Source of the DNA: a virus
Lineage: Duplodnaviria > Caudoviricetes
Direction: 5' to 3' (one strand)
IMG/VR virus record: IMGVR_UViG_3300043077_000092
DNA: 64,000 nucleotides
Made by a program: the position numbers and the translations under genes
The notes under the pieces: generated by a model
What the model was told of the DNA's origin: nothing
Databases searched by the model: none
What the model saw: the letters and a program-made list of their open reading frames with translations, nothing else
Shown here: positions 1 to 64,000 of the stretch, piece by piece
Layout: every line of letters starts with the position of its first letter
Position numbering within the stretch: position 1 is the stretch's first letter

Positions 1-3000
1 GATAGGCCTACCACCATCAAGTCCACCAGAACCACCATTAGCATACTCGTTATAGAATCCCTTCGCATATGCGACACGCTTATCAATACGGGGCCATGAA
101 GCACGTTCAACTGCTGCCTCAAACTGCCTTGTAGCAGTATCAACATCTGTCGAGTTCTTCCAAGCATCGAATGTGGTAGGCGTTGTACCAGCTACCTCAA
201 AGTTGGTTTTCCCTGCGGCGCCATGTCCTACATTAGAACCATAGGTTGCTTTCTTGTTGAAGTATGCAACAGATGAATCTGGTAATTCAGTGGCAAGGTA
301 TCCAATCTGAGGTTCAATGGTGTACCATTGTGCACCCATCTTATTAGCGTAATTCTTAAGATTAGCGAATCGTCCAGTCTCCCATTGGAATATACCATGG
401 GCTACTGCACTATCACTCTTACCAGATTCTGGATTAATACCAGACTCCTGTTGAGCATTACCAAGAATAGCTGCTGTTGCTGCTTTGGAATATCCGTTCT
501 GTGTAAAGTAGTTCCAAATCTTCTGGGCATTAGATGAACCAGTAACACTAGCTGCATCAATTGTTGTACCCGTATAAGCTGAACTATCAGATGAAGAACT
601 ATCATAACTTCCACTAGAAGTTGATGTTGAGGTTGATGAATCATCACTCGTATCAAGACCAAATGCTTTCTTGATTGGGCTTATTGCAGCATCTGCTAAT
701 CCACTTAATAATTCAGTGAAACTACTAAATGAACTTCCTGATGAAGAAGATGCTACGGATGAAGATGACGACGAATCCGTATAGGAAACATCTGCCGTAC
801 TAGAACCATCAACTGCATATGATGATAATGCATTATCTCCTGCGGCACCGCATCTCCAAATTGTCTTATATGCACTATGACCAGATACTGTAGGAACGGC
901 ACTGTTACAAGACTTATCAGAACCGCAGTTATAAACATAATGCTGTCCATTCTGGTTATATGCAAATATTTCAGTATGTCCAGTTATACCAAGGATATCA
1001 CCCTCCTTCAAGTTATCCCAACCGGGCCAGTTGTAAGGAGTAAATCCAGTAGCTTTCATTGTTGAGTTTCCAGCATTCTGGACATCAGAAGAAGTTAAGT
1101 TCTTTCCTTCATCCATTACACCGAAGTACTTCAAACATGTCTGAACATATCCTGAGCAGTCAGTACGTACCTTAATAGAACGTCCACCAACTGTAATCGT
1201 TGTATATCGAGACTGAGAATATCCAAGTTGTTGAGCTGCTATTGCTTGCTTAACTGCTCTAACGATAGATATCCACTTAGATAGTGCCGTAGTTGCAACA
1301 TTTGTTGATGTTGAATCATCATCTGTATCAGATGCATATACTGTTGCACCGCGTCCACCTCTTAAGAGTCTTGATGCAGTACGTTTAGCACCACTGCCAA
1401 AACCACCTGCTTGTCCACCGAACGACCAAGCTCCAGTTGTATCGTTCATAACATCGGACATTCTGTATTCACCAGAGTATTCTTTACCTCTTGGATCATT
1501 GATGATTACATTATTTCCATCTATTCCAGTCGCTGTTACATAGTGACCTTCTGATGTATATGGGCTATTGTTTGAACCGCCTTTTGCGCCCTGTAATATA
1601 ACAGGATTTCCATTTGCAAGAGAGGTTTGTACTGACTCTGCTGTTGGAGAAACCTGCTGATTTGGAATACCAAGAGCATTTCCAGCAGCACTAAAGTATC
1701 CCGGTGTTGTACCAACACTGGTACTGTAGCCACCGTCTTCAGCCATTCGAGCCATTGTAGCAGGGTTATAATCTCTACCAGTGAATTTAGATGCAACCAT
1801 TGCCATTGCAGTAGGTCCGCAACCACTATCACCGATTGTATCATCACCACTACCAAAACCACCTGTCTGCCTGTACGGTTTATTCTTATATCTAGGATCA
1901 TTCTGAGAGTAATAAGGCATTCCATTGAGTTCTTCTCCAGAACCACCTTTTCCTCCAACTGGACGACCACCATCGTTTCCACCTCGACCGAGGTTCATGA
2001 TAGCAGTTCCTGCTGAATTTACCTTGTCTGATACCCAGTTAAGTGCACTAGATGCACCAGATTTAACCGTACTTGCTGCGTTTGATACACCCTCTTTTAC
2101 GTTGTCTACTGTATCAGATACACCTTCTTTTATATTGTCAACAGCATCACCAACGAAATCGAATGCATTCTTTACACTTCGTACAATTCCTACATAAACC
2201 CACATTACCTTCTTAATGATAGAGGACAGTACGCTACCAACTACATCATCATCGCTTGTAGCCATGGATTCGTTATCCCAACCACTAAGGTCTTTATCTG
2301 GGTCAGTGTATTGATTTAACTTAGATACGAATGTACTAACTGATGTGCCGTAATCTTTTACGGCTGTAACTTTTTCTCCGATGAAAGATTTAATCTTCTT
2401 ACCAACGGAAGTTACCATTGCAAGAGGTGTGAGTAATACTTTCTCAACACCCAATACAGCGTTTGCAAAACTACCGACTGGGTTACCCTCTTCATCTACT
2501 TCTGCATATCCCTTTAATCCTTCTACATCTCCTGATATAGCAAGACTTCCAAGGTCTGTAGAACCTGTAATGATTTGAGATCCCGTTGATGCTACTGTAG
2601 TAACAATTCCCTTTACTCCCTCGACAATCTTCTTACCACCAGCTACTACAAGAGCTAACGGATAGTGGAAGATACGGGATACTCCAACCATTGCACTTAC
2701 AAATCCAGATACTGGATTATCTTCCGAAGTCGTAACTTCGTAATTTCCGAGACCGTCCAAATCTCCAGATAGAGAAAGTTGATTCAAAGTGGAGACATTT
2801 GTACTATAATCGGTAGCAGCACTCTTAACTCCAGAGATAATTCCCTTTACTCCCTCGACAATCTTCTTACCACCAGCTACTACAAGAGCTACTGGGTAAT
2901 TGAATACTCTAGTTACTCCGAGTAAACCAGATACAAGTCCGCCTAATGGGTCATCTTCAGAAGTAGATATTTCGTAACTAGACAAACCTGCTACATCACC

Positions 3001-6000
3001 TGAACGAGCTAATTGATTAATATTAGCAAGGTTTGTACTATAATCAGAGAATACAGTCTTTCCTGTGTTAAGAAGCTTGCCAACTCCGTCAGCAATTGCT
3101 CTACCAACTTTCTTAAGTATTCCTGCAACTAAAAGCTTCGGGAACATAGTAAATTTAGCAATATTGAGAACGCCACCAACGATACCGTGGAATGGATTAT
3201 CCTCATCAACTGTATTTACATCTGATTTGAAGTAATCTGCAAAACTATTGTCCTTATTATAGAAGTTATCTTCAATTGTCTTATATCCAGTTGCAAGTCC
3301 CTTAGCCGCATCTACGCCAGATTTAGCAATGTTGCTTATAGAAGAACCTACATTACTGAATATCTCCTTACCTTTGTTGAATACAGTTGATACTCCAGTA
3401 CTAATTGCCTCTTTAGCAGTACTAATACCACCAGAAACAGCTTGACCAACCTTACTATTTTTAATAGCAGAACCAACTCCAGTAACTTTATCCTTAACCC
3501 AAGAACCAGCACCAGATACAGCACTAACGACTGTTGAACCAGCTTTCTTAAGTCCAGAACCAACTCCTTTAACTGCATTTCCAATTCCTTTACCGACACC
3601 TTTGACAGCATCAAATCCTCTCTTAAAGAGAGACTTATTGGTATTAGAATTGTACTCACTTCTCGTTGTAGACAAATCAGATGCTTTAAAGTCTTCGAGG
3701 GACATTGCCTCTTGACCTTGTTCCTCTGTACTCTTAACGTACGCTTCGTATTCTTTCTCAACGTAATCCTCATATCCCTTTGTGAAGTCTTCCTGTTTTG
3801 CATCAAGTGCCGCAGCATCTTCATCATCAGAGAATAATTTATACGTATATGAAGCAATTACCTTGATAAAGTTCATACCAAGGATTTCATAAATCATACT
3901 ATTGATAAAATCGATAATAGAACCAACTGTTGTACTCATAAGACCACTGAATACAGCAGAAATGAGTCTCATCTTGGTATCTACGTCTTCCGAATTAACC
4001 TCAAAGAGATATCCCGCATTAGCAGCACCATTGACGACACCATATACCGCAAATCCAACGTCGAGTGCAATTGCAACAGTACGTCCACTGATTTTACCCA
4101 TAAAATTAGCAATCTTCTCTTTAAATCCTGCAAGAACATCGCTCTTGAAGAATTTCTCAGAGAGCATCTTTGTTATATCATCAAAACTACTAACTGGAAT
4201 ATTAAGACCAAGTTTCTCTCCAGCGGCAGCTAATTTAGATATAAGGAATTCTATTGCACTCTTACCTTTTTCAATAAAGGTTTGAATGACTTTAGAATCA
4301 CCAACTTGTTTAACCGCATTATCTGCAACTTTAGTTATACTAGATACAGCGTTATCCGCAACACCTACAACTTTACCTGCAACCTTCTGAGCAGTACCAG
4401 CTTCGCTTGCGAATGCTGAACCAGCAGCTTTTAGAGCATTATAATCTCTACCAGAAGTTACGAAGTTAGTTGCCGCAGTCTTAGCTGCGGATACAGCAGT
4501 TGATGCAACTTTCTTAGTACCCTTAACAACCGCCTTACCTGCTTTACTATTAAGAGCTTTATCGACTTTCTTAATACCATACGACAATCCCTTACCAGCA
4601 AGTTTTACAGTTGTACCAGAAGTACCAGTCCATTCTTTCTTATTCTCCCACTTACCAGTTTCAGTATCAATTCTAGTTCTAGTAGGAGTAAGAGCCGCAC
4701 TAATACGACTAACTTTATTTGTTTCTGTAACGAGATTTCCATCTTCATCGTATACAAGATTTCCATCATCATCAACCTGATAAGTAGTTTCCTCTCCAGT
4801 AGCGACTGATTCACCCTGAGTTATTTTCTCTTTGAGATTATTAATTGCACCACTAATTCCACCAATCTCAGACCAACCATCTGTAACGGTTTTTGCTAAG
4901 CTTACTAATAAGTCACCAAGTTTAAGGTTCTTGAATAACTTAATGAAGATTGGAAGTAATGCAATAATACCAGCCGTAATTAAACCTTTCTTGCTGAATA
5001 TGCTACTAAAGAGTGACTTATGTTCTTCAGTACTCTCAGAGGTTCTACCAAGATAAGTAAGCATCTTTGTTCTAAACTCAGATTCTTCTTTGTCTTTATC
5101 TGCCGCAGCAAATCTTGAAAGAAGAGAGGTTCTTGAGCCTTTATCAACCTGAGATTGTCTATTGGCAATCTTCTCACTCATCTTATCTCTGAAGTTACCG
5201 ATTGCAGAACCACCTGTAGCCTCGACATTGTCTGTCTTATCGGTATCATCATCGGCAGGTCCACCAGCGGTTAAGTTTGTACTAACTGAAGTATCTCCTG
5301 CATTATTGTCTATCATATCTGGTTTAGTAGGAGTTCCTTCTTCACCACCACCAAGACCAAATAAATCTGGCAATGCACCAGCTTTCATTACGCTTACACT
5401 ACCAAGAGCTTTCATAATATTCCTGATAGCAGATTTAGTTACTCCATCTACAATTACATGAAGTTTGGATTGTTTCTTACGTCCAAATCCACCAGTAAAG
5501 TCAGATACAGAAGTACTTATTGGAGCTGGCTTGATAGGCTTGATTGGTTTACCGCCATCATTACCACCAGAACCGCCAAGTCCCTTAACTTCCTTCACTT
5601 TCTTTACAGTCTTTACTAAATCAAGTGTACCACTATCTACGATAACGTGCTGAACTTTACCTCTACCTAATAGTCCTTTGCCAGCACCACTGAGTAATTT
5701 AAACGGTGCAGATGCAACATTTCCAACGACATTGAGCGCTGTTTTTCCTACAGCTTTTGCGCCAGTCCATAATCCTTTAAGAGCTTCGGCTCCAATCAAT
5801 CCCACTGATTTGAGGATACTACCAAGCCCAGACATTGCTCCGCCAACCAATTGACCAAATCCCTTAGCGGCTCCAGCTATTGTATTTCCGATTGCTTGTA
5901 CACTATCAACTACAACCGAACCAGCAACCTTTAATCCATCTCCGAGTAGAGATACTCCTGTCTTTAATACTTCTCCGATAGCAGGTAATGCTGAACGAAT

Positions 6001-9000
6001 AGCAGACAGTGCTGTATGAGCTATATCAAGAGGTAACTTGACAAGTTCTTTTAATATACTTCCAACGCCCTTTGCAATTCCACCAAGACCACTTATTAAA
6101 GACTTACCAGCTTTTGATAAAAGCCCACCAATGTTCGTAATCCTCTTTACGAATGAATGACCAATATCTGCAATCTTTCTAAACGGTGCAGTTATAATAT
6201 TTCCAATTGCTTGGAACGGACGATTTAATGCTGTACGAATCCTACCAAAGAATCCAACATAAGACTTATTATTATCTCCCTTGATATCTTCGTCTTTCTC
6301 ACCAAATTTCTTCAATAAGAGTCTGTAAATCTTATTGATGTTACTACCAACACCATTCAACTGACCATATACAGAATTTGCAATTTGAGATACATCTTTC
6401 TTTACGCTAGTATAGAAATCGGAGTCAATTTTAGGTGCAGAATAATTCTGACTCTTTGATGTACCTTGTGACTTAGAACTCTGATCAGCAGGAGATACAG
6501 ATACTTTCGTATTATCTGGTTCATATCCGCTTGTAGTTTCAGATTTCTTAGTCTTATTCTTAAATGCACCGGTTGTATTACTCTTTGCAGATGCATTAGG
6601 CGACGTTGCATTAGTAGACTTAGTCTTAAACTTATCTACAACACTTTCTGGGATTGACCAAGACTCACCATTCTTAGTAGCCTGAATCTCACCGGACTTT
6701 ATCATACGTCTAACTTCAGCTCTACTTAATCCAGTACGTCTAGCAAATTCACTTGCAGAAATACCGCTTGGTTGATTTGTAGATACCTTAGTTGCTGACG
6801 AATTAGTTCCACCAGTAGGTGGTGTATAAGAAGGTGCAGAAACAGATGTACCATTTCTGATAGCCATATCCTTTGCAGCAACTCTAGCTCTAACAGCAGC
6901 CTGTTCTCTGGCTTGACGTTCATATCTTTCGACAGTCTGACCACGCTCATAATAAGCACCTTGGTCACTAAACTGAGCAGCATTTCGTTTATCTTTGTCA
7001 TATTTCTCTTTGTTCATCTTTGACCAGAGACTTACTCTCTCTGGAGTTTTACGAAGACGAGCAAAGAATCCTAACTTCTTACCGTTCTCATCAGTTAATA
7101 GAGCATCTCTGTCTGATTTATACTTCTCGTCAACTCCCTGCTCATATCCTTTGACTCCACGTTTCTTCTGTCCTTCATAAGCGGATTTACCTACACCACT
7201 TATTGCTCTAAACGGAGCCGCTATAATATTACCGATGATCTTACCAAGACCACCAAAAATTTTGCTTAAAGTATTCTTCAAAGGTTGAATGAAATGTTTA
7301 TCAACCGCTTCACCAATTGGTTTTGTTATGTTTGTATGAATAGATTCTTTGACGGAATTAAATAATCCGTCTACTTTCTTTTTGATTACTCCACCAAGAT
7401 GCTTTGCTTCAGTTACAATTGGATCGATTGCATACTTAAATGGGATAACCATGTTCTCTTCAACAAATCCCATTATATGGTTTTGGGCGATTTTAACTGA
7501 TTTAGCAAGAGGAGTAAATAACTTTTCCTTTGTAAAATCTGTAAACTTAGTGAGAACTCCACCCTTTCGTTTTCCAGTACCGTCATCTTCTCCAAAGAAC
7601 CAAGTCTTGAATTTATCAGTTGCAGTACCAACGGATAAAGCAGAGCCTAATAATGCATTAAGAATGGGACCACCCGGTAAGAAGAATGAACCAACAAGAC
7701 CTACACCAGCGCCAATACCAGCGTCTATTGCAAGTCCTTTCATGTTCTTATCTTTACCGAATATCTGCTTTAACTTAGCAGTAATTCCACCAGTAGGATT
7801 ATCCTTTGTACCACCTTCTCCATATAAGAGGTTCTGGAACTCAGTCGTCTTTGTTGCAAGCGATACAGCTCCACCAACAAGTGCTCCACCAATTGGACCA
7901 CCCGGGAAGAAGAACGAAGGTAATAGACCATAAGTTGCAGCTAATCCACCAAGACTACCAACTGTTATACCCGTCTTATTATTCTTGAAGAAATCCTGTA
8001 CTTCCTTGGTGATAAGCCCACCGGTACGATAAGTATTGCCGTTTTCGTCTTGATCTTCAGGTCCAAATAAGTAATTCTTTAAACCTGTTGATTTAGATGC
8101 AATACCAATTCCTGCTCCGAGTAATGCTCCACCAATCGGACCACCCGGTAAAAACATAGAGCCAAGTAATCCCATATGTCTATGGAATACCATGGTTCCA
8201 ACGGCACCAAGTACAGCAGATGCACCAACGTATCCTTTCTGACCTTTCATATCCTCTTTGAACTGCTTTACGAATTCTGAAGAGTTTCCAGTCTGTCCAA
8301 ATACGTTATCAGAGAATTCATTTGTACGTTCTTTTAATCTATCAAATACTGCATCTATTCCAGTAGAAATTCTTGTACCAAGACTTTCTTTTGGTTTATC
8401 TGCATCTAATCCAATAGCTGAACTAACAGATGAAGTTACGTTATTGAACATACGTTTTATATTTCCAACAACGCTATTATCCTGCTCAAGTGGTAAAGGT
8501 TTTCCATCAGGTCCTTTCTCACCTAAGATGACAATCTTAACATTAGCCCCCATATTCTTCAGTTCATTTGCAGTTTCACTAAATAAACCACCTGAACGAA
8601 GTCCATCAGAACCTTTTTCTCCTAAAAGGAAAGTGCCAGCTTTACTGGTTAAATCTTTAAACTTTGAAGATACGGTTTTCCAGAATTCAGTCTGTTTAAT
8701 CTTATTAAAGAGACCATCATCTCCAAATAAAGACTCCTCTAAAGGAGATATAATCTTTGCATCGATGAATGTAGAGAATTTAACAAATCCAGCTTTTAAT
8801 GTACCAACCGTCTTGTCAAATATTGCACGGATACCTCTCTGACCATTCTCATCGCCAAATACGATGGCGAATAAAGCACTATCTGCCTTTTTGAATGCAT
8901 CAGTTACTACATTCTTGGATTTATCAACTCCACTATTCAAGTGAGCTAAAATCTTACCAAGCCCAGTATCTTCTGGTACCATGCTGAGAAGTTGAGCGAA

Positions 9001-11346
9001 TGCTCCGGGTTTTGAATCCTTTACACTCTTATTTGCAGTATGGTAAGCAGATGCGTGTGATTTGGCTTGATCGAGATTAAATTCATCGCTTACATCAAGC
9101 TTACCATTCTGCTTATCTTTCTCACGTTTTTCACTTGTATATGATGAAGTTTTGTCCCTTGGTCTAGTAGATTCATATCTATCTTTGTCAGTTCTAAATG
9201 ACGTAATGACATCTCTACGTCTTGCAGATATTGCATCTACAAAAGAGTTACTCGGTTCACCCTCTCCATTACCTGAGCTACGATTCCGTTTACCGCCGAC
9301 TGGTACTACATATATACCAGTATTGAGGGTCTGTAAAATCTCTCTAAGGTAATAAGTCTGATTATGACCAAATTTATCAGTTACACCACTAGCGATACCA
9401 GATGTGGCGCCAATAATAGTCGTACCGTCTTTTGCATAATTTAAGTGAGAGTCTGTAAAGGAGCCATTTGCTTTGCCTTTACCACTCTTACTATGCTCGC
9501 CTAATCCAGTATTCATATACATGGTATTATATTTAACTGGATCAGCCTGCATTTCTCTCATGGTACGGTCTACAAGAGCACGTTGTTCCTGAGGAAGACG
9601 TCCGAATAAAGCAGTAAGTTTGGCATTGTCAACACCAACCATACCTTCTAAGTATGCACGAACTAATTTAACGCTGGCATCTTCTGATGAAGTTTTACCC
9701 ATCAAATCACGAATATCATCTCTACCAGCTTCTTTGCCACTACGTCCACCTTTACGGAAAGTTCTACCACCAGCAGAATCCATTGTAAGCTTAACTAAGA
9801 ACTTCTCAAAATCTTCTGAGAACTGTTCTCTCTGCTTTCTATCAGCCGCTACATTCTGTTCAAGAAACTCTTTAAACTCTGCTTTATAATCAGAATATAA
9901 AGAAGTCTTTCTGGAGATATCATCTTTCTTAAACTGGGTTTCCATATCACGTAACTTCGTGAATGTACCCTTCTCATAATCAAATACTAATTCCTCTGAA
10001 CCAGAGATAGATGAATGAATTTTCCTCAATAAAGTTGGAATAACATTGGTGAGTGCCTGATGGTCTGTACCTGTCCAAGATGTTGCACCTTTATTATACG
10101 CGCCCTTATCAACCGAGGAAATAGAAATCTTATTTTGTACTCCGAATATTTTACCAATTGCATTAAGAACCGCATTATCAGATCTCTGTAATCCAGATAC
10201 CTGATTTAAAGCTGCAATGGCTGTTTCCTTCAACTGGTTATCAAATTCTGTAATAACCGACTTTACTGTATTTGGAATAAGTTGCTTTGTAATAGCTTTT
10301 GGAATAAAAGATAATGGATTCTGAGCCATCATCTTAAGAGTATCTTTTTCACCAGCTACGAACTTGAGCTGAGAAAGAATCATGTTGCTATCAATGTAGT
10401 TATTGAGCTGCTTTTGCACAAGTTTCTTATAGGCTTCACCATTAATGCTTCCACCCATAGAGAACATTTCCATTACGTCATTATAGTCACGGAATTTTCT
10501 TGTATTGATTTCTGTATTAGGAGCCTGAGCTTTAACAGCTTCCAATATCTGAGTCTGAAGACTGATACTGTCCTCATAATACTTTGCAGATAACGCTGAA
10601 CTCTTTGAAAGAGTATCTCCAACTACCGTTGCTATAGTAGCTACGTTTCCATTAATTGCAGATAACGATGCATTGAGTTCGTTACGCATACCACCAAGAG
10701 CAGTATACATTGCTCTTGTATTTGCCTTATCATAATCTACAATAGCTCTACCAACATTAACCATCGTTTCTGTCTGATAGTTCGTAGCCTGATATAAGGC
10801 ACTGTCTTCACCGAGATTAGTATTTACAACGATACTAGTAGCTTCGTTGTTACCACCTTTCTTACGGTGAAACGATGCATGAGTCTCTCCATCTGAAGAG
10901 TCTAAAGATCCACTGAAGTCATCTTCTCCAGCATCGAAATCTTCAAAATCTCCCCAATCATCACCCATGTCCATCATGTCGTCGTTCATATCACTGAAGA
11001 ACTTATCTGCTCTTTCTTTATTATAGAACTTACCAGACTTCAAGTCTTCCAGTGAATTCTTGAATACCTCTCTACCTAATCCAACGTAGTAGTTACGGTC
11101 AACTGCGTTCTTTAGAGTATTAGCAGAGGATCTCGTCTTTTTAATCGCTTCAACTGCATCTTTACCTGCTGATGCTGTAGTCTTTGCGACATCAATCGTA
11201 GATGGCATTAATTCAGAAAGTACATCAAAGGTTGAATATCCTACAGACTTAACTGCATTTGCTACCCAAGAACCAGACCTCTGAGCAACATTACGAGTTT
11301 TCGTAGTAGGTTTCTTGACGTACTTACTAAGACTATCTCTTGCCAT
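1..11346 (-). CDS. Giant tape-measure / tail-associated lysin (phiKZ gp181-like), partial, runs off window; >=3782 codons
   Basis: ATG at 11346 after GAAAGGAAGTGAG (MARDSLSKYVKK...). Same frame still open at base 1 (...YNEYANGGSGGLDGGRPI), and the track reports no ORF in this frame, as expected if there is no in-window stop. DHQALTNVIPTLLRKI resembles the phiKZ-type TMP motif; Gly/Ala helical repeats; C39-like (GCGPTAMAM..GHYV..INDP, ~1450-1930), NlpC/P60-like (DCSG..GHTEI, ~900-1300) and tail lysozyme-like (GNAQQESG..GIFQW..VERA, ~40-520) domains. Confidence 0.85.
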   Translation of the reverse strand, partial: MARDSLSKYVKKPTTKTRNVAQRSGSWVANAVKSVGYSTFDVLSELMPSTIDVAKTTASAGKDAVEAIKKTRSSANTLKNAVDRNYYVGLGREVFKNSLEDLKSGKFYNKERADKFFSDMNDDMMDMGDDWGDFEDFDAGEDDFSGSLDSSDGETHASFHRKKGGNNEATSIVVNTNLGEDSALYQATNYQTETMVNVGRAIVDYDKANTRAMYTALGGMRNELNASLSAINGNVATIATVVGDTLSKSSALSAKYYEDSISLQTQILEAVKAQAPNTEINTRKFRDYNDVMEMFSMGGSINGEAYKKLVQKQLNNYIDSNMILSQLKFVAGEKDTLKMMAQNPLSFIPKAITKQLIPNTVKSVITEFDNQLKETAIAALNQVSGLQRSDNAVLNAIGKIFGVQNKISISSVDKGAYNKGATSWTGTDHQALTNVIPTLLRKIHSSISGSEELVFDYEKGTFTKLRDMETQFKKDDISRKTSLYSDYKAEFKEFLEQNVAADRKQREQFSEDFEKFLVKLTMDSAGGRTFRKGGRSGKEAGRDDIRDLMGKTSSEDASVKLVRAYLEGMVGVDNAKLTALFGRLPQEQRALVDRTMREMQADPVKYNTMYMNTGLGEHSKSGKGKANGSFTDSHLNYAKDGTTIIGATSGIASGVTDKFGHNQTYYLREILQTLNTGIYVVPVGGKRNRSSGNGEGEPSNSFVDAISARRRDVITSFRTDKDRYESTRPRDKTSSYTSEKREKDKQNGKLDVSDEFNLDQAKSHASAYHTANKSVKDSKPGAFAQLLSMVPEDTGLGKILAHLNSGVDKSKNVVTDAFKKADSALFAIVFGDENGQRGIRAIFDKTVGTLKAGFVKFSTFIDAKIISPLEESLFGDDGLFNKIKQTEFWKTVSSKFKDLTSKAGTFLLGEKGSDGLRSGGLFSETANELKNMGANVKIVILGEKGPDGKPLPLEQDNSVVGNIKRMFNNVTSSVSSAIGLDADKPKESLGTRISTGIDAVFDRLKERTNEFSDNVFGQTGNSSEFVKQFKEDMKGQKGYVGASAVLGAVGTMVFHRHMGLLGSMFLPGGPIGGALLGAGIGIASKSTGLKNYLFGPEDQDENGNTYRTGGLITKEVQDFFKNNKTGITVGSLGGLAATYGLLPSFFFPGGPIGGALVGGAVSLATKTTEFQNLLYGEGGTKDNPTGGITAKLKQIFGKDKNMKGLAIDAGIGAGVGLVGSFFLPGGPILNALLGSALSVGTATDKFKTWFFGEDDGTGKRKGGVLTKFTDFTKEKLFTPLAKSVKIAQNHIMGFVEENMVIPFKYAIDPIVTEAKHLGGVIKKKVDGLFNSVKESIHTNITKPIGEAVDKHFIQPLKNTLSKIFGGLGKIIGNIIAAPFRAISGVGKSAYEGQKKRGVKGYEQGVDEKYKSDRDALLTDENGKKLGFFARLRKTPERVSLWSKMNKEKYDKDKRNAAQFSDQGAYYERGQTVERYERQAREQAAVRARVAAKDMAIRNGTSVSAPSYTPPTGGTNSSATKVSTNQPSGISASEFARRTGLSRAEVRRMIKSGEIQATKNGESWSIPESVVDKFKTKSTNATSPNASAKSNTTGAFKNKTKKSETTSGYEPDNTKVSVSPADQSSKSQGTSKSQNYSAPKIDSDFYTSVKKDVSQIANSVYGQLNGVGSNINKIYRLLLKKFGEKDEDIKGDNNKSYVGFFGRIRTALNRPFQAIGNIITAPFRKIADIGHSFVKRITNIGGLLSKAGKSLISGLGGIAKGVGSILKELVKLPLDIAHTALSAIRSALPAIGEVLKTGVSLLGDGLKVAGSVVVDSVQAIGNTIAGAAKGFGQLVGGAMSGLGSILKSVGLIGAEALKGLWTGAKAVGKTALNVVGNVASAPFKLLSGAGKGLLGRGKVQHVIVDSGTLDLVKTVKKVKEVKGLGGSGGNDGGKPIKPIKPAPISTSVSDFTGGFGRKKQSKLHVIVDGVTKSAIRNIMKALGSVSVMKAGALPDLFGLGGGEEGTPTKPDMIDNNAGDTSVSTNLTAGGPADDDTDKTDNVEATGGSAIGNFRDKMSEKIANRQSQVDKGSRTSLLSRFAAADKDKEESEFRTKMLTYLGRTSESTEEHKSLFSSIFSKKGLITAGIIALLPIFIKLFKNLKLGDLLVSLAKTVTDGWSEIGGISGAINNLKEKITQGESVATGEETTYQVDDDGNLVYDEDGNLVTETNKVSRISAALTPTRTRIDTETGKWENKKEWTGTSGTTVKLAGKGLSYGIKKVDKALNSKAGKAVVKGTKKVASTAVSAAKTAATNFVTSGRDYNALKAAGSAFASEAGTAQKVAGKVVGVADNAVSSITKVADNAVKQVGDSKVIQTFIEKGKSAIEFLISKLAAAGEKLGLNIPVSSFDDITKMLSEKFFKSDVLAGFKEKIANFMGKISGRTVAIALDVGFAVYGVVNGAANAGYLFEVNSEDVDTKMRLISAVFSGLMSTTVGSIIDFINSMIYEILGMNFIKVIASYTYKLFSDDEDAAALDAKQEDFTKGYEDYVEKEYEAYVKSTEEQGQEAMSLEDFKASDLSTTRSEYNSNTNKSLFKRGFDAVKGVGKGIGNAVKGVGSGLKKAGSTVVSAVSGAGSWVKDKVTGVGSAIKNSKVGQAVSGGISTAKEAISTGVSTVFNKGKEIFSNVGSSISNIAKSGVDAAKGLATGYKTIEDNFYNKDNSFADYFKSDVNTVDEDNPFHGIVGGVLNIAKFTMFPKLLVAGILKKVGRAIADGVGKLLNTGKTVFSDYSTNLANINQLARSGDVAGLSSYEISTSEDDPLGGLVSGLLGVTRVFNYPVALVVAGGKKIVEGVKGIISGVKSAATDYSTNVSTLNQLSLSGDLDGLGNYEVTTSEDNPVSGFVSAMVGVSRIFHYPLALVVAGGKKIVEGVKGIVTTVASTGSQIITGSTDLGSLAISGDVEGLKGYAEVDEEGNPVGSFANAVLGVEKVLLTPLAMVTSVGKKIKSFIGEKVTAVKDYGTSVSTFVSKLNQYTDPDKDLSGWDNESMATSDDDVVGSVLSSIIKKVMWVYVGIVRSVKNAFDFVGDAVDNIKEGVSDTVDNVKEGVSNAASTVKSGASSALNWVSDKVNSAGTAIMNLGRGGNDGGRPVGGKGGSGEELNGMPYYSQNDPRYKNKPYRQTGGFGSGDDTIGDSGCGPTAMAMVASKFTGRDYNPATMARMAEDGGYSTSVGTTPGYFSAAGNALGIPNQQVSPTAESVQTSLANGNPVILQGAKGGSNNSPYTSEGHYVTATGIDGNNVIINDPRGKEYSGEYRMSDVMNDTTGAWSFGGQAGGFGSGAKRTASRLLRGGRGATVYASDTDDDSTSTNVATTALSKWISIVRAVKQAIAAQQLGYSQSRYTTITVGGRSIKVRTDCSGYVQTCLKYFGVMDEGKNLTSSDVQNAGNSTMKATGFTPYNWPGWDNLKEGDILGITGHTEIFAYNQNGQHYVYNCGSDKSCNSAVPTVSGHSAYKTIWRCGAAGDNALSSYAVDGSSTADVSYTDSSSSSSVASSSSGSSFSSFTELLSGLADAAISPIKKAFGLDTSDDSSTSTSTSSGSYDSSSSDSSAYTGTTIDAASVTGSSNAQKIWNYFTQNGYSKAATAAILGNAQQESGINPESGKSDSAVAHGIFQWETGRFANLKNYANKMGAQWYTIEPQIGYLATELPDSSVAYFNKKATYGSNVGHGAAGKTNFEVAGTTPTTFDAWKNSTDVDTATRQFEAAVERASWPRIDKRVAYAKGFYNEYANGGSGGLDGGRPI
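2605..2891. repeat. 53-bp exact direct repeat (2605-2657 and 2839-2891) within a ~78-aa repeat array of the tape measure
   Basis: AATTCCCTTTACTCCCTCGACAATCTTCTTACCACCAGCTACTACAAGAGCTA twice, 234 bp apart. Confidence 0.9.
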
Positions 11347-11374
11347 TGTTATCTCACTTCCTTTCAAGTTAGAT

Positions 11375-11386
11375 TAACTTATTGTG
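11375..11386 (-). promoter_or_regulatory. Late-type promoter motif CACA-N6-TA upstream of tape measure
   Basis: Minus strand CACA ATAAGT TA ~30 nt before ATG; resembles AR9 late consensus AACA-N6-TA. Confidence 0.5.
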
Positions 11387-11441
11387 AAAAATAAAAGTGA
11401 GCCAACGGCTTTTATTTTAATCATTATGGGAGTTTAATTGA

Positions 11442-11448
11442 TATATTA
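11442..11448 (+). promoter_or_regulatory. Early-type promoter motif TATATTA upstream of peptide unit 1
   Basis: Same heptamer recurs at about 9 operon starts; resembles phiKZ/AR9 early promoter core. Confidence 0.6.
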
Positions 11449-11500
11449 GATATGAGTAAGCAAAGAAAGATTGGCTTACCAAGAAAGGAGGTGAATCCTC

Positions 11501-11707
11501 ATGGCAAACCAAAAAGGGTTTGGTAACACGGCATCATTACCGTGTTACCAACCAGTCAACACCCAACCTAGTTGGGTACATGGATATCCGAGCACCAATC
11601 GGACGTTCATGGATGAGTACGAATCACATCGTGCTCATGTTAATGACAACCCTGAGATGTTTGCACGAGACGTAAGTGTCATTATGAACTTACTGAGTGC
11701 AATGTAG
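11501..11707 (+). CDS. Small peptide family copy 1 (68 aa) in hairpin-rich mRNA
   Basis: SD AAAGGAGGTGA; shares F..YES.RA..DNPE.F.RD...I.N.LS with 13908..14117; own terminator. Confidence 0.75.
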   Translation: MANQKGFGNTASLPCYQPVNTQPSWVHGYPSTNRTFMDEYESHRAHVNDNPEMFARDVSVIMNLLSAM

Positions 11708-11723
11708 CTAGGTTTGTCTCATC

Positions 11724-11766
11724 AAAAATATAGGGTGGATGAGTTATTGTCCACCCTATATTTTTT
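11724..11766 (+). terminator. Intrinsic terminator of peptide unit 1
   Basis: AAAAATATAGGGTGGA / TCCACCCTATATTTTT stem ending in T-tract. Confidence 0.85.
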
Positions 11767-11844
11767 GTGTAAAGCAACTTTGTTTATTATAAAGTTCATA
11801 GATAAAAAACAATGCTGATTTGACAATAGAGGAGGTGATTCCTT

Positions 11845-11998
11845 ATGGCAAACCAGCATTGTTGTGATAATGGTGGCATGTACCATTACCAAGTTCGTAC
11901 ATCTCCCAGTTATGGGAATCATAGATATTCGAGCACCACCGATCGAACATTCTTAGATAAATACGAATATGCGTCTTATCTTGAACGCATTACTGTAA
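11845..11998 (+). pseudogene. Small peptide family copy 2, frameshifted by ~47-nt internal deletion
   Basis: MANQ...DRTFLDKYE matches copy 1; the family C-terminus (MRLILNALL*, 11969-11998) lies in another frame; the track ORF reads on through the terminator to 12090. Confidence 0.7.
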
Positions 11999-12024
11999 TG
12001 TATCATGAATTTCACAAAATTAAG

Positions 12025-12060
12025 AATGGGTGGGTAACTTCGGTTCCCACCCATTTTTTT
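12025..12060 (+). terminator. Intrinsic terminator of peptide unit 2
   Basis: AATGGGTGGG..AAC-TTCG-GTT..CCCACCCATT followed by T-tract. Confidence 0.85.
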
Positions 12061-12102
12061 GTATTACTATTTCGGATTTCAACCTACTAGACAATCTGCA
12101 AA

Positions 12103-12109
12103 TATATTA
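12103..12109 (+). promoter_or_regulatory. Early-type promoter motif TATATTA upstream of ABC exporter
   Basis: Exact motif ~57 nt before ATG. Confidence 0.55.
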
Positions 12110-12165
12110 ATTATATAGGATACAGAAACCACGGAATCTTAAATATAAAAGAGGAGGTAAGATAT

Positions 12166-13866
12166 ATGAAATATCTTAAAGAGGCAGCGTTCAAAACAAA
12201 ATCGGTGTATATAATCGCCGTGAGTGTAGTAATCTCTATAGTATGTACTACTATAAATACCGAGATACTCATTTGGATTTCCAATGCAGTTACTAATTAT
12301 AAAGATCCAATGCATTGGGTTAATCTGGTTATAATCGGTTGTGTTTCTATAATAGTACTTGCTATAGTTAGACCATGGTTTAATAATATAGGAAACCATA
12401 AAGTCTACACTTACCTTTATAATCGACTTACTGACAAGTTGGTTTGCGCTGATTATGATTTGTACACGAAGTTCTCGCCGGGTGAAATAATCACTACAGC
12501 AGAAAGTTTATGGAACATAACTCGTCTAGTCATATTGTCACTTAATATGATTAGAAATCTGATTACATTCATCATTACTATGATCGCAATCGGATTAATT
12601 GCGCCTAAGGTAATCGTTCCTATTGGTATTGTCTATATAATAGCTGCAATTGTATTGTATATTGCAACTAAGAAATGGAACGAGGCTGACGAAGAGTTAG
12701 ATTCTAATAAGCGTAAACGTAATAGGGAACTTGACGAGATAATAAATGGATTTGCTGAGGTACGCTCATTTAGTCATGCAGTTGAGCATCATCAGAAGTC
12801 GATAACAAGCATGAACAACAGTGTTCTCTCAATGATTGGAAAGAGAATCAGGGTTGATTCATTCATAACTGTTTGGTATCAGGTAATTGATGGTGCAGTT
12901 ACAGTCGGCATATTGGCATACGTTATCCTTGCACTGAATAATGGTTCTATGACATCATCTGCAACGGCAGTGACTTTAGCAATGTATGCTTGGAGATTGA
13001 TTGAACCTATGGCTTCATTTGTTGACTCTCTTAGCGAAGTATCTTCATGTAAAGCACCGTTACCAAAATTTGAACGTGTGATGAATTATGAGAATACTGT
13101 ACCAACTGGTTCAATTGATCTTGAGTCATTTGACAGGGAAATTCAGTTCAACCATGTAGATTTCTCATACGATAAGTCTAGTTACGTATTGAACGATGTT
13201 TCCTTCAGTGTAAAGAAAGGAGAACATATCGGAATATGTGGACCAACAGGCGGAGGAAAATCTACGTTGTTAAAGCTTGTTCCAAAGTTCTATGATGTAA
13301 CTGGTGGTTCGATCACAATTGATGGGATTAACTTAAAGGATCTTACAACTACATCAGTTAGAGAGCATATCGGGATAGTACACCAGTCTCCATACATTTT
13401 TGATGGTTCTATTATGAGCAATATTAAGTATGCTGGTTTCAATAGAACGTCTAGTGGAAACTCAGTTACTGATGCAGAAGTTATTGATGCTTGTAAGAAA
13501 GCGTCAATCTATGATTTTGTAATGTCACTTCCAGATAAGTTCGAAACCCAGGTTGGACCAAGAGGTCTCAAACTTTCTGGTGGGCAAAAGCAAAGAATAG
13601 CATTAGCTCGTTTATTCATCAGTAATCCAGATATCATAATATTGGACGAAGCTACTTCAGCGTTGGATAATGAAACGGAGAGATTTGTACAAGATTCTCT
13701 AAATGCATTTAGAGATAAGACTATGATAGTTGTTGCTCATCGATTATCAACTATAAAGAATTCAGACAAGATTATTGTAATTGATGAGCATCGCGTTGTG
13801 GAACAAGGTACTCATGAGGAACTCATCGAGAAGAAAGGATTATATGAATCCATGTATAATAACTAA
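12166..13866 (+). CDS. ABC exporter half-transporter (fused TMD+NBD, MsbA/Sav1866-like)
   Basis: About 6 hydrophobic segments then Walker A GPTGGGKST, Q-loop, LSGGQKQR, Walker B IIILDEATSALD, H-loop AHRL; no N-terminal peptidase domain. Confidence 0.95.
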   Translation: MKYLKEAAFKTKSVYIIAVSVVISIVCTTINTEILIWISNAVTNYKDPMHWVNLVIIGCVSIIVLAIVRPWFNNIGNHKVYTYLYNRLTDKLVCADYDLYTKFSPGEIITTAESLWNITRLVILSLNMIRNLITFIITMIAIGLIAPKVIVPIGIVYIIAAIVLYIATKKWNEADEELDSNKRKRNRELDEIINGFAEVRSFSHAVEHHQKSITSMNNSVLSMIGKRIRVDSFITVWYQVIDGAVTVGILAYVILALNNGSMTSSATAVTLAMYAWRLIEPMASFVDSLSEVSSCKAPLPKFERVMNYENTVPTGSIDLESFDREIQFNHVDFSYDKSSYVLNDVSFSVKKGEHIGICGPTGGGKSTLLKLVPKFYDVTGGSITIDGINLKDLTTTSVREHIGIVHQSPYIFDGSIMSNIKYAGFNRTSSGNSVTDAEVIDACKKASIYDFVMSLPDKFETQVGPRGLKLSGGQKQRIALARLFISNPDIIILDEATSALDNETERFVQDSLNAFRDKTMIVVAHRLSTIKNSDKIIVIDEHRVVEQGTHEELIEKKGLYESMYNN

Positions 13867-13869
13867 AAA

Positions 13870-13929
13870 TAAACAAGTGATCAGTAAATTGAAAGGAGGT
13901 GATTCCTATGATTACTGATCACTTGTTTA
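13870..13929 (+). promoter_or_regulatory. Perfect 18-bp stem enclosing RBS and start codon of peptide copy 3
   Basis: TAAACAAGTGATCAGTAA (13870-13887) / TTACTGATCACTTGTTTA (13912-13929) flank AAAGGAGGTGATTCCT-ATG. Confidence 0.8.
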
Positions 13930-14117
13930 GTGATCCCAACAAGACAAGTCTTGTTGGGTCGGTTCCATACTCAATGAGTAATAGGAACCAGCGTCATGAT
14001 ACTCGGTCCCCAGATTTGAGTTTCATGACAGGGTATGAGTCTAATCGTGCCCGAATAAGTGATAATCCCGAAGCATTTTCTCGGGATATGCGTTTCATAC
14101 TAAACGCATTATCTTAA
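13908..14117 (+). CDS. Small peptide family copy 3 (69 aa, MITDHLFS...) in hairpin-rich mRNA
   Basis: ATG 13908 after AAAGGAGGTGA; paralogous to 11501..11707. Confidence 0.75.
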   Translation: MITDHLFSDPNKTSLVGSVPYSMSNRNQRHDTRSPDLSFMTGYESNRARISDNPEAFSRDMRFILNALS

Positions 14118-14139
14118 TGTATTAAGGTATATCACAATT

Positions 14140-14179
14140 TATAGGGGAGATGGTTTTATTCATCTCCCCTATATTTTTT
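14140..14179 (+). terminator. Intrinsic terminator of peptide unit 3
   Basis: TATAGGGGAGATG / CATCTCCCCTATA + T-tract. Confidence 0.85.
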
Positions 14180-14274
14180 GTATGAATTAACAACCCCTCG
14201 GAACATACAAAAAATGAAGCAGAACAAGATTTACACTCGTTCTGCTTCATTCACGCAGCGATATTTAACCGATC

Positions 14275-14799
14275 TTACAGGTTCTCTTTAAGATTGTCAG
14301 GGCATGTACTCTTTGCCTTAACCTTGATGAATTCACCCTGACGCTGTTTGGTCTTCTGAGCATCACCCGGACGACGTACTTCCTTGATCGAAGCCTTTAC
14401 TGTTGTAGCCTCGATGCTTGCCTGCATATTCTCCTGTCTTGCAAACGGGAACTTCTTTCCCGTACCAACGATGTATTCACGGACCGTAGACTCAACATAG
14501 TCATACAGCGGTAACTTCGGGAACTGATGGTCTGCAACCAACTTCTCCTGTTCTGCCGCATCGCAGCCGGAAGCCTTTGCAACCGATCCGATAAGACTCT
14601 TTCTGAGATCTGCGATAGGGTTTGACTTAACCTCTACCAACTCACCGTTCTTTACCTTCATCTCAACTTTCTCGTATCCCGGATCATTGAGCAGTGCTGT
14701 ACCGAGCTCATTGAAATATGCCTCATTGAAAGTCTTCTTGTTTCCAGAGCTCTCACATTCTTTGATAATCTTTGCTTTTGTTTCTGCAAATTTACCCAT
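14275..14799 (-). CDS. Basic protein, possibly divergent HU/IHF-like DNA-binding protein
   Basis: Likely start 14799 (MGKFAE) after AAGGAGG; C-terminal GKKF..ASIE..VRRPG..IKVKAK pattern loosely resembles HU beta arms. Confidence 0.4.
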   Translation of the reverse strand: MGKFAETKAKIIKECESSGNKKTFNEAYFNELGTALLNDPGYEKVEMKVKNGELVEVKSNPIADLRKSLIGSVAKASGCDAAEQEKLVADHQFPKLPLYDYVESTVREYIVGTGKKFPFARQENMQASIEATTVKASIKEVRRPGDAQKTKQRQGEFIKVKAKSTCPDNLKENL

Positions 14800-14960
14800 T
14801 GTAGTATCCTCCTTATTAAAAAGATTATTTTGTTTATCGGGTTTACTACGATGTAAACTCAATGAAAACTTATTACTACCGTAATCGCACCCAATTTATT
14901 AAATAGTTATCGTGATTGTGAAAATAAATACAAAATTTGCACAAATCACGACGAACTAAT

Positions 14961-15572
14961 TTAATCGTACTTCATAATGGTGAAATTACCTGTCGGGTAA
15001 TGGACTTCATAATCGGGAGAATCAGAATCTATCTCTTCAAATAACTCCTGATCTTCTTCTCTCATACTACCAGAAGAGTTTTCTCCAGATGCTGCACTAT
15101 AAGACATACCGTTATAGATCTGACTATATTCACAACCGTCACATTGTCCATTTCGATATTCCATACAAGTTTCGCAATCATCACATATGTCACATACTTC
15201 TGGTAGATACCGATTATCGTACTTTATCTTGTTACAATACTCGCATATATATCCTTCGTCAGAATCATCAATCAAATCCTGTTCATTATAAACAAATACC
15301 CCACGCTCAATATTCGAGAGTGGTCTGTTATCCTTCCCATTACAATTCTTCTGACAGCCTGTACATTGGCTACCAGTATAACTACTAAGATCAACTCCTT
15401 TTTCTTCAAGCTTTGCTCGCTTGAATTTGTTAATCCTTTCATTTGTAACTGGATCGTAGATTGCTTTTCGCATATGCGATTCTATACCGCTCTCTTGTTG
15501 TGCAGATATAATCATGTCAATGATTTCATCAACGTTCTTGGATCTAGGACTAAACTCATTAGTGATTGCCAT
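14961..15572 (-). CDS. Cys-rich acidic hypothetical protein (probable metal binder)
   Basis: Several CxxC clusters (CTGCQKNC, CEYC, CDICDDCETC, CDGC); start 15572 after AAAGGAGG; TATATTA at 15607-15613. Confidence 0.7.
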   Translation of the reverse strand: MAITNEFSPRSKNVDEIIDMIISAQQESGIESHMRKAIYDPVTNERINKFKRAKLEEKGVDLSSYTGSQCTGCQKNCNGKDNRPLSNIERGVFVYNEQDLIDDSDEGYICEYCNKIKYDNRYLPEVCDICDDCETCMEYRNGQCDGCEYSQIYNGMSYSAASGENSSGSMREEDQELFEEIDSDSPDYEVHYPTGNFTIMKYD

Positions 15573-15682
15573 ATCCTTACAACCTCCTTTCAATTAATCA
15601 CTCTTTTAATATATATTCAAAAGGGAGAACGAAGTTCACATTGGAAATTCGTTCTCCATAAATTGTAACTTAGATGGTGCAA

Positions 15683-17449
15683 TTACGCCTTTTCGTTTTG
15701 ATCTTCTACTGCAATTGGACTCGGAATTTTTATCAGTAGTCTACGCTCAATTGATGGAACGGATTGAATTAATGCACCTAATGTAATTAACTGTTCTGAA
15801 TCGGCGGAACTAAGTCCAGTAACTAATTCAGTACTATAGTTATTACCGATTAGGCATTGCCTTGATTCATCTATAATGTCTTTGAGTTCCGGACCCTGAA
15901 ACTCCATAGCTTTAACAAAACCGTTCACGGCATTTTCATATCTTTCAGTCTTATCTCTCTGATAATTGAGTCGAATCTCCAAGTCCTCAATAGTTTTCTT
16001 TAAGTCTGCAACCAAATCAATAATCCGCTGGTCATCTTCCGCAAAGTTAAAGAAAACTTTATGAGAAATTTCATCTGAGACTTTAGTACTAAGCTTATTA
16101 ACCATATCATTAATCTGATCAACCATCTTATTCATTACATTAGCGATTATTTCAACCGCATGATTTCCTGCAAAGTAATCAAGATATTCAGATGATATAG
16201 CATATGGTACATCACCTCCTGACTGTTGAAGTGTTTTAACCATATCAGTCAGTTCTTCATATAAACTCTTATTATTCCTGATAAACTTTACCATCAGTTC
16301 TTCATTTTTTCGTATATTATGAAACTGGGTAAGATTATTATCGTTGGTATATAAGAGATGTAGTATGGCATCAGGGAAATACTCAATCATCCGAATATGC
16401 ATACCATACAACCCTTCACTTTCAATCTTATCAGGAAATACAATTTTCAGTAAATCCATAATTCTGGTGTACTGGTCTGTTTCGTTCTTTGCAATAAACT
16501 CCAGTTTTACTCTAAGGGCCTCAACAGCATCCAAAATACGAGTAGTTTCTTCAGATTGCGGCTCTTTTTTATTCTCATCAATTAGTTTACTGATTCCATC
16601 ACAGAAGTATTTCATTATGCGATCATCTTTGGATTCAGACGAATCAGACGAAATCGAGTTAATGTCGGTTGGTATTGGCTCAGCCGGAATAGAAGCCTTA
16701 ATCTTCTCAAACAGTTCCGGTGTACCTTTAGCAAAATCAACAAGGTGTTCCCGTTCAGTTTTCATCGAATGAAGCTGATTACTCAGGGATATATTCTGGA
16801 TATAAAGTGACGAAATTGTATCAAGCATTCCAATCAACAATTCCGAAGCATTAGTTATACTGATACCCTTTTTCGCCGCAGTACAGAATATCTCTTCAAG
16901 AACTGCACGATCCGTCTTAATACGGTTAATGACCAGTTTAGCCGCTACCAACAGTGCTTCATTAGTACAGTCAAATATCACCTGAGTTGTTTCATTCTCA
17001 TCAGATGTATCTTCCTTAGAAGTTTCACTCTGCGTTGTATAGATCGCACCAGATGATATACTACGGGCAAAATCAATTATCGGTTTTGCAATAGTTTCAT
17101 AGTAGCTTTCTTCAGTTCCACAGTATGACCTAAATCTAATGGTAACCTCTTTCTCTGAATCAGCTTTCTCTTCTTCCTGAGTATCTACTTCTTCACTATC
17201 ATTATTTGGTGCCAGTACTAAAGAAGATTCACCAGTGGGGTGATTAACAACCAAGATCTTAACACTCTCCGATTTAGATTGCGTTGACTTTAACAGTACA
17301 ACCGTATATTCGTAGTTAGGGGGAAGCAGACTTGTCATCTCACTTCTTGTGATAACGTAGTCACGTCCATCCTCATCCAAACTCTTTAAAAATCTCTCTA
17401 AGTTAGTTTTTCCAGTTATATTAACTTCACTATCTACTTCATATTTCAT
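15683..17449 (-). CDS. Hypothetical helical/coiled-coil protein (588 aa)
   Basis: Long ORF, SD AAAGGAG, TACA-N6-TA at 17477-17488. Confidence 0.8.
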   Translation of the reverse strand: MKYEVDSEVNITGKTNLERFLKSLDEDGRDYVITRSEMTSLLPPNYEYTVVLLKSTQSKSESVKILVVNHPTGESSLVLAPNNDSEEVDTQEEEKADSEKEVTIRFRSYCGTEESYYETIAKPIIDFARSISSGAIYTTQSETSKEDTSDENETTQVIFDCTNEALLVAAKLVINRIKTDRAVLEEIFCTAAKKGISITNASELLIGMLDTISSLYIQNISLSNQLHSMKTEREHLVDFAKGTPELFEKIKASIPAEPIPTDINSISSDSSESKDDRIMKYFCDGISKLIDENKKEPQSEETTRILDAVEALRVKLEFIAKNETDQYTRIMDLLKIVFPDKIESEGLYGMHIRMIEYFPDAILHLLYTNDNNLTQFHNIRKNEELMVKFIRNNKSLYEELTDMVKTLQQSGGDVPYAISSEYLDYFAGNHAVEIIANVMNKMVDQINDMVNKLSTKVSDEISHKVFFNFAEDDQRIIDLVADLKKTIEDLEIRLNYQRDKTERYENAVNGFVKAMEFQGPELKDIIDESRQCLIGNNYSTELVTGLSSADSEQLITLGALIQSVPSIERRLLIKIPSPIAVEDQNEKA

Positions 17450-17549
17450 ATTGTTCCACTCTCCTTTATTTTTATTTAGGGTTTTGTAAAAATAGACTTA
17501 AGAATATAAGAGTGGTACTCAAATTAGATACCACTCTTAATCCGTCCGT

Positions 17550-20500
17550 TTAAAGAACTAATCGCTCTCCATAGTAAATCACATCCTTTGCAACGTAAGC
17601 GTTTACCGTTGAATCGAGTTCAATATTGGAATTATATCCCTCTTCCAGTCTGGAAAGATTCATCTCGAAGATGGAACGATTCAATTGATCCTTAAAGTCA
17701 AGTCCAGCAAATACAATATCACCCTTGGAGTATTCCTTAGATGCCTCGTACTTGTCATCTGAACTTCTTATGATGTCAAATGTTGTTTCAAGGATAGAAA
17801 GTTTGTTCTTGACCGCTTCTATCTTTTCAGGACTAAAGGATTGATACATTGCAGACTCCTTTGTCGGAGTTGGCTTTGAACCACCATGGACGTCCATATA
17901 CGGTCTATCCTGTTTTTGTTTCTCATTCCAATCAATTCCTGTAAGCATTTCAAATACTGAACGCTTAAGTTCAATCAGAACTTTATATCCCATCATTACG
18001 GTAAGTATAGATGGAGTACCTCTTTGTAGTATTGCAGATGGCGCTAATGGGACATCAATTTCCTCGTATGGTCTAAACATTGTATACGGTTCCAATCCTC
18101 TTGGAATCATATAACCGTTTGTCGCTTTATTAGCAGACATATGAGCAAATTTATCACCATCTGATACTTCATCATGATATGTGACGAAAATCTCAATTAA
18201 GACTCCGTCATGAACATCAACACCTGCAATTTTACCATATTGGTCTGGTTTTATCGTCCCTACAGACTCGTTGAAGAATATTCCACTTCGATAAACGGAG
18301 TTTTTATTCTTATCGTACTTATCCATATAGGAACGACGTTTCCTTTCGTGTGCTTGTACATTATTTACAACCTTTCTTAACGACGGTGTCATCTCTTCAG
18401 GTTCTACCGCAGGGTATACTCTGATACTTGCAACAATTCCATCGTGTTTAGTTGTATATTTGCTCTTTCCAAGGTTTACGATATCTTCCTGTAAGTCCTG
18501 TCTGATAGAATGCATTAATTCACTCATCTCTTCATCCGTATAAGAAGTATCAAACCTAATTAAGTCATCTCCATTATGAACTCGGTCTCCAACTTTGACA
18601 ATAAAGTCAACATCAGAATTTTTACCAAGTACAACGGAAACTTCTTTCATTGTAATATCGGTTGACATTGCACGGCTTAGCCTATAGGTAGACCACATTG
18701 AGTCTTCATAGGTTGCCATGTTAGACAGACAAGCCGCCTTTACCTTTGTACCATACGTAAGTTTGTTACCAAGTAATCCAGTATCTTTGTAGTAATGCTT
18801 ATCAAAAGCAAGGATGGCATCTTTCTTAAACTTATCTCCTTTCTTGAAAGAAGAATCAAGCTTGTTATCAAGATAGAATCCACCGCCACCATTTTGAACA
18901 ATCTTCTTATCCAAATCAATAGCCTGAGTAGTTCCATCTTTGTATTTGATTACCATGATATTTACGTCATCATCTCTGTCAATAACTTCCCCATCCTGTT
19001 TTGCTACATAGGAGAAATCATTTGAAGTACGATACTGAATTGTAGAGTCAAACCCATTTGTGATAAGACATGGGCATTGATCCTTTACAGGAATTGCATG
19101 GCATGATTGCTTACTTGTCATTGCTGTACGGTTAGGGTCATCATGGGCAACTCCCATTGGATATGTCATTTCCTCGGTTGTCATAAGTTTAGTAGCATCT
19201 AAATTCTGAGCGTTTTCACGTCCAACAACATCGAGCATACCATATGCGTTTACAACATTCGGTTCTACAACCAAATGTCTCTCTTTACCACAGTTTCCAG
19301 ATATATCAGTTGAAACTCCGATAAGTCCAACCATATTGTCATGGTAATTACGTTTTTCTTCGCTGTAACTGCGGTCTTTATTCATTCCCACGTAACCTTT
19401 CATCGAAGTTACACCAAATTGCTTTACTTCAACGATTGGAGATAAGGTGCTATAAGAATCAACTGTCGGAAGACTATTCAAAGCCTTAATTACGCAATCG
19501 GGATCGACAGTAAGCTTTGCAGGATTAGCATTGTTAGCTGTCTTTCTATATCTTGCATAAGACTTTGTCATTTCCTTATAGAGAATTGCAGGAATAATCT
19601 CAACATTTCTCAATCTGTAAAGTTTCGGATCAGTATCAATAGAGAAAGTACTATCCGCAAGCATATTACTTGCAAATATCATAAGCGATACCAAATCCTC
19701 TGGATAACCAAGTAACTTCAAGATATCAAGTGTCTTAAAGTCAATCATGAAATCATAGAAGTTGATAAAACCACCTGCATAATATCCACTTCCTAAAAGC
19801 TGTTCAAAGATCGTGATATACGTATCTCTTGAGTCCATCTCTTCAAAGGTAAATTCCTTCATAATAAGGTCAGTGAACCCATTAAAGAGAAGACAAGCTT
19901 CCAGATTGTTCATAGGGTACTTTAAGTATCCATCAGCAAACTGAATATACATGTAGTTGTCTGACTTATTCTCCTTATCAACAAATTCAACCTGAGTTGA
20001 ACCGTTTAAAGTATTGAACTTCTGAACTACAGTTGTTAATCCTTCAAAGAAGCAAACTGCAAATACAAGTGGAAATTTCTTCTCCATCATCTTTACGTCA
20101 TTATGAACGTACTTACGTCCAGAAGATAATTTCTTGAACTCGTCATAATAATCAGGCATAGATTCATTAACGATAAGAGAAACCATATCCTGATGCTCTG
20201 CATTTTTTGTATTATAGACAATAGGAGTTTTGTCTTTGGTATGATAACCAATGATAGACTCTTCAAGTGTAGAGTCTTTATACTTATCTCCAAGTTCATC
20301 TTTGAGCATATCTACTGAGAATACAAAAACGCAATCATTAATAACGATCTTATTGTACTTAGAAGCCAACTCATCATATTCCAAGCAGGTTAAGTAAGGT
20401 TGATTGATAACTGAGTTATCCCCCTTATATACACGAATGGTTGTTCCTGCCGGTCTTTTATCCTGATCAATTAAGACCTTCTTGAATCTTTCCATATTCG

Positions 20501-29057: not shown

Positions 29058-29801
29058 TTACGCCTCTTCGACACTAACTTCAAGGGCTGCACTTTCAGCT
29101 TTCTTCTCTTCAGAAGTAGCATTCTTCTTAGAGTTTTTTCCTTTACCCTTAGAAGACTTTGCAGTATTGGCAGTATCAGTCTTTGCTTCCGATACCACAT
29201 TCTCAGCATTAGCAGGTGCGGCTGCGGCATCTGTATTAGGTTGTCCAGCTTCAGTATTCTCATTTGCAGGAGTAACTGTTTCAGTAGGAGTTTCCCCAGA
29301 TGACTCTGTTACCTGAACAGGGTTCTCCTCTGATGGAGCTACGCTCTCGTTAGTAGCATCAGCCTTTTCTTCAGCTTTTGCTTCCGATACCACATTCTCA
29401 GCATTAGCAGGTGCGGCTGCGGCATCTGTATTAGGTTGTCCAGCTTCAGTATTCTCATTTGCAGGAGTAACTGTTTCAGCGTTCTCGTTACTGGCTCCCT
29501 CCTGTTTGGGTTCTTCCTGCTTACCCTCTTCTTTTTCAGGCTCATCGTTCTTCTCCTCTGTAACAACTACCTTCTTAGGTACGTTATTATCCTGATCAAA
29601 ATTCTGAGCGTTAAGCTGTACATCAGTTCCGTTTGAGAGTCTCTCCCAAACATCTGCTCTGTCCTGAGTAATCATAGACCAGATACGGTCGGTTGACTCA
29701 AGATAAGGTGTTCTAATTGGTGCCATGAAACGACCACGACTTGTAGTTACGTTACCACGACTTCTAACGGTAATCATCTTTGATGATATAGTTCTTCCCA
29801 T
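29058..29801 (-). CDS. Protein with small N-terminal domain and E/A/T/N-rich disordered tail containing a 34-aa duplication
   Basis: SD AAGGAGG; ETVTPANENTEAGQPNTDAAAAPANAENVVSEAK twice. Confidence 0.8.
   Translation of the reverse strand: MGRTISSKMITVRSRGNVTTSRGRFMAPIRTPYLESTDRIWSMITQDRADVWERLSNGTDVQLNAQNFDQDNNVPKKVVVTEEKNDEPEKEEGKQEEPKQEGASNENAETVTPANENTEAGQPNTDAAAAPANAENVVSEAKAEEKADATNESVAPSEENPVQVTESSGETPTETVTPANENTEAGQPNTDAAAAPANAENVVSEAKTDTANTAKSSKGKGKNSKKNATSEEKKAESAALEVSVEEA
29182..29479. repeat. 103-bp exact direct repeat (29182-29284, 29377-29479)
   Basis: Identical copies 195 bp apart, in frame. Confidence 0.95.
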
Positions 29802-29844
29802 TTCGTTTTAAATCCTCCTTCTTTATAATTTTTAATATGTCCGG

Positions 29845-30138
29845 TTAGATACCTTCCGGAATGAAACTTTCTGTAAGGTTCTCGACCTCGTCCTCTGCCA
29901 TTTCATCAGAAGGTGGAATCTTTGCTAAAAGCTTTTCCATCTCAGCCTCATCTCCGACCCCGTCGCCTTCCATGTCATCGTCAACAGTATCGTTATCGTC
30001 GCCTGTCAAAGCATCAATGATATCATCATCGATTGCCTCTTCAAACATTGCTAACTGTTCATTACTACTGTCTTCTGCACGCTGGCTCTGATTAATTGCC
30101 TCCATTAATGTAGACAAACCATGTGATGCGATTCCCAT
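29845..30138 (-). CDS. Small, extremely acidic protein (97 aa)
   Basis: D/E-rich; SD AAAGGAG. Confidence 0.75.
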   Translation of the reverse strand: MGIASHGLSTLMEAINQSQRAEDSSNEQLAMFEEAIDDDIIDALTGDDNDTVDDDMEGDGVGDEAEMEKLLAKIPPSDEMAEDEVENLTESFIPEGI

Positions 30139-30206
30139 GATATTATCTCCTTTCTAATAAAATTATAGTATGTAATCTTAAATTACACCTTGATTACTTG
30201 CGTGTT

Positions 30207-31451
30207 TTAAGAGTATGAATTATTGAGGTACTCTCTGTACGCAATTAAAATGTATAGAACAATTGGTACCAGATAGAAATAGGTCTCTGAATAATCTGGT
30301 TCAAGTATTCCCTTAAGATCTTTTAAATCTTCTTCTGATAAGAACTTTTCAAATGTATTAGTCTGGAAATACCGAATGATGATATTCTCCAGAATTGTAA
30401 CTGAATTAGATTCCCTTATATGCTTTAAATCATATAACCAATTGAAATCCATATACTCATTTCTTGGATGTCTTGCATTCTTATCTATATAAGCGTGAAT
30501 TAAATAAACATTCTCTTCACCCCAATAAGAAAATGGGTTCGTTCGAGTTCTAGGAAAATCAGTTACATCATATAGAAGCTGATTGATACGATTAATATCT
30601 CTCATCTCTACAGCACGAAATACTGTCTTATTGTATTCTCCTCTAAAGGATTCATCCTGTTCAATTACAACTGGTTGTAAGATTTCAGTATAGTAATCCA
30701 ACAAGTCATGGTTTAATATAAACTTTGTCAGATATGGATCATAGACAATATACTTCCCATTCGTATATCCTCTAAAGATAAACGAATTGTATTTTCTACT
30801 AAAGAAAGTATCAATGTAATCTGACATAGCCTGACCTATGATATCCTTTATCTCTACTACGGTATCAAATACCTTATTGGAGACAACACACTTCTCATTA
30901 GAACCGACATTATCCAAGATAACTTTCATATCCTGAACTGTAATATCAGCCAATTGATTTTCGTAATCTTCAGAGTCAATATCAACAACGTGCATTGGTA
31001 CTTTATAATAGCCGCCAATCTTCATTGTCGCAATCTGGACATTATTAACCCTGAACATGATACTTCTTCCAGATGAGAATTTGTATAGCATATAATCATA
31101 TGCGTTTGGAATGATTGTTCCGGGTGGGATAAGAGGTTCAATTTCAACTTCCATATCCATAATGCCATTATCATCCAATCGCATTTCGATATTCTGCATA
31201 TCTTTTGTAACACCAAAGAGTGGTAATCCTTCTATCTTATTATAACGGAATGGTGAATCTTTTCCAATAAGATTATCAGCGGTTTCTGTTCCTTGGGTAA
31301 CTGTACTCTTCTTATCATTGACATTAAACCATGTAACAAGAATTGGATCACCCAAACCAGTGATACTAATAGAGGAACCACTCTGGAGTATCTTATCAAG
31401 TTCAGACATCGTATTCTTTACAATAGCATCCGAATTTTGTAAATATCCCAT
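30207..31451 (-). CDS. Hypothetical protein, possibly virion structural
   Basis: 414 aa, start overlaps upstream stop (TAATG); function guessed from context only. Confidence 0.6.
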   Translation of the reverse strand: MGYLQNSDAIVKNTMSELDKILQSGSSISITGLGDPILVTWFNVNDKKSTVTQGTETADNLIGKDSPFRYNKIEGLPLFGVTKDMQNIEMRLDDNGIMDMEVEIEPLIPPGTIIPNAYDYMLYKFSSGRSIMFRVNNVQIATMKIGGYYKVPMHVVDIDSEDYENQLADITVQDMKVILDNVGSNEKCVVSNKVFDTVVEIKDIIGQAMSDYIDTFFSRKYNSFIFRGYTNGKYIVYDPYLTKFILNHDLLDYYTEILQPVVIEQDESFRGEYNKTVFRAVEMRDINRINQLLYDVTDFPRTRTNPFSYWGEENVYLIHAYIDKNARHPRNEYMDFNWLYDLKHIRESNSVTILENIIIRYFQTNTFEKFLSEEDLKDLKGILEPDYSETYFYLVPIVLYILIAYREYLNNSYS

Positions 31452-31996
31452 TAGTATCCCTCCTTTCTTGAATCAATATCACTTGTCTTTTGCTTCAAGA
31501 ACCAATTCACGAATCCGAGCAATATTTCAAAAGCTGAAACTAAACCCGCACGATCATCTAAGAATATATTATAGAAAATCTTATTATCGTGCTCGTATTC
31601 TCTTTCAGCTTTAATTGCATCAGATTCTTCGTTTACATAATCACATTTGATATTTAACTTCTTACAAGTATCTTTCACCATATTGATATCAGAGTTTAAA
31701 GTTCTTGCAGTATAGCATATCATTGTAAACCCTAAAGCACTACAAACCTGAAGAAGTTTGACGACAGGCTCACATGAAATACCCCCTTTAGACGGCTGTA
31801 TCGTATCGTCAAAATCAAATGCGACGATAATATTACCATGCTCTTTATAATCATTGATTAATACGTCAATAAATCTTTGGTTTGTAAAGAATTCTTCGTA
31901 AAATCTATCCATTTCATTTAACGATTGCATTCGTTCTTTTATATCAGGCATCGTATCTGATTTAGTCAGATAATCTGCCACGGTTTGTAAAATCAT
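31451..31996 (-). CDS. HAD-superfamily hydrolase (capless, BT0820-like)
   Basis: IVAFDFDDTI, CYTAR, K..NIFLDDRAG. Confidence 0.85.
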   Translation of the reverse strand: MILQTVADYLTKSDTMPDIKERMQSLNEMDRFYEEFFTNQRFIDVLINDYKEHGNIIVAFDFDDTIQPSKGGISCEPVVKLLQVCSALGFTMICYTARTLNSDINMVKDTCKKLNIKCDYVNEESDAIKAEREYEHDNKIFYNIFLDDRAGLVSAFEILLGFVNWFLKQKTSDIDSRKEGY

Positions 31997-32128
31997 TTAA
32001 CATCCCTCCTTTAAGGAAATGTGGACTATACTAACAAAATTGGACAAAAAAGAATGAGTGATGGAAATTGTATTAATCCCATCACTCATCCCGTATATCA
32101 AGTATACCCCTAATTAATTTGTTTGTAT

Positions 32129-32311
32129 CTATACCAAATCCGATACGTCGATACCATTTCTGTCTGCATAATCCTCCAGAACTTTCCCCAAGAATGACAT
32201 AGTGTCCTCATTATCTGAAGCATTTAACTCCAGATACTCGTCACGATTGATTGATGTCAGTAACTCTGATAACATCTCACGTTTTTCATCGAGTGTAAAA
32301 TCTCTTGCCAT
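32129..32311 (-). CDS. Small acidic hypothetical protein (60 aa)
   Basis: MARDFTLD start after AAAGGAGG. Confidence 0.65.
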   Translation of the reverse strand: MARDFTLDEKREMLSELLTSINRDEYLELNASDNEDTMSFLGKVLEDYADRNGIDVSDLV

Positions 32312-32557
32312 AGTTGAATTCCTCCTTTCTTTAGTTGAGCTATATTCGTGATAGTTTGATGTCATGGTTTCTTGTATACTCAACAATCATATTTTTGAGT
32401 AGTTTCACGCAATCACCCTCAAACTTATCATCACCCTGACTAATGTCGATGTATCCCCATCCAACAACTGACCGTATGCATAATCCAACATCTCGCTTGT
32501 TGTATGAATGGTAGTTGAATTTGTCTCTCCCATGTTAAGTTTAACCTCTTTTCTGTA

Positions 32558-33094
32558 TTATGATCTTTCCCCAATAGAGATTCTTGCTATTGCAAATTCT
32601 GTGAATGTTGAAGGATTAACCACTGTAGTATATTCGTAGTTACCCTTAACCCTATCATACATTCTTTTCATTGCATTTTCAGTATCACCCTTTGCAATTC
32701 TCTCAACGTATAAGTTAAGACCATTACTTCTAAGAAGGGATTCGTATTGGTCATCCGTTATACAGGATAATCCAAATATATCTTCCAACGCCGCATTGCT
32801 AATTACAGTAGATGCTTTAGTCATTGTTTCAACCAAGAATCTCATAGTATCATCTTTTATAGAAGACGTATCAGTGATAGGAGTTTTCCCGTCTATAATC
32901 TTTCCTACCTTGTAGCATACTGACATCTCTGCATTTAAAACAGCTATATCAGAAAAGAGTTTCTTAGTAATTCGACGATGGAAAAAGTCATTATACACCA
33001 CCAATATGATAATTACAATCATAAGTGTTAACATCACGATACCAAAGATGAGGCTAATGTGACCAGCCAATGTATTTAAGTCTAAATTTTTCAT
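32558..33094 (-). CDS. Membrane-anchored hypothetical protein
   Basis: Single N-terminal hydrophobic helix. Confidence 0.7.
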   Translation of the reverse strand: MKNLDLNTLAGHISLIFGIVMLTLMIVIIILVVYNDFFHRRITKKLFSDIAVLNAEMSVCYKVGKIIDGKTPITDTSSIKDDTMRFLVETMTKASTVISNAALEDIFGLSCITDDQYESLLRSNGLNLYVERIAKGDTENAMKRMYDRVKGNYEYTTVVNPSTFTEFAIARISIGERS

Positions 33095-34123
33095 TTACAT
33101 TTCCCTTTCTATGATAAATTTTTCTTTTGGTACACCGAAATCTTTCCCTATAGAATTTCGATATACTGAGAAGTTCTTTGTATAGAGTTTTAGCTGATTC
33201 CGTAGTAATTCATAATCCATAATGCTATCAGAATCCCGATAGATGTCAATGTATATATTGGAACCAACCAATCCTTTATTGATGTAGTATAATAGAGGAT
33301 TATAAAATGCACCATGATTTGTACTCATAAATATACAATCCTCTGCTATTCCGCCGTAGATATTATATACAACGGATAAGATGTCAAACGGTCCTTCTGT
33401 AACAACGAACCGAATTGGATTTTGTGAAATCGTATTTATTCCATTCTTAATCGTAAAGAACGAATGAGCGTTTGATTCCATTCCGAATATATTGAATTTA
33501 ACATATCGGAACTTATTCTTACCAGTAATATCACGAAGTATAATATACTCATTCTTTACAGATAACCATCCAATATAGTCCCTTTCGTAAGTCTCAATGA
33601 AAGGTTGATATTTCTTTAATAACGGAATATTATTTATCTGCAAAAACTCCCTGATACTGAATACTAACTTTAATCGCTCATAGTCTTCTAGCGGTACTTG
33701 AACTCCAATACGTTCATTCATATAACGAATTTTCCGTATGGTGTTTTGAGTCTTTCGTGGTGGTGGAATTATAACATTGATTTCTTTGTTATTCTTGTAC
33801 TTATTGACTCTAACTCCGCCGCTGCTATTAAAAGCCATTTTGTTAATTCTCTTCAATAACCGAATATCTTCATCATTATCAGAACCAGTTATCATAGAGA
33901 ACATATCTGGTGTAAGTAACCCAAATTCTCCACAATTGAAGCAGATATACTTTACAGGGTCACTCGGATCATTTGGATCACAAACGATGTATAGTCGTTT
34001 CTTATTTGCATCCCTCTTTGAATCTCCGCATAAAACGCATCTTGTCTTTACACGGATATCTCCAACTGGAACGCAATTTCTGTTATGCCTTAGTATTTCT
34101 AAGAATTCCGATTTATCGCTCAT
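33095..34123 (-). CDS. DNA primase (T4 gp61/DnaG-like)
   Basis: Zn finger RCVLCGDS..CFNCG; TOPRIM VTEGPFD and DSD. Confidence 0.9.
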   Translation of the reverse strand: MSDKSEFLEILRHNRNCVPVGDIRVKTRCVLCGDSKRDANKKRLYIVCDPNDPSDPVKYICFNCGEFGLLTPDMFSMITGSDNDEDIRLLKRINKMAFNSSGGVRVNKYKNNKEINVIIPPPRKTQNTIRKIRYMNERIGVQVPLEDYERLKLVFSIREFLQINNIPLLKKYQPFIETYERDYIGWLSVKNEYIILRDITGKNKFRYVKFNIFGMESNAHSFFTIKNGINTISQNPIRFVVTEGPFDILSVVYNIYGGIAEDCIFMSTNHGAFYNPLLYYINKGLVGSNIYIDIYRDSDSIMDYELLRNQLKLYTKNFSVYRNSIGKDFGVPKEKFIIEREM

Positions 34124-34270
34124 GATAGTTTACCACCTTATAGATAGAATATAATTCCAGTAATAGTGACTCCAGCTAATATAGCAGTTGCAACACAAAC
34201 CAAGAACCATCGTGCTGCATCATCAAGTATATCATTTGCAACTGTCTCAGCCAGTTCATTTATTGCTTGT

Positions 34271-34507
34271 TTAATGTCTTCGGTGATTTTTCCATTCACG
34301 GGTTTCTACCGCCTTTCTTCTTCTGTCTACTCCGGAAACTAAAGTCTCTGATATTGAAATTAAAATTGTACCTGCTACAAATATAATAACCGCACACACA
34401 ACAGCAGTTAGGTCAATGACTAAAAATACACTGTCGGCTAATCGATTAAAGAAACTTGCAACTTTGGTACAGGGTGACGTTTTAGTGTAAACGCTATAAG
34501 TAGTCAT
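34271..34507 (-). CDS. Small membrane protein
   Basis: One hydrophobic segment, basic tail, SD GAGGTG. Confidence 0.55.
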   Translation of the reverse strand: MTTYSVYTKTSPCTKVASFFNRLADSVFLVIDLTAVVCAVIIFVAGTILISISETLVSGVDRRRKAVETREWKNHRRH

Positions 34508-34562
34508 ATCTATTCACCTCTTTTCTTCTATTTTAGTAATAAGTTATACACCCCACAATCAT

Positions 34563-35315
34563 TTATTTGAACATAGGTATTCCACTGTTCAATGAGTTTA
34601 ATACATTACAAGATAAAATAAGGAACATTTCCACCTTCTTTAACTCATCCAAATCAACATTATGGATTCTATTAATACAGAAGATAGTCCATGAATCCGG
34701 ACGAACTCCTAAGGAATAAAGTAAGGTAGAACCAGAATATATGTTGATTCTTGGTACATCTGTACCATCTGTAACACCACTCTCTTCATACCGAACGGTA
34801 TAACCTGACCGTACAAATACGGTATTTAACAGAAACTCAATTATCCCATACTTATTGAACTTATCAAGCACTGGTTCATCAGTATCAGAACTTTCCTGAA
34901 ACCAGAACGATAAAGCCAATCTACGTAACTGAATGATGGTAATAATCTCGTTTATAACATTCGCATTTCCCTTCCAACTATCACGGGTTCTAATATCCTG
35001 ACAGGTTGGTGTATCAGTTGTATTTGTAGAAACGAGTTGAATTTCATCAGCATCAATGCTGTTTATATAGATCGTAGCCGTTGGTACTTTCTTACCAGCT
35101 TCCAAACGAATTCTACGTTTGGTATAAGTAACTCCATCAACTGTATTCATCTGGAATACTCTACCACTTCCTACAAACTCAGGTAAATCAATCTCTGTCT
35201 TTACCTTTGGTGAATTTCTTCGGATCTCAAAATCCTCTCCCAGAACTTTCAGTTCATCCCCAAGAATTTCCGTCCCAATTTTAATAACGTCAATGTCCAT
35301 TGTAAATGTTGCCAT
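34563..35315 (-). CDS. Hypothetical protein
   Basis: 250 aa, SD AAGGAGG. Confidence 0.75.
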   Translation of the reverse strand: MATFTMDIDVIKIGTEILGDELKVLGEDFEIRRNSPKVKTEIDLPEFVGSGRVFQMNTVDGVTYTKRRIRLEAGKKVPTATIYINSIDADEIQLVSTNTTDTPTCQDIRTRDSWKGNANVINEIITIIQLRRLALSFWFQESSDTDEPVLDKFNKYGIIEFLLNTVFVRSGYTVRYEESGVTDGTDVPRINIYSGSTLLYSLGVRPDSWTIFCINRIHNVDLDELKKVEMFLILSCNVLNSLNSGIPMFK

Positions 35316-35423
35316 AATAGTACGCCTCCTTCAAACGTATTTTTATAAAATAAAAGATTGAAGTGGGGCAGAACTTATTTCTTATCTTACTCCCACTTCA
35401 ATCCTTATTATCATATGAATCTT

Positions 35424-37115
35424 TTAAATCTCATCAATGAAATTGAGCAACTCATCCGAAATGATATCCTCATTGAATACAATAACCTCACCAGTCAATT
35501 CCGGCTGTTCATACTCTACGAATGTATAATTGTTATTAAGTACTCTTGAGATAATCTTTAAGATCGGATCATCTTTAAATCCCTCAATCATGATTGTATA
35601 TTTATCTTTTACAAGATGCGTATATGTTGATGATGATTTCAGCTTATTAATGAATTTGCTGTTTTGCAGTAATCTATTACTCACCTTTCCTTTAAGAAGG
35701 GAGCTTATAAACCACTGTAATTCTTTGTATCCTTTACTTGAAAGTTGCCGCTTGGCGATCACTACAAACTTCATGACCTGCCTAATTGATGCGGACTTCA
35801 ATTCGGTAAACCCACCGAACTCTTTTGCAAAATCATAATTTAACATATCGTTATGGAACTTATCCATATTGAACAGATATTTCGTATAGAACGCAATCTC
35901 ATCATCAGAAATCTTACCATAAGTACGTTCAAGACGAGAGATTACATCTGCAAGTGCTTTATAAGAGCGAACCGCCCTTGTCTCATCTACCTTTATCTGC
36001 ATCTGTTCCAGTTTATCAATTCCTGATAATCCGTCTGGTCCTTTTTCTGCCGTTACACGAACTGGATCAAAGTTATACTGAACCTGCTGAACGGTAAACT
36101 TTAACTGAGTCTCAATGATCGCCTTAAGGAAAGCAGAGAGTGCATTGTTAAACTGGAACTTAAAGAAATTATCGCTGAGTAAGAATTTCACCAGCAATCT
36201 ATCCAACTGAGAAGACTCGGTTGTTCCTCTAAGAGCAGCCTGCTGTTCCCAAATAACATTGTGACCTTTATAGTGTTTCTTTACTTTCTTCTCTGTAAAG
36301 ACATAGAGTTTCTCCTGAATTGCGTCAGCTTCATACTCGTCATTCTGATCACCAACCTTGTAGAATATGTCAACGAACAAATCCAACATGATACGATTGA
36401 TAAGTGGATCATTATCGGAATAGATGGTATTCGTTGCAATATAATGCTCTACCGGTGGGATGATAATCTTTAACATCATACTGATCGCCAGAAGTCTCTT
36501 AATATCATCATTTGTAAAGTCATCTGGTCCATTAAACACACGACCAGTTTTCCTATCTATTGTAGCATCAATATAGTGGTTATCTTCCACCATCTTGTAT
36601 ATATTCTCTTTAAGATTATAATCTCTAAAGATTTTCCCCAGTAAGTGTTTTTTGAACTCGATAATTGTCAGAGAGTGTTTTCCATCATCGATGATGTTCT
36701 TCATATACATATAGAGCGTCATCAATTCTTTCTCCGGATCATAGAATTCTGTGAAGTAACTTAAGTACTGGCAAACAGGCACCAACTTATTCTGGAATGC
36801 CTTACGTCCTATTGTAAAAGTCTCCGCATCTCTCTCTTCTTCTTCAGTTTTGTACATGCTTGTTTTCATGGAGTGAGGCAAAGCTTTCTTAAAGTTCATA
36901 CGTACATTTGGGTGCTCATCTATAATCCATATATCCTCTACGGATTTAGCTAGAGTACTCAAATCCATTGCTTTAAAATATGCAATGTCTTTGTCTTTAT
37001 CCTCTTCTTTGTCTTTCTTCTTGTTAGCGATGGCTTCAGCTAACAGTTTGTCGTACATTTCACGAGTGATAAAACCAGCCCACTCGTCAATTCTTACAAA
37101 ATCTTTACTTGCCAT
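35424..37115 (-). CDS. Probable sigma-like promoter-specificity subunit of non-virion RNAP (AR9 gp226 / phiKZ gp68-like)
   Basis: Helical ~560 aa; FTNDDIKRLLAISMMLKIIIPPVEHY resembles the family pattern as recalled; two genes from GroEL, as AR9 gp226 is from gp228; double TATATTA at 37147-37158; start likely 37115 after GAGGAGG. Confidence 0.6.
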   Translation of the reverse strand: MASKDFVRIDEWAGFITREMYDKLLAEAIANKKKDKEEDKDKDIAYFKAMDLSTLAKSVEDIWIIDEHPNVRMNFKKALPHSMKTSMYKTEEEERDAETFTIGRKAFQNKLVPVCQYLSYFTEFYDPEKELMTLYMYMKNIIDDGKHSLTIIEFKKHLLGKIFRDYNLKENIYKMVEDNHYIDATIDRKTGRVFNGPDDFTNDDIKRLLAISMMLKIIIPPVEHYIATNTIYSDNDPLINRIMLDLFVDIFYKVGDQNDEYEADAIQEKLYVFTEKKVKKHYKGHNVIWEQQAALRGTTESSQLDRLLVKFLLSDNFFKFQFNNALSAFLKAIIETQLKFTVQQVQYNFDPVRVTAEKGPDGLSGIDKLEQMQIKVDETRAVRSYKALADVISRLERTYGKISDDEIAFYTKYLFNMDKFHNDMLNYDFAKEFGGFTELKSASIRQVMKFVVIAKRQLSSKGYKELQWFISSLLKGKVSNRLLQNSKFINKLKSSSTYTHLVKDKYTIMIEGFKDDPILKIISRVLNNNYTFVEYEQPELTGEVIVFNEDIISDELLNFIDEI

Positions 37116-37173
37116 TTGTACAAGATCCTCCTCTTCGCTATTCATGTAATATAATATATTTACGAAAGCATAC

Positions 37174-37980
37174 TTACCTTTTCTTTATAGTTCCTCGGGT
37201 CTTTTGAATCGGGTTTTTACGGTGGGCAGTCTTTGCAATCGTTGAAGAAATCTTTGGCATAGTACCAATGCTTCTTATTAACGATGCGGGACTACCTTCT
37301 GTATGCAAAATTTTTCCCGATGAACCTGCTTTATTATGGTTTACTTCAGACTGTTTCTTTTTCTTTAATTTGTCTGCTGCCTTATTATATTCATCCATAA
37401 TTTGACTTAATGTCCTTATATGGGATACCAAGTATTTCTCATCATAGACTTTAGCAACAGCCTCTAAAGTAACACGGTTCATTTTCTTTGAATCCATAAT
37501 ATAACGAGCAGCAAAGTAAATATACTTATCGTACATAACATTTTGGTTACGGTTTCTTATATCTGGGGAATCAGTTGTAGGCTGTTTCCCCAGTTTGTCT
37601 GCTAATTGAGGTATAAGCAACCCCACCTTATTGTACACGTAAGCATACGTGTACGCAAAGGATGGTGTATTTGCGAAGACCTGAAAATCGTACTTGGCTA
37701 TCGACATATCACGCCGATGTTTTTTCTCGCTGTCAAAGAAATGATAGACTACGTCATAGGTGTTATCACGTTCGGTTTCGGTTGGTATTACTAGCCAGAA
37801 CCAATATTCGTCGTTTGCACCATTTCGATAAATCTTCATCTCAATTTGTTTTTGTCTACCTTTAGAGCCATCTGTAAGTTTGTCATACTTTGCAGATAAT
37901 GCTCCAATGATAAGCGTCTTATTCGGGATTGACGCATCACCTTTACCGATTGGATTTTCAAGGAATTCTGCTAAATACAT
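37174..37980 (-). CDS. Hypothetical protein with basic tail
   Basis: 268 aa between GroEL and the sigma-like gene. Confidence 0.75.
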   Translation of the reverse strand: MYLAEFLENPIGKGDASIPNKTLIIGALSAKYDKLTDGSKGRQKQIEMKIYRNGANDEYWFWLVIPTETERDNTYDVVYHFFDSEKKHRRDMSIAKYDFQVFANTPSFAYTYAYVYNKVGLLIPQLADKLGKQPTTDSPDIRNRNQNVMYDKYIYFAARYIMDSKKMNRVTLEAVAKVYDEKYLVSHIRTLSQIMDEYNKAADKLKKKKQSEVNHNKAGSSGKILHTEGSPASLIRSIGTMPKISSTIAKTAHRKNPIQKTRGTIKKR

Positions 37981-37986
37981 GGCTAT

Positions 37987-40026
37987 TTATTTCACCTCCC
38001 TCATTCCTTCCAGCTCTTCGGTTGCACCTTCATAGCTTAAGAATAAGAGTTGGTTGATTGTAGTTGTATTAAGTACCAAGTTAAGGCATCCCTTGATAAC
38101 CTCAGTTTCAACCTTTACCGGATGGATAATGCCGTCGTCTAACTGACTGGTAATCAAGTTCCAAGGTTTGTTTTCATTCAAGCAGTAAACGATGAGAGCA
38201 TTTGTATATGTATCCCCATCGGCTACAATGCAGGAACTGTTGGAACTACTTGGTGTTAAGGACATAACCTCATTCACCTTATCGGAAATCTCCTGTATGT
38301 TTTTATTCATTTCCTCTGTAATCTCATAAAGAGATTTTACGGTTCCGGGGTAATTCTTGATGTCAATGTCATTGACTACTCCGTCAGGATAACGGTTGTT
38401 TAACATAATCTCCCAAGTATTTACGAAACCATCATAGATGATTCCAAGAATATCCTCAGTGAGTTTTACGTCAATACCTTTCTCCTCTTCCGGATTCCAT
38501 TCCCCGTTTTTGATCTTGTCAAGAAGCTTATTGATCGTTGAAGGAATTGCAATTCCACCGCCCAGTACAACGCCATCTGTATATGCATTTGCACATGCAT
38601 TGATGGCATCATCTAAGGCATCTCTCTTCGCCTTTAAGTTACCTTCTCCGAATCCGCCGACATGAATGATACCCATCTTCAAACGAAGTTTGCCAAGACG
38701 AATAGTCTTGAGTCTGATTTCGTCAGTGAACATGCTTTTTGCATTCATATCTTTTCTTGCCTTATTGATTTCGCCCTGAATAGCATTCATACGCTCTTCC
38801 AAAGCTTTGCTACCCTCAATATCTCCAAATCCGGAAACAATTAAGAGTTTGCTGTCAACCGATAATGAATCGCAGATACCTAAGTAATCTGTAATATCAG
38901 TGATGAACTTATCACCTGCTCCCTGAACAAGTGTATTCCATTCCTTTAAGTCCTTATTGAACTCAGCATCGTTCTTATAATCCTGACGATTTGGTTTTGG
39001 AGCCTTTGAGTTCTGAACGAATGTCCGGATAATATCTTCCGCCTCACTATGCTCTCTTGAGATAATGGTTCCACCTGTAAGGAAACTCAAATCAATGAGC
39101 ATTTCCTTCTCGATGTTATACTCCGCAAAGTATTTAACCATAACGAGATTCGGAAGAGGCTGATTTCTCTTTGACATCTGGATACAAAGAGCATTGTATG
39201 CATCTCTGAAATCCTTCTCGAAGTCCGGTGCTAATATAACAAGCTCTCTACCAAGCTTAATGTTAAGCATAGCAGACGCTGTAAGCAATGGTTCGAATAA
39301 GCTTGCATTTACCGTATAGGAGAAAATCAATATCGCTGGGTTATCCATTGTATATCTCTTATCTCCAAGGTTATTTACCTTAAACTCACTCAAGAGTTTT
39401 GCAGGGTAATCATAACCGTCACGGTATTCTACGAAGCTGCTTTCCGTACCGGAATTCTGTACACGGATAACCGTGTTTCCTGTGTTCTTATAGATATCAC
39501 GTATGAAACCTGCATACTCTTTATCCCAGTCAAGAGATACGCAAGCAATCTTATAGATAATATCTTCCATATTCTCTTCTGTTACCTGAGTTGCTGAAGC
39601 CTTTAACTCCTCGCAGATTTTCTCTACGCAATACTGAATTGTAGAAGAAAGAAATTTGTTGTGAATTTTATTCTCCTGCTTGTAATCCATGATCAGATTG
39701 TTAATTTCGTTAGCCGCAATGAGTCCAGTGGTAGTTCCATCACCAGCACCGGAGTTAATTGCCGTCGATACATCAATGATCATCTTTCGGATGATACTTG
39801 CAAGCACGCTCTTTGAATAAACAATGCTCTGCTCAACTGACCATCCATCTTTGGTGGTTAGAATCTTGCCACCTTCCTGATACGCTGTATTCTCACCAAA
39901 GGGTCCATATGTTCTCGATACATACTTTGCCATCTGAGAAAATACAGTCCTAGTCAATTCATGTAATTCGTCCCCATCAATTACATTTGGTTGTAAATTG
40001 ATTGTGGGTCTGATATCGTTGCTCAT
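37987..40026 (-). CDS. groEL: Phage GroEL-like chaperonin
   Basis: TYGPFG, TKDG, AGDGTTT, IHVGG, DDAINA, LGGG; AACA-N6-TA at 40053-40064. Confidence 0.93.
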   Translation of the reverse strand: MSNDIRPTINLQPNVIDGDELHELTRTVFSQMAKYVSRTYGPFGENTAYQEGGKILTTKDGWSVEQSIVYSKSVLASIIRKMIIDVSTAINSGAGDGTTTGLIAANEINNLIMDYKQENKIHNKFLSSTIQYCVEKICEELKASATQVTEENMEDIIYKIACVSLDWDKEYAGFIRDIYKNTGNTVIRVQNSGTESSFVEYRDGYDYPAKLLSEFKVNNLGDKRYTMDNPAILIFSYTVNASLFEPLLTASAMLNIKLGRELVILAPDFEKDFRDAYNALCIQMSKRNQPLPNLVMVKYFAEYNIEKEMLIDLSFLTGGTIISREHSEAEDIIRTFVQNSKAPKPNRQDYKNDAEFNKDLKEWNTLVQGAGDKFITDITDYLGICDSLSVDSKLLIVSGFGDIEGSKALEERMNAIQGEINKARKDMNAKSMFTDEIRLKTIRLGKLRLKMGIIHVGGFGEGNLKAKRDALDDAINACANAYTDGVVLGGGIAIPSTINKLLDKIKNGEWNPEEEKGIDVKLTEDILGIIYDGFVNTWEIMLNNRYPDGVVNDIDIKNYPGTVKSLYEITEEMNKNIQEISDKVNEVMSLTPSSSNSSCIVADGDTYTNALIVYCLNENKPWNLITSQLDDGIIHPVKVETEVIKGCLNLVLNTTTINQLLFLSYEGATEELEGMREVK

Positions 40027-40085
40027 GACACATATTCCTCCTTGTTTTTAGTTACCACTTTGTTACCTACAGCATTGGTTATTAG

Positions 40086-40850
40086 CTAAATAGGTACAGA
40101 GATTGTATTAATAGCCAAATTGAACTTTTCTACATAGACTTTATCTTCGTCTGATAATGCAAGTCGATGATAAGTAACCTGTTCAATCATCTTATCAAGA
40201 TCGGTTCTATCTTCTACCATATTAAAATCATAAGTTGGAATAAGAACTTCTGTTAAAGATGAATGGTGTGCTCTTATTAATTCATCAACATCTCTTACGT
40301 TTTCAAATACGTAAGAATCTACAATTGGTAATACTTCTTTATTCTTTTTACCGACGACTATCTTAACTTTATCAGCACCATATCCAAAAAATGATTCTCT
40401 AAGGTTATCAAAGATAACTTCAGATTCAAATGGTACGTAAAAGTATATTGTCTTTAACTTCTCATCTTTCATAAGAAGTCTTAAGGTATTCCCGAACTCT
40501 GTTATCTGAATATAATGATCACAGATTGGTTCTGATAATAAGTTTGCGTATAATTGATTAATGTAAGCATCATACAGATAGCTTGCATTTGTACTGAGGA
40601 ATAATTCCTTATCAATCCAGTCTTCAAGAATATTTTGATGTTTTTTTCCAGACAGTTCATGTACTAACCAAGTATCATTCTCAGGAGAATCTTCTACAGC
40701 AGGAAATCTCTCGTTAAAAAAACAATAAAGACTCTCATCGTTCTTCATTCTTTCTTTTAATTCGTGATACAAGAAGAGATCGGTATATAGTACGACATTA
40801 GTCACGTCTATAAAAAAAGAAGCTCTTTTGTATAAAGTTTTCTGTTGCAT
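40086..40850 (-). CDS. Hypothetical protein (possible degenerate HAD fold)
   Basis: FFIDVTNVVL N-terminal strand only. Confidence 0.6.
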   Translation of the reverse strand: MQQKTLYKRASFFIDVTNVVLYTDLFLYHELKERMKNDESLYCFFNERFPAVEDSPENDTWLVHELSGKKHQNILEDWIDKELFLSTNASYLYDAYINQLYANLLSEPICDHYIQITEFGNTLRLLMKDEKLKTIYFYVPFESEVIFDNLRESFFGYGADKVKIVVGKKNKEVLPIVDSYVFENVRDVDELIRAHHSSLTEVLIPTYDFNMVEDRTDLDKMIEQVTYHRLALSDEDKVYVEKFNLAINTISVPI

Positions 40851-40921
40851 AATAAATACCTTCTTTCTATAACAAATCTTAAGGCGGCTCTAATTTAATT
40901 AGATACCGCCTTAGGCACTTT

Positions 40922-41320
40922 TCATCTTTGAAATATCGTATAGGTCTTCGAAGATGAGGTATCGTCTAACCGTAAGATATATAATGTCATCCTGTTCTCG
41001 GTTTCATCACGGTACTGGATAAATGTAGATCTATCCGTAGCAGATACATCACAGTTAAACTTTTCCTTAATATAAGGTTTTGCAATCTTGTTTATCCAAT
41101 GTAAACTACTTACTACGGCTAATGCATCATTTATCGCAGCATCATCTCCGAATACAGGTCCTTCGTACTCTGGTACGTCAGGGAATCCATCTCTGATATT
41201 TTTCATTGTAGTCTCAATCATAAAATCAGCGGCATCCTTATACTTCTTGAATACCGACGGTGTGTATTCCCCTAATACGGTTGTATTTGTGACGATATAA
41301 ACTTCAGGTGTTCCAGCCAT
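40922..41320 (-). CDS. Hypothetical protein
   Basis: SD AGGAGG. Confidence 0.7.
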   Translation of the reverse strand: MAGTPEVYIVTNTTVLGEYTPSVFKKYKDAADFMIETTMKNIRDGFPDVPEYEGPVFGDDAAINDALAVVSSLHWINKIAKPYIKEKFNCDVSATDRSTFIQYRDETENRMTLYILRLDDTSSSKTYTIFQR

Positions 41321-41345
41321 TGTAGATTTCCTCCTAGGTATTTAA

Positions 41346-41765
41346 TTAACCATACATAACGATTCTACGATTTCTCACGACACCATTATTCTGGTTAAGA
41401 ATTACTCTAAACGCATTGATGAAGTCAGATACTCCACCGTATGCATCATAAGACGAGAACTTGTAGACGATAACAATTCCTGTATCATCACTTCTTACAG
41501 GTGGTACATCACCACGGATGCCGAACATATCCATTCTGTCAGCAAACTTTAACATATCCTCGTCATAGATAACATCAACATCACTCAACTGATAAGTTGA
41601 CCAAGTATTGTCAAGACGCATCTTTCTACTGAGGATATTATCAGTTACTTCTTTACGGATAACTCTTTCATCATCCTCGATTACCTGAGCCAATGTTGCA
41701 CCATCAATCTGTGATGCTCTCTGAAGAGTCTCTAAGAATTCTTTTACCTCGTTTGTAGCATTCAT
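41346..41765 (-). CDS. Hypothetical protein
   Basis: SD AGGAGGTG; TATATTA at 41797-41803. Confidence 0.7.
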   Translation of the reverse strand: MNATNEVKEFLETLQRASQIDGATLAQVIEDDERVIRKEVTDNILSRKMRLDNTWSTYQLSDVDVIYDEDMLKFADRMDMFGIRGDVPPVRSDDTGIVIVYKFSSYDAYGGVSDFINAFRVILNQNNGVVRNRRIVMYG

Positions 41766-41880
41766 TATTTTTCACCTCCTAATTAGTATACTTGATTAAT
41801 ATATAAAGCAAAGGGAGATTAGGGAAATCAATAATCCCCTAATCTCCCTTTATGGTTTTTCTTATGTGGAGTTGTATTTA

Positions 41881-42675
41881 CTACTGAGCACCTTCAAACT
41901 GAATGTTCAAGTCATCCAGTGAGGTAATCTGATCAGTCGGAGCGTTCATTGAACTTGAATCAAACAGTGATGTCTGACCAAATCTTGCCCCTGCTCTCTG
42001 AGCTGAATACGGAGTACTCATTTCTGCCCCAACCTTGTTTCCGATAGAGCGAATGTCTCCAATCAGCATATCCTTGTAAGATTTATCGACGGTTCTGTTG
42101 GCATGGTTAAATGCCTTAGAGCTACCATGGATGAAACTCTTTGTATCCTCAAGGAATAAGTAGAGTTCGTTCTCTGTAATAGTTCTTCCACCGAACTTTC
42201 CTGTAGAGTTGTCATAATCTTCGATTACTTCACCCTTACGGAATTCATAGACGATTTCATCCGAACTTTTTAAGGTCTGAGCATCGATGTTACGAATGAG
42301 CTTTGCATATGCAACAACTCCCTGCTTGTCATCTGCTCTTAAACCGATACCAAACTGATTAACTTCTGCCACTGGAACAGAGATAAATTTCTCCGTCTTG
42401 TTGGCTAAAGCAGGAAGAATCTTCTCCTCAATCTGATTCCAGAGATCGATGCACTTAGGTCTTGAGATACATGTAATCCAGCTATGCTGGTAATCGTATC
42501 TTCTCTTCTCTGTCTGTTCGTTTTCCGGTAACTCCGGTGTAATGATGAGCTTCAGCATATCTCCCTGATAGCTCCATTCAAATGCGGTTGCTTTGATTGC
42601 ATTTGAGTTAAAGGTGCGGTATCCACGGGTCTGTACTTCACGCACCTGTTCCTGATTATTTTGGTTTGTAGCCAT
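41881..42675 (-). CDS. Hypothetical protein, possible ssDNA-binding protein
   Basis: Directly downstream of the PolB gene, beta-rich core, acidic tail (SLDDLNIQFEGAQ); function speculative. Confidence 0.4.
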   Translation of the reverse strand: MATNQNNQEQVREVQTRGYRTFNSNAIKATAFEWSYQGDMLKLIITPELPENEQTEKRRYDYQHSWITCISRPKCIDLWNQIEEKILPALANKTEKFISVPVAEVNQFGIGLRADDKQGVVAYAKLIRNIDAQTLKSSDEIVYEFRKGEVIEDYDNSTGKFGGRTITENELYLFLEDTKSFIHGSSKAFNHANRTVDKSYKDMLIGDIRSIGNKVGAEMSTPYSAQRAGARFGQTSLFDSSSMNAPTDQITSLDDLNIQFEGAQ

Positions 42676-42737
42676 GATTGTTTTTATCCTCCTTCATGAA
42701 TTTTGTAATTCTGTGCAGTTTACCATAAAAACGTATA

Positions 42738-44702
42738 CTATACGTTTAGTATATTAGATGAGTATTCGTTATCACCTGCTGATATTGTTATAAAGGTTAA
42801 TGCTTTTAATACAGGATAGAATGTACCAGAGTTTCTAGTTACGATTCTTTCCTCATCAATTACAGGATAAACCCATTCAGGTATTTTACTGTCATCATTA
42901 GGTAAAGCCAAATAACTTACACCCTTTTGTTCAAATTGAGGTATTCCTCCATGGAATATATTCTTCCTTATTATATCTGCTTCCTTTGGGAAGTATGGAG
43001 CCAACTTTTCATCAAGTACCTTTTCATTAGGTATATTGATAAATACGACATCACATTTGTCAGGTACCATAATTACATTATCTGGGTTAATAAGGTTCCA
43101 TAATAAAGGACCTGTAAATGCTCCCTGAGAGTATGGGTCTTTGTAAGACTTTGCAACTTTACAATTCATACGAACCAAATAAGTTCTCTCACGGTTCTTA
43201 ATGGATTCTCTGATTTGTCTTTCCAATCTTGCAACGTCTGTCATAAGTTGAACGACATTGACCAATGGATCATCAATGATATCGTTCTTTATAATCTTCA
43301 TCAACTCTTTCTCTATATTAGCATTTACTCCAGCTTTTTTAAAGTCATGACCTTTAAGCTCAATCTTGTGAACCTGTTTTCCTTCTCTAAGACGGATGTC
43401 TGCAATATAACGCTTCTTTACGTTTGCAAGTAATACCTTCGGGAAGTAGAATTCATTCTTTGTATTAAGACGCTTATGGAATCTGGGTAATACGTTACAA
43501 TCATCTGCGTATCTATCAAGTAATTCTCTAGCCATTCTAGTTACTAAGTAAGCTAGAATGTTTACACTACAGAACTGCATATCTTCTTCTCCCATAGAAG
43601 AAACTGAATGATTCCATACATTATCCTTTGTCCAATCTACCCAAGGCTTAATGTTAATTACATTACTATCCGTATCAATAAGGATAACCCTTGTTCTTGG
43701 GTCATGTTTTAATCTGTCAATCTGCTCTGTATAAGCATGATTGTAGAATACAAATTCTCTACAGTAATCCCATATAAACTCCAAATCTTCTTTTATATTA
43801 TCGGGAATTTCATTTGGGTTTCTAAATGCAGTTGTTACATCATAGATGCGAATGAGTCTTGATTTAATCATATCATTTTCTACAAACGCAAATAGATTGT
43901 TTATATAATAGAGCCTAGTCAAATCTTCTACATCTCTATTTCTTAAGAGGTTTCTTATAGTAGGCTCATAGCTTTCTTTGTAATCAAGAAATTGACTCTT
44001 CCAGAGTTTATATACAATTTCAGGATCAGTAATCGGAGTTAATCCATTGATGGATAGATTTCTCTTATCCTTTACAAGAACATTTCCAACCAATGTGACT
44101 AATTCTCCTAGAGATTTGAATTTAACCGCATTATTCAAGAAGGCTTCGAATGCCATAGCGGTTGTTGAAATAAGGGACTGAGCAGTACCAGTTGTACTTG
44201 CCGCAGTATATACGTTATATAATTGGAATGTCTTTGCACCAAATGCTCCATAGATGGCATTAATCTTAACCTTAGCCTCCATCTGCATCATTTCATAATA
44301 CTGGTACTCATAAGATGTTGTATCTCCATTAGGACCGATGTAAGTATCTCTAATCTTCTGGTACTCTTTACGAGCAGCAATTCGTCCATCGATAACATTT
44401 TGAATTGGAGATTTCCTTATATCCTGATTATAGAAGAAAGTTCCATCACCAGCAGCGATTGGTCTATTTTTATAATACCAATCATATAACTTGAGTAAGT
44501 CAGTTTTAATTCGCATGTCATCCTGATAATCGTTATGCAAATATGCATTATGGATTTCCATATGCTCAGCAGCGATATCAGATAAAATACTTCTTAGCAC
44601 CTTTTCTTCTGCCTGAGGATATTGAAGTTTAAAGTATATTACGTTATCTTCAACCCAGTCATGAAAGAATCTCGATTGTGCTAATATAGTTTGGTCTATC
44701 AA
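42738..44702 (-). CDS. polB: Family B DNA polymerase, C-terminal part (motifs B, C, thumb)
   Basis: KVKINAIYGAFG, IDTDS, KKRY, ELKG; TTG start after AGGAGG; TATATTA 44787-93 and GACA-N6-TA 44725-36. Confidence 0.9.
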   Translation of the reverse strand: MIDQTILAQSRFFHDWVEDNVIYFKLQYPQAEEKVLRSILSDIAAEHMEIHNAYLHNDYQDDMRIKTDLLKLYDWYYKNRPIAAGDGTFFYNQDIRKSPIQNVIDGRIAARKEYQKIRDTYIGPNGDTTSYEYQYYEMMQMEAKVKINAIYGAFGAKTFQLYNVYTAASTTGTAQSLISTTAMAFEAFLNNAVKFKSLGELVTLVGNVLVKDKRNLSINGLTPITDPEIVYKLWKSQFLDYKESYEPTIRNLLRNRDVEDLTRLYYINNLFAFVENDMIKSRLIRIYDVTTAFRNPNEIPDNIKEDLEFIWDYCREFVFYNHAYTEQIDRLKHDPRTRVILIDTDSNVINIKPWVDWTKDNVWNHSVSSMGEEDMQFCSVNILAYLVTRMARELLDRYADDCNVLPRFHKRLNTKNEFYFPKVLLANVKKRYIADIRLREGKQVHKIELKGHDFKKAGVNANIEKELMKIIKNDIIDDPLVNVVQLMTDVARLERQIRESIKNRERTYLVRMNCKVAKSYKDPYSQGAFTGPLLWNLINPDNVIMVPDKCDVVFINIPNEKVLDEKLAPYFPKEADIIRKNIFHGGIPQFEQKGVSYLALPNDDSKIPEWVYPVIDEERIVTRNSGTFYPVLKALTFITISAGDNEYSSNILNV

Positions 44703-44877
44703 GTTACCACCTCCTATATATGATTAAACAGTTGTCAATTAGCTCATAAGATACCAAAGGTATAGTTAGCTTTATAGACTTTGGATTAATATATTTATCA
44801 GCATTTGGTTAAACTGCACCAATTGTCTGTCTCAACAAAATTGTAATGACTTTTTATCTCAAAGGAGGGACAGTTTT

Positions 44878-45486
44878 ATGGCTACTTTTGAAAGTGCAAA
44901 TACTGATACATCTACATCAGATAGTCAAGTAGTTACGGCACCTCTTAAATCACAAGCCGCTAATTCTGGATTACCCATCATGAGTATACCTGTGGTTGAA
45001 ATCGACGGGACACTATATCCAATTATTCTTACGAATATGGTATCTGGCGTTCTCCCAATTTCCAAAGGTGGTACAGGATTAACGTCTCTTGATGGTGGAA
45101 GGTTATTGGCTTCTAATGAAGACGGTACTTTATTGGAAGAGATCGATGTAAACGTACAATCTTTCGCTGGACTTCGTGGAAACATTGAAGATAGACTGAG
45201 TAAAACAAGGCGATATGTTGTAGATATCCCGACTTCTGGTTGGACAAAGAATCCTTCTGGTGATGGGTATTATCAATCTTTCGCTGTAGATGGAATGACT
45301 GGGTCTGACAATCCAGTTGTTGGATTAGTCTCATCTGCAACAACCGACGAGGCACTTAGATTGGAAAGAGTATCGTACGGGTACATGGATAGCATCATCA
45401 CCGATAAGAACAAAATTACGGTGTACTGTTTTACAGAGGTTCCAACGAACCCGTTTTCTATTAGTGTCAATTGCACTGGTGCTTAA
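44878..45486 (+). CDS. Tail-fibre-associated protein
   Basis: LPISKGGTG motif and C-terminal IPTSGW..YYQSFAVDG beta domain typical of phage fibre/baseplate proteins; AACA-N6-TA 44834-45. Confidence 0.55.
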   Translation: MATFESANTDTSTSDSQVVTAPLKSQAANSGLPIMSIPVVEIDGTLYPIILTNMVSGVLPISKGGTGLTSLDGGRLLASNEDGTLLEEIDVNVQSFAGLRGNIEDRLSKTRRYVVDIPTSGWTKNPSGDGYYQSFAVDGMTGSDNPVVGLVSSATTDEALRLERVSYGYMDSIITDKNKITVYCFTEVPTNPFSISVNCTGA

Positions 45487-45542
45487 ATAGAACGGCTATC
45501 AATTAACAAAACAATAAACTTTTAGAAAGGAGGTCAATAGCA

Positions 45543-46136
45543 ATGTCCAATCTCAGTAGTTTAATACAGGGTGAAGGAGTACAGCTCGGTGATACAACAT
45601 TCGAGAGTATGACTGAAACTGATATGGCGAATTTGCTTGCGATCGCAATCACAGAAGCTTGTGAAGAAGATGAAGTGGAGAAAGTGGTTGCAGAAGAACA
45701 GACTGGTGTATTGTTAGAGGGGGTTACTCCTGATGACGCACCGATTCTTGAAGTATCTATTGTACGTCTGGACAAGAAGGCTAAGAAGCAGAAAGCTTAC
45801 AAGTTAGCCATCTTACAGTGTGCAAAGGATGATGACAATAAGGATTACAAGAAGCTGGAGACAATCTGGCGTATGGAGAAGTTCCTTCTTCGTAAGCTTG
45901 AAAAGAAATATGCTGCCCGTGCAAGAAGCCGTATGAAGCAGACTGCAAACAAAGCAAATGGAAGTCATCCGGCAATCAAGAAAGCAAAGAATGTGCTGAC
46001 TCGTTCTCAGAAAGAGACCAAGAAGGCATTAGCTGGTGACACTAAGCCACCAACACAGGTAAAGTCGCAGTTTAATTCAATTGCGGCAAAGCTTTCTGGA
46101 AAAATCAACAATCAGGCTACACCGGCGAAGGTGTAA
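45543..46136 (+). CDS. Acidic-N/basic-C protein, possible internal head protein
   Basis: Acidic propeptide-like N-half with TFES, ITEA, LLEG, ILEV; Lys/Arg-rich C-half; AACA-N6-TA 45505-16. Confidence 0.5.
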   Translation: MSNLSSLIQGEGVQLGDTTFESMTETDMANLLAIAITEACEEDEVEKVVAEEQTGVLLEGVTPDDAPILEVSIVRLDKKAKKQKAYKLAILQCAKDDDNKDYKKLETIWRMEKFLLRKLEKKYAARARSRMKQTANKANGSHPAIKKAKNVLTRSQKETKKALAGDTKPPTQVKSQFNSIAAKLSGKINNQATPAKV

Positions 46137-46298
46137 AGTGATCAAATCGATCCCACTAGGAATGAATGAGAGACTTTTAGTTCCCTCATTCATTCTTTTA
46201 TTGATATATTAAGAAAATGGAATTGTGATAGGAATGTATGTGATTTTGTGACGTTTCTCACAAATCTATATAAGCATGAAAGCAAGGAGGTAAAAATC

Positions 46299-48590
46299 AT
46301 GATTCTAAAGGAAGGGTTAGAAATCTATGATGATTTCGACATCGACAAAATTGATGAAGGATTAACACCAGAGGCTAAAGAGATCATGAAAATGTTAGAC
46401 GACAAAATATTCGTCATTGATGATGTCATTGATGAGGGTATGCGTCTGGGAGATGAGAAACATGATCCCGAATATTATAAGGAGTTTTATCAGGACTTCT
46501 ATAACAAGTTAATCCTCAGTGAGCTTCACGGGTTTGAACATAAAGAATTCCGTGAGCATCCAGTTTATTTTAAGTTTCACAATGACCCAAATGAGGAATT
46601 GAAGCATTTGGAATTTCGGCACTTTGTGCTGAACTTAGCATTTTGGTATCCGATGGTCACAGCAGATCCATCCACTCTCTGTGATGAACATATCGTGACA
46701 AAGCCAATGATGCGTAAATTAAGTACGGGATTTATCGCAGCTTATATGAATAAGTATTATGCGAAACCGTATGCAAAGAAGATTGGTTATAGAACCAGAT
46801 CAGAAACATTCGCAGACACAAACTTTCTTCTTAATAAGATTCCATTAAAGTTCAATGACTTCATTGGATTATCTATTTCTATAGAAGAACTCCGTGATAT
46901 GTCAAGAAGAATGCCTGAGTTCAATGAAGGTCTGTATGTACGTATTGACGATACAAAGCAGCCTGCTGAACAGGAAGCCCAGAAGCATGAATTTGATAGA
47001 AAACAGATTGGTCTTATTGAGAATGATGAAGAACTTACGACTCTTAGAGCAATGGTTGGGGCAAAGGCTGTAAAGAATGCCCAGCTTGCAGAGTTCGTAT
47101 CAATTATCGGTAATAAGCCGAATGAAGATGGTGTTACGATTTCGACACCAATCAACAACAACTATACCACTGGTAACTTGGCATCTATTCCAAAGTATTA
47201 TATCAATAATATCTCTGGAAGAAAAGCGGCAGTAACAAACCATGAATTCATGGGTCCGGGTGGTTATGTATTAATCCTTGTCGCATTACTTAGTGCTCAG
47301 GTAAAATTGAGTAAGACAGTATGTGACTGCAAGACATGTAACCCAATCCCGCTTAAGATTCGTTCAAAGACTCATCTTAAAAATCTGAATGGTCGTAGAT
47401 ACAGATTCAATCAGGCTGATAAGTATAAAATCATCGACTTTGAGAAAGATGAAGATTTGATTGGGCAGGATGTATGGGTTCGTTCACCTATTACTTGTGC
47501 GGCACCCGATGGTGTATGTAGAGAATGTTATGGTGAACTCTATTATACGAACAAAGATCTGTATTCGGCTGGATGTTATGCAGCGTTTACCCAGATGAAC
47601 CCGATTGTTCAGGGTCTGTTATCTGCAAAGCATTTTCAGGGAACTTCATCAAAGATGATTGACTTTGGTGCAGACTTTGAGAAGTACTTTATTATCGCTA
47701 CGACGGATATCATTCTTAATCCTGATTTAGATGACATGGAACTTTATTCATTAGTCATCTTAGCAGATGATTTGGAATCTTCTGATTATAGTAGCGATGA
47801 TGACGATATCGAGAAGAATAAGAAGTTTGGTAACGGTAAGAAGAAAAAGAAGAAATCTGACGAAGAGGGATTTGATGATGACGACATGGGAGATTACACC
47901 GATGATGAGTTAGAGTATCGGTTAAATTACTATGTTCCAAAGTTCTATGTCGTGAAGAATCTCCATAGTAAGAAACGTGAGATTATGGATGTTACCGAAT
48001 TTATTGATCCAAATACGAAAGAATTATATATGCATGATGATTTACTTATGCGTATGACAGAAGGGTCTGTGGATTTGTTCGACCATAAGACCTATTATTA
48101 TCTTGACTTTGAAGATATCTCTTTAGAGGAGTTTGTATTTATGGTTGACGTTAAGAATAACGAATTGACCGCTCCAATGAAGAAGATACAGGCACTTATT
48201 CACAATCAGAACCATGCGGGTGCGACTTCTTATGAAGAGATGGCTCAGATGATGCTTGACCTTACAATTGAGTCTAAGATTGATGCCGCAGCGGTTCATG
48301 GTGATATGATTATTAGACAGTTAATTCGTAGGCCTATGGCTCAGCAGAGAAGACCGGACTTCTCAAGAATTGTAATGCCAGAGGATTACGTGATGTTGTC
48401 TGTACTTGTTGCTTTGAAACAAAATCCATCATTCTCAGTTTCTATGAGTGCATCATATCTGAAGTATCAGTTAGTTCAGCTTACAAGTACATTTGATAAG
48501 TATGAATCATCTGATCTGGATTGGTGGTATAAACGTAATCTTGAGATTGATGAGAATAAAGTGTATTACGGGGAAGAAAGTACAGACTGA
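46299..48590 (+). CDS. rpoC: Phage RNA polymerase beta' C-terminal subunit, probably non-virion RNAP
   Basis: Bridge helix GRKAAVTN..GGY, VRSPITC..VCRECYG Zn site, trigger loop QGLLSAKH; no NADFDGD; TATATTA 46205-11; start likely 46299 after AAGGAGG. Confidence 0.88.
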   Translation: MILKEGLEIYDDFDIDKIDEGLTPEAKEIMKMLDDKIFVIDDVIDEGMRLGDEKHDPEYYKEFYQDFYNKLILSELHGFEHKEFREHPVYFKFHNDPNEELKHLEFRHFVLNLAFWYPMVTADPSTLCDEHIVTKPMMRKLSTGFIAAYMNKYYAKPYAKKIGYRTRSETFADTNFLLNKIPLKFNDFIGLSISIEELRDMSRRMPEFNEGLYVRIDDTKQPAEQEAQKHEFDRKQIGLIENDEELTTLRAMVGAKAVKNAQLAEFVSIIGNKPNEDGVTISTPINNNYTTGNLASIPKYYINNISGRKAAVTNHEFMGPGGYVLILVALLSAQVKLSKTVCDCKTCNPIPLKIRSKTHLKNLNGRRYRFNQADKYKIIDFEKDEDLIGQDVWVRSPITCAAPDGVCRECYGELYYTNKDLYSAGCYAAFTQMNPIVQGLLSAKHFQGTSSKMIDFGADFEKYFIIATTDIILNPDLDDMELYSLVILADDLESSDYSSDDDDIEKNKKFGNGKKKKKKSDEEGFDDDDMGDYTDDELEYRLNYYVPKFYVVKNLHSKKREIMDVTEFIDPNTKELYMHDDLLMRMTEGSVDLFDHKTYYYLDFEDISLEEFVFMVDVKNNELTAPMKKIQALIHNQNHAGATSYEEMAQMMLDLTIESKIDAAAVHGDMIIRQLIRRPMAQQRRPDFSRIVMPEDYVMLSVLVALKQNPSFSVSMSASYLKYQLVQLTSTFDKYESSDLDWWYKRNLEIDENKVYYGEESTD

Positions 48591-48613
48591 AAAATATTAA
48601 GGAGGAAGTATTT

Positions 48614-48901
48614 ATGATTAACGTAACCGTAGATAGTGCATCGGAATTACTATGGATACAAGATATACTTAGTATTGGCACTATCAACTGCTGTGACCCT
48701 CATATTCTTCTGGAGTTGGGTTGTGATTTACATCAGACTGTTCACTTTGAAAAATCAGAGAATTTCGTTGATGATTTGACGGGTAAACTGAGTGCATTGT
48801 TGAACAAGCAATTGGGGGAACTAACCGAAGATAATATGAATTGGATGTCGAATGGAAGTTGCGGAGAAAAAGATAATAAAACGGAAGGGGTTGTAGTTTG
48901 A
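48614..48901 (+). CDS. Hypothetical protein
   Basis: SD AGGAGG. Confidence 0.65.
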   Translation: MINVTVDSASELLWIQDILSIGTINCCDPHILLELGCDLHQTVHFEKSENFVDDLTGKLSALLNKQLGELTEDNMNWMSNGSCGEKDNKTEGVVV

Positions 48902-49408
48902 TTGCCTAGCTATTTGGACTCACTAGTTAAAGATTTATGCACGTTTAAAAAGCCTGAATTCTATATGTATAAGTTGCAAGATGGGGCTCATATCGTTATC
49001 AATAATAACGACAAGATTATATCGAATTCTCCCGGTAATCTCAGCCGATTCTATAATCAATTAAATGCGGCTGTTAAGGAGATTCGTATAAACGGACATA
49101 TTATGAGCAACTCTTCACCAGTTAGTGTATTTATACCTAACAAAGACAGAAATAATAATCCATATGATTTTATATTATCACTGACAATGGGAAGAATAAA
49201 CCCGACAAACAAAGATGAGATATTCGTTAACATTGGGTTCATTCCCGTAGACCGCAAAAGATTCTATCAGGAACGAGAATTTACTGCGACTATTAAAAAT
49301 TACAATGAATTAAAGAGATACGTTGGTGTAATTAAATCAGCAATGGATGATAATTTTAAGAAAGGAAAAGAAACAGATGGCAGAGAAGAAAGCAAAGTCA
49401 ACCAATAA
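48902..49408 (+). CDS. Hypothetical protein
   Basis: TTG start abutting upstream stop. Confidence 0.6.
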   Translation: MPSYLDSLVKDLCTFKKPEFYMYKLQDGAHIVINNNDKIISNSPGNLSRFYNQLNAAVKEIRINGHIMSNSSPVSVFIPNKDRNNNPYDFILSLTMGRINPTNKDEIFVNIGFIPVDRKRFYQEREFTATIKNYNELKRYVGVIKSAMDDNFKKGKETDGREESKVNQ

Positions 49409-49748
49409 GAAATTCATTATTGAGAAATCTGGGGAGAAAGTAAAACTTCAGATTAACGATGGGATTCTTTGGTTAGACGAAAAAGAAAGAGACAGAATTA
49501 TGGTAACTTTGAACAAGGCTATGGCTCCAGGTACAATCTCGTTCCCAATTCAGTCTAATGGTACATTCATCACATATGAGAATGGAACCATCGCAGTAAG
49601 TCTTAGTGTTGCAAAGTTGAATACAGATGGAACAACTTACATCATCTTCGCATCTTATCAGATGCCGGGCATGATTCAGTTTGAGACTGACATGTTCTAC
49701 GTAACCAGAGAGGTTATGGAAAAATTCATGCTTGCATTAGCAGGTTAA
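49377..49748 (+). CDS. Hypothetical protein
   Basis: MAEKKAKS after AAAGGA; 15-bp IR terminator 49759-49789 follows. Confidence 0.7.
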   Translation: MAEKKAKSTNKKFIIEKSGEKVKLQINDGILWLDEKERDRIMVTLNKAMAPGTISFPIQSNGTFITYENGTIAVSLSVAKLNTDGTTYIIFASYQMPGMIQFETDMFYVTREVMEKFMLALAG

Positions 49749-49852
49749 TTTCACAATCGGGGTATTGGGATTATTAATCCCAATACCCCATTATATTTTT
49801 GCACTATATTTTACAATTCTATAATTTTGGAAAGGAGGTAATATAATTCCTC

Positions 49853-51304
49853 ATGAGAAAGAATAGAATTTATGCTTACAATACGCATTACGAGATTTAC
49901 GACTATAAGTTGGGAGAATATAAGGACTTAGAAAGAGCACTTACGTATCATGACTTTACGGCATATTCGGATTATCCAAAGTTTATGTACGATAAGGAGA
50001 ACCAGACTTTATTCATACCTCGTGGATTTGATAGTTATATATTGGAACAATGGAACGGTAAACCAGTTACAGTAGTAACAAACGAAACAGAACCTGTCCC
50101 AATTAACTTTACAATGAAACTATCTCCAAAGGATGATAATCAGAAAAAGGCTATAAGGTTTTTATCTGGCGAAGAAGAGTTCAAATCAATGGCAATGAAT
50201 CCTCAGAAAGTTCTTATTATGCCACCAAGTGCAGGTAAAACTTATTGTACAATGGCGGCTATACAAAAACTCCATGTAAGAGCATTGATTATAATGCATA
50301 CTCAGACTTTAAAGGAACAATGGATTGAACGTATTAAAGAATATACGAATATGGGTGGTCCAAACATTGTTGAACTTACTTCATCTCAGCAACTTCATGC
50401 TTATATGAAGAAGAAACCAAGTTCCAATCAAAAGATATTCATATCCACCAGAAGTTTATTGATTTCATATTGTGATAGATATGGGGTAGATGGATTATCT
50501 GAAGTAATTAATCGAATGGGAATAGGAGTAAAGGTATTTGACGAAGCTCATAAAGAATATGCAAGGACATTATTCATTGACTATGTAACGAATGTAAAGT
50601 GGACGTTCTATCTTACTGCAACATTTCAGTTATCCAACTATGGAGAAAACCAAGTATTTCAAAGAGCATTCAATATGGTTCCTAAGTTACAGATTAAGAG
50701 AGATGATTCAGCAAGGCATATTGTATACCTTGCAGTTATATTCAACTCTCATCCAAATCCAATGGAAGAGATTCGTATCACTGGAAAGAAACGTGGATTT
50801 GATAGATTTGCTTATATTGACTATGAACTTGAGAAAGGAATTCTTGAGAGAGAAGTTCGATATATGATTGACTTCTTTTTAAATAAGAAGAATATGACAG
50901 GTAAAACTCTTATTCTATCTTCAAAGAAATCTACGTGTAATTATTTTAGTGATATTGCAAAAGATGAAACCGATAATAAGTATCGAACTTGTGCATTTTA
51001 TACAGGGAATAAGGTCGATAATTATAAAGGGTATGATATCATATCTGCTACAGCTCAGATGTTAGGTACTGGGGAAGATATTCCCGGGCTTAGATTTATG
51101 CTTAATACAGAACCATGTGCATCATTACCAAATACAGACCAGTTCTCTGGGAGATTAAGACCATTCGAGGGTGGAACGAAAGATACTTTCTATGTAGAGT
51201 TTATTGATATTGGTTTTGAGAAGGTCTATCAATGGTATCGGCGTAGAGAGAAACTGTTAAGAACAAAAGTTAAGACAGTCCATGAACTAAAACATATAAC
51301 CTAG
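49853..51304 (+). CDS. Superfamily 2 DEAH helicase (UvsW/Rad25-like)
   Basis: PPSAGKT, FDEAH, LTAT, GEDIPGL, QFSGRLR. Confidence 0.9.
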   Translation: MRKNRIYAYNTHYEIYDYKLGEYKDLERALTYHDFTAYSDYPKFMYDKENQTLFIPRGFDSYILEQWNGKPVTVVTNETEPVPINFTMKLSPKDDNQKKAIRFLSGEEEFKSMAMNPQKVLIMPPSAGKTYCTMAAIQKLHVRALIIMHTQTLKEQWIERIKEYTNMGGPNIVELTSSQQLHAYMKKKPSSNQKIFISTRSLLISYCDRYGVDGLSEVINRMGIGVKVFDEAHKEYARTLFIDYVTNVKWTFYLTATFQLSNYGENQVFQRAFNMVPKLQIKRDDSARHIVYLAVIFNSHPNPMEEIRITGKKRGFDRFAYIDYELEKGILEREVRYMIDFFLNKKNMTGKTLILSSKKSTCNYFSDIAKDETDNKYRTCAFYTGNKVDNYKGYDIISATAQMLGTGEDIPGLRFMLNTEPCASLPNTDQFSGRLRPFEGGTKDTFYVEFIDIGFEKVYQWYRRREKLLRTKVKTVHELKHIT

Positions 51305-51331
51305 CTATTATGAAACCGAGGTGATGATGAG

Positions 51332-51952
51332 ATGGAACAAAGGAAACTATTACTTGTTGATGAAGATACCATAAGAGACATTAATCCATTAAAGATTGTA
51401 TTTCTTGATATCGATGGGGTACTTAATGGATATAACAAATGGACTTGGAGATTATGTAGTATAATAGATTTTCTCCACCTAAGAGTATGGTTCAATAGGC
51501 ACTATGATATATTTGGAATACGACCTTATAAGGTATATCTACTATCAAAGATTATCAGAAAAACAAATTCCAAAGTAGTCATCAGTAGTAGTTGGAGAGC
51601 TGGATTTTTAGTTGATAACATTAAAGATTCGAGACTGTATAAGTTAAAGAAGTATTTAAAGAAATACGATATAGAGGTTATTGGGATTACTCCTCGTGCA
51701 AAGGATGGATGTCCTAGTAACCTCATACGAGAAACTGAAATAAGAACTTTTCTAAAGATGATAAACGATATCAATAAAGTTACAAGTTATGTAGTACTAG
51801 ATGACGAGTCATTCGATTTACAGGGATTTGTTGGTCATCATTTGGTTCAGACCGGTGAAGTATCTGAAACTATAATGGGACGTCCCAAAGAAGATACAGG
51901 TCTAAAGAGGAAACATGTGAAACGAGCAATTGAGATTTTAAATATGGGGTAA
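51332..51952 (+). CDS. HAD-family phosphatase (Swiss-Army-knife RNA-repair-like HAD)
   Basis: FLDIDGVLN, VVISSSWR, VVLDDE, GL. Confidence 0.85.
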   Translation: MEQRKLLLVDEDTIRDINPLKIVFLDIDGVLNGYNKWTWRLCSIIDFLHLRVWFNRHYDIFGIRPYKVYLLSKIIRKTNSKVVISSSWRAGFLVDNIKDSRLYKLKKYLKKYDIEVIGITPRAKDGCPSNLIRETEIRTFLKMINDINKVTSYVVLDDESFDLQGFVGHHLVQTGEVSETIMGRPKEDTGLKRKHVKRAIEILNMG

Positions 51953-51985
51953 ATATAAAACTAGAATTGGGGGTGGCGTTAAGAA

Positions 51986-52237
51986 ATGGCTGCAAAGAAT
52001 CAATATTGTTTTAACCAAAAGTGTTTATGTTCTAATTGTAAGAATTACTGTCCTATGTGTAAGTTCAAGCATAAGGATGAACCAGAGAATTGTCGGACTA
52101 CTACGTGTGACCACTATGAGAAGTTATCGTTTCAGGAGTATATTAGTATTGAGGAATATCAAGATTCACCTGTTGGTGAAAGGTTGTATAATACTATAGA
52201 AAGGAGGAACGTGAATGAGGATGTTCGAATTGGCTAA
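51986..52237 (+). CDS. Small Cys-rich protein
   Basis: CFNQKCLCSNCKNYCPMC..CRTTTCDHY. Confidence 0.6.
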   Translation: MAAKNQYCFNQKCLCSNCKNYCPMCKFKHKDEPENCRTTTCDHYEKLSFQEYISIEEYQDSPVGERLYNTIERRNVNEDVRIG

Positions 52238-52550
52238 GAGGAGAATTAAACACCTTGCCAATACAAATCAGTATCTTCAGGATGAAGAGGACCTCACGTT
52301 TAGTGATGAACAGATTAGAAGACTTGATGAGATAAATAATGCAGCAGATGAATTCTGTAGAGTTATTCTCAATGATCCAAACTATGACCATGATATGTCT
52401 ATTACAGGAGATATAATTGATTATACAGTAGAGTTGTTAAACGATTTAGGTTATACGATCTATTATCCTGCGATTGTTTGGAGTGAGGATACGGGGGACT
52501 CTACAATCTGTGATTATTCATTCCCACCAAGAGATTGTGAGAAAATTTAA
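52215..52550 (+). CDS. Hypothetical acidic protein
   Basis: SD AAGGAGG. Confidence 0.65.
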   Translation: MRMFELAKRRIKHLANTNQYLQDEEDLTFSDEQIRRLDEINNAADEFCRVILNDPNYDHDMSITGDIIDYTVELLNDLGYTIYYPAIVWSEDTGDSTICDYSFPPRDCEKI

Positions 52551-52705
52551 CTTATGATAGGTCTATTCACAAGTATATAGACGGATGTAAAAGGGGAACA
52601 ATATGCTGTGAACCGTGTTGATAAATGAAGCAGAGCAGGGCTATCAGGATGAATCAATACCTGAGCGTGATGCACAGCGATTTGTGAGATTTTTACAAAG
52701 TTATT

Positions 52706-52744
52706 GAGAGAACTGGAAACCAATATTCCAGTTCTCTCTTTTTT
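52706..52744. terminator. Terminator between convergent genes
   Basis: GAGAGAACTGGAA / TTCCAGTTCTCTC + T-tract. Confidence 0.8.
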
Positions 52745-55347
52745 TATTCTGAACCGCTATCCGATTCTTCTTCTCCAGATTCAGATTCTCTTTTTTGTTG
52801 TATCTTGTTGAAGAGATTAGCCTGACGAGCTTTCATGATTGCTTTATTCTGCATATCAGGGAGTAATTCCCATGGAGCAGAAGGAGTACGTTCAATTAAG
52901 AGTTGTCTTGTCATATCTTCAATAATGAACGCAGTAATCTCAGGCGGATTTGTATTATCTCCACCAACCCAATACTTAACCATAGACTCACATACACCAG
53001 CATTATCATTCAACTGTTGAGATGTCATATTGTTATTGATAACTTTAGACTCTCTTAGGGAAATCTTCATCTTATCCAGTATATTATCAGGTATTGCATT
53101 TGGATAACAATGTCTGACAATTGTCTTTGCTGTTATGGTAAGAGGTTCATTGAAATCTCTCTTTATACCATTACACCTTGTAAGATGTTTGATGTTAGCC
53201 ATACCAAGCATAGTTGCATATTCAATCTCATCTACATAGTCTACCATTACTGCGGGTACACCAGTAGCACCAATTGCCATCTTCTTTAAGTCTGTAATAA
53301 AGTCATTGTGAAGGTCAATCTGCTGACCAGATACAACGTCCATTTCAAATGGTTTAATCTCACTTGTACCCATGTTGATAAAGTATCTCTTATTGATTGC
53401 TCTATTACCATGTAAGATATTGCCATTTGCAATCTGAATAGGATCAACATTGCTGTCTTCCAACTGATCCATCATATCAGAAATCTGGTTGTTAATCTGA
53501 CCATCCAATGCACTTTCTTTCAGATAGTAGAATTCACTATCTGTAGATTTTGTAATAATGGCAGTTGTGTAAAAAAGAACCAATGATGTATATAATCTGG
53601 CATATAATAACGAACGAAGCATAACAGGTTGTCCGTTATCGTGCTCATCCAGATTTGTTTTCCACGGAATGATGTAATCTGGGCGTACGAACTTTATCCT
53701 TATAGGGTTATCTCTTTTTTCTGCATAGAGAATACAGTTAAGAACCATACTTCTAAGCTGTTTATCGCCCTTTAAGATATCTCCATACTCCAAGTTCTTA
53801 AGTACCGAATCAACGATACCATCAATGACCATACTTCTCTGATTAAAGTTCATCTGATTGGACATAATGTCTGAAACAGATGTACCCATCTTTGCATAGT
53901 CATAGTTCTCAAAGTAGTAATACCCAACCGTATAATCAAAAATCTTAATTGGGATTAACTGACGAGGATCAACAAGTTTGATATGACACCCAATCATATC
54001 TTCAGATGCTTTCATCTGGTCAGGTGTAATGCCATCTGAACCGAGCATCGTTGTTACTGCTGATGCAGAATTCTTTGTCGTTTCACGTTTCTTCGATGCC
54101 TTATCAGCCAAGTCATTAAGAGTTTCATTGTCCGCGATACTACCAACATCTGGTTTTTCCTCCTGAACTAATTTTGTAAAGTCTGTAATGCTACTAGAAC
54201 CGCAATAATCAGCAAGACTTTCCCCATTAACGTACATTGACATACGGATGTCTGATTTCGTAGTAGGATTATTTGGATCAAGTTCTTTCTCAGCCTTTTT
54301 CATTGCAGCATTGATAGCATTCTGGATTGATTTGTTGAGACTTTTGTGTGTTCCAAGACCTTCAAAGTCAGGAACGGAATCATCTTCACAAACGAATATA
54401 TTTTTTGCATTATTCTTGATTGTTTCGATTGTCTTTTGAACATCTTCAGATAATTCTTTACCATCATTCTCTGTATTAGGGTTTAATGATTCAAATAAAG
54501 CAGTTACCCCTTCCATACAAGAGTTATAGTCAGAACCATCTCCTTCATCACTAAACAATGCGTGAGTATCTGTTGATTCATAGAACGGATACCCTCCATA
54601 TCCCATTCCATGAGTTCCATTTAAAGCCATGAGTTTTGGTCCGATTTCACTATAGGGGATAATCATGATGTAATATGTACCATACTTGATTGCCTTTGGT
54701 ACAACATGGTCACGTATCTTAACCGATATATTCTGATAAGTAAGGGCTTTCTTAACGATTGATACATAAGAACTCACATCGTCAGTTACACCCGGAAAAT
54801 CTACGTTCATACTGATGTCTTCGTTTACTTGTTCTGCACGAAGTACATTATCTCTTGTAATGAGATTTGCCTCCTCCAATTGATAGAAGTAACCGCAAAC
54901 GGAATCTATCTCATCATATATATGAATAATATCAGAGGACGTTGACAAAAAATAAGAAGCAACCTGAGTATCGCCCATTGTAAAGAGCTTATCCAGTTGC
55001 ATATTCTTAAGCATTTTATCCTGAGCAGGATTTCCTGTCGAGAATTTTGAATTCTGAAATGCCTTAGAAGCATTCCCATAGGTTTTATTTCCACCAAGTA
55101 GTGCATTTACAATATAATCGTAAGTACTATCAGTTGGGTCTTTTGACGAACGAATACCCTGATAGTCCTGCTGAATGATGTTGTTATACCTATGATGTAT
55201 ATTCAACAATTCTTCTGAACGACCAGAATCATCACCGGTTAAAGCAGAAGATTCTGAACGGAGTAATTCTACAAGTTCTCTGTTCATATCATTCATACGA
55301 CTTACCTGACGATTCATTCCAGCGTCATTAGAAGTTTTCTTTGCCAT
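52744..55347 (-). CDS. Probable portal protein
   Basis: 867 aa; KYGTYYIMI, IKLVDPRQLIPI and ATGVPAVMVD segments resemble T4 gp20-like portals. Confidence 0.55.
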   Translation of the reverse strand: MAKKTSNDAGMNRQVSRMNDMNRELVELLRSESSALTGDDSGRSEELLNIHHRYNNIIQQDYQGIRSSKDPTDSTYDYIVNALLGGNKTYGNASKAFQNSKFSTGNPAQDKMLKNMQLDKLFTMGDTQVASYFLSTSSDIIHIYDEIDSVCGYFYQLEEANLITRDNVLRAEQVNEDISMNVDFPGVTDDVSSYVSIVKKALTYQNISVKIRDHVVPKAIKYGTYYIMIIPYSEIGPKLMALNGTHGMGYGGYPFYESTDTHALFSDEGDGSDYNSCMEGVTALFESLNPNTENDGKELSEDVQKTIETIKNNAKNIFVCEDDSVPDFEGLGTHKSLNKSIQNAINAAMKKAEKELDPNNPTTKSDIRMSMYVNGESLADYCGSSSITDFTKLVQEEKPDVGSIADNETLNDLADKASKKRETTKNSASAVTTMLGSDGITPDQMKASEDMIGCHIKLVDPRQLIPIKIFDYTVGYYYFENYDYAKMGTSVSDIMSNQMNFNQRSMVIDGIVDSVLKNLEYGDILKGDKQLRSMVLNCILYAEKRDNPIRIKFVRPDYIIPWKTNLDEHDNGQPVMLRSLLYARLYTSLVLFYTTAIITKSTDSEFYYLKESALDGQINNQISDMMDQLEDSNVDPIQIANGNILHGNRAINKRYFINMGTSEIKPFEMDVVSGQQIDLHNDFITDLKKMAIGATGVPAVMVDYVDEIEYATMLGMANIKHLTRCNGIKRDFNEPLTITAKTIVRHCYPNAIPDNILDKMKISLRESKVINNNMTSQQLNDNAGVCESMVKYWVGGDNTNPPEITAFIIEDMTRQLLIERTPSAPWELLPDMQNKAIMKARQANLFNKIQQKRESESGEEESDSGSE

Positions 55348-55483
55348 GATAGGTTCTCCTTTCTTTTATTTTCTTAGCGTTAAACACTATTTATTACTTT
55401 TGTGCAAAAAGAATATATTTACGAGACAAAAAAAAAGAATATGGATTGGTGGAAATTCCACCAATCCATTCTAAAGTTATCCT

Positions 55484-55966
55484 TTATGCTGAATAAACTG
55501 TAATCTCAACATATGCAAAGGTATGAGCCTTTCCCGGGAATAAAGTTTCCCACATCACATGGTTCAGATTCTCTTTACCAATAAATACATCTTTACTTCC
55601 GTCTTCCATTTCTTTAACTGTGAGTGTATTGCAGACCTCTCCGCAAATACCACCTGAGTTATTATCGTAATGACTAGTCCAAGCATTTACGATTTCCTTT
55701 GTGTCAAATAACAAATCCCTCTTCTTAACCTGAACTGTACGGATTGTTATAGGTACTGATGTTTCACCCTGTAAACAGTCGATAATGAATCCTGTTAAGT
55801 CGACTATCTCTCCAAACGATACTAATGTCTGGGGAGTTTCTGTAAGTAACGTAGTTGTACCCTGATATTCTTCAACGGCTACAACTGGATCGTCTAATGA
55901 TTTAGGTTTTGTAAATTCACCCCTTGTAATGATAATTTGCATAGTTGATTGTTTCATTGCTGTCAT
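55484..55966 (-). CDS. Hypothetical protein
   Basis: 160-aa ORF in operon. Confidence 0.65.
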   Translation of the reverse strand: MTAMKQSTMQIIITRGEFTKPKSLDDPVVAVEEYQGTTTLLTETPQTLVSFGEIVDLTGFIIDCLQGETSVPITIRTVQVKKRDLLFDTKEIVNAWTSHYDNNSGGICGEVCNTLTVKEMEDGSKDVFIGKENLNHVMWETLFPGKAHTFAYVEITVYSA

Positions 55967-55977
55967 CCTCCAAATTG

Positions 55978-56508
55978 TTAAAATAAATTATTTATCTCGT
56001 GTTTATCACAGAAAACCATGTTTATATTATGACCGAGCATAAGCATGTCGTATTCAAGCATATCAATGTCATCATATACAACCCCATGAAGATAGGCATA
56101 CATGTGACCGTCTACAGATATCAGATACTTTCCAAACTTATGGGTTGCTAAGAACGTAGCCGCCGACATATCATCGTTTGGTATTACTCCTGTATATCCT
56201 TCACCATCCAGCATTTCAGCAATTGTGACTAGATGGTTCATAATGTATCCGCCCTTAATTCCAATATGGGCTAACTCTGAATATACGTAATCGTATTGCT
56301 CTTTCCAATCTCCGTCATCAGGTAATAATAACTTAGCCACCGCACGTACTGCACAATCATCACCGTTGTGGTTTCTATACGGATTAGTGATAGCCTTTGT
56401 ATCTACTTTAATCAGGTGCCATAAATCATATTTCCCTTCGACATATTCTTCAGGTGTATCAGCCTTTATGATATTACCACTAAGGCTGAGTAATTCATCT
56501 TTGTCCAT
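55978..56508 (-). CDS. Putative papain-fold cysteine peptidase-like protein
   Basis: NP..GDDCAVRA, GHMYA, VVYD (Cys-His-Asp pattern). Confidence 0.55.
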   Translation of the reverse strand: MDKDELLSLSGNIIKADTPEEYVEGKYDLWHLIKVDTKAITNPYRNHNGDDCAVRAVAKLLLPDDGDWKEQYDYVYSELAHIGIKGGYIMNHLVTIAEMLDGEGYTGVIPNDDMSAATFLATHKFGKYLISVDGHMYAYLHGVVYDDIDMLEYDMLMLGHNINMVFCDKHEINNLF

Positions 56509-56524
56509 ATTTTTACCATCTCCT

Positions 56525-57316
56525 TTAGATTTCGTTATATATCAACACCAAGTATTCATGGATGGTATTGACCGTAATGTTTAAACTCTGACCGCATTTA
56601 TATATCGCATGAATGCGCAATATTGCGACATCAGATTGATCAGATGGGAACGTAGTATATTCTCCTGCAAGAGCAATAGGAGTATCCATTCTGGAAACTC
56701 CTGCTAAGCAGAATAATGAACGAGCTAATCTCGTTGCTACAGTTCTTCCTCTAGTTTCTTTATGGATATTGAAAATTCCATTGTTTCTAATATTGATTAA
56801 ATCTTTATCTGTAAATGTATCCCAACCTGCATGAAGCGAATCGTTTGATTCAGTATTTGATTCCTCTCCTGCTATCGGGAATAAATCATCAAACCATGTA
56901 ACTGAATTTGCTACATTCTTGATGTTATCTGTAGTTTCACCCGTAATAAGTCTTGCAACGTCGATTGCGTAATTCCCTAACTGAATACCAATCAATTCTT
57001 CAGTTCTAAAATACTCAATATTCTTACGACAATCCATATCATTTTCTTGGGCTCTTTGAATTTCTGATATAATGGTTTCTATATCACTAACCATATATAC
57101 CCCGTCTTCTACGTAACATTCATCCATGAATAATGGGTCTTTTACAATATGTCTTCCGGGATATTTATCAGTAGTGCCCGACTTTATATTACGTTCTGTA
57201 GCAATGTATATATCATTTTTGATAATGTAATCATGACCAATCTTGGATAATCTTCCAAGGAACGATACCCAAGAATCAAAGTCTTTACACTTTAGTTTCA
57301 TTTGGAGTTTCTCCAT
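56525..57316 (-). CDS. Hypothetical protein
   Basis: 263 aa, SD AGGAGG. Confidence 0.7.
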   Translation of the reverse strand: MEKLQMKLKCKDFDSWVSFLGRLSKIGHDYIIKNDIYIATERNIKSGTTDKYPGRHIVKDPLFMDECYVEDGVYMVSDIETIISEIQRAQENDMDCRKNIEYFRTEELIGIQLGNYAIDVARLITGETTDNIKNVANSVTWFDDLFPIAGEESNTESNDSLHAGWDTFTDKDLINIRNNGIFNIHKETRGRTVATRLARSLFCLAGVSRMDTPIALAGEYTTFPSDQSDVAILRIHAIYKCGQSLNITVNTIHEYLVLIYNEI

Positions 57317-57486
57317 CGTCAGATTTCCCTCCTTTAATATCTTCCCTTGGTATTACAGGTACAGATTCTTTTAGTACCCCAGTAATAAGTTCTTCTGGTA
57401 TTCCAGTACGAGCAATTACAAACGCCGTTCTACCTAATTCCTTTATCAAGTATTCATCTACTACTGAATCCTGACTCTGTTTGATT

Positions 57487-58125
57487 TTACCATATTGCCT
57501 CATTGATTCTTCTCCTCCACAGTTCAAGTATAGTTGAATAATCTTCTGGTATGTTAGGTCGAGGTGGTTCGATACTACAATAAGGTTTCGGTATAAAACC
57601 TCTCGGTACACGGTTTTTGTTGACCGGAACCTCCTTCATTGTATCACCACCAAATTCTCCATCAGACGGATAGTACCTCTTATTTCGATTAACACAATCA
57701 AGTGTTTGTAGGGTAGAGCTATGTCGACTGTATTCGTCATCGGTAGATTTCCGATTAATCCGTTTAACTTCATACTTACCTGAATAAATCGGAGTACAGT
57801 ATCTCTCCTTAATACCGATTGACTTAGTGAACGCATATCTTAATAAATGCGGGCATTGTTCAAATGTAATCTCCCAATACCGCTTATTATAAAACATATC
57901 GAAGGATTCATTCCCAATAAGATAGTATCCATCAATATCCTTGTTAAATGGTTTATACGTATTTACCATATGACACTTAAATATAGAAGACGGATTCATA
58001 ATCCTCAGTATAGTCGGGTCTCTGTCTTCATCACCAATACATTTGTATCTCCTAAAATATTTATGCAAGTGGTGTGTTAGTCTTTTACTTGCCCAGCACC
58101 TCTCATCAATCCCATTTTTCCACAT
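57487..58125 (-). CDS. Hypothetical basic protein
   Basis: GTG start after AAAGGAGG. Confidence 0.6.
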   Translation of the reverse strand: MWKNGIDERCWASKRLTHHLHKYFRRYKCIGDEDRDPTILRIMNPSSIFKCHMVNTYKPFNKDIDGYYLIGNESFDMFYNKRYWEITFEQCPHLLRYAFTKSIGIKERYCTPIYSGKYEVKRINRKSTDDEYSRHSSTLQTLDCVNRNKRYYPSDGEFGGDTMKEVPVNKNRVPRGFIPKPYCSIEPPRPNIPEDYSTILELWRRRINEAIW

Positions 58126-58404
58126 AGTAATCCCTCCTTTATTTTTGTTTTCTTAAATTCAGCCTCATCTGATTTCCTTCATATCTACGATAAGATTTCT
58201 GATATCTTTTGGTTGATCCGTTACTTAAGCAAGATTTAATAGAGTCTAAAAAGGCTCTGTTAATGCATTCTTCACTCAAAGGTTGTTTCAATACTGCTCT
58301 ATTCATGTCTCAAATCTCCTTATAAGCGTTTTATATTAAAGTTTCTAGCATAACAAAAAACCATTTTCCTGATATCAGGAAAATGGTTTCTGTAGTTTTA
58401 TTCT

Positions 58405-58611
58405 TTATAGCGAGCTAGTGTGAAATGTATAAAATCCTCTGATCTCACCGTCTACTCGTAAAGGAATTATCTCACTTTCTTTATAACCCTTTTTAATTAA
58501 TTCTTTATATGTTTCATATGGGTCTTTTGGTGTTTCTTCAAGTTTGTTCAAATCTGTCTCATCATATATCAGAGACGTTGATTTTGTTCCATATTGCTTA
58601 TCACCTTTCAT
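58405..58611 (-). CDS. Small hypothetical protein
   Basis: ATGA overlap with DUF488 gene. Confidence 0.5.
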   Translation of the reverse strand: MKGDKQYGTKSTSLIYDETDLNKLEETPKDPYETYKELIKKGYKESEIIPLRVDGEIRGFYTFHTSSL

Positions 58612-59039
58612 ATAAGCAACTCCTCACATTGAATATTATGCTTAGTAAACCATTCCGTCACAATATGCCTATGACAGAATTTATCAACTGGTTCATAGCA
58701 TACAAGAACAATTCCAAATTTAGATTGAACTTCATCTAACGTATAAACGTTGCCGTCAAATTCAGCACCGTTTTGTCTCTCCAACAATGGAGCAGTTAAT
58801 TCCCATAATTCATGGTTTACTACATTAGGGTCTAATTGTTCCAACTGATTCATATAGATTTCCCTGTACTTAATCTCCGATACTTTACCATTCTTATAGT
58901 CGGTTAATAAAGTTCTTGATGGAGCAAGTTTCGGATAAGATTGACCACTATACCAGTTTGGATTAAACCTTGCTATTGAAACAGGGACTAATGTATTAGG
59001 GAATTTTCTAATCTTTGCGAAATAGCTTGTGTAAATCAT
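58608..59039 (-). CDS. DUF488-family protein
   Basis: MIYTSYFA, LAPS, LVCYE..FCHRHIV. Confidence 0.85.
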   Translation of the reverse strand: MIYTSYFAKIRKFPNTLVPVSIARFNPNWYSGQSYPKLAPSRTLLTDYKNGKVSEIKYREIYMNQLEQLDPNVVNHELWELTAPLLERQNGAEFDGNVYTLDEVQSKFGIVLVCYEPVDKFCHRHIVTEWFTKHNIQCEELLI

Positions 59040-59049
59040 TGTATCCCCC

Positions 59050-59424
59050 TTACTTTATGATATGTTTTATCAATGAGACATCCACGTATTTTGTGTTGAT
59101 CAATATATACCCAAACTCTGGTACTGGGTCACCATTATCTGAATAGTGACGGTTTAGAATTATATCATCTGAATCCAATGGTATTTTTATCTTACCATAA
59201 GTAATCCTCATATGTCTATCAAATCTTTCACCGTATACATAGTGTTCAGTACCATTCATAGCAACACCAACAGGTTTGGATAGAAAGTCAGGAAGTGTTC
59301 TAATGACTATACCGCCTGCATATTTAATCTTCATCTTGTAGACTGGAAACGCATACTCCAACTTTTCGTTCTTATACATTTTCCTACGTATGTAACGCAG
59401 TCTTAAATCAGATAGTAATCTCAT
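59050..59424 (-). CDS. Hypothetical protein
   Basis: SD AAGGAGG. Confidence 0.65.
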   Translation of the reverse strand: MRLLSDLRLRYIRRKMYKNEKLEYAFPVYKMKIKYAGGIVIRTLPDFLSKPVGVAMNGTEHYVYGERFDRHMRITYGKIKIPLDSDDIILNRHYSDNGDPVPEFGYILINTKYVDVSLIKHIIK

Positions 59425-59427
59425 GTA

Positions 59428-59610
59428 TTAGAACCTCCTTCGACGATTATGGTTAGCCCAGCTCTGATACGCAGCCAATTGTTCTTCAGTCATCATATGT
59501 ATTGCCGATGACATTATTAAGCGGTTGTTTGCTTTCCTGAATCTTCTCATGAATGTCTCCATTTTAATTCTCATACGTAAATCATCGATCATCTCTTTAA
59601 TTCTTCTCAT
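59428..59610 (-). CDS. Small basic protein
   Basis: SD AAAGGAG. Confidence 0.55.
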   Translation of the reverse strand: MRRIKEMIDDLRMRIKMETFMRRFRKANNRLIMSSAIHMMTEEQLAAYQSWANHNRRRRF

Positions 59611-59646
59611 AGCACTTTTTCTCCTTTACTTCCTTTATTACTAGAT

Positions 59647-60594
59647 TTATTTTAAGAGAATCTCTTCTCTGGCAACTATGTTACGGTTGCTATACTTTGA
59701 ACTATGAACTAATAAATCTACGAATTCAAGTATAACACTTGTATCCTTATGGCTGTTATTGAACTCGGTAATTCTAGCCCACAAATCGTCCGTAACAGTT
59801 TGTAACCCAATCTTTGTTGCAGCCATATCTTTATACTGCCATGGATAAAACTTAATCTTACGAAATGTCTTATCGGTAGCATCAGCCATAATGCTTATAG
59901 CCTCTTCTCTTGTAGTACCCATGTAATCAACCAGACTATACATATAATCGTCGATATCAAACATAGCACCGTTACCATAAGTGACAAGTCCAACTGCAAC
60001 TTTATGGATTCCATCTTCTGCTGGTTCAGGATTGACATATGCCTGAGGTGACCATTGGAAGATGGTATAGTCAAGTAATATCTTTTTCAAATTTGGAACT
60101 GGCTCAAGTTTACAGAGCTTTCTTATAAACAATTCCTTTGCCGAACCTTTCCCATTTTTGAGGTCGTATCTTGAAACAGCCCACTCCAGTGCCTCGTTTC
60201 GAACTTTCTTGATAGTATCTATTTCCTCTTTACGAACTTCATATTCTCTACTACAAAGTTCATCAATCCAATCTGTGTCGTAACCAATCTCGTTAATAAA
60301 TGCGATGACGGCGTTTCCTAATATCGCATCACTCTGGTTCTTAGATGTACCTAAGTACTTGGCTATGAGACTATATAAGAAACCGTAAATTACACCGTCA
60401 CCATTTGATATCTTTATTGCCACCTCAATATCATTTGGTAATGTTTCTTTCTTAGTTATTCGAATACCCTCAAGATGAGGAGCCCAGATACTATCTATGA
60501 CTCCTCTAATCTGATTGAGAACGGATTCTTCATTTCGAATAACTCTTTTTGTTACTTCTGCCTTTGGTGCTACCAATGGTTCTGAGTTATCCAT
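59647..60594 (-). CDS. Hypothetical protein
   Basis: 315 aa, SD AGGAGG. Confidence 0.75.
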   Translation of the reverse strand: MDNSEPLVAPKAEVTKRVIRNEESVLNQIRGVIDSIWAPHLEGIRITKKETLPNDIEVAIKISNGDGVIYGFLYSLIAKYLGTSKNQSDAILGNAVIAFINEIGYDTDWIDELCSREYEVRKEEIDTIKKVRNEALEWAVSRYDLKNGKGSAKELFIRKLCKLEPVPNLKKILLDYTIFQWSPQAYVNPEPAEDGIHKVAVGLVTYGNGAMFDIDDYMYSLVDYMGTTREEAISIMADATDKTFRKIKFYPWQYKDMAATKIGLQTVTDDLWARITEFNNSHKDTSVILEFVDLLVHSSKYSNRNIVAREEILLK

Positions 60595-60599
60595 TATCT

Positions 60600-61064
60600 T
60601 TATTCCTCCTTTTTATCTTCACCTTCATTTTTAGGGACTTCCAGTAACTTATCTATGAAGTACTGAATATCGTTCTCACAATCACGGTGAGTTTTATTAT
60701 AGTTATCTCTTATAAGAGAAATGTCGGCATTGACTTTGTATTCAGTTTCGGGACTGATGATAGTTAATTCATACTTGTGCAAATCAATGCCAACTTTTGT
60801 GCAATATTTTTCCATGGTCTGATATATCTTTTCCACAACGTACTCGTAATGGAAATCACAGTCAGCTTTTGCAAAAACGAAACATGCATAAAAATACTTC
60901 TCCAAAATGTCGACGAGTTCTCCTTCATAATCATCGAGCACATTGAAATTTCCAGTACCATCATCCTGAAATGTGATTTCTGGACACCAGTGCTGTTTGA
61001 TCCATTCGGCTGCCCTCTCAGCCAGTTCTCCAATGTTAGCGTATGCCTCGATTAGATTTTTCAT
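60600..61064 (-). CDS. Hypothetical protein
   Basis: 154 aa, SD GAGGAG. Confidence 0.7.
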   Translation of the reverse strand: MKNLIEAYANIGELAERAAEWIKQHWCPEITFQDDGTGNFNVLDDYEGELVDILEKYFYACFVFAKADCDFHYEYVVEKIYQTMEKYCTKVGIDLHKYELTIISPETEYKVNADISLIRDNYNKTHRDCENDIQYFIDKLLEVPKNEGEDKKEE

Positions 61065-61090
61065 AATTGCTTCTCCTCTTAATTAATTAT

Positions 61091-62857
61091 TTATGCTACG
61101 CTTTGTTTCAAGCGACGACATACTTCTGTTGCCACGTCTTCATACTGTGGCATTCCAAACCATTTCTCCCCAAGGAACACAACATTCTTTGCGATAAGAT
61201 CTTCCACAAATTCCTTTCCTGCATCTCTGTCGTATCGTTTAAGAATATCTCCATCATCAATAAACAGCTTACCAATCATAGTAGCTGCAAAGATATTGAA
61301 CGAGCAGATAGAGTTTGGATACATTGCAGAAAAGTCAAAGTCAATGGAATCACCAAATAAGTATTTACTTGGTTTACCAAATAGGATAATTCCATGGTTA
61401 CCATTTAATTCAGGATCACCATTAATAGCACCTTCAAATGTTTCCTGTGAAGCTGCTAAATCGTTCTCAAATGCGGTGTCATCATCTTCATTGTCATCAA
61501 CTCTACCGTTATCGAAGTTTACATTGTGACCTAAAATCAAGTTATCATTCACTAAGAATTCTCTATAGAAGAATGCTCTTAAGGATACGGTTTGTTTCAA
61601 ACCATCTTTATAGTTGCAGTAACTATGCAAACAAGAGTTGTATAAATTGTATGCGTCGTTACATTTGTCATTGATACCAAATTGAAGAAGAGTATCGTTG
61701 ACGTTGTATATATCATATAACATGAAATCGTTATATGAAAACATGATAAAGTTTCCACCAGTGGAGTCGAATTTAATCTTTCCTTCTCCGACTTCTTCTT
61801 TAGTGGCTATTGCGTTTAAGGATACACTTCTAAGAGTTGTCTGTGACCTTCTAAGACCAGCATATACAGCAGGTTGATCGAGGTAGTGGGTATAAGATGA
61901 ACACTCAAAGAAGTTTCTCTTTGTATCCCAATCAAAGTTGTTATTATCCTCATGATAATAGAGGGTTGTAGTTGGGAAATCTGAATGACAAAATACATTC
62001 GCTGGATTGATATTCAGTTTCTGACATCTTCCATGAACATAAGGAATATCGAAATCCATATTCCAAATGAAACAAACATCTCGTTTGAGTACATGTATTA
62101 ATCGAAATACCTGAAAGATTAATTCTTTCTCATCATCAAATGCATACTGAACATATTCAAAATCAGGGAATGCTTCATCAAATCGTTCATGTAATTTTTG
62201 CTGTAATTCTTCCTGTCTATCGTTAATAAACGGAATTATCTGAGGGTTGTCATGTACTTTCAGATAGAATGTATGGACTTTCTTTGTCACAGCATCACAT
62301 ACGGATATCATATCAATAGGGCATTCACCATGTCTTGGTATTGGTCCATCCCAATTCTTCTGATTAACCTCAATATCAAGGAAACAACAGTCAATCCATT
62401 TTCTCTCCTCGTTTCCAAGTTCTCTTTCCCAGATAACACGATAATATGTTTCAATGGGAATATCTCCGCCAAGTACATATGGATACTTGTATAACTGCTG
62501 TCTTTCTTTCTTCGTCTTATGGTTATTATAATACGCAACGTATTCTTTCCCTGCAATATTTGCAATTTCCTTTAATACATTCCGATATAAGACTTCATGA
62601 GGAATCAGTTTCTCTTTTTCCATATAATGTCTTGGTTTCTTAAAAGTTCTATTCTCTTCGGGAACTTCATATATTGTAATCGTCGGATCTTTAATCGTAT
62701 AGATTGCTTTCTTTTTCGTTACAAGATCTTTATATACAAAATTAACATAATCCGACCAATTCGTTTCTTTATTACCATTCTGATAAATGACATCGCAAAG
62801 CATAAGCTTGCGACCAATCAATTCTTTAAAAACAATCGGTTCTGTCTGCAATTTCAT
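61091..62857 (-). CDS. polB: Family B DNA polymerase, N-terminal part (3'-5' exonuclease + motif A)
   Basis: ExoI LDIEV, ExoII WNMDFDIPY, ExoIII YNVND, motif A DFDFSAMYPNSI; start likely 62857 after AGGAGG. Confidence 0.9.
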   Translation of the reverse strand: MKLQTEPIVFKELIGRKLMLCDVIYQNGNKETNWSDYVNFVYKDLVTKKKAIYTIKDPTITIYEVPEENRTFKKPRHYMEKEKLIPHEVLYRNVLKEIANIAGKEYVAYYNNHKTKKERQQLYKYPYVLGGDIPIETYYRVIWERELGNEERKWIDCCFLDIEVNQKNWDGPIPRHGECPIDMISVCDAVTKKVHTFYLKVHDNPQIIPFINDRQEELQQKLHERFDEAFPDFEYVQYAFDDEKELIFQVFRLIHVLKRDVCFIWNMDFDIPYVHGRCQKLNINPANVFCHSDFPTTTLYYHEDNNNFDWDTKRNFFECSSYTHYLDQPAVYAGLRRSQTTLRSVSLNAIATKEEVGEGKIKFDSTGGNFIMFSYNDFMLYDIYNVNDTLLQFGINDKCNDAYNLYNSCLHSYCNYKDGLKQTVSLRAFFYREFLVNDNLILGHNVNFDNGRVDDNEDDDTAFENDLAASQETFEGAINGDPELNGNHGIILFGKPSKYLFGDSIDFDFSAMYPNSICSFNIFAATMIGKLFIDDGDILKRYDRDAGKEFVEDLIAKNVVFLGEKWFGMPQYEDVATEVCRRLKQSVA

Positions 62858-63000
62858 TAACCTCCTTTGTCGTAGAATCATTAAAGACGTGTAATCTTCA
62901 TCATGCAAACTTAATATCGTTATAAAAACAAAGAAAGACACTTGAGTGAACTTAATCACCCAAGTGTCTTTATATATGAATCGGTTTTACCTAATCCAGC

Positions 63001-63921
63001 TTAGCTAATCTTGCTGTAGTCAAGATTCTTCTTAGCGTAAGTCTCGTAATAAGCATGACCGTCAACGGTCTTCCAGTTCTTGATATCCGGAGCAGAAATC
63101 CTCTTCTCAAGGAGTGACTTCGTGTATCCAGAATACATGTTCAGATAGTTCTTCAAGATGTTGAATCTTGCGAGTGCTACTGTACCGATGTAATTGATCT
63201 GGCTGCTCATATACTTAGCGGCTGTGAACTCAAGGCTCAACTGAACAAGGTCATGAGAACCTGCTTCCCATGTGAAGTGGCTGTGATCGCTTGACTTCGG
63301 GAACATGTTTGTCAGAAGGCATACATATTCAGGTGTCTCACCCGTTGGGTCAGTTGCCACATACAATGCTTCCATTGTATGGTTAGCCTGAGACAGATAG
63401 AGATCATCTCTCTTAATGGTATCGCCATAAACATCGGTGTCTCCACCAGATGTAACGATATCTCTTGCACCATGATAGTGCGATAATCCAGTAAATGGAT
63501 CGATTGTACCGGTAATCCAGAAATCCAGATAAGTACGAATCAGAGAACCCTGTGTCTCATAGATCTTGATTGTGATGGATGAAGTATCATCCTTAACGTT
63601 GATAGGTAATTCAACCGTGTTACCAACGTATCCAACCGTTGCACTGGTAAAGTCAACAGTGTATCCCTGAATACCATCGATACCAGTGTTTGCAAACTGG
63701 AGTAAATGACGGAACTTCTTTGTCTCGTCCGGCAGTAAGTACTGTACGAACTTCGGCATCTGTAAGATGAAGATACGACCATAACCAGTTCTAAGTAAGT
63801 CATACTGCTTTAAAGCAGCATTGGTTGTATCAGTACCACCCAACCAAAATGCATAGCTTTCTACGTCATCGGAATGGGTAGTGTTGATGTTATCCTGTAA
63901 GGTTGCAACTTTACTTGCCAT
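63001..63921 (-). CDS. Probable tail tube protein
   Basis: ITIKIYETQGS..W..IDPFTG and LTNMFP..LSLEF pattern of myophage tube proteins. Confidence 0.55.
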   Translation of the reverse strand: MASKVATLQDNINTTHSDDVESYAFWLGGTDTTNAALKQYDLLRTGYGRIFILQMPKFVQYLLPDETKKFRHLLQFANTGIDGIQGYTVDFTSATVGYVGNTVELPINVKDDTSSITIKIYETQGSLIRTYLDFWITGTIDPFTGLSHYHGARDIVTSGGDTDVYGDTIKRDDLYLSQANHTMEALYVATDPTGETPEYVCLLTNMFPKSSDHSHFTWEAGSHDLVQLSLEFTAAKYMSSQINYIGTVALARFNILKNYLNMYSGYTKSLLEKRISAPDIKNWKTVDGHAYYETYAKKNLDYSKIS

Positions 63922-63943
63922 CTCTGTTTCCTCCTTCCTTCAT

Positions 63944-64000
63944 TTATGATGTAGTTACTGTAAGTGACGAAGTTGTGGTTACGTCATCAGTAACTCTCGG
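63944..64000 (-). CDS. C-terminal end of upstream gene (partial; possibly tail sheath)
   Basis: ...PRVTDDVTTTSSLTVTTS* directly before the tube gene; identity inferred only from position. Confidence 0.35.
   Translation of the reverse strand, partial: PRVTDDVTTTSSLTVTTS

What the first reader, a model, noticed from the sequence alone, without database searches (positions are those of the whole stretch)
11471..13929. Co-varying RBS/start-codon-locking stem in every peptide copy
Seen: each 5' leader is complementary to that copy's own first codons although the sequences differ. Copy 1: TTGGCTTACCA/TGGCAAACCAA (11471-81/11502-12, imperfect). Copy 2: AACAATGCTG/CAGCATTGTT (11808-17/11854-63). Copy 3: perfect 18 bp (13870-87/13912-29). 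The SD can also fold on itself (GAGG/CCTC, GGA/TCC). Conserved structure with different sequence implies selection for translational silencing, as in type I toxin mRNAs. In copy 3 the stem starts 4 nt after the ABC stop codon, so a terminating ribosome could open it, coupling peptide synthesis to transporter synthesis (inference).
Basis: partly seen in the sequence, partly recalled or inferred. Interest (0 to 1): 0.75.

Follow-up and report, generated by a model that had tools for sequence, protein, structure and literature searches.

The report
Co-varying start-site hairpin in phage peptide genes
A family of small, unusually tightly folded early genes in a 220-kb jumbo phage carries a real, co-evolving RNA hairpin that encloses the ribosome binding site, but only about half the copies are predicted to be shut by it. 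It is another example of a known way of throttling translation, not a toxin-style lock or a link to the neighbouring transporter.

Summary
All three arm pairs are at the stated coordinates: copy 3 has 18/18 bp, copy 2 has 10 perfect bp inside 16/18, and copy 1 has 9/11.

The peptide family has 7 paralogues in this AR9-like jumbo phage. One metagenomic homologue (L015) also has DNA available.

- **Covariation:** on a sequence-only alignment of all 8 leaders, the helix shows 14 of 20 pairs with double changes (0/500 shuffles reach this). A swap test gives p = 5e-5.
- **Rarity:** three family members are among the four strongest such stems of about 208 genes in the genome.
- **"Every copy" is too strong:** the helix is predicted to form (P about 1) in copies 2, 3, p5 and L015. 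In copy 1, p6 and p7 a 5'-terminal hairpin captures the helix's 5' arm and the ribosome binding site is ordinary or open. p4 is bistable. Copy 2 is a decayed gene with a 47-nt frameshifting deletion.
- **Type I toxin analogy fails:** all peptides are hydrophilic with no membrane segment, and no antisense RNA is evident.
- **Coupling to the ABC stop fails on geometry:** a terminating ribosome reaches only a few of the 18 bp, and p5 and L015 sit 16 and 7-10 nt behind unrelated genes.

Best reading: a ribosome-binding-site-occluding attenuator of a known kind, embedded in hairpin-tiled mRNAs (whole-module z = -9 to -13). What opens it is unknown.

The parts
11442..11456 (+). Copy 1 early-type promoter-like motif (TATATTAG, then 6 nt, then G); predicted +1 at 11456
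   Evidence: TATATTA(a)-N5-T-R recurs upstream of genes in this phage and resembles the AR9 early promoter consensus (PMC5312081). Copy 1 deviates from it at one position (A instead of T before +1). The transcription start is inferred, not measured.
11456..11479 (+). Copy 1 5'-terminal hairpin GTAAGC (11456-61) / GCTTAC (11474-79). It competes with the start-site helix for the same segment.
   Evidence: Pair probability 0.94 in the full-length predicted transcript, while the start-site helix has P about 0.
11471..11512 (+). SD GGAGG at 11487-91, TCCT at 11496-99, ATG at 11501.
   Evidence: the complementarity is real but the helix is not predicted to form. Opening energy is 7.7 kcal/mol, about the genome average.
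11501..11707 (+). Copy 1 coding sequence (68 aa), followed by its terminator at 11724-11771
11808..11863 (+). Copy 2 start-site helix: arms 11808-25 / 11846-63 (16 of 18 pairs, with a perfect 10-bp core). The loop holds SD 11831-35 and ATG 11845.
   Evidence: I6; P 0.99; opening energy 22.4.
11845..12090 (+). Copy 2 relic ORF. A 47-nt internal deletion near 11968/11969 removes the conserved RAHVxDNPxxFxRD core and shifts the last helix (MRLILNALL*) into the +1 frame.
   Evidence: three-frame translation plus a MAFFT alignment with copies 1 and 3.
12103..12117 (+). Early-type promoter-like motif of the ABC gene (TATATTAA-N5-T-A). It is the only promoter candidate that could serve copy 3.
   Evidence: No terminator or promoter motif lies between the ABC stop and copy 3.
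12166..13866 (+). ABC exporter gene (566 aa, fused transmembrane and ATPase domains, no C39 peptidase domain). Stop codon at 13864-66.
   Evidence: PF00664 + PF00005; phrog_2392, profile positions 158-714 only.
13870..13929 (+). Copy 3 start-site helix: arms 13870-87 / 13912-29 (18/18 pairs). The 24-nt loop holds SD 13895-99, TCCT 13904-07 and ATG 13908.
   Evidence: z -6.1; I1; strongest such stem in the genome; opening energy 26.8; P 1.0.
13908..14117 (+). Copy 3 coding sequence (69 aa), followed by its terminator at 14140-14179. The whole module 13867-14180 folds as about 9 consecutive hairpins.
   Evidence: (MFE -136.6 kcal/mol, z -12.6).

Best explanation
The stem is a real cis-acting RNA helix maintained by selection. 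It pairs the segment just 5' of a very strong Shine-Dalgarno sequence (GAAAGGAGGTGA) with nucleotides +2 to about +14 (up to +22) of the ORF. The SD therefore sits in the loop, where a conserved TCCT can also pair with its AGGA. In the copies embedded behind another gene (copy 3, p5, the metagenomic homologue L015) and in the relic copy 2, it is the dominant fold. There it should act as a ribosome-binding-site occluder that strongly attenuates or gates translation, like the inhibitory start-site helices of phage T4 genes e, soc, 49 and I-TevI. In the copies with their own early-type promoter (copy 1, p6, p7, partly p4), the helix's 5' arm is instead captured by a hairpin at the very 5' end of the transcript. 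These copies are predicted to be translatable, and the 5' hairpin probably also serves as a 5'-end stabiliser. The helix is the first of a chain of hairpins covering the whole mRNA. Shown here: the complementarity, the covariation, the rarity in the genome and the predicted thermodynamics. Inferred: transcription start sites, co-transcription with the upstream gene, the effect on translation, and whatever opens the helix.
For: Covariation on a sequence-only alignment and an independent RNAalifold prediction of the same helix. Swap test p = 5e-5. Explicit compensations between copy 3 and p5 at synonymous sites: +6 U-A to A-U and +12 U-A to C-G, with the peptide MITDHLF unchanged. A distant homologue from another phage, L015 (ABC gene 62% identical, peptide 44%), has a different 13-17 bp helix in the same register. 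Opening energies lie above all 167 background genes for 5 of 8 members. The TCC(T) spacer element is family-specific. The helix and the 5' hairpin are mutually exclusive, and their probabilities split by promoter context. T4 precedent for inhibitory start-site helices: PMC3014915.
Against: There are no transcript, structure-probing or translation data; all folds and start sites are predictions. Stems are almost purely Watson-Crick (G.U in 5-12% of pairs), and sense and antisense strands fold equally well, so RNA-level selection on the sense strand is not proven. Coding interiors of all copies are also unusually structured (z -3.1 to -9.2 against a background of -1.7 +/- 1.3), so the first hairpin may be part of a general hairpin tiling rather than a dedicated translational device. 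No opener was found: there is no internal promoter as in T4, and no overlap with the upstream ORF. The sample is only 8 sequences in about 5 independent arm classes.
Confidence: 0.55

Rival explanations
1. General hairpin tiling for RNA stability or an RNA-level function. The whole roughly 300-nt transcript is selected to be a chain of hairpins, for example for nuclease resistance, as a long-lived 'masked' early message, or as a dual-function RNA. The start-site stem is simply the first hairpin and has no dedicated regulatory role.
For: Whole-module z = -12.6 (copy 3) and -9.3 (copy 1). Coding interiors, with the start-site helix and terminator excluded, give z -3.1 to -9.2 in all 8 members against -1.7 +/- 1.3 for 40 other coding windows. 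The unalignable N-terminal halves each contain their own perfect 11-12 bp hairpins.
Against: The first helix keeps a fixed register relative to the SD and AUG across unrelated arm sequences, and it comes with a family-specific anti-SD TCCT. That is more specific than tiling requires. The two readings are not mutually exclusive.
Confidence: 0.2
2. The feature acts at the DNA level or on the antisense strand. The inverted repeats could be kept perfect by template-switch (quasipalindrome) correction, or they could act on the opposite strand as hairpin-plus-U-tract terminators of an antisense RNA whose loop carries an anti-SD (a type I toxin-antitoxin-like control).
For: Stems are nearly all Watson-Crick. 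The two mismatches of the c1/p4/p6 class and one of copy 2 are A.C on the sense strand, which become G.U on the antisense strand. Every 5' arm is preceded by an A-rich tract, which is a T-run on the other strand. Antisense folds are as stable as sense folds. An antisense terminator-like hairpin lies at 11551-11520.
Against: Loops of 20-36 nt are atypical for intrinsic terminators, and the scan does not flag the start-site helices as such. Antisense promoter-motif hits occur at about the chance rate of 2. L015 has G.U pairs on the sense strand. The peptides are hydrophilic, not membrane toxins. Template-switch correction does not explain the fixed register at the start site.
Confidence: 0.1
3. 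RNase III (or other double-strand-specific) processing site. The long perfect stems of the operon-embedded copies are cleaved, either to separate the peptide message from the upstream message or to destroy it.
For: An 18-bp perfect duplex in copy 3, and 13-17 bp in p5 and L015, each placed exactly between two cistrons. From my own knowledge, Bacillus phage SP82 early RNAs are processed by RNase III.
Against: Most family stems are 10-13 bp or interrupted, which is below the usual substrate length. Cutting both arms would cleave inside codons 2-7.
Confidence: 0.08
4. One reading: type I-toxin-like silencing, with the copy 3 helix opened by the ribosome terminating on the ABC gene, so that peptide and transporter synthesis are coupled.
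For: The copy 3 stem starts 3 nt after the ABC stop. Start-region sequestration is a hallmark of type I toxin mRNAs.
Against: Forced unwinding to stop+9 leaves 19.3 kcal/mol to open the copy 3 start region and changes nothing for p5 or L015. Stop-to-helix gaps are 3, 16 and 7-10 nt, behind three unrelated genes. No family member has a hydrophobic segment.
Confidence: 0.05

Closest known systems
Inhibitory start-site helices of phage T4 genes e, soc, 49 and I-TevI (review PMC3014915)
   Same: In both, a phage mRNA hairpin pairs upstream sequence with the SD/AUG region. Transcripts that start upstream and contain both arms are translationally repressed.
   Different: In T4 a late promoter inside or next to the 5' arm makes a shorter, open transcript. 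No such promoter was found here: there is no AACA-N6-T-R or TATATTA motif at the arms. Here the SD sits in the loop rather than in the stem, and promoter-proximal copies escape through a competing 5' hairpin.
Translational coupling by unfolding of an inhibitory structure (for example rpmI-rplT, or MS2 coat-replicase; from my own knowledge)
   Same: A downstream cistron has its start region closed by a helix, in an operon position directly behind another ORF.
   Different: In the known cases the translated upstream ORF overlaps one arm of the helix. Here the helix lies entirely 3' of the stop codon, and modelling a terminating ribosome barely lowers the opening cost.
5'-terminal stem-loop and STAB-SD mRNA stabilisers of Bacillus (cryIIIA STAB-SD GAAAGGAGG, ermC/aprE leaders, SP82 polypurine stabiliser; from my own knowledge)
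   Same: Copies c1, p4, p6 and p7 begin with a hairpin within 0-2 nt of the predicted +1, and all copies carry GAAAGGAGG(TGA).
   Different: Here the 3' arm of the 5' hairpin doubles as the 5' arm of the start-site helix, so the two structures are mutually exclusive. The SD is the real translation signal, not a decoy.
Type I toxin mRNAs (hok, tisB, aapA1, bsrG and others)
   Same: Small ORF, highly structured mRNA, start region sequestered by local pairing.
   Different: The peptides here are hydrophilic with no membrane helix. No antisense RNA is evident. There are seven dispersed paralogues plus homologues in other phages, and half of the copies are predicted to be open.

Membership tests
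Start-site-occluding translational attenuator helix (generic class) | A helix that includes the SD and/or start codon and early codons, and is stable relative to other genes of the same genome | tested here: met
   Met for c2, c3, p5, L015 (and p4, p6 in a fixed -60..+60 window): opening energy 17-27 against a background maximum of 19.5. Not met for c1 and p7.
Start-site-occluding translational attenuator helix (generic class) | Evolutionary support: compensatory changes keep the helix | tested here: met
   14/20 pairs with double changes, 0/500 shuffles, slid controls flat.
Start-site-occluding translational attenuator helix (generic class) | Measured reduction of translation that is relieved by arm mutations | not testable with these tools
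   Needs reporter fusions or toeprinting.
T4 gene e / soc / I-TevI type temporal control | A proximal promoter within or after the 5' arm that yields an open transcript | tested here: not met
   No early (TATATTA-N-N5-T-R, up to 1 mismatch) or late (AACA-N6-T-R) motif is positioned to start inside the arms of c2, c3, p5 or L015. Both motifs are genuinely enriched upstream of genes in this genome.
Translational coupling by ribosome unwinding | The upstream ORF, or its terminating ribosome, overlaps the inhibitory helix | tested here: not met
   Gaps of 3, 16 and 7-10 nt between stop and helix. Opening energy remains 19-24 kcal/mol with the mRNA unwound to stop+9.
Type I toxin-antitoxin | Small hydrophobic membrane-active toxin | tested here: not met
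   GRAVY -0.25 to -0.90; maximum 19-residue hydropathy at most 1.08 in 19 family members. The AF2 model is a disordered N-half plus two amphipathic-length helices.
Type I toxin-antitoxin | Antisense RNA antitoxin overlapping or pairing with the toxin mRNA | tested here: inconclusive
   Only chance-level antisense promoter matches; no RNA data; no Rfam hit.
5'-terminal stem-loop mRNA stabiliser | A stable hairpin within about 4 nt of the transcript's 5' end | tested here: inconclusive
   Predicted for c1, p4, p6 and p7, but the +1 positions are inferred from a promoter motif and not mapped.
RNase III substrate | About 20 bp or more of near-continuous dsRNA | tested here: inconclusive
   Copy 3 has 18 bp (plus inner pairs) and L015 has 17 bp with 3 G.U. 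The other copies have 10-13 bp or are interrupted.
Any curated RNA family (Rfam 15) | A covariance-model match | tested here: not met
   only two sub-threshold chance hits, neither at the leaders.

The most novel reading that the evidence does not exclude
The modules could be a three-element RNA switch family. Element a and a' form a 5' hairpin (ON state), and a' and a'' form the start-site helix (OFF state), all built into hairpin-tiled 'masked' early messages of an orphan phage peptide family. Operon-embedded copies would be held OFF until a phage- or host-encoded factor (a helicase, a nuclease or an RNA) opens them, giving timed release of hypervariable-N-terminus peptides that the adjacent ABC exporter might export.
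Probability: 0.15. Interest if true: 0.7.

Novelty: new member of a known kind. Interest (0 to 1): 0.42.

Why it matters
This is a clean natural example of a start-site helix kept by compensatory change across paralogues whose arm sequences are unrelated, including compensation at synonymous codon positions. Within one gene family, the open and closed states track genomic context: own promoter versus operon-embedded.

It also flags an orphan family of peptide genes in jumbo phages related to AR9. Their mRNAs are extremely structured, they sit next to an ABC exporter, and their function is unknown.

The mechanism class itself, occlusion of the ribosome binding site, is long established. The value here is as an annotation and a lead for experiments, not as a new principle.

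Tried and rejected
**Searches for more homologous DNA**
- Close-relative searches of IMG/VR with copy 1, copy 3, the ABC protein and a two-sequence ABC alignment found nothing. The 7-sequence peptide alignment was too variable for the tool.
- Megablast against GenBank phages found no match.
- The 5.8-billion-protein search returned only this phage's own peptides plus one near-identical variant, P0005.
- An IUPAC pattern for the conserved C-terminal motif gave only chance hits in IMG/VR and GTDB genomes. In the metagenome collection it gave the true homologue L015/L016.
DNA for the 12 further homologues found by the HMM search could therefore not be fetched, and covariation rests on 8 leaders.

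**Searches for function or a partner**
- Pfam, PHROGs, Rfam and the ESM Atlas gave no functional lead for the peptides or leaders.
- No second copy of any arm exists elsewhere in the genome beyond chance 10-11-mers, so there is no trans-acting partner candidate.

**Readings rejected**
- A late-promoter reading of the AACAA shared by several 5' arms, because the T-R element is missing at N6.
- A sigma-70-type promoter reading of TATAAT upstream of copy 3, because this phage appears to use AR9-like promoters and encodes its own RNA polymerase.
- Sense-versus-antisense discrimination by fold energy, which showed no consistent preference.
Full report
**Context**

The window is the minus strand of positions 22913-86912 of a 220,062-bp IMG/VR virus record, estimated 93% complete. 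The phage encodes a multisubunit RNA polymerase beta-like protein. Its best matches, at about 31% identity, are Staphylococcus, Bacillus and Listeria jumbo phages of the AR9/PBS1 type.

Two promoter-like motifs known from AR9 (PMC5312081) recur upstream of its genes:
- an early-type TATATTA(a)-N5-T-R;
- a late-type AACA-N6-T-A/G. It occurs 31 times within 120 nt upstream of starts against 11.6 expected, with a cluster 25-33 nt before large genes.

The region of the finding holds, in order: peptide copy 1, peptide copy 2, an ABC exporter of 566 aa (PF00664 + PF00005, no C39 peptidase domain), and peptide copy 3.

**The gene family**

The peptides are not three but seven paralogues in this genome. 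Besides c1, c2 and c3 in the window there are four more:
- p4 (L002:1501-1698, minus strand);
- p5 (L009:1501-1710, plus strand);
- p6 (L004:1501-1695, plus strand);
- p7 (L013:1495-1707, minus strand).

They share a variable N-terminal half and a conserved C-terminal half, consensus FMxxYExxRAxVxxxPxxFxRDxRFIMNALS. An AlphaFold model gives a disordered N-half and two helices at residues 36-45 and 51-67 (mean pLDDT 65).

A profile search of 1.84 billion representatives found 12 more distant homologues of 57-106 aa with the same layout. No Pfam, PHROG or Atlas lead exists. All members are hydrophilic.

A pattern scan of metagenome contigs recovered one homologue with DNA, L015, and its near-duplicate L016. 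L015 is a syntenic fragment of a different phage. It carries an ABC gene 62% identical to ours, a 275-aa gene, a 52-aa peptide, and a convergent homologue of the window's 14275-14862 gene.

Copy 2 is a decayed gene. A 47-nt internal deletion, not a multiple of three, removes the conserved core and leaves the last helix (MRLILNALL*) in the +1 frame.

**Checking the observation**

Folding the short leaders gives z = -6.1 for c3, -3.6 for c2 and -2.1 for c1. For c1 the minimum-energy fold does not use the proposed stem.

The four copies outside the window and L015 provide an independent test:
- p5 has a perfect 13-bp helix, GGTCAGTTATCAT / ATGATAACTGACC.
- L015 has CGTGTTAGCCAT / ATGGCTAACACG, extendable to 17 bp with three G.U pairs.
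- p4 and p6 have TACTGGCTTACC / GGCAAACCAGTA, with the same two A.C mismatches as c1.
- p7 has only ATATTC / GAATAT.

**Is it more than chance?**

Four tests bear on this.

1. *Genome baseline.* I computed the duplex energy between -60..-14 and +2..+40 for about 208 genes. Copy 3 is the strongest in the genome, and p5 and c2 are third and fourth. By the number of other genes with an equal or stronger stem, p4 ranks 8/201, p6 18/201, c1 42/201 and p7 123/201.
2. *Opening energy.* The energy to open -18..+14 is 26.8 for c3, 24.3 for L015, 22.4 for c2, 22.1 for p5, 22.0 for p6 and 17.4 for p4. The 167 other SD-bearing genes average 8.4 with a maximum of 19.5. c1 (7.7) and p7 (2.7) are ordinary or open.
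3. *Swap test.* Each 5' segment was paired with each 3' segment. Own pairs average -16.4 kcal/mol and cross pairs -7.7, with permutation p = 5e-5.
4. *Alignment test.* In a MAFFT alignment made from sequence alone, seven of the eight leaders fall into one register. On it the 20-pair helix has 73.6% of cells paired, against 59% in shuffles and 28-39% when partners are slid. Fourteen pairs change on both sides and the covariation score is 0.42 against 0.18, with 0/500 shuffles reaching the observed values. RNAalifold independently predicts the core of the same helix, and 8 of its 11 pairs show double changes.

Between c3 and p5 the peptide start MITDHLF is unchanged, while synonymous changes at +6 and +12 are matched in the upstream arm.

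The SD self-pairing is also real. TCC or CCT sits in the spacer of 7 of 8 family members but in only 4 of 142 other genes.

The family splits by genomic context.

*Own-promoter copies.* Copies c1, p4, p6 and p7 are preceded by the early-type promoter motif. The predicted +1 falls 0-2 nt before a hairpin whose 3' arm is the same segment as the 5' arm of the start-site helix. That hairpin is GGTAAGC / GCTTACC in p4 and p6, GTAAGC / GCTTAC in c1, and GAATATC / GATATTC in p7.

On full-length predicted transcripts this 5' hairpin has probability 0.94-1.0 in c1, p6 and p7, and the start-site helix about 0. p4 is bistable, with helix 0.8 and 5' hairpin 0.19.

*Operon-embedded copies.* Copies c3, p5 and L015 have no promoter motif of their own. 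They sit 41-47 nt behind the stop of another gene: the ABC exporter, a 65-aa ORF and a 275-aa ORF respectively. There, and in the relic c2, the helix has probability about 1.

So the lock is predicted to be closed in about half of the copies, not in every one.

**Testing the interpretation**

*Type I toxin analogy.* Start-region sequestration is shared, but the defining toxin property is not. No family member has a hydrophobic segment. Antisense promoter-motif matches occur at the chance rate. Rfam finds nothing.

*Coupling to the ABC stop.* The helix lies entirely 3' of the stop codon. From established knowledge, the ribosomal helicase acts about 11 nt 3' of the first P-site nucleotide, so a terminating ribosome would reach only the first two or three pairs of the copy 3 stem.

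I forced the mRNA single-stranded up to 5, 9 or 12 nt past the stop. The copy 3 opening cost stays at 25.3, 19.3 and 14.2 kcal/mol, and p5 and L015 stay at 22-24. The three upstream genes are unrelated. A specific link to transporter synthesis is therefore not supported.

*T4-type control.* The T4 solution is a proximal promoter inside the 5' arm (PMC3014915). It was looked for and not found.

**A wider feature that colours the reading**

The start-site helix is the first of a chain of hairpins that covers each module.
- Copy 3 (13867-14180) folds at -136.6 kcal/mol with z = -12.6.
- Copy 1 (11456-11771) folds at -125.6 kcal/mol with z = -9.3.
- With the start-site helix and terminator excluded, the coding interiors of all eight members give z between -3.1 and -9.2. 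Forty other coding windows of this phage give -1.7 +/- 1.3.

The stems are almost purely Watson-Crick, and sense and antisense strands fold equally well. The strand under selection, or even the level (RNA or DNA), cannot be fixed from sequence alone. On the antisense strand the A.C mismatches of the c1/p4/p6 class would become G.U pairs, and every stem would be followed by a T-rich run. This keeps an antisense or DNA-level rival alive at low probability.

**Conclusion**

The co-varying helix around the start site is real and statistically exceptional, and it is conserved in a homologue from another phage.

The best-supported mechanism is occlusion of the ribosome binding site, with the strong SD displayed in the loop and a family-specific anti-SD element. 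It attenuates or gates translation of the operon-embedded copies. In the promoter-proximal copies a competing 5'-terminal hairpin keeps the start site open and probably stabilises the 5' end.

What opens the closed copies is unknown.

This is a new member of a well-known kind of cis-regulatory element, sitting in an orphan, unusually structured phage gene family that deserves experimental attention.

**Limits**

The DNA of 12 further homologues could not be examined.
- All transcription start sites, folds and effects on translation are predictions.

Noticed in passing
window 11845-12090: Copy 2 is a pseudogene-like relic. A 47-nt deletion near 11968/11969 removes the conserved peptide core and frameshifts the last helix. 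It still keeps a strong SD, the longest ancestral-looking start-site helix and a terminator.
   Followed up: yes
window 11456-11771 and 13867-14180 (also L002, L004, L009, L013, L015): Whole peptide modules are tiled by consecutive near-perfect hairpins (z -9.3 and -12.6). The unalignable N-terminal coding halves each carry their own 11-12 bp perfect hairpin, for example 11520-11551 and 13935-13958.
   Followed up: partly
whole genome G000; examples at window 11442-11456 and 12103-12117: The phage appears to use AR9-like promoters. An early-type TATATTA(a)-N5-T-R has about 30 sites. A late-type AACA-N6-T-A/G is enriched about 2.7-fold upstream of genes and peaks 25-33 nt before large genes. 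The peptide genes and the ABC gene carry only the early type.
   Followed up: partly
L015:1-3861 (ERZ778497 NODE-7086) and L016: A related phage keeps the synteny ABC exporter, peptide, convergent gene, but has a 275-aa gene inserted between the ABC gene and the peptide. L016 differs from L015 by a 5-nt deletion that changes the peptide's N-terminus; coverage is only about 2x, so this may be an assembly error.
   Followed up: partly
window 11551-11520 (minus strand): The second hairpin of copy 1 is followed on the opposite strand by CCCTTTTTG and is flagged as an intrinsic-terminator-like site just before the copy 1 start codon, read on the antisense strand.
   Followed up: no
window 11765-11775, 12058-12068, 14173-14183, 14212-14203 (minus strand), and other terminators in G000: Intrinsic terminators in this phage end in a conserved TTTTTTGTAT tail. 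There are 24 genome-wide, 13 of them intergenic. The meaning of the GTAT is unknown.
   Followed up: no
P0008-P0020 (proteins): Twelve more distant family members of 57-106 aa exist in public metagenome proteins. All have variable N-termini and the conserved C-terminal two-helix motif. P0018 (312 aa, four repeats) looks like an unrelated low-complexity hit.
   Followed up: partly
window 1-11367 (minus strand): A giant ORF (3,920 aa in the genome) is transcribed divergently from copy 1. I did not examine it.
   Followed up: no

What the first reader, a model, noticed from the sequence alone, without database searches (positions are those of the whole stretch)
13930..14135. Coding sequence tiled end-to-end by hairpins: dual RNA/peptide code
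Seen in copy 3: consecutive stems 13935-58, 13961-89, 13993-14029, 14031-52, 14065-87, 14088-109 and 14110-29, with 14059-64/14130-35 closing a multiloop. Copy 1 has positionally equivalent stems of different sequence: 11520-51 (12 bp perfect), 11561-77, 11579-611, 11613-38, 11641-84. Copy 2 has 11868-88, 11904-17, 11928-47. I saw no such density in neighbouring genes. Inference: the RNA itself is functional (decoy or antitoxin mimic, or a nuclease-resistant message), or the variable N-half of the peptide is shaped by RNA structure.
Basis: seen in the sequence. Interest (0 to 1): 0.75.

Follow-up and report, generated by a model that had tools for sequence, protein, structure and literature searches.

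The report
Hairpin-armoured early mini-genes of jumbo phage
An uncultured giant phage carries seven scattered copies of an undescribed tiny gene whose messenger RNA folds into back-to-back hairpins while still coding for a conserved mini-protein; the folding most likely protects and doses the message rather than being a second, independent RNA function.

Summary
The hairpins are real. All listed stems fold as stated. The copy-3 coding sequence is 7-9 SD more stable than protein-preserving recodings; ordinary genes average about -1.

The unit is one of seven dispersed copies in a 220-kb AR9/PBS1-like phage. I examined 13 more members from related contigs, and all 19 intact ones are over-folded (z -2.7 to -9.8). 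Two core hairpins show compensatory changes, and folding favours the sense strand.

The peptide is also selected: core pN/pS is 0.08-0.5. It has a disordered N-half plus an amphipathic helix-turn-helix with no known family. Fourteen of 19 members have their own AR9-type early promoter; the other five end early operons.

So the double constraint is confirmed, but an independent RNA function is not supported. The fold is carried by synonymous choices, no conserved single-stranded motif was seen, and long-dead copies (including frameshifted copy 2) have lost body structure. Best reading: a nuclease-resistant, translation-dosed early message for a host-binding mini-protein whose target is unknown.

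This scan noted the same architecture in other jumbo phages (e1-5655876, possibly the same family; not checked by me). No expression data could be obtained.

The parts
13870..13929 (+). Copy 3 5' clamp: perfect 18-bp stem (13870-87 with 13912-29) enclosing the SD (13892-13902) and ATG (13908); starts 4 nt after the ABC gene stop
   Evidence: (I4); opening energy of the ribosome site 24 kcal/mol
13908..14117 (+). Copy 3 ORF, 69 aa; variable N-half, conserved 31-aa core from 14022
13933..14135 (+). Consecutive hairpins over the CDS and 3' UTR; 14031-52 and 14088-109 are the two positionally conserved, co-varying stems
14139..14180 (+). Intrinsic terminator (GC stem plus U tract) of copy 3
   Evidence: (I7)
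11442..11456 (+). Early-type promoter TATATTA and predicted +1 G of copy 1
   Evidence: sequence against the AR9 consensus (PMC5312081); start site inferred, not mapped
11456..11479 (+). Copy 1 5'-terminal hairpin (GTAAGC/GCTTAC)
11501..11707 (+). Copy 1 ORF, 68 aa, hairpin-tiled
11724..11765 (+). Copy 1 terminator, 16-bp perfect stem
   Evidence: I13
11808..12061 (+). Copy 2, pseudogene: clamp 11808-63 and terminator kept; 47-nt deletion between 11968 and 11969 shifts the frame, which then runs through the terminator without a stop; the old C-terminus survives out of frame at 11969-11998
12166..13866 (+). ABC exporter gene (566 aa, membrane plus ATPase domain, no peptidase domain) with its own TATATTA promoter at 12103-09; copy 3 is its probable operon tail. 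Neighbour, not shown to be part of the system

Best explanation
Each unit is a short early gene of an AR9/PBS1-like jumbo phage. The virion RNA polymerase transcribes it from a TATATTA promoter, or as the tail of an early operon as for copy 3 (promoter motif shown, activity inferred). The ~300-nt transcript folds locally into a 5' hairpin or clamp, short hairpins along the whole ORF and a terminator, leaving single-stranded runs of only 6-14 nt (predicted; selection on the fold shown). This shields the message from single-strand-specific endonucleases and from 5' and 3' exonucleases while host mRNA is declining, and the clamp limits how often ribosomes load (inferred). The functional output is the 52-106 aa protein: a disordered, fast-evolving N-half and a neutral-to-acidic amphipathic helix-turn-helix (selection shown, fold predicted), most likely a binding module acting on a host protein in takeover or counter-defence (inferred, target unknown). 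The family evolves by birth and death; a copy that loses its peptide later loses its body structure.
For: Peptide selection: codon-position conservation 0.73/0.82/0.56; core pN/pS 0.08-0.19 in five closer pairs and 0.3-0.5 in four more distant ones. Fold selection: all 19 intact members z -2.7 to -9.8 against protein-fixed recoding; 6 pairs with double changes in each of two core hairpins, covariation score above all 500 shuffles and twice any slid register; sense strand favoured in 15 of 19. Fold tied to coding: copy 2 body z -1.7 and two ORF-less relics -0.2 and -1.3, against -7.6 and -8.8 for copies 1 and 3. Promoter: TATATTA (one TGTATTA) 6-7 nt before a 5' hairpin in 14 of 19, matching AR9 AAATATATATTAT-N6-G (PMC5312081). 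Background: host mRNA falls during AR9 infection (PMC5312081); RNase Y prefers AU-rich low-structure sites (bioRxiv 10.1101/2023.03.12.532304); a ribosome on a strong SD blocks RNase J1 (PMC5737220). Orthologues c7 and L020 are about 42% identical while both neighbours are 88-89%.
Against: Other early genes of the same phage are not folded like this, so general stability needs do not explain why only this family is. Clamped copies bury the ribosome site by 23-28 kcal/mol, more than stability requires. Copy 2's weak fold is partly due to the deletion itself, and only three dead copies are old enough to be informative. One element at the syntenic site in L008 is strongly folded (z -8) around an unrelated ORF. 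Members are related, so the covariation and strand statistics are not independent tests.
Confidence: 0.55

Rival explanations
1. The fold is mainly a translation switch: the message is stored silent and opened by a trigger (a ribosome terminating on the upstream gene, a phage or host protein, or the peptide itself), as in type I toxin mRNAs.
For: Four different clamp sequences (copy 3/L007, c4, L012/L017, L010) pair the UTR with the first six codons at 23-28 kcal/mol; in three lineages the clamp starts within about 10 nt of an upstream stop; copies 1, c5 and c6 have competing leader pairings.
Against: Thirteen of 19 members have no long clamp and, where computed (11 of them), only 6-15 kcal/mol to open; L010 has a clamp but no upstream ORF; hairpins in the distal CDS are local and do not reach the SD; no conserved antisense late promoter.
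Confidence: 0.17
2. True dual function: besides coding, the RNA itself acts as a decoy or sponge for a host RNA-binding protein or defence nuclease, or base-pairs in trans.
For: Double changes in the core hairpin alter amino acids to keep pairing (for example G-C replacing A-U in copy 3); three frameshifted alleles among about 25 units, two of them with lesions that spare the stems; a strongly folded non-homologous element occupies copy 3's slot in L008.
Against: No Rfam match; no conserved unpaired sequence seen; no antisense match in the phage genome beyond chance; old dead copies lose structure; two of the three frameshifts are deletions between short direct repeats, as replication slippage would give, and the third is a one-base loss in a pyrimidine run that may be an assembly error.
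Confidence: 0.13
3. The peptides are substrates of the neighbouring ABC exporter (signalling or RiPP-like precursors), and the fold only ensures abundance.
For: An ABC gene lies next to a member in the window, L007/L022, L008 and L015; variable N-half with constant C-half resembles precursor peptides.
Against: Most members are not beside an ABC gene; L012 has another gene in that slot; the ABC has no C39 peptidase domain; no conserved Cys or double-glycine leader; the slot is a general accessory-gene site.
Confidence: 0.08
4. The palindromes act in DNA (mobility or recombination signals) or are neutral by-products.
For: Copies are dispersed on both strands between structural genes.
Against: Folding favours the sense strand and G-U pairs are tolerated; no shared terminal repeats or target duplications seen; synonymous sites carry the fold.
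Confidence: 0.04

Closest known systems
Early, virion-RNAP-transcribed genes of Bacillus phage AR9 and phiKZ-related phages (PMC5312081)
   Same: Same promoter motif and spacing; early units set among late structural genes; RNAP beta subunit hits SA1, PBS1 and relatives.
   Different: The passages of the AR9 and phiKZ transcriptome papers I searched mention no hairpin-tiled mini-gene family; no homologue in 50,697 GenBank phage records.
Type I toxin mRNAs such as H. pylori aapA3 (PMC6733600)
   Same: Small ORF in a highly folded mRNA with SD-sequestering stems in the UTR and ORF.
   Different: Peptide has no transmembrane segment; no conserved antisense RNA promoter found; multi-copy in a lytic-type jumbo phage.
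Dual-function RNAs: C. perfringens VR-RNA/Hyp7 (386 nt, 72 aa), B. subtilis SR1/SR1P (PMC12612679)
   Same: Similar size; conserved ORF inside a structured transcript in Bacillota.
   Different: Those base-pair with target mRNAs; no seed or target was found here, and there is no sequence similarity by Rfam.
PeSL cassettes of T4-type phages (PMC2839356)
   Same: Dispersed repeats of early promoter plus stem-loop around small non-core ORFs.
   Different: PeSL is a sigma70-like promoter and terminator cassette flanking unrelated ORFs; here the repeat is the whole gene, the promoter is phage-polymerase type and the CDS itself is folded.
B. subtilis hbs mRNA, stabilised by a strong SD (PMC5737220)
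   Same: Strong SD and structured 5' region protecting a small-protein mRNA.
   Different: Protection there is at the ends; here structure covers the whole ORF.

Membership tests
AR9/phiKZ-type early gene | TATATTA(T)-N6-purine promoter upstream | tested here: met
   14 of 19 directly (one as TGTATTA); copy 3 through the ABC gene promoter at 12103-09 (PMC5312081)
AR9/phiKZ-type early gene | Transcribed in the first minutes without protein synthesis | not testable with these tools
Type I toxin-antitoxin | Small hydrophobic membrane peptide | tested here: not met
   maximum 19-residue Kyte-Doolittle mean 0.09-1.08; no Pfam hit
Type I toxin-antitoxin | Cis-antisense antitoxin RNA with its own promoter | tested here: inconclusive
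   late-promoter motif on the opposite strand in 6 of 19 at unrelated positions, near chance; host-sigma promoters not assessed
Type I toxin-antitoxin | SD sequestered in the full-length mRNA | tested here: inconclusive
   strong in 6 clamped members, modest in the others computed
Dual-function sRNA (VR-RNA, SR1, RNAIII type) | Selected small ORF inside the RNA | tested here: met
   pN/pS below 1
Dual-function sRNA (VR-RNA, SR1, RNAIII type) | Translation-independent base-pairing to target mRNAs | tested here: inconclusive
   no conserved unpaired seed seen, no phage target; host genome unknown
Any Rfam RNA family | Match at gathering score | tested here: not met
   0 matches in the window
PeSL cassette | Promoter and stem-loop cassette reused around unrelated ORFs | tested here: not met
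   the leader motif occurs only with family members or distant paralogues; pattern hits elsewhere were unrelated
ABC-exported RiPP or bacteriocin precursor | Double-glycine leader and C39 peptidase-ABC | tested here: not met
   ABC has only ABC_membrane and ABC_tran; no such leader in alignment A4
ABC-exported RiPP or bacteriocin precursor | Modifying enzymes in the cluster | tested here: inconclusive
   none among the Pfam-annotated neighbours; whole genome not surveyed

The most novel reading that the evidence does not exclude
The family encodes an early counter-defence or takeover peptide whose mRNA is armoured against the very RNases it must outlast (toxin endoribonucleases, Cas13 or type III collateral nucleases), and the folded RNA may also bind such a factor itself: one molecule serving as both protected message and decoy, reused as a general design by jumbo phages.
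Probability: 0.15. Interest if true: 0.82.

Novelty: new variant of a known kind. Interest (0 to 1): 0.52.

Why it matters
It is a clean natural case of overlapping RNA-structure and protein selection across a whole ORF, in a gene family with no database name. Jumbo phages shield their DNA but their transcripts remain exposed to RNA-targeting defences (PMC13282480), and the function of their small early genes is an open question. These units give a simple test (recode against start-codon knockout) of whether phages armour selected messages, and a set of natural designs for long-lived mRNA in Bacillota. Without a target or expression data it remains a well-defined candidate, not a new mechanism.

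Tried and rejected
- Rfam: no match. Pfam, PHROGs, PADLOC: none, or a single-member weak hit.
- PDB by sequence: only E above 0.7. Fold searches: best Z 2.9 in PDB, nothing in BFVD, no usable Atlas hit; a two-helix model is too small for these to be informative.
- Longer proteins carrying the core: none found, weak evidence. P0012 (fungal repeat) and P0019 (TPR) were judged spurious.
- IMG/VR, GTDB and GenBank phage scans gave no confirmed members. Leader-pattern hits were chance.
- Homodimer prediction returned no answer; not used as evidence.
- Chimallin was not identified: only one candidate protein was checked, so nucleus formation is undetermined.
- Synonymous-site conservation did not correlate with pairing (rho 0.17, p 0.38).
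- timed out. The first pair count had helix 2 off by one and was redone. The last block had an offset error and was ignored. One search stopped before its last two members.

Full report
Setting. The window is part of a 220,062-nt phage record. Its 1576-aa RNA polymerase beta subunit is closest to those of Staphylococcus phages SA1/PB50 and Bacillus phage PBS1 at about 31-33% identity, so this is an AR9/PBS1-like jumbo phage, probably of a Bacillota host (inferred). The finding lies in an accessory slot between a 3913-aa gene (the gene at this position in relatives hits a phage lysozyme domain) and the polymerase block.

Observation. Whole units give z -13.3, -11.4 and -5.2 against dinucleotide shuffles. 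The decisive control keeps the protein fixed: the copy-3 CDS is z -9.2 against synonymous permutation and -7.8 against GC-matched recoding; copy 1 is about -6. About 60 other gene starts average -1.1 to -1.6, with two unexplained outliers. A genome-wide folding scan ranks these units on top.

Family. The genome holds seven units: six intact ORFs of 65-71 aa and copy 2. A profile search of 1.84 billion proteins found 17 credible members and nothing named; they sit on contigs of related phages up to 238 kb. I analysed 19 intact members with DNA. Each has a strong SD, a variable N-half, a 31-aa core (F-x3-Y-E-x2-R-A-x-V-x2-N/D-P-x2-F-x2-D-x-R-x-I/L-x2-A-L) and a terminator. AlphaFold gives a disordered N-half and two helices, 37-48 and 54-68, with no informative fold match and no membrane segment.

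Selection on the peptide. Conservation by codon position is 0.73/0.82/0.56. Core pN/pS is 0.08-0.19 in five closer pairs and 0.3-0.5 in four more distant ones; the N-half is 0.25-0.68 in seven pairs, with two close pairs too sparse to judge. The peptide is real in the evolutionary sense. It also evolves fast: syntenic orthologues c7 and L020 share about 42% of residues while their neighbours share 88-89%.

Selection on the RNA. All 19 CDSs are over-folded against protein-fixed recoding (z -2.7 to -9.8, mean -5.3), in both halves. Recoded sequences fold no better than codon-order shuffles, so the amino-acid sequence is not, overall, dictated by the fold. Two core hairpins keep their register: 77% of cells paired and six pairs each with double changes; the third shifts register and is 52% paired. 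Some double changes alter residues, so local constraint on the peptide exists. The sense strand folds better than expected in 15 of 19, which points to RNA rather than DNA. These statistics are inflated by relatedness.

5' ends. Fourteen members have TATATTA (one TGTATTA) followed 6-7 nt later by a hairpin whose sequence varies; AR9's early consensus is AAATATATATTAT-N6-G, read by the virion polymerase (PMC5312081). Five, including copy 3, lack a promoter, follow an early gene and start with a long clamp that pairs the UTR with the first codons, with the SD in the loop; L010 has both promoter and clamp. Opening the ribosome site costs 23-28 kcal/mol in clamped members and 6-15 in the 11 others computed. 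How clamped messages are opened is not resolved: upstream ribosomes, co-transcriptional loading or a trigger are all possible.

Dead copies. Copy 2 has a 47-nt deletion; the shifted frame runs through the terminator, and its body folds at only z -1.7. Two ORF-less relics in L010 keep clamp and terminator but not body structure (z -0.2, -1.3). L018 and L022 are recent frameshifts nearly identical to intact alleles and say nothing. So structure tracks coding capacity, which favours a role in service of the message. The exception is a strongly folded element at copy 3's position in L008 with an unrelated 38-aa ORF.

Mechanism. Shown: both constraints, promoter motif, dispersal, decay of dead copies. 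Inferred: early transcription; protection from decay, since RNase Y favours AU-rich low-structure sites (bioRxiv 10.1101/2023.03.12.532304), a strong SD blocks RNase J1 (PMC5737220) and host mRNA falls in AR9 infection; and a host-binding role for the helix-turn-helix. Unexplained: why only this family among early genes is so folded. One testable answer is that its product must keep being made when RNA-targeting defences are active (PMC13282480).

Comparison. It works like a stabilised small-protein mRNA and partly like a type I toxin message, but fails the toxin test (no membrane peptide). It is not a PeSL cassette and not a shown dual-function sRNA. The ABC exporter neighbours a member in several phage loci but not most members and lacks a peptidase domain. 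Earlier notes of this scan describe folded early mini-messengers in other jumbo phages; I could not check them, and sequence look-ups did not link them to this family.

Verdict. Observation confirmed; interpretation partly supported; undescribed family, new variant of a known kind; interest 0.52.

Noticed in passing
L008:3695-3990: At copy 3's position behind the ABC gene: clamp, SD-like loop and ATG, then an unrelated 38-aa ORF and two near-perfect long hairpins (z -8), one containing the family leader motif. Candidate non-coding derivative.
   Followed up: partly
L010:125-313 and 459-647: Two 62-aa genes with the same leader hairpin and folded CDS (z about -5); weak profile match to the core (hhalign probability 52%); absent from this genome. 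Probably a distant subfamily.
   Followed up: partly
L010:715-915 and 935-1110: Relic units keeping the 5' clamp and terminator but lacking the start codon and body structure.
   Followed up: partly
G000:C1:130675 (+) and 138672 (+), outside the window: Two non-family gene starts with folding z -5.6 and -6.6 against recoding; unexplained.
   Followed up: no
window 12166-13866: Phage-borne ABC exporter half-transporter with an early-type promoter, 59-98% identical in related phages; cargo unknown.
   Followed up: partly
L012:5165-5959 and L015:526-1278: A 250-264 aa family of unknown function replaces or accompanies the ABC gene in the same accessory slot.
   Followed up: no
L015:5865, L015:3200, L016:5900, L019:9920, L020:9885, L021:9895 (approximate): A second motif, TATGATCC or a near variant, lies about 20-25 nt upstream of TATATTA in several relatives; possible upstream promoter element.
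   Followed up: no
window 14213-14251: Separate 16-bp inverted repeat just past copy 3's terminator, probably the terminator of the convergent gene.
   Followed up: no
G000:C1:201000-201600, 159000-159200, 64400-64700, 60600-60900: Other strongly folding windows in the genome scan, not members of this family; some may correspond to RNAs reported in earlier notes.
   Followed up: no
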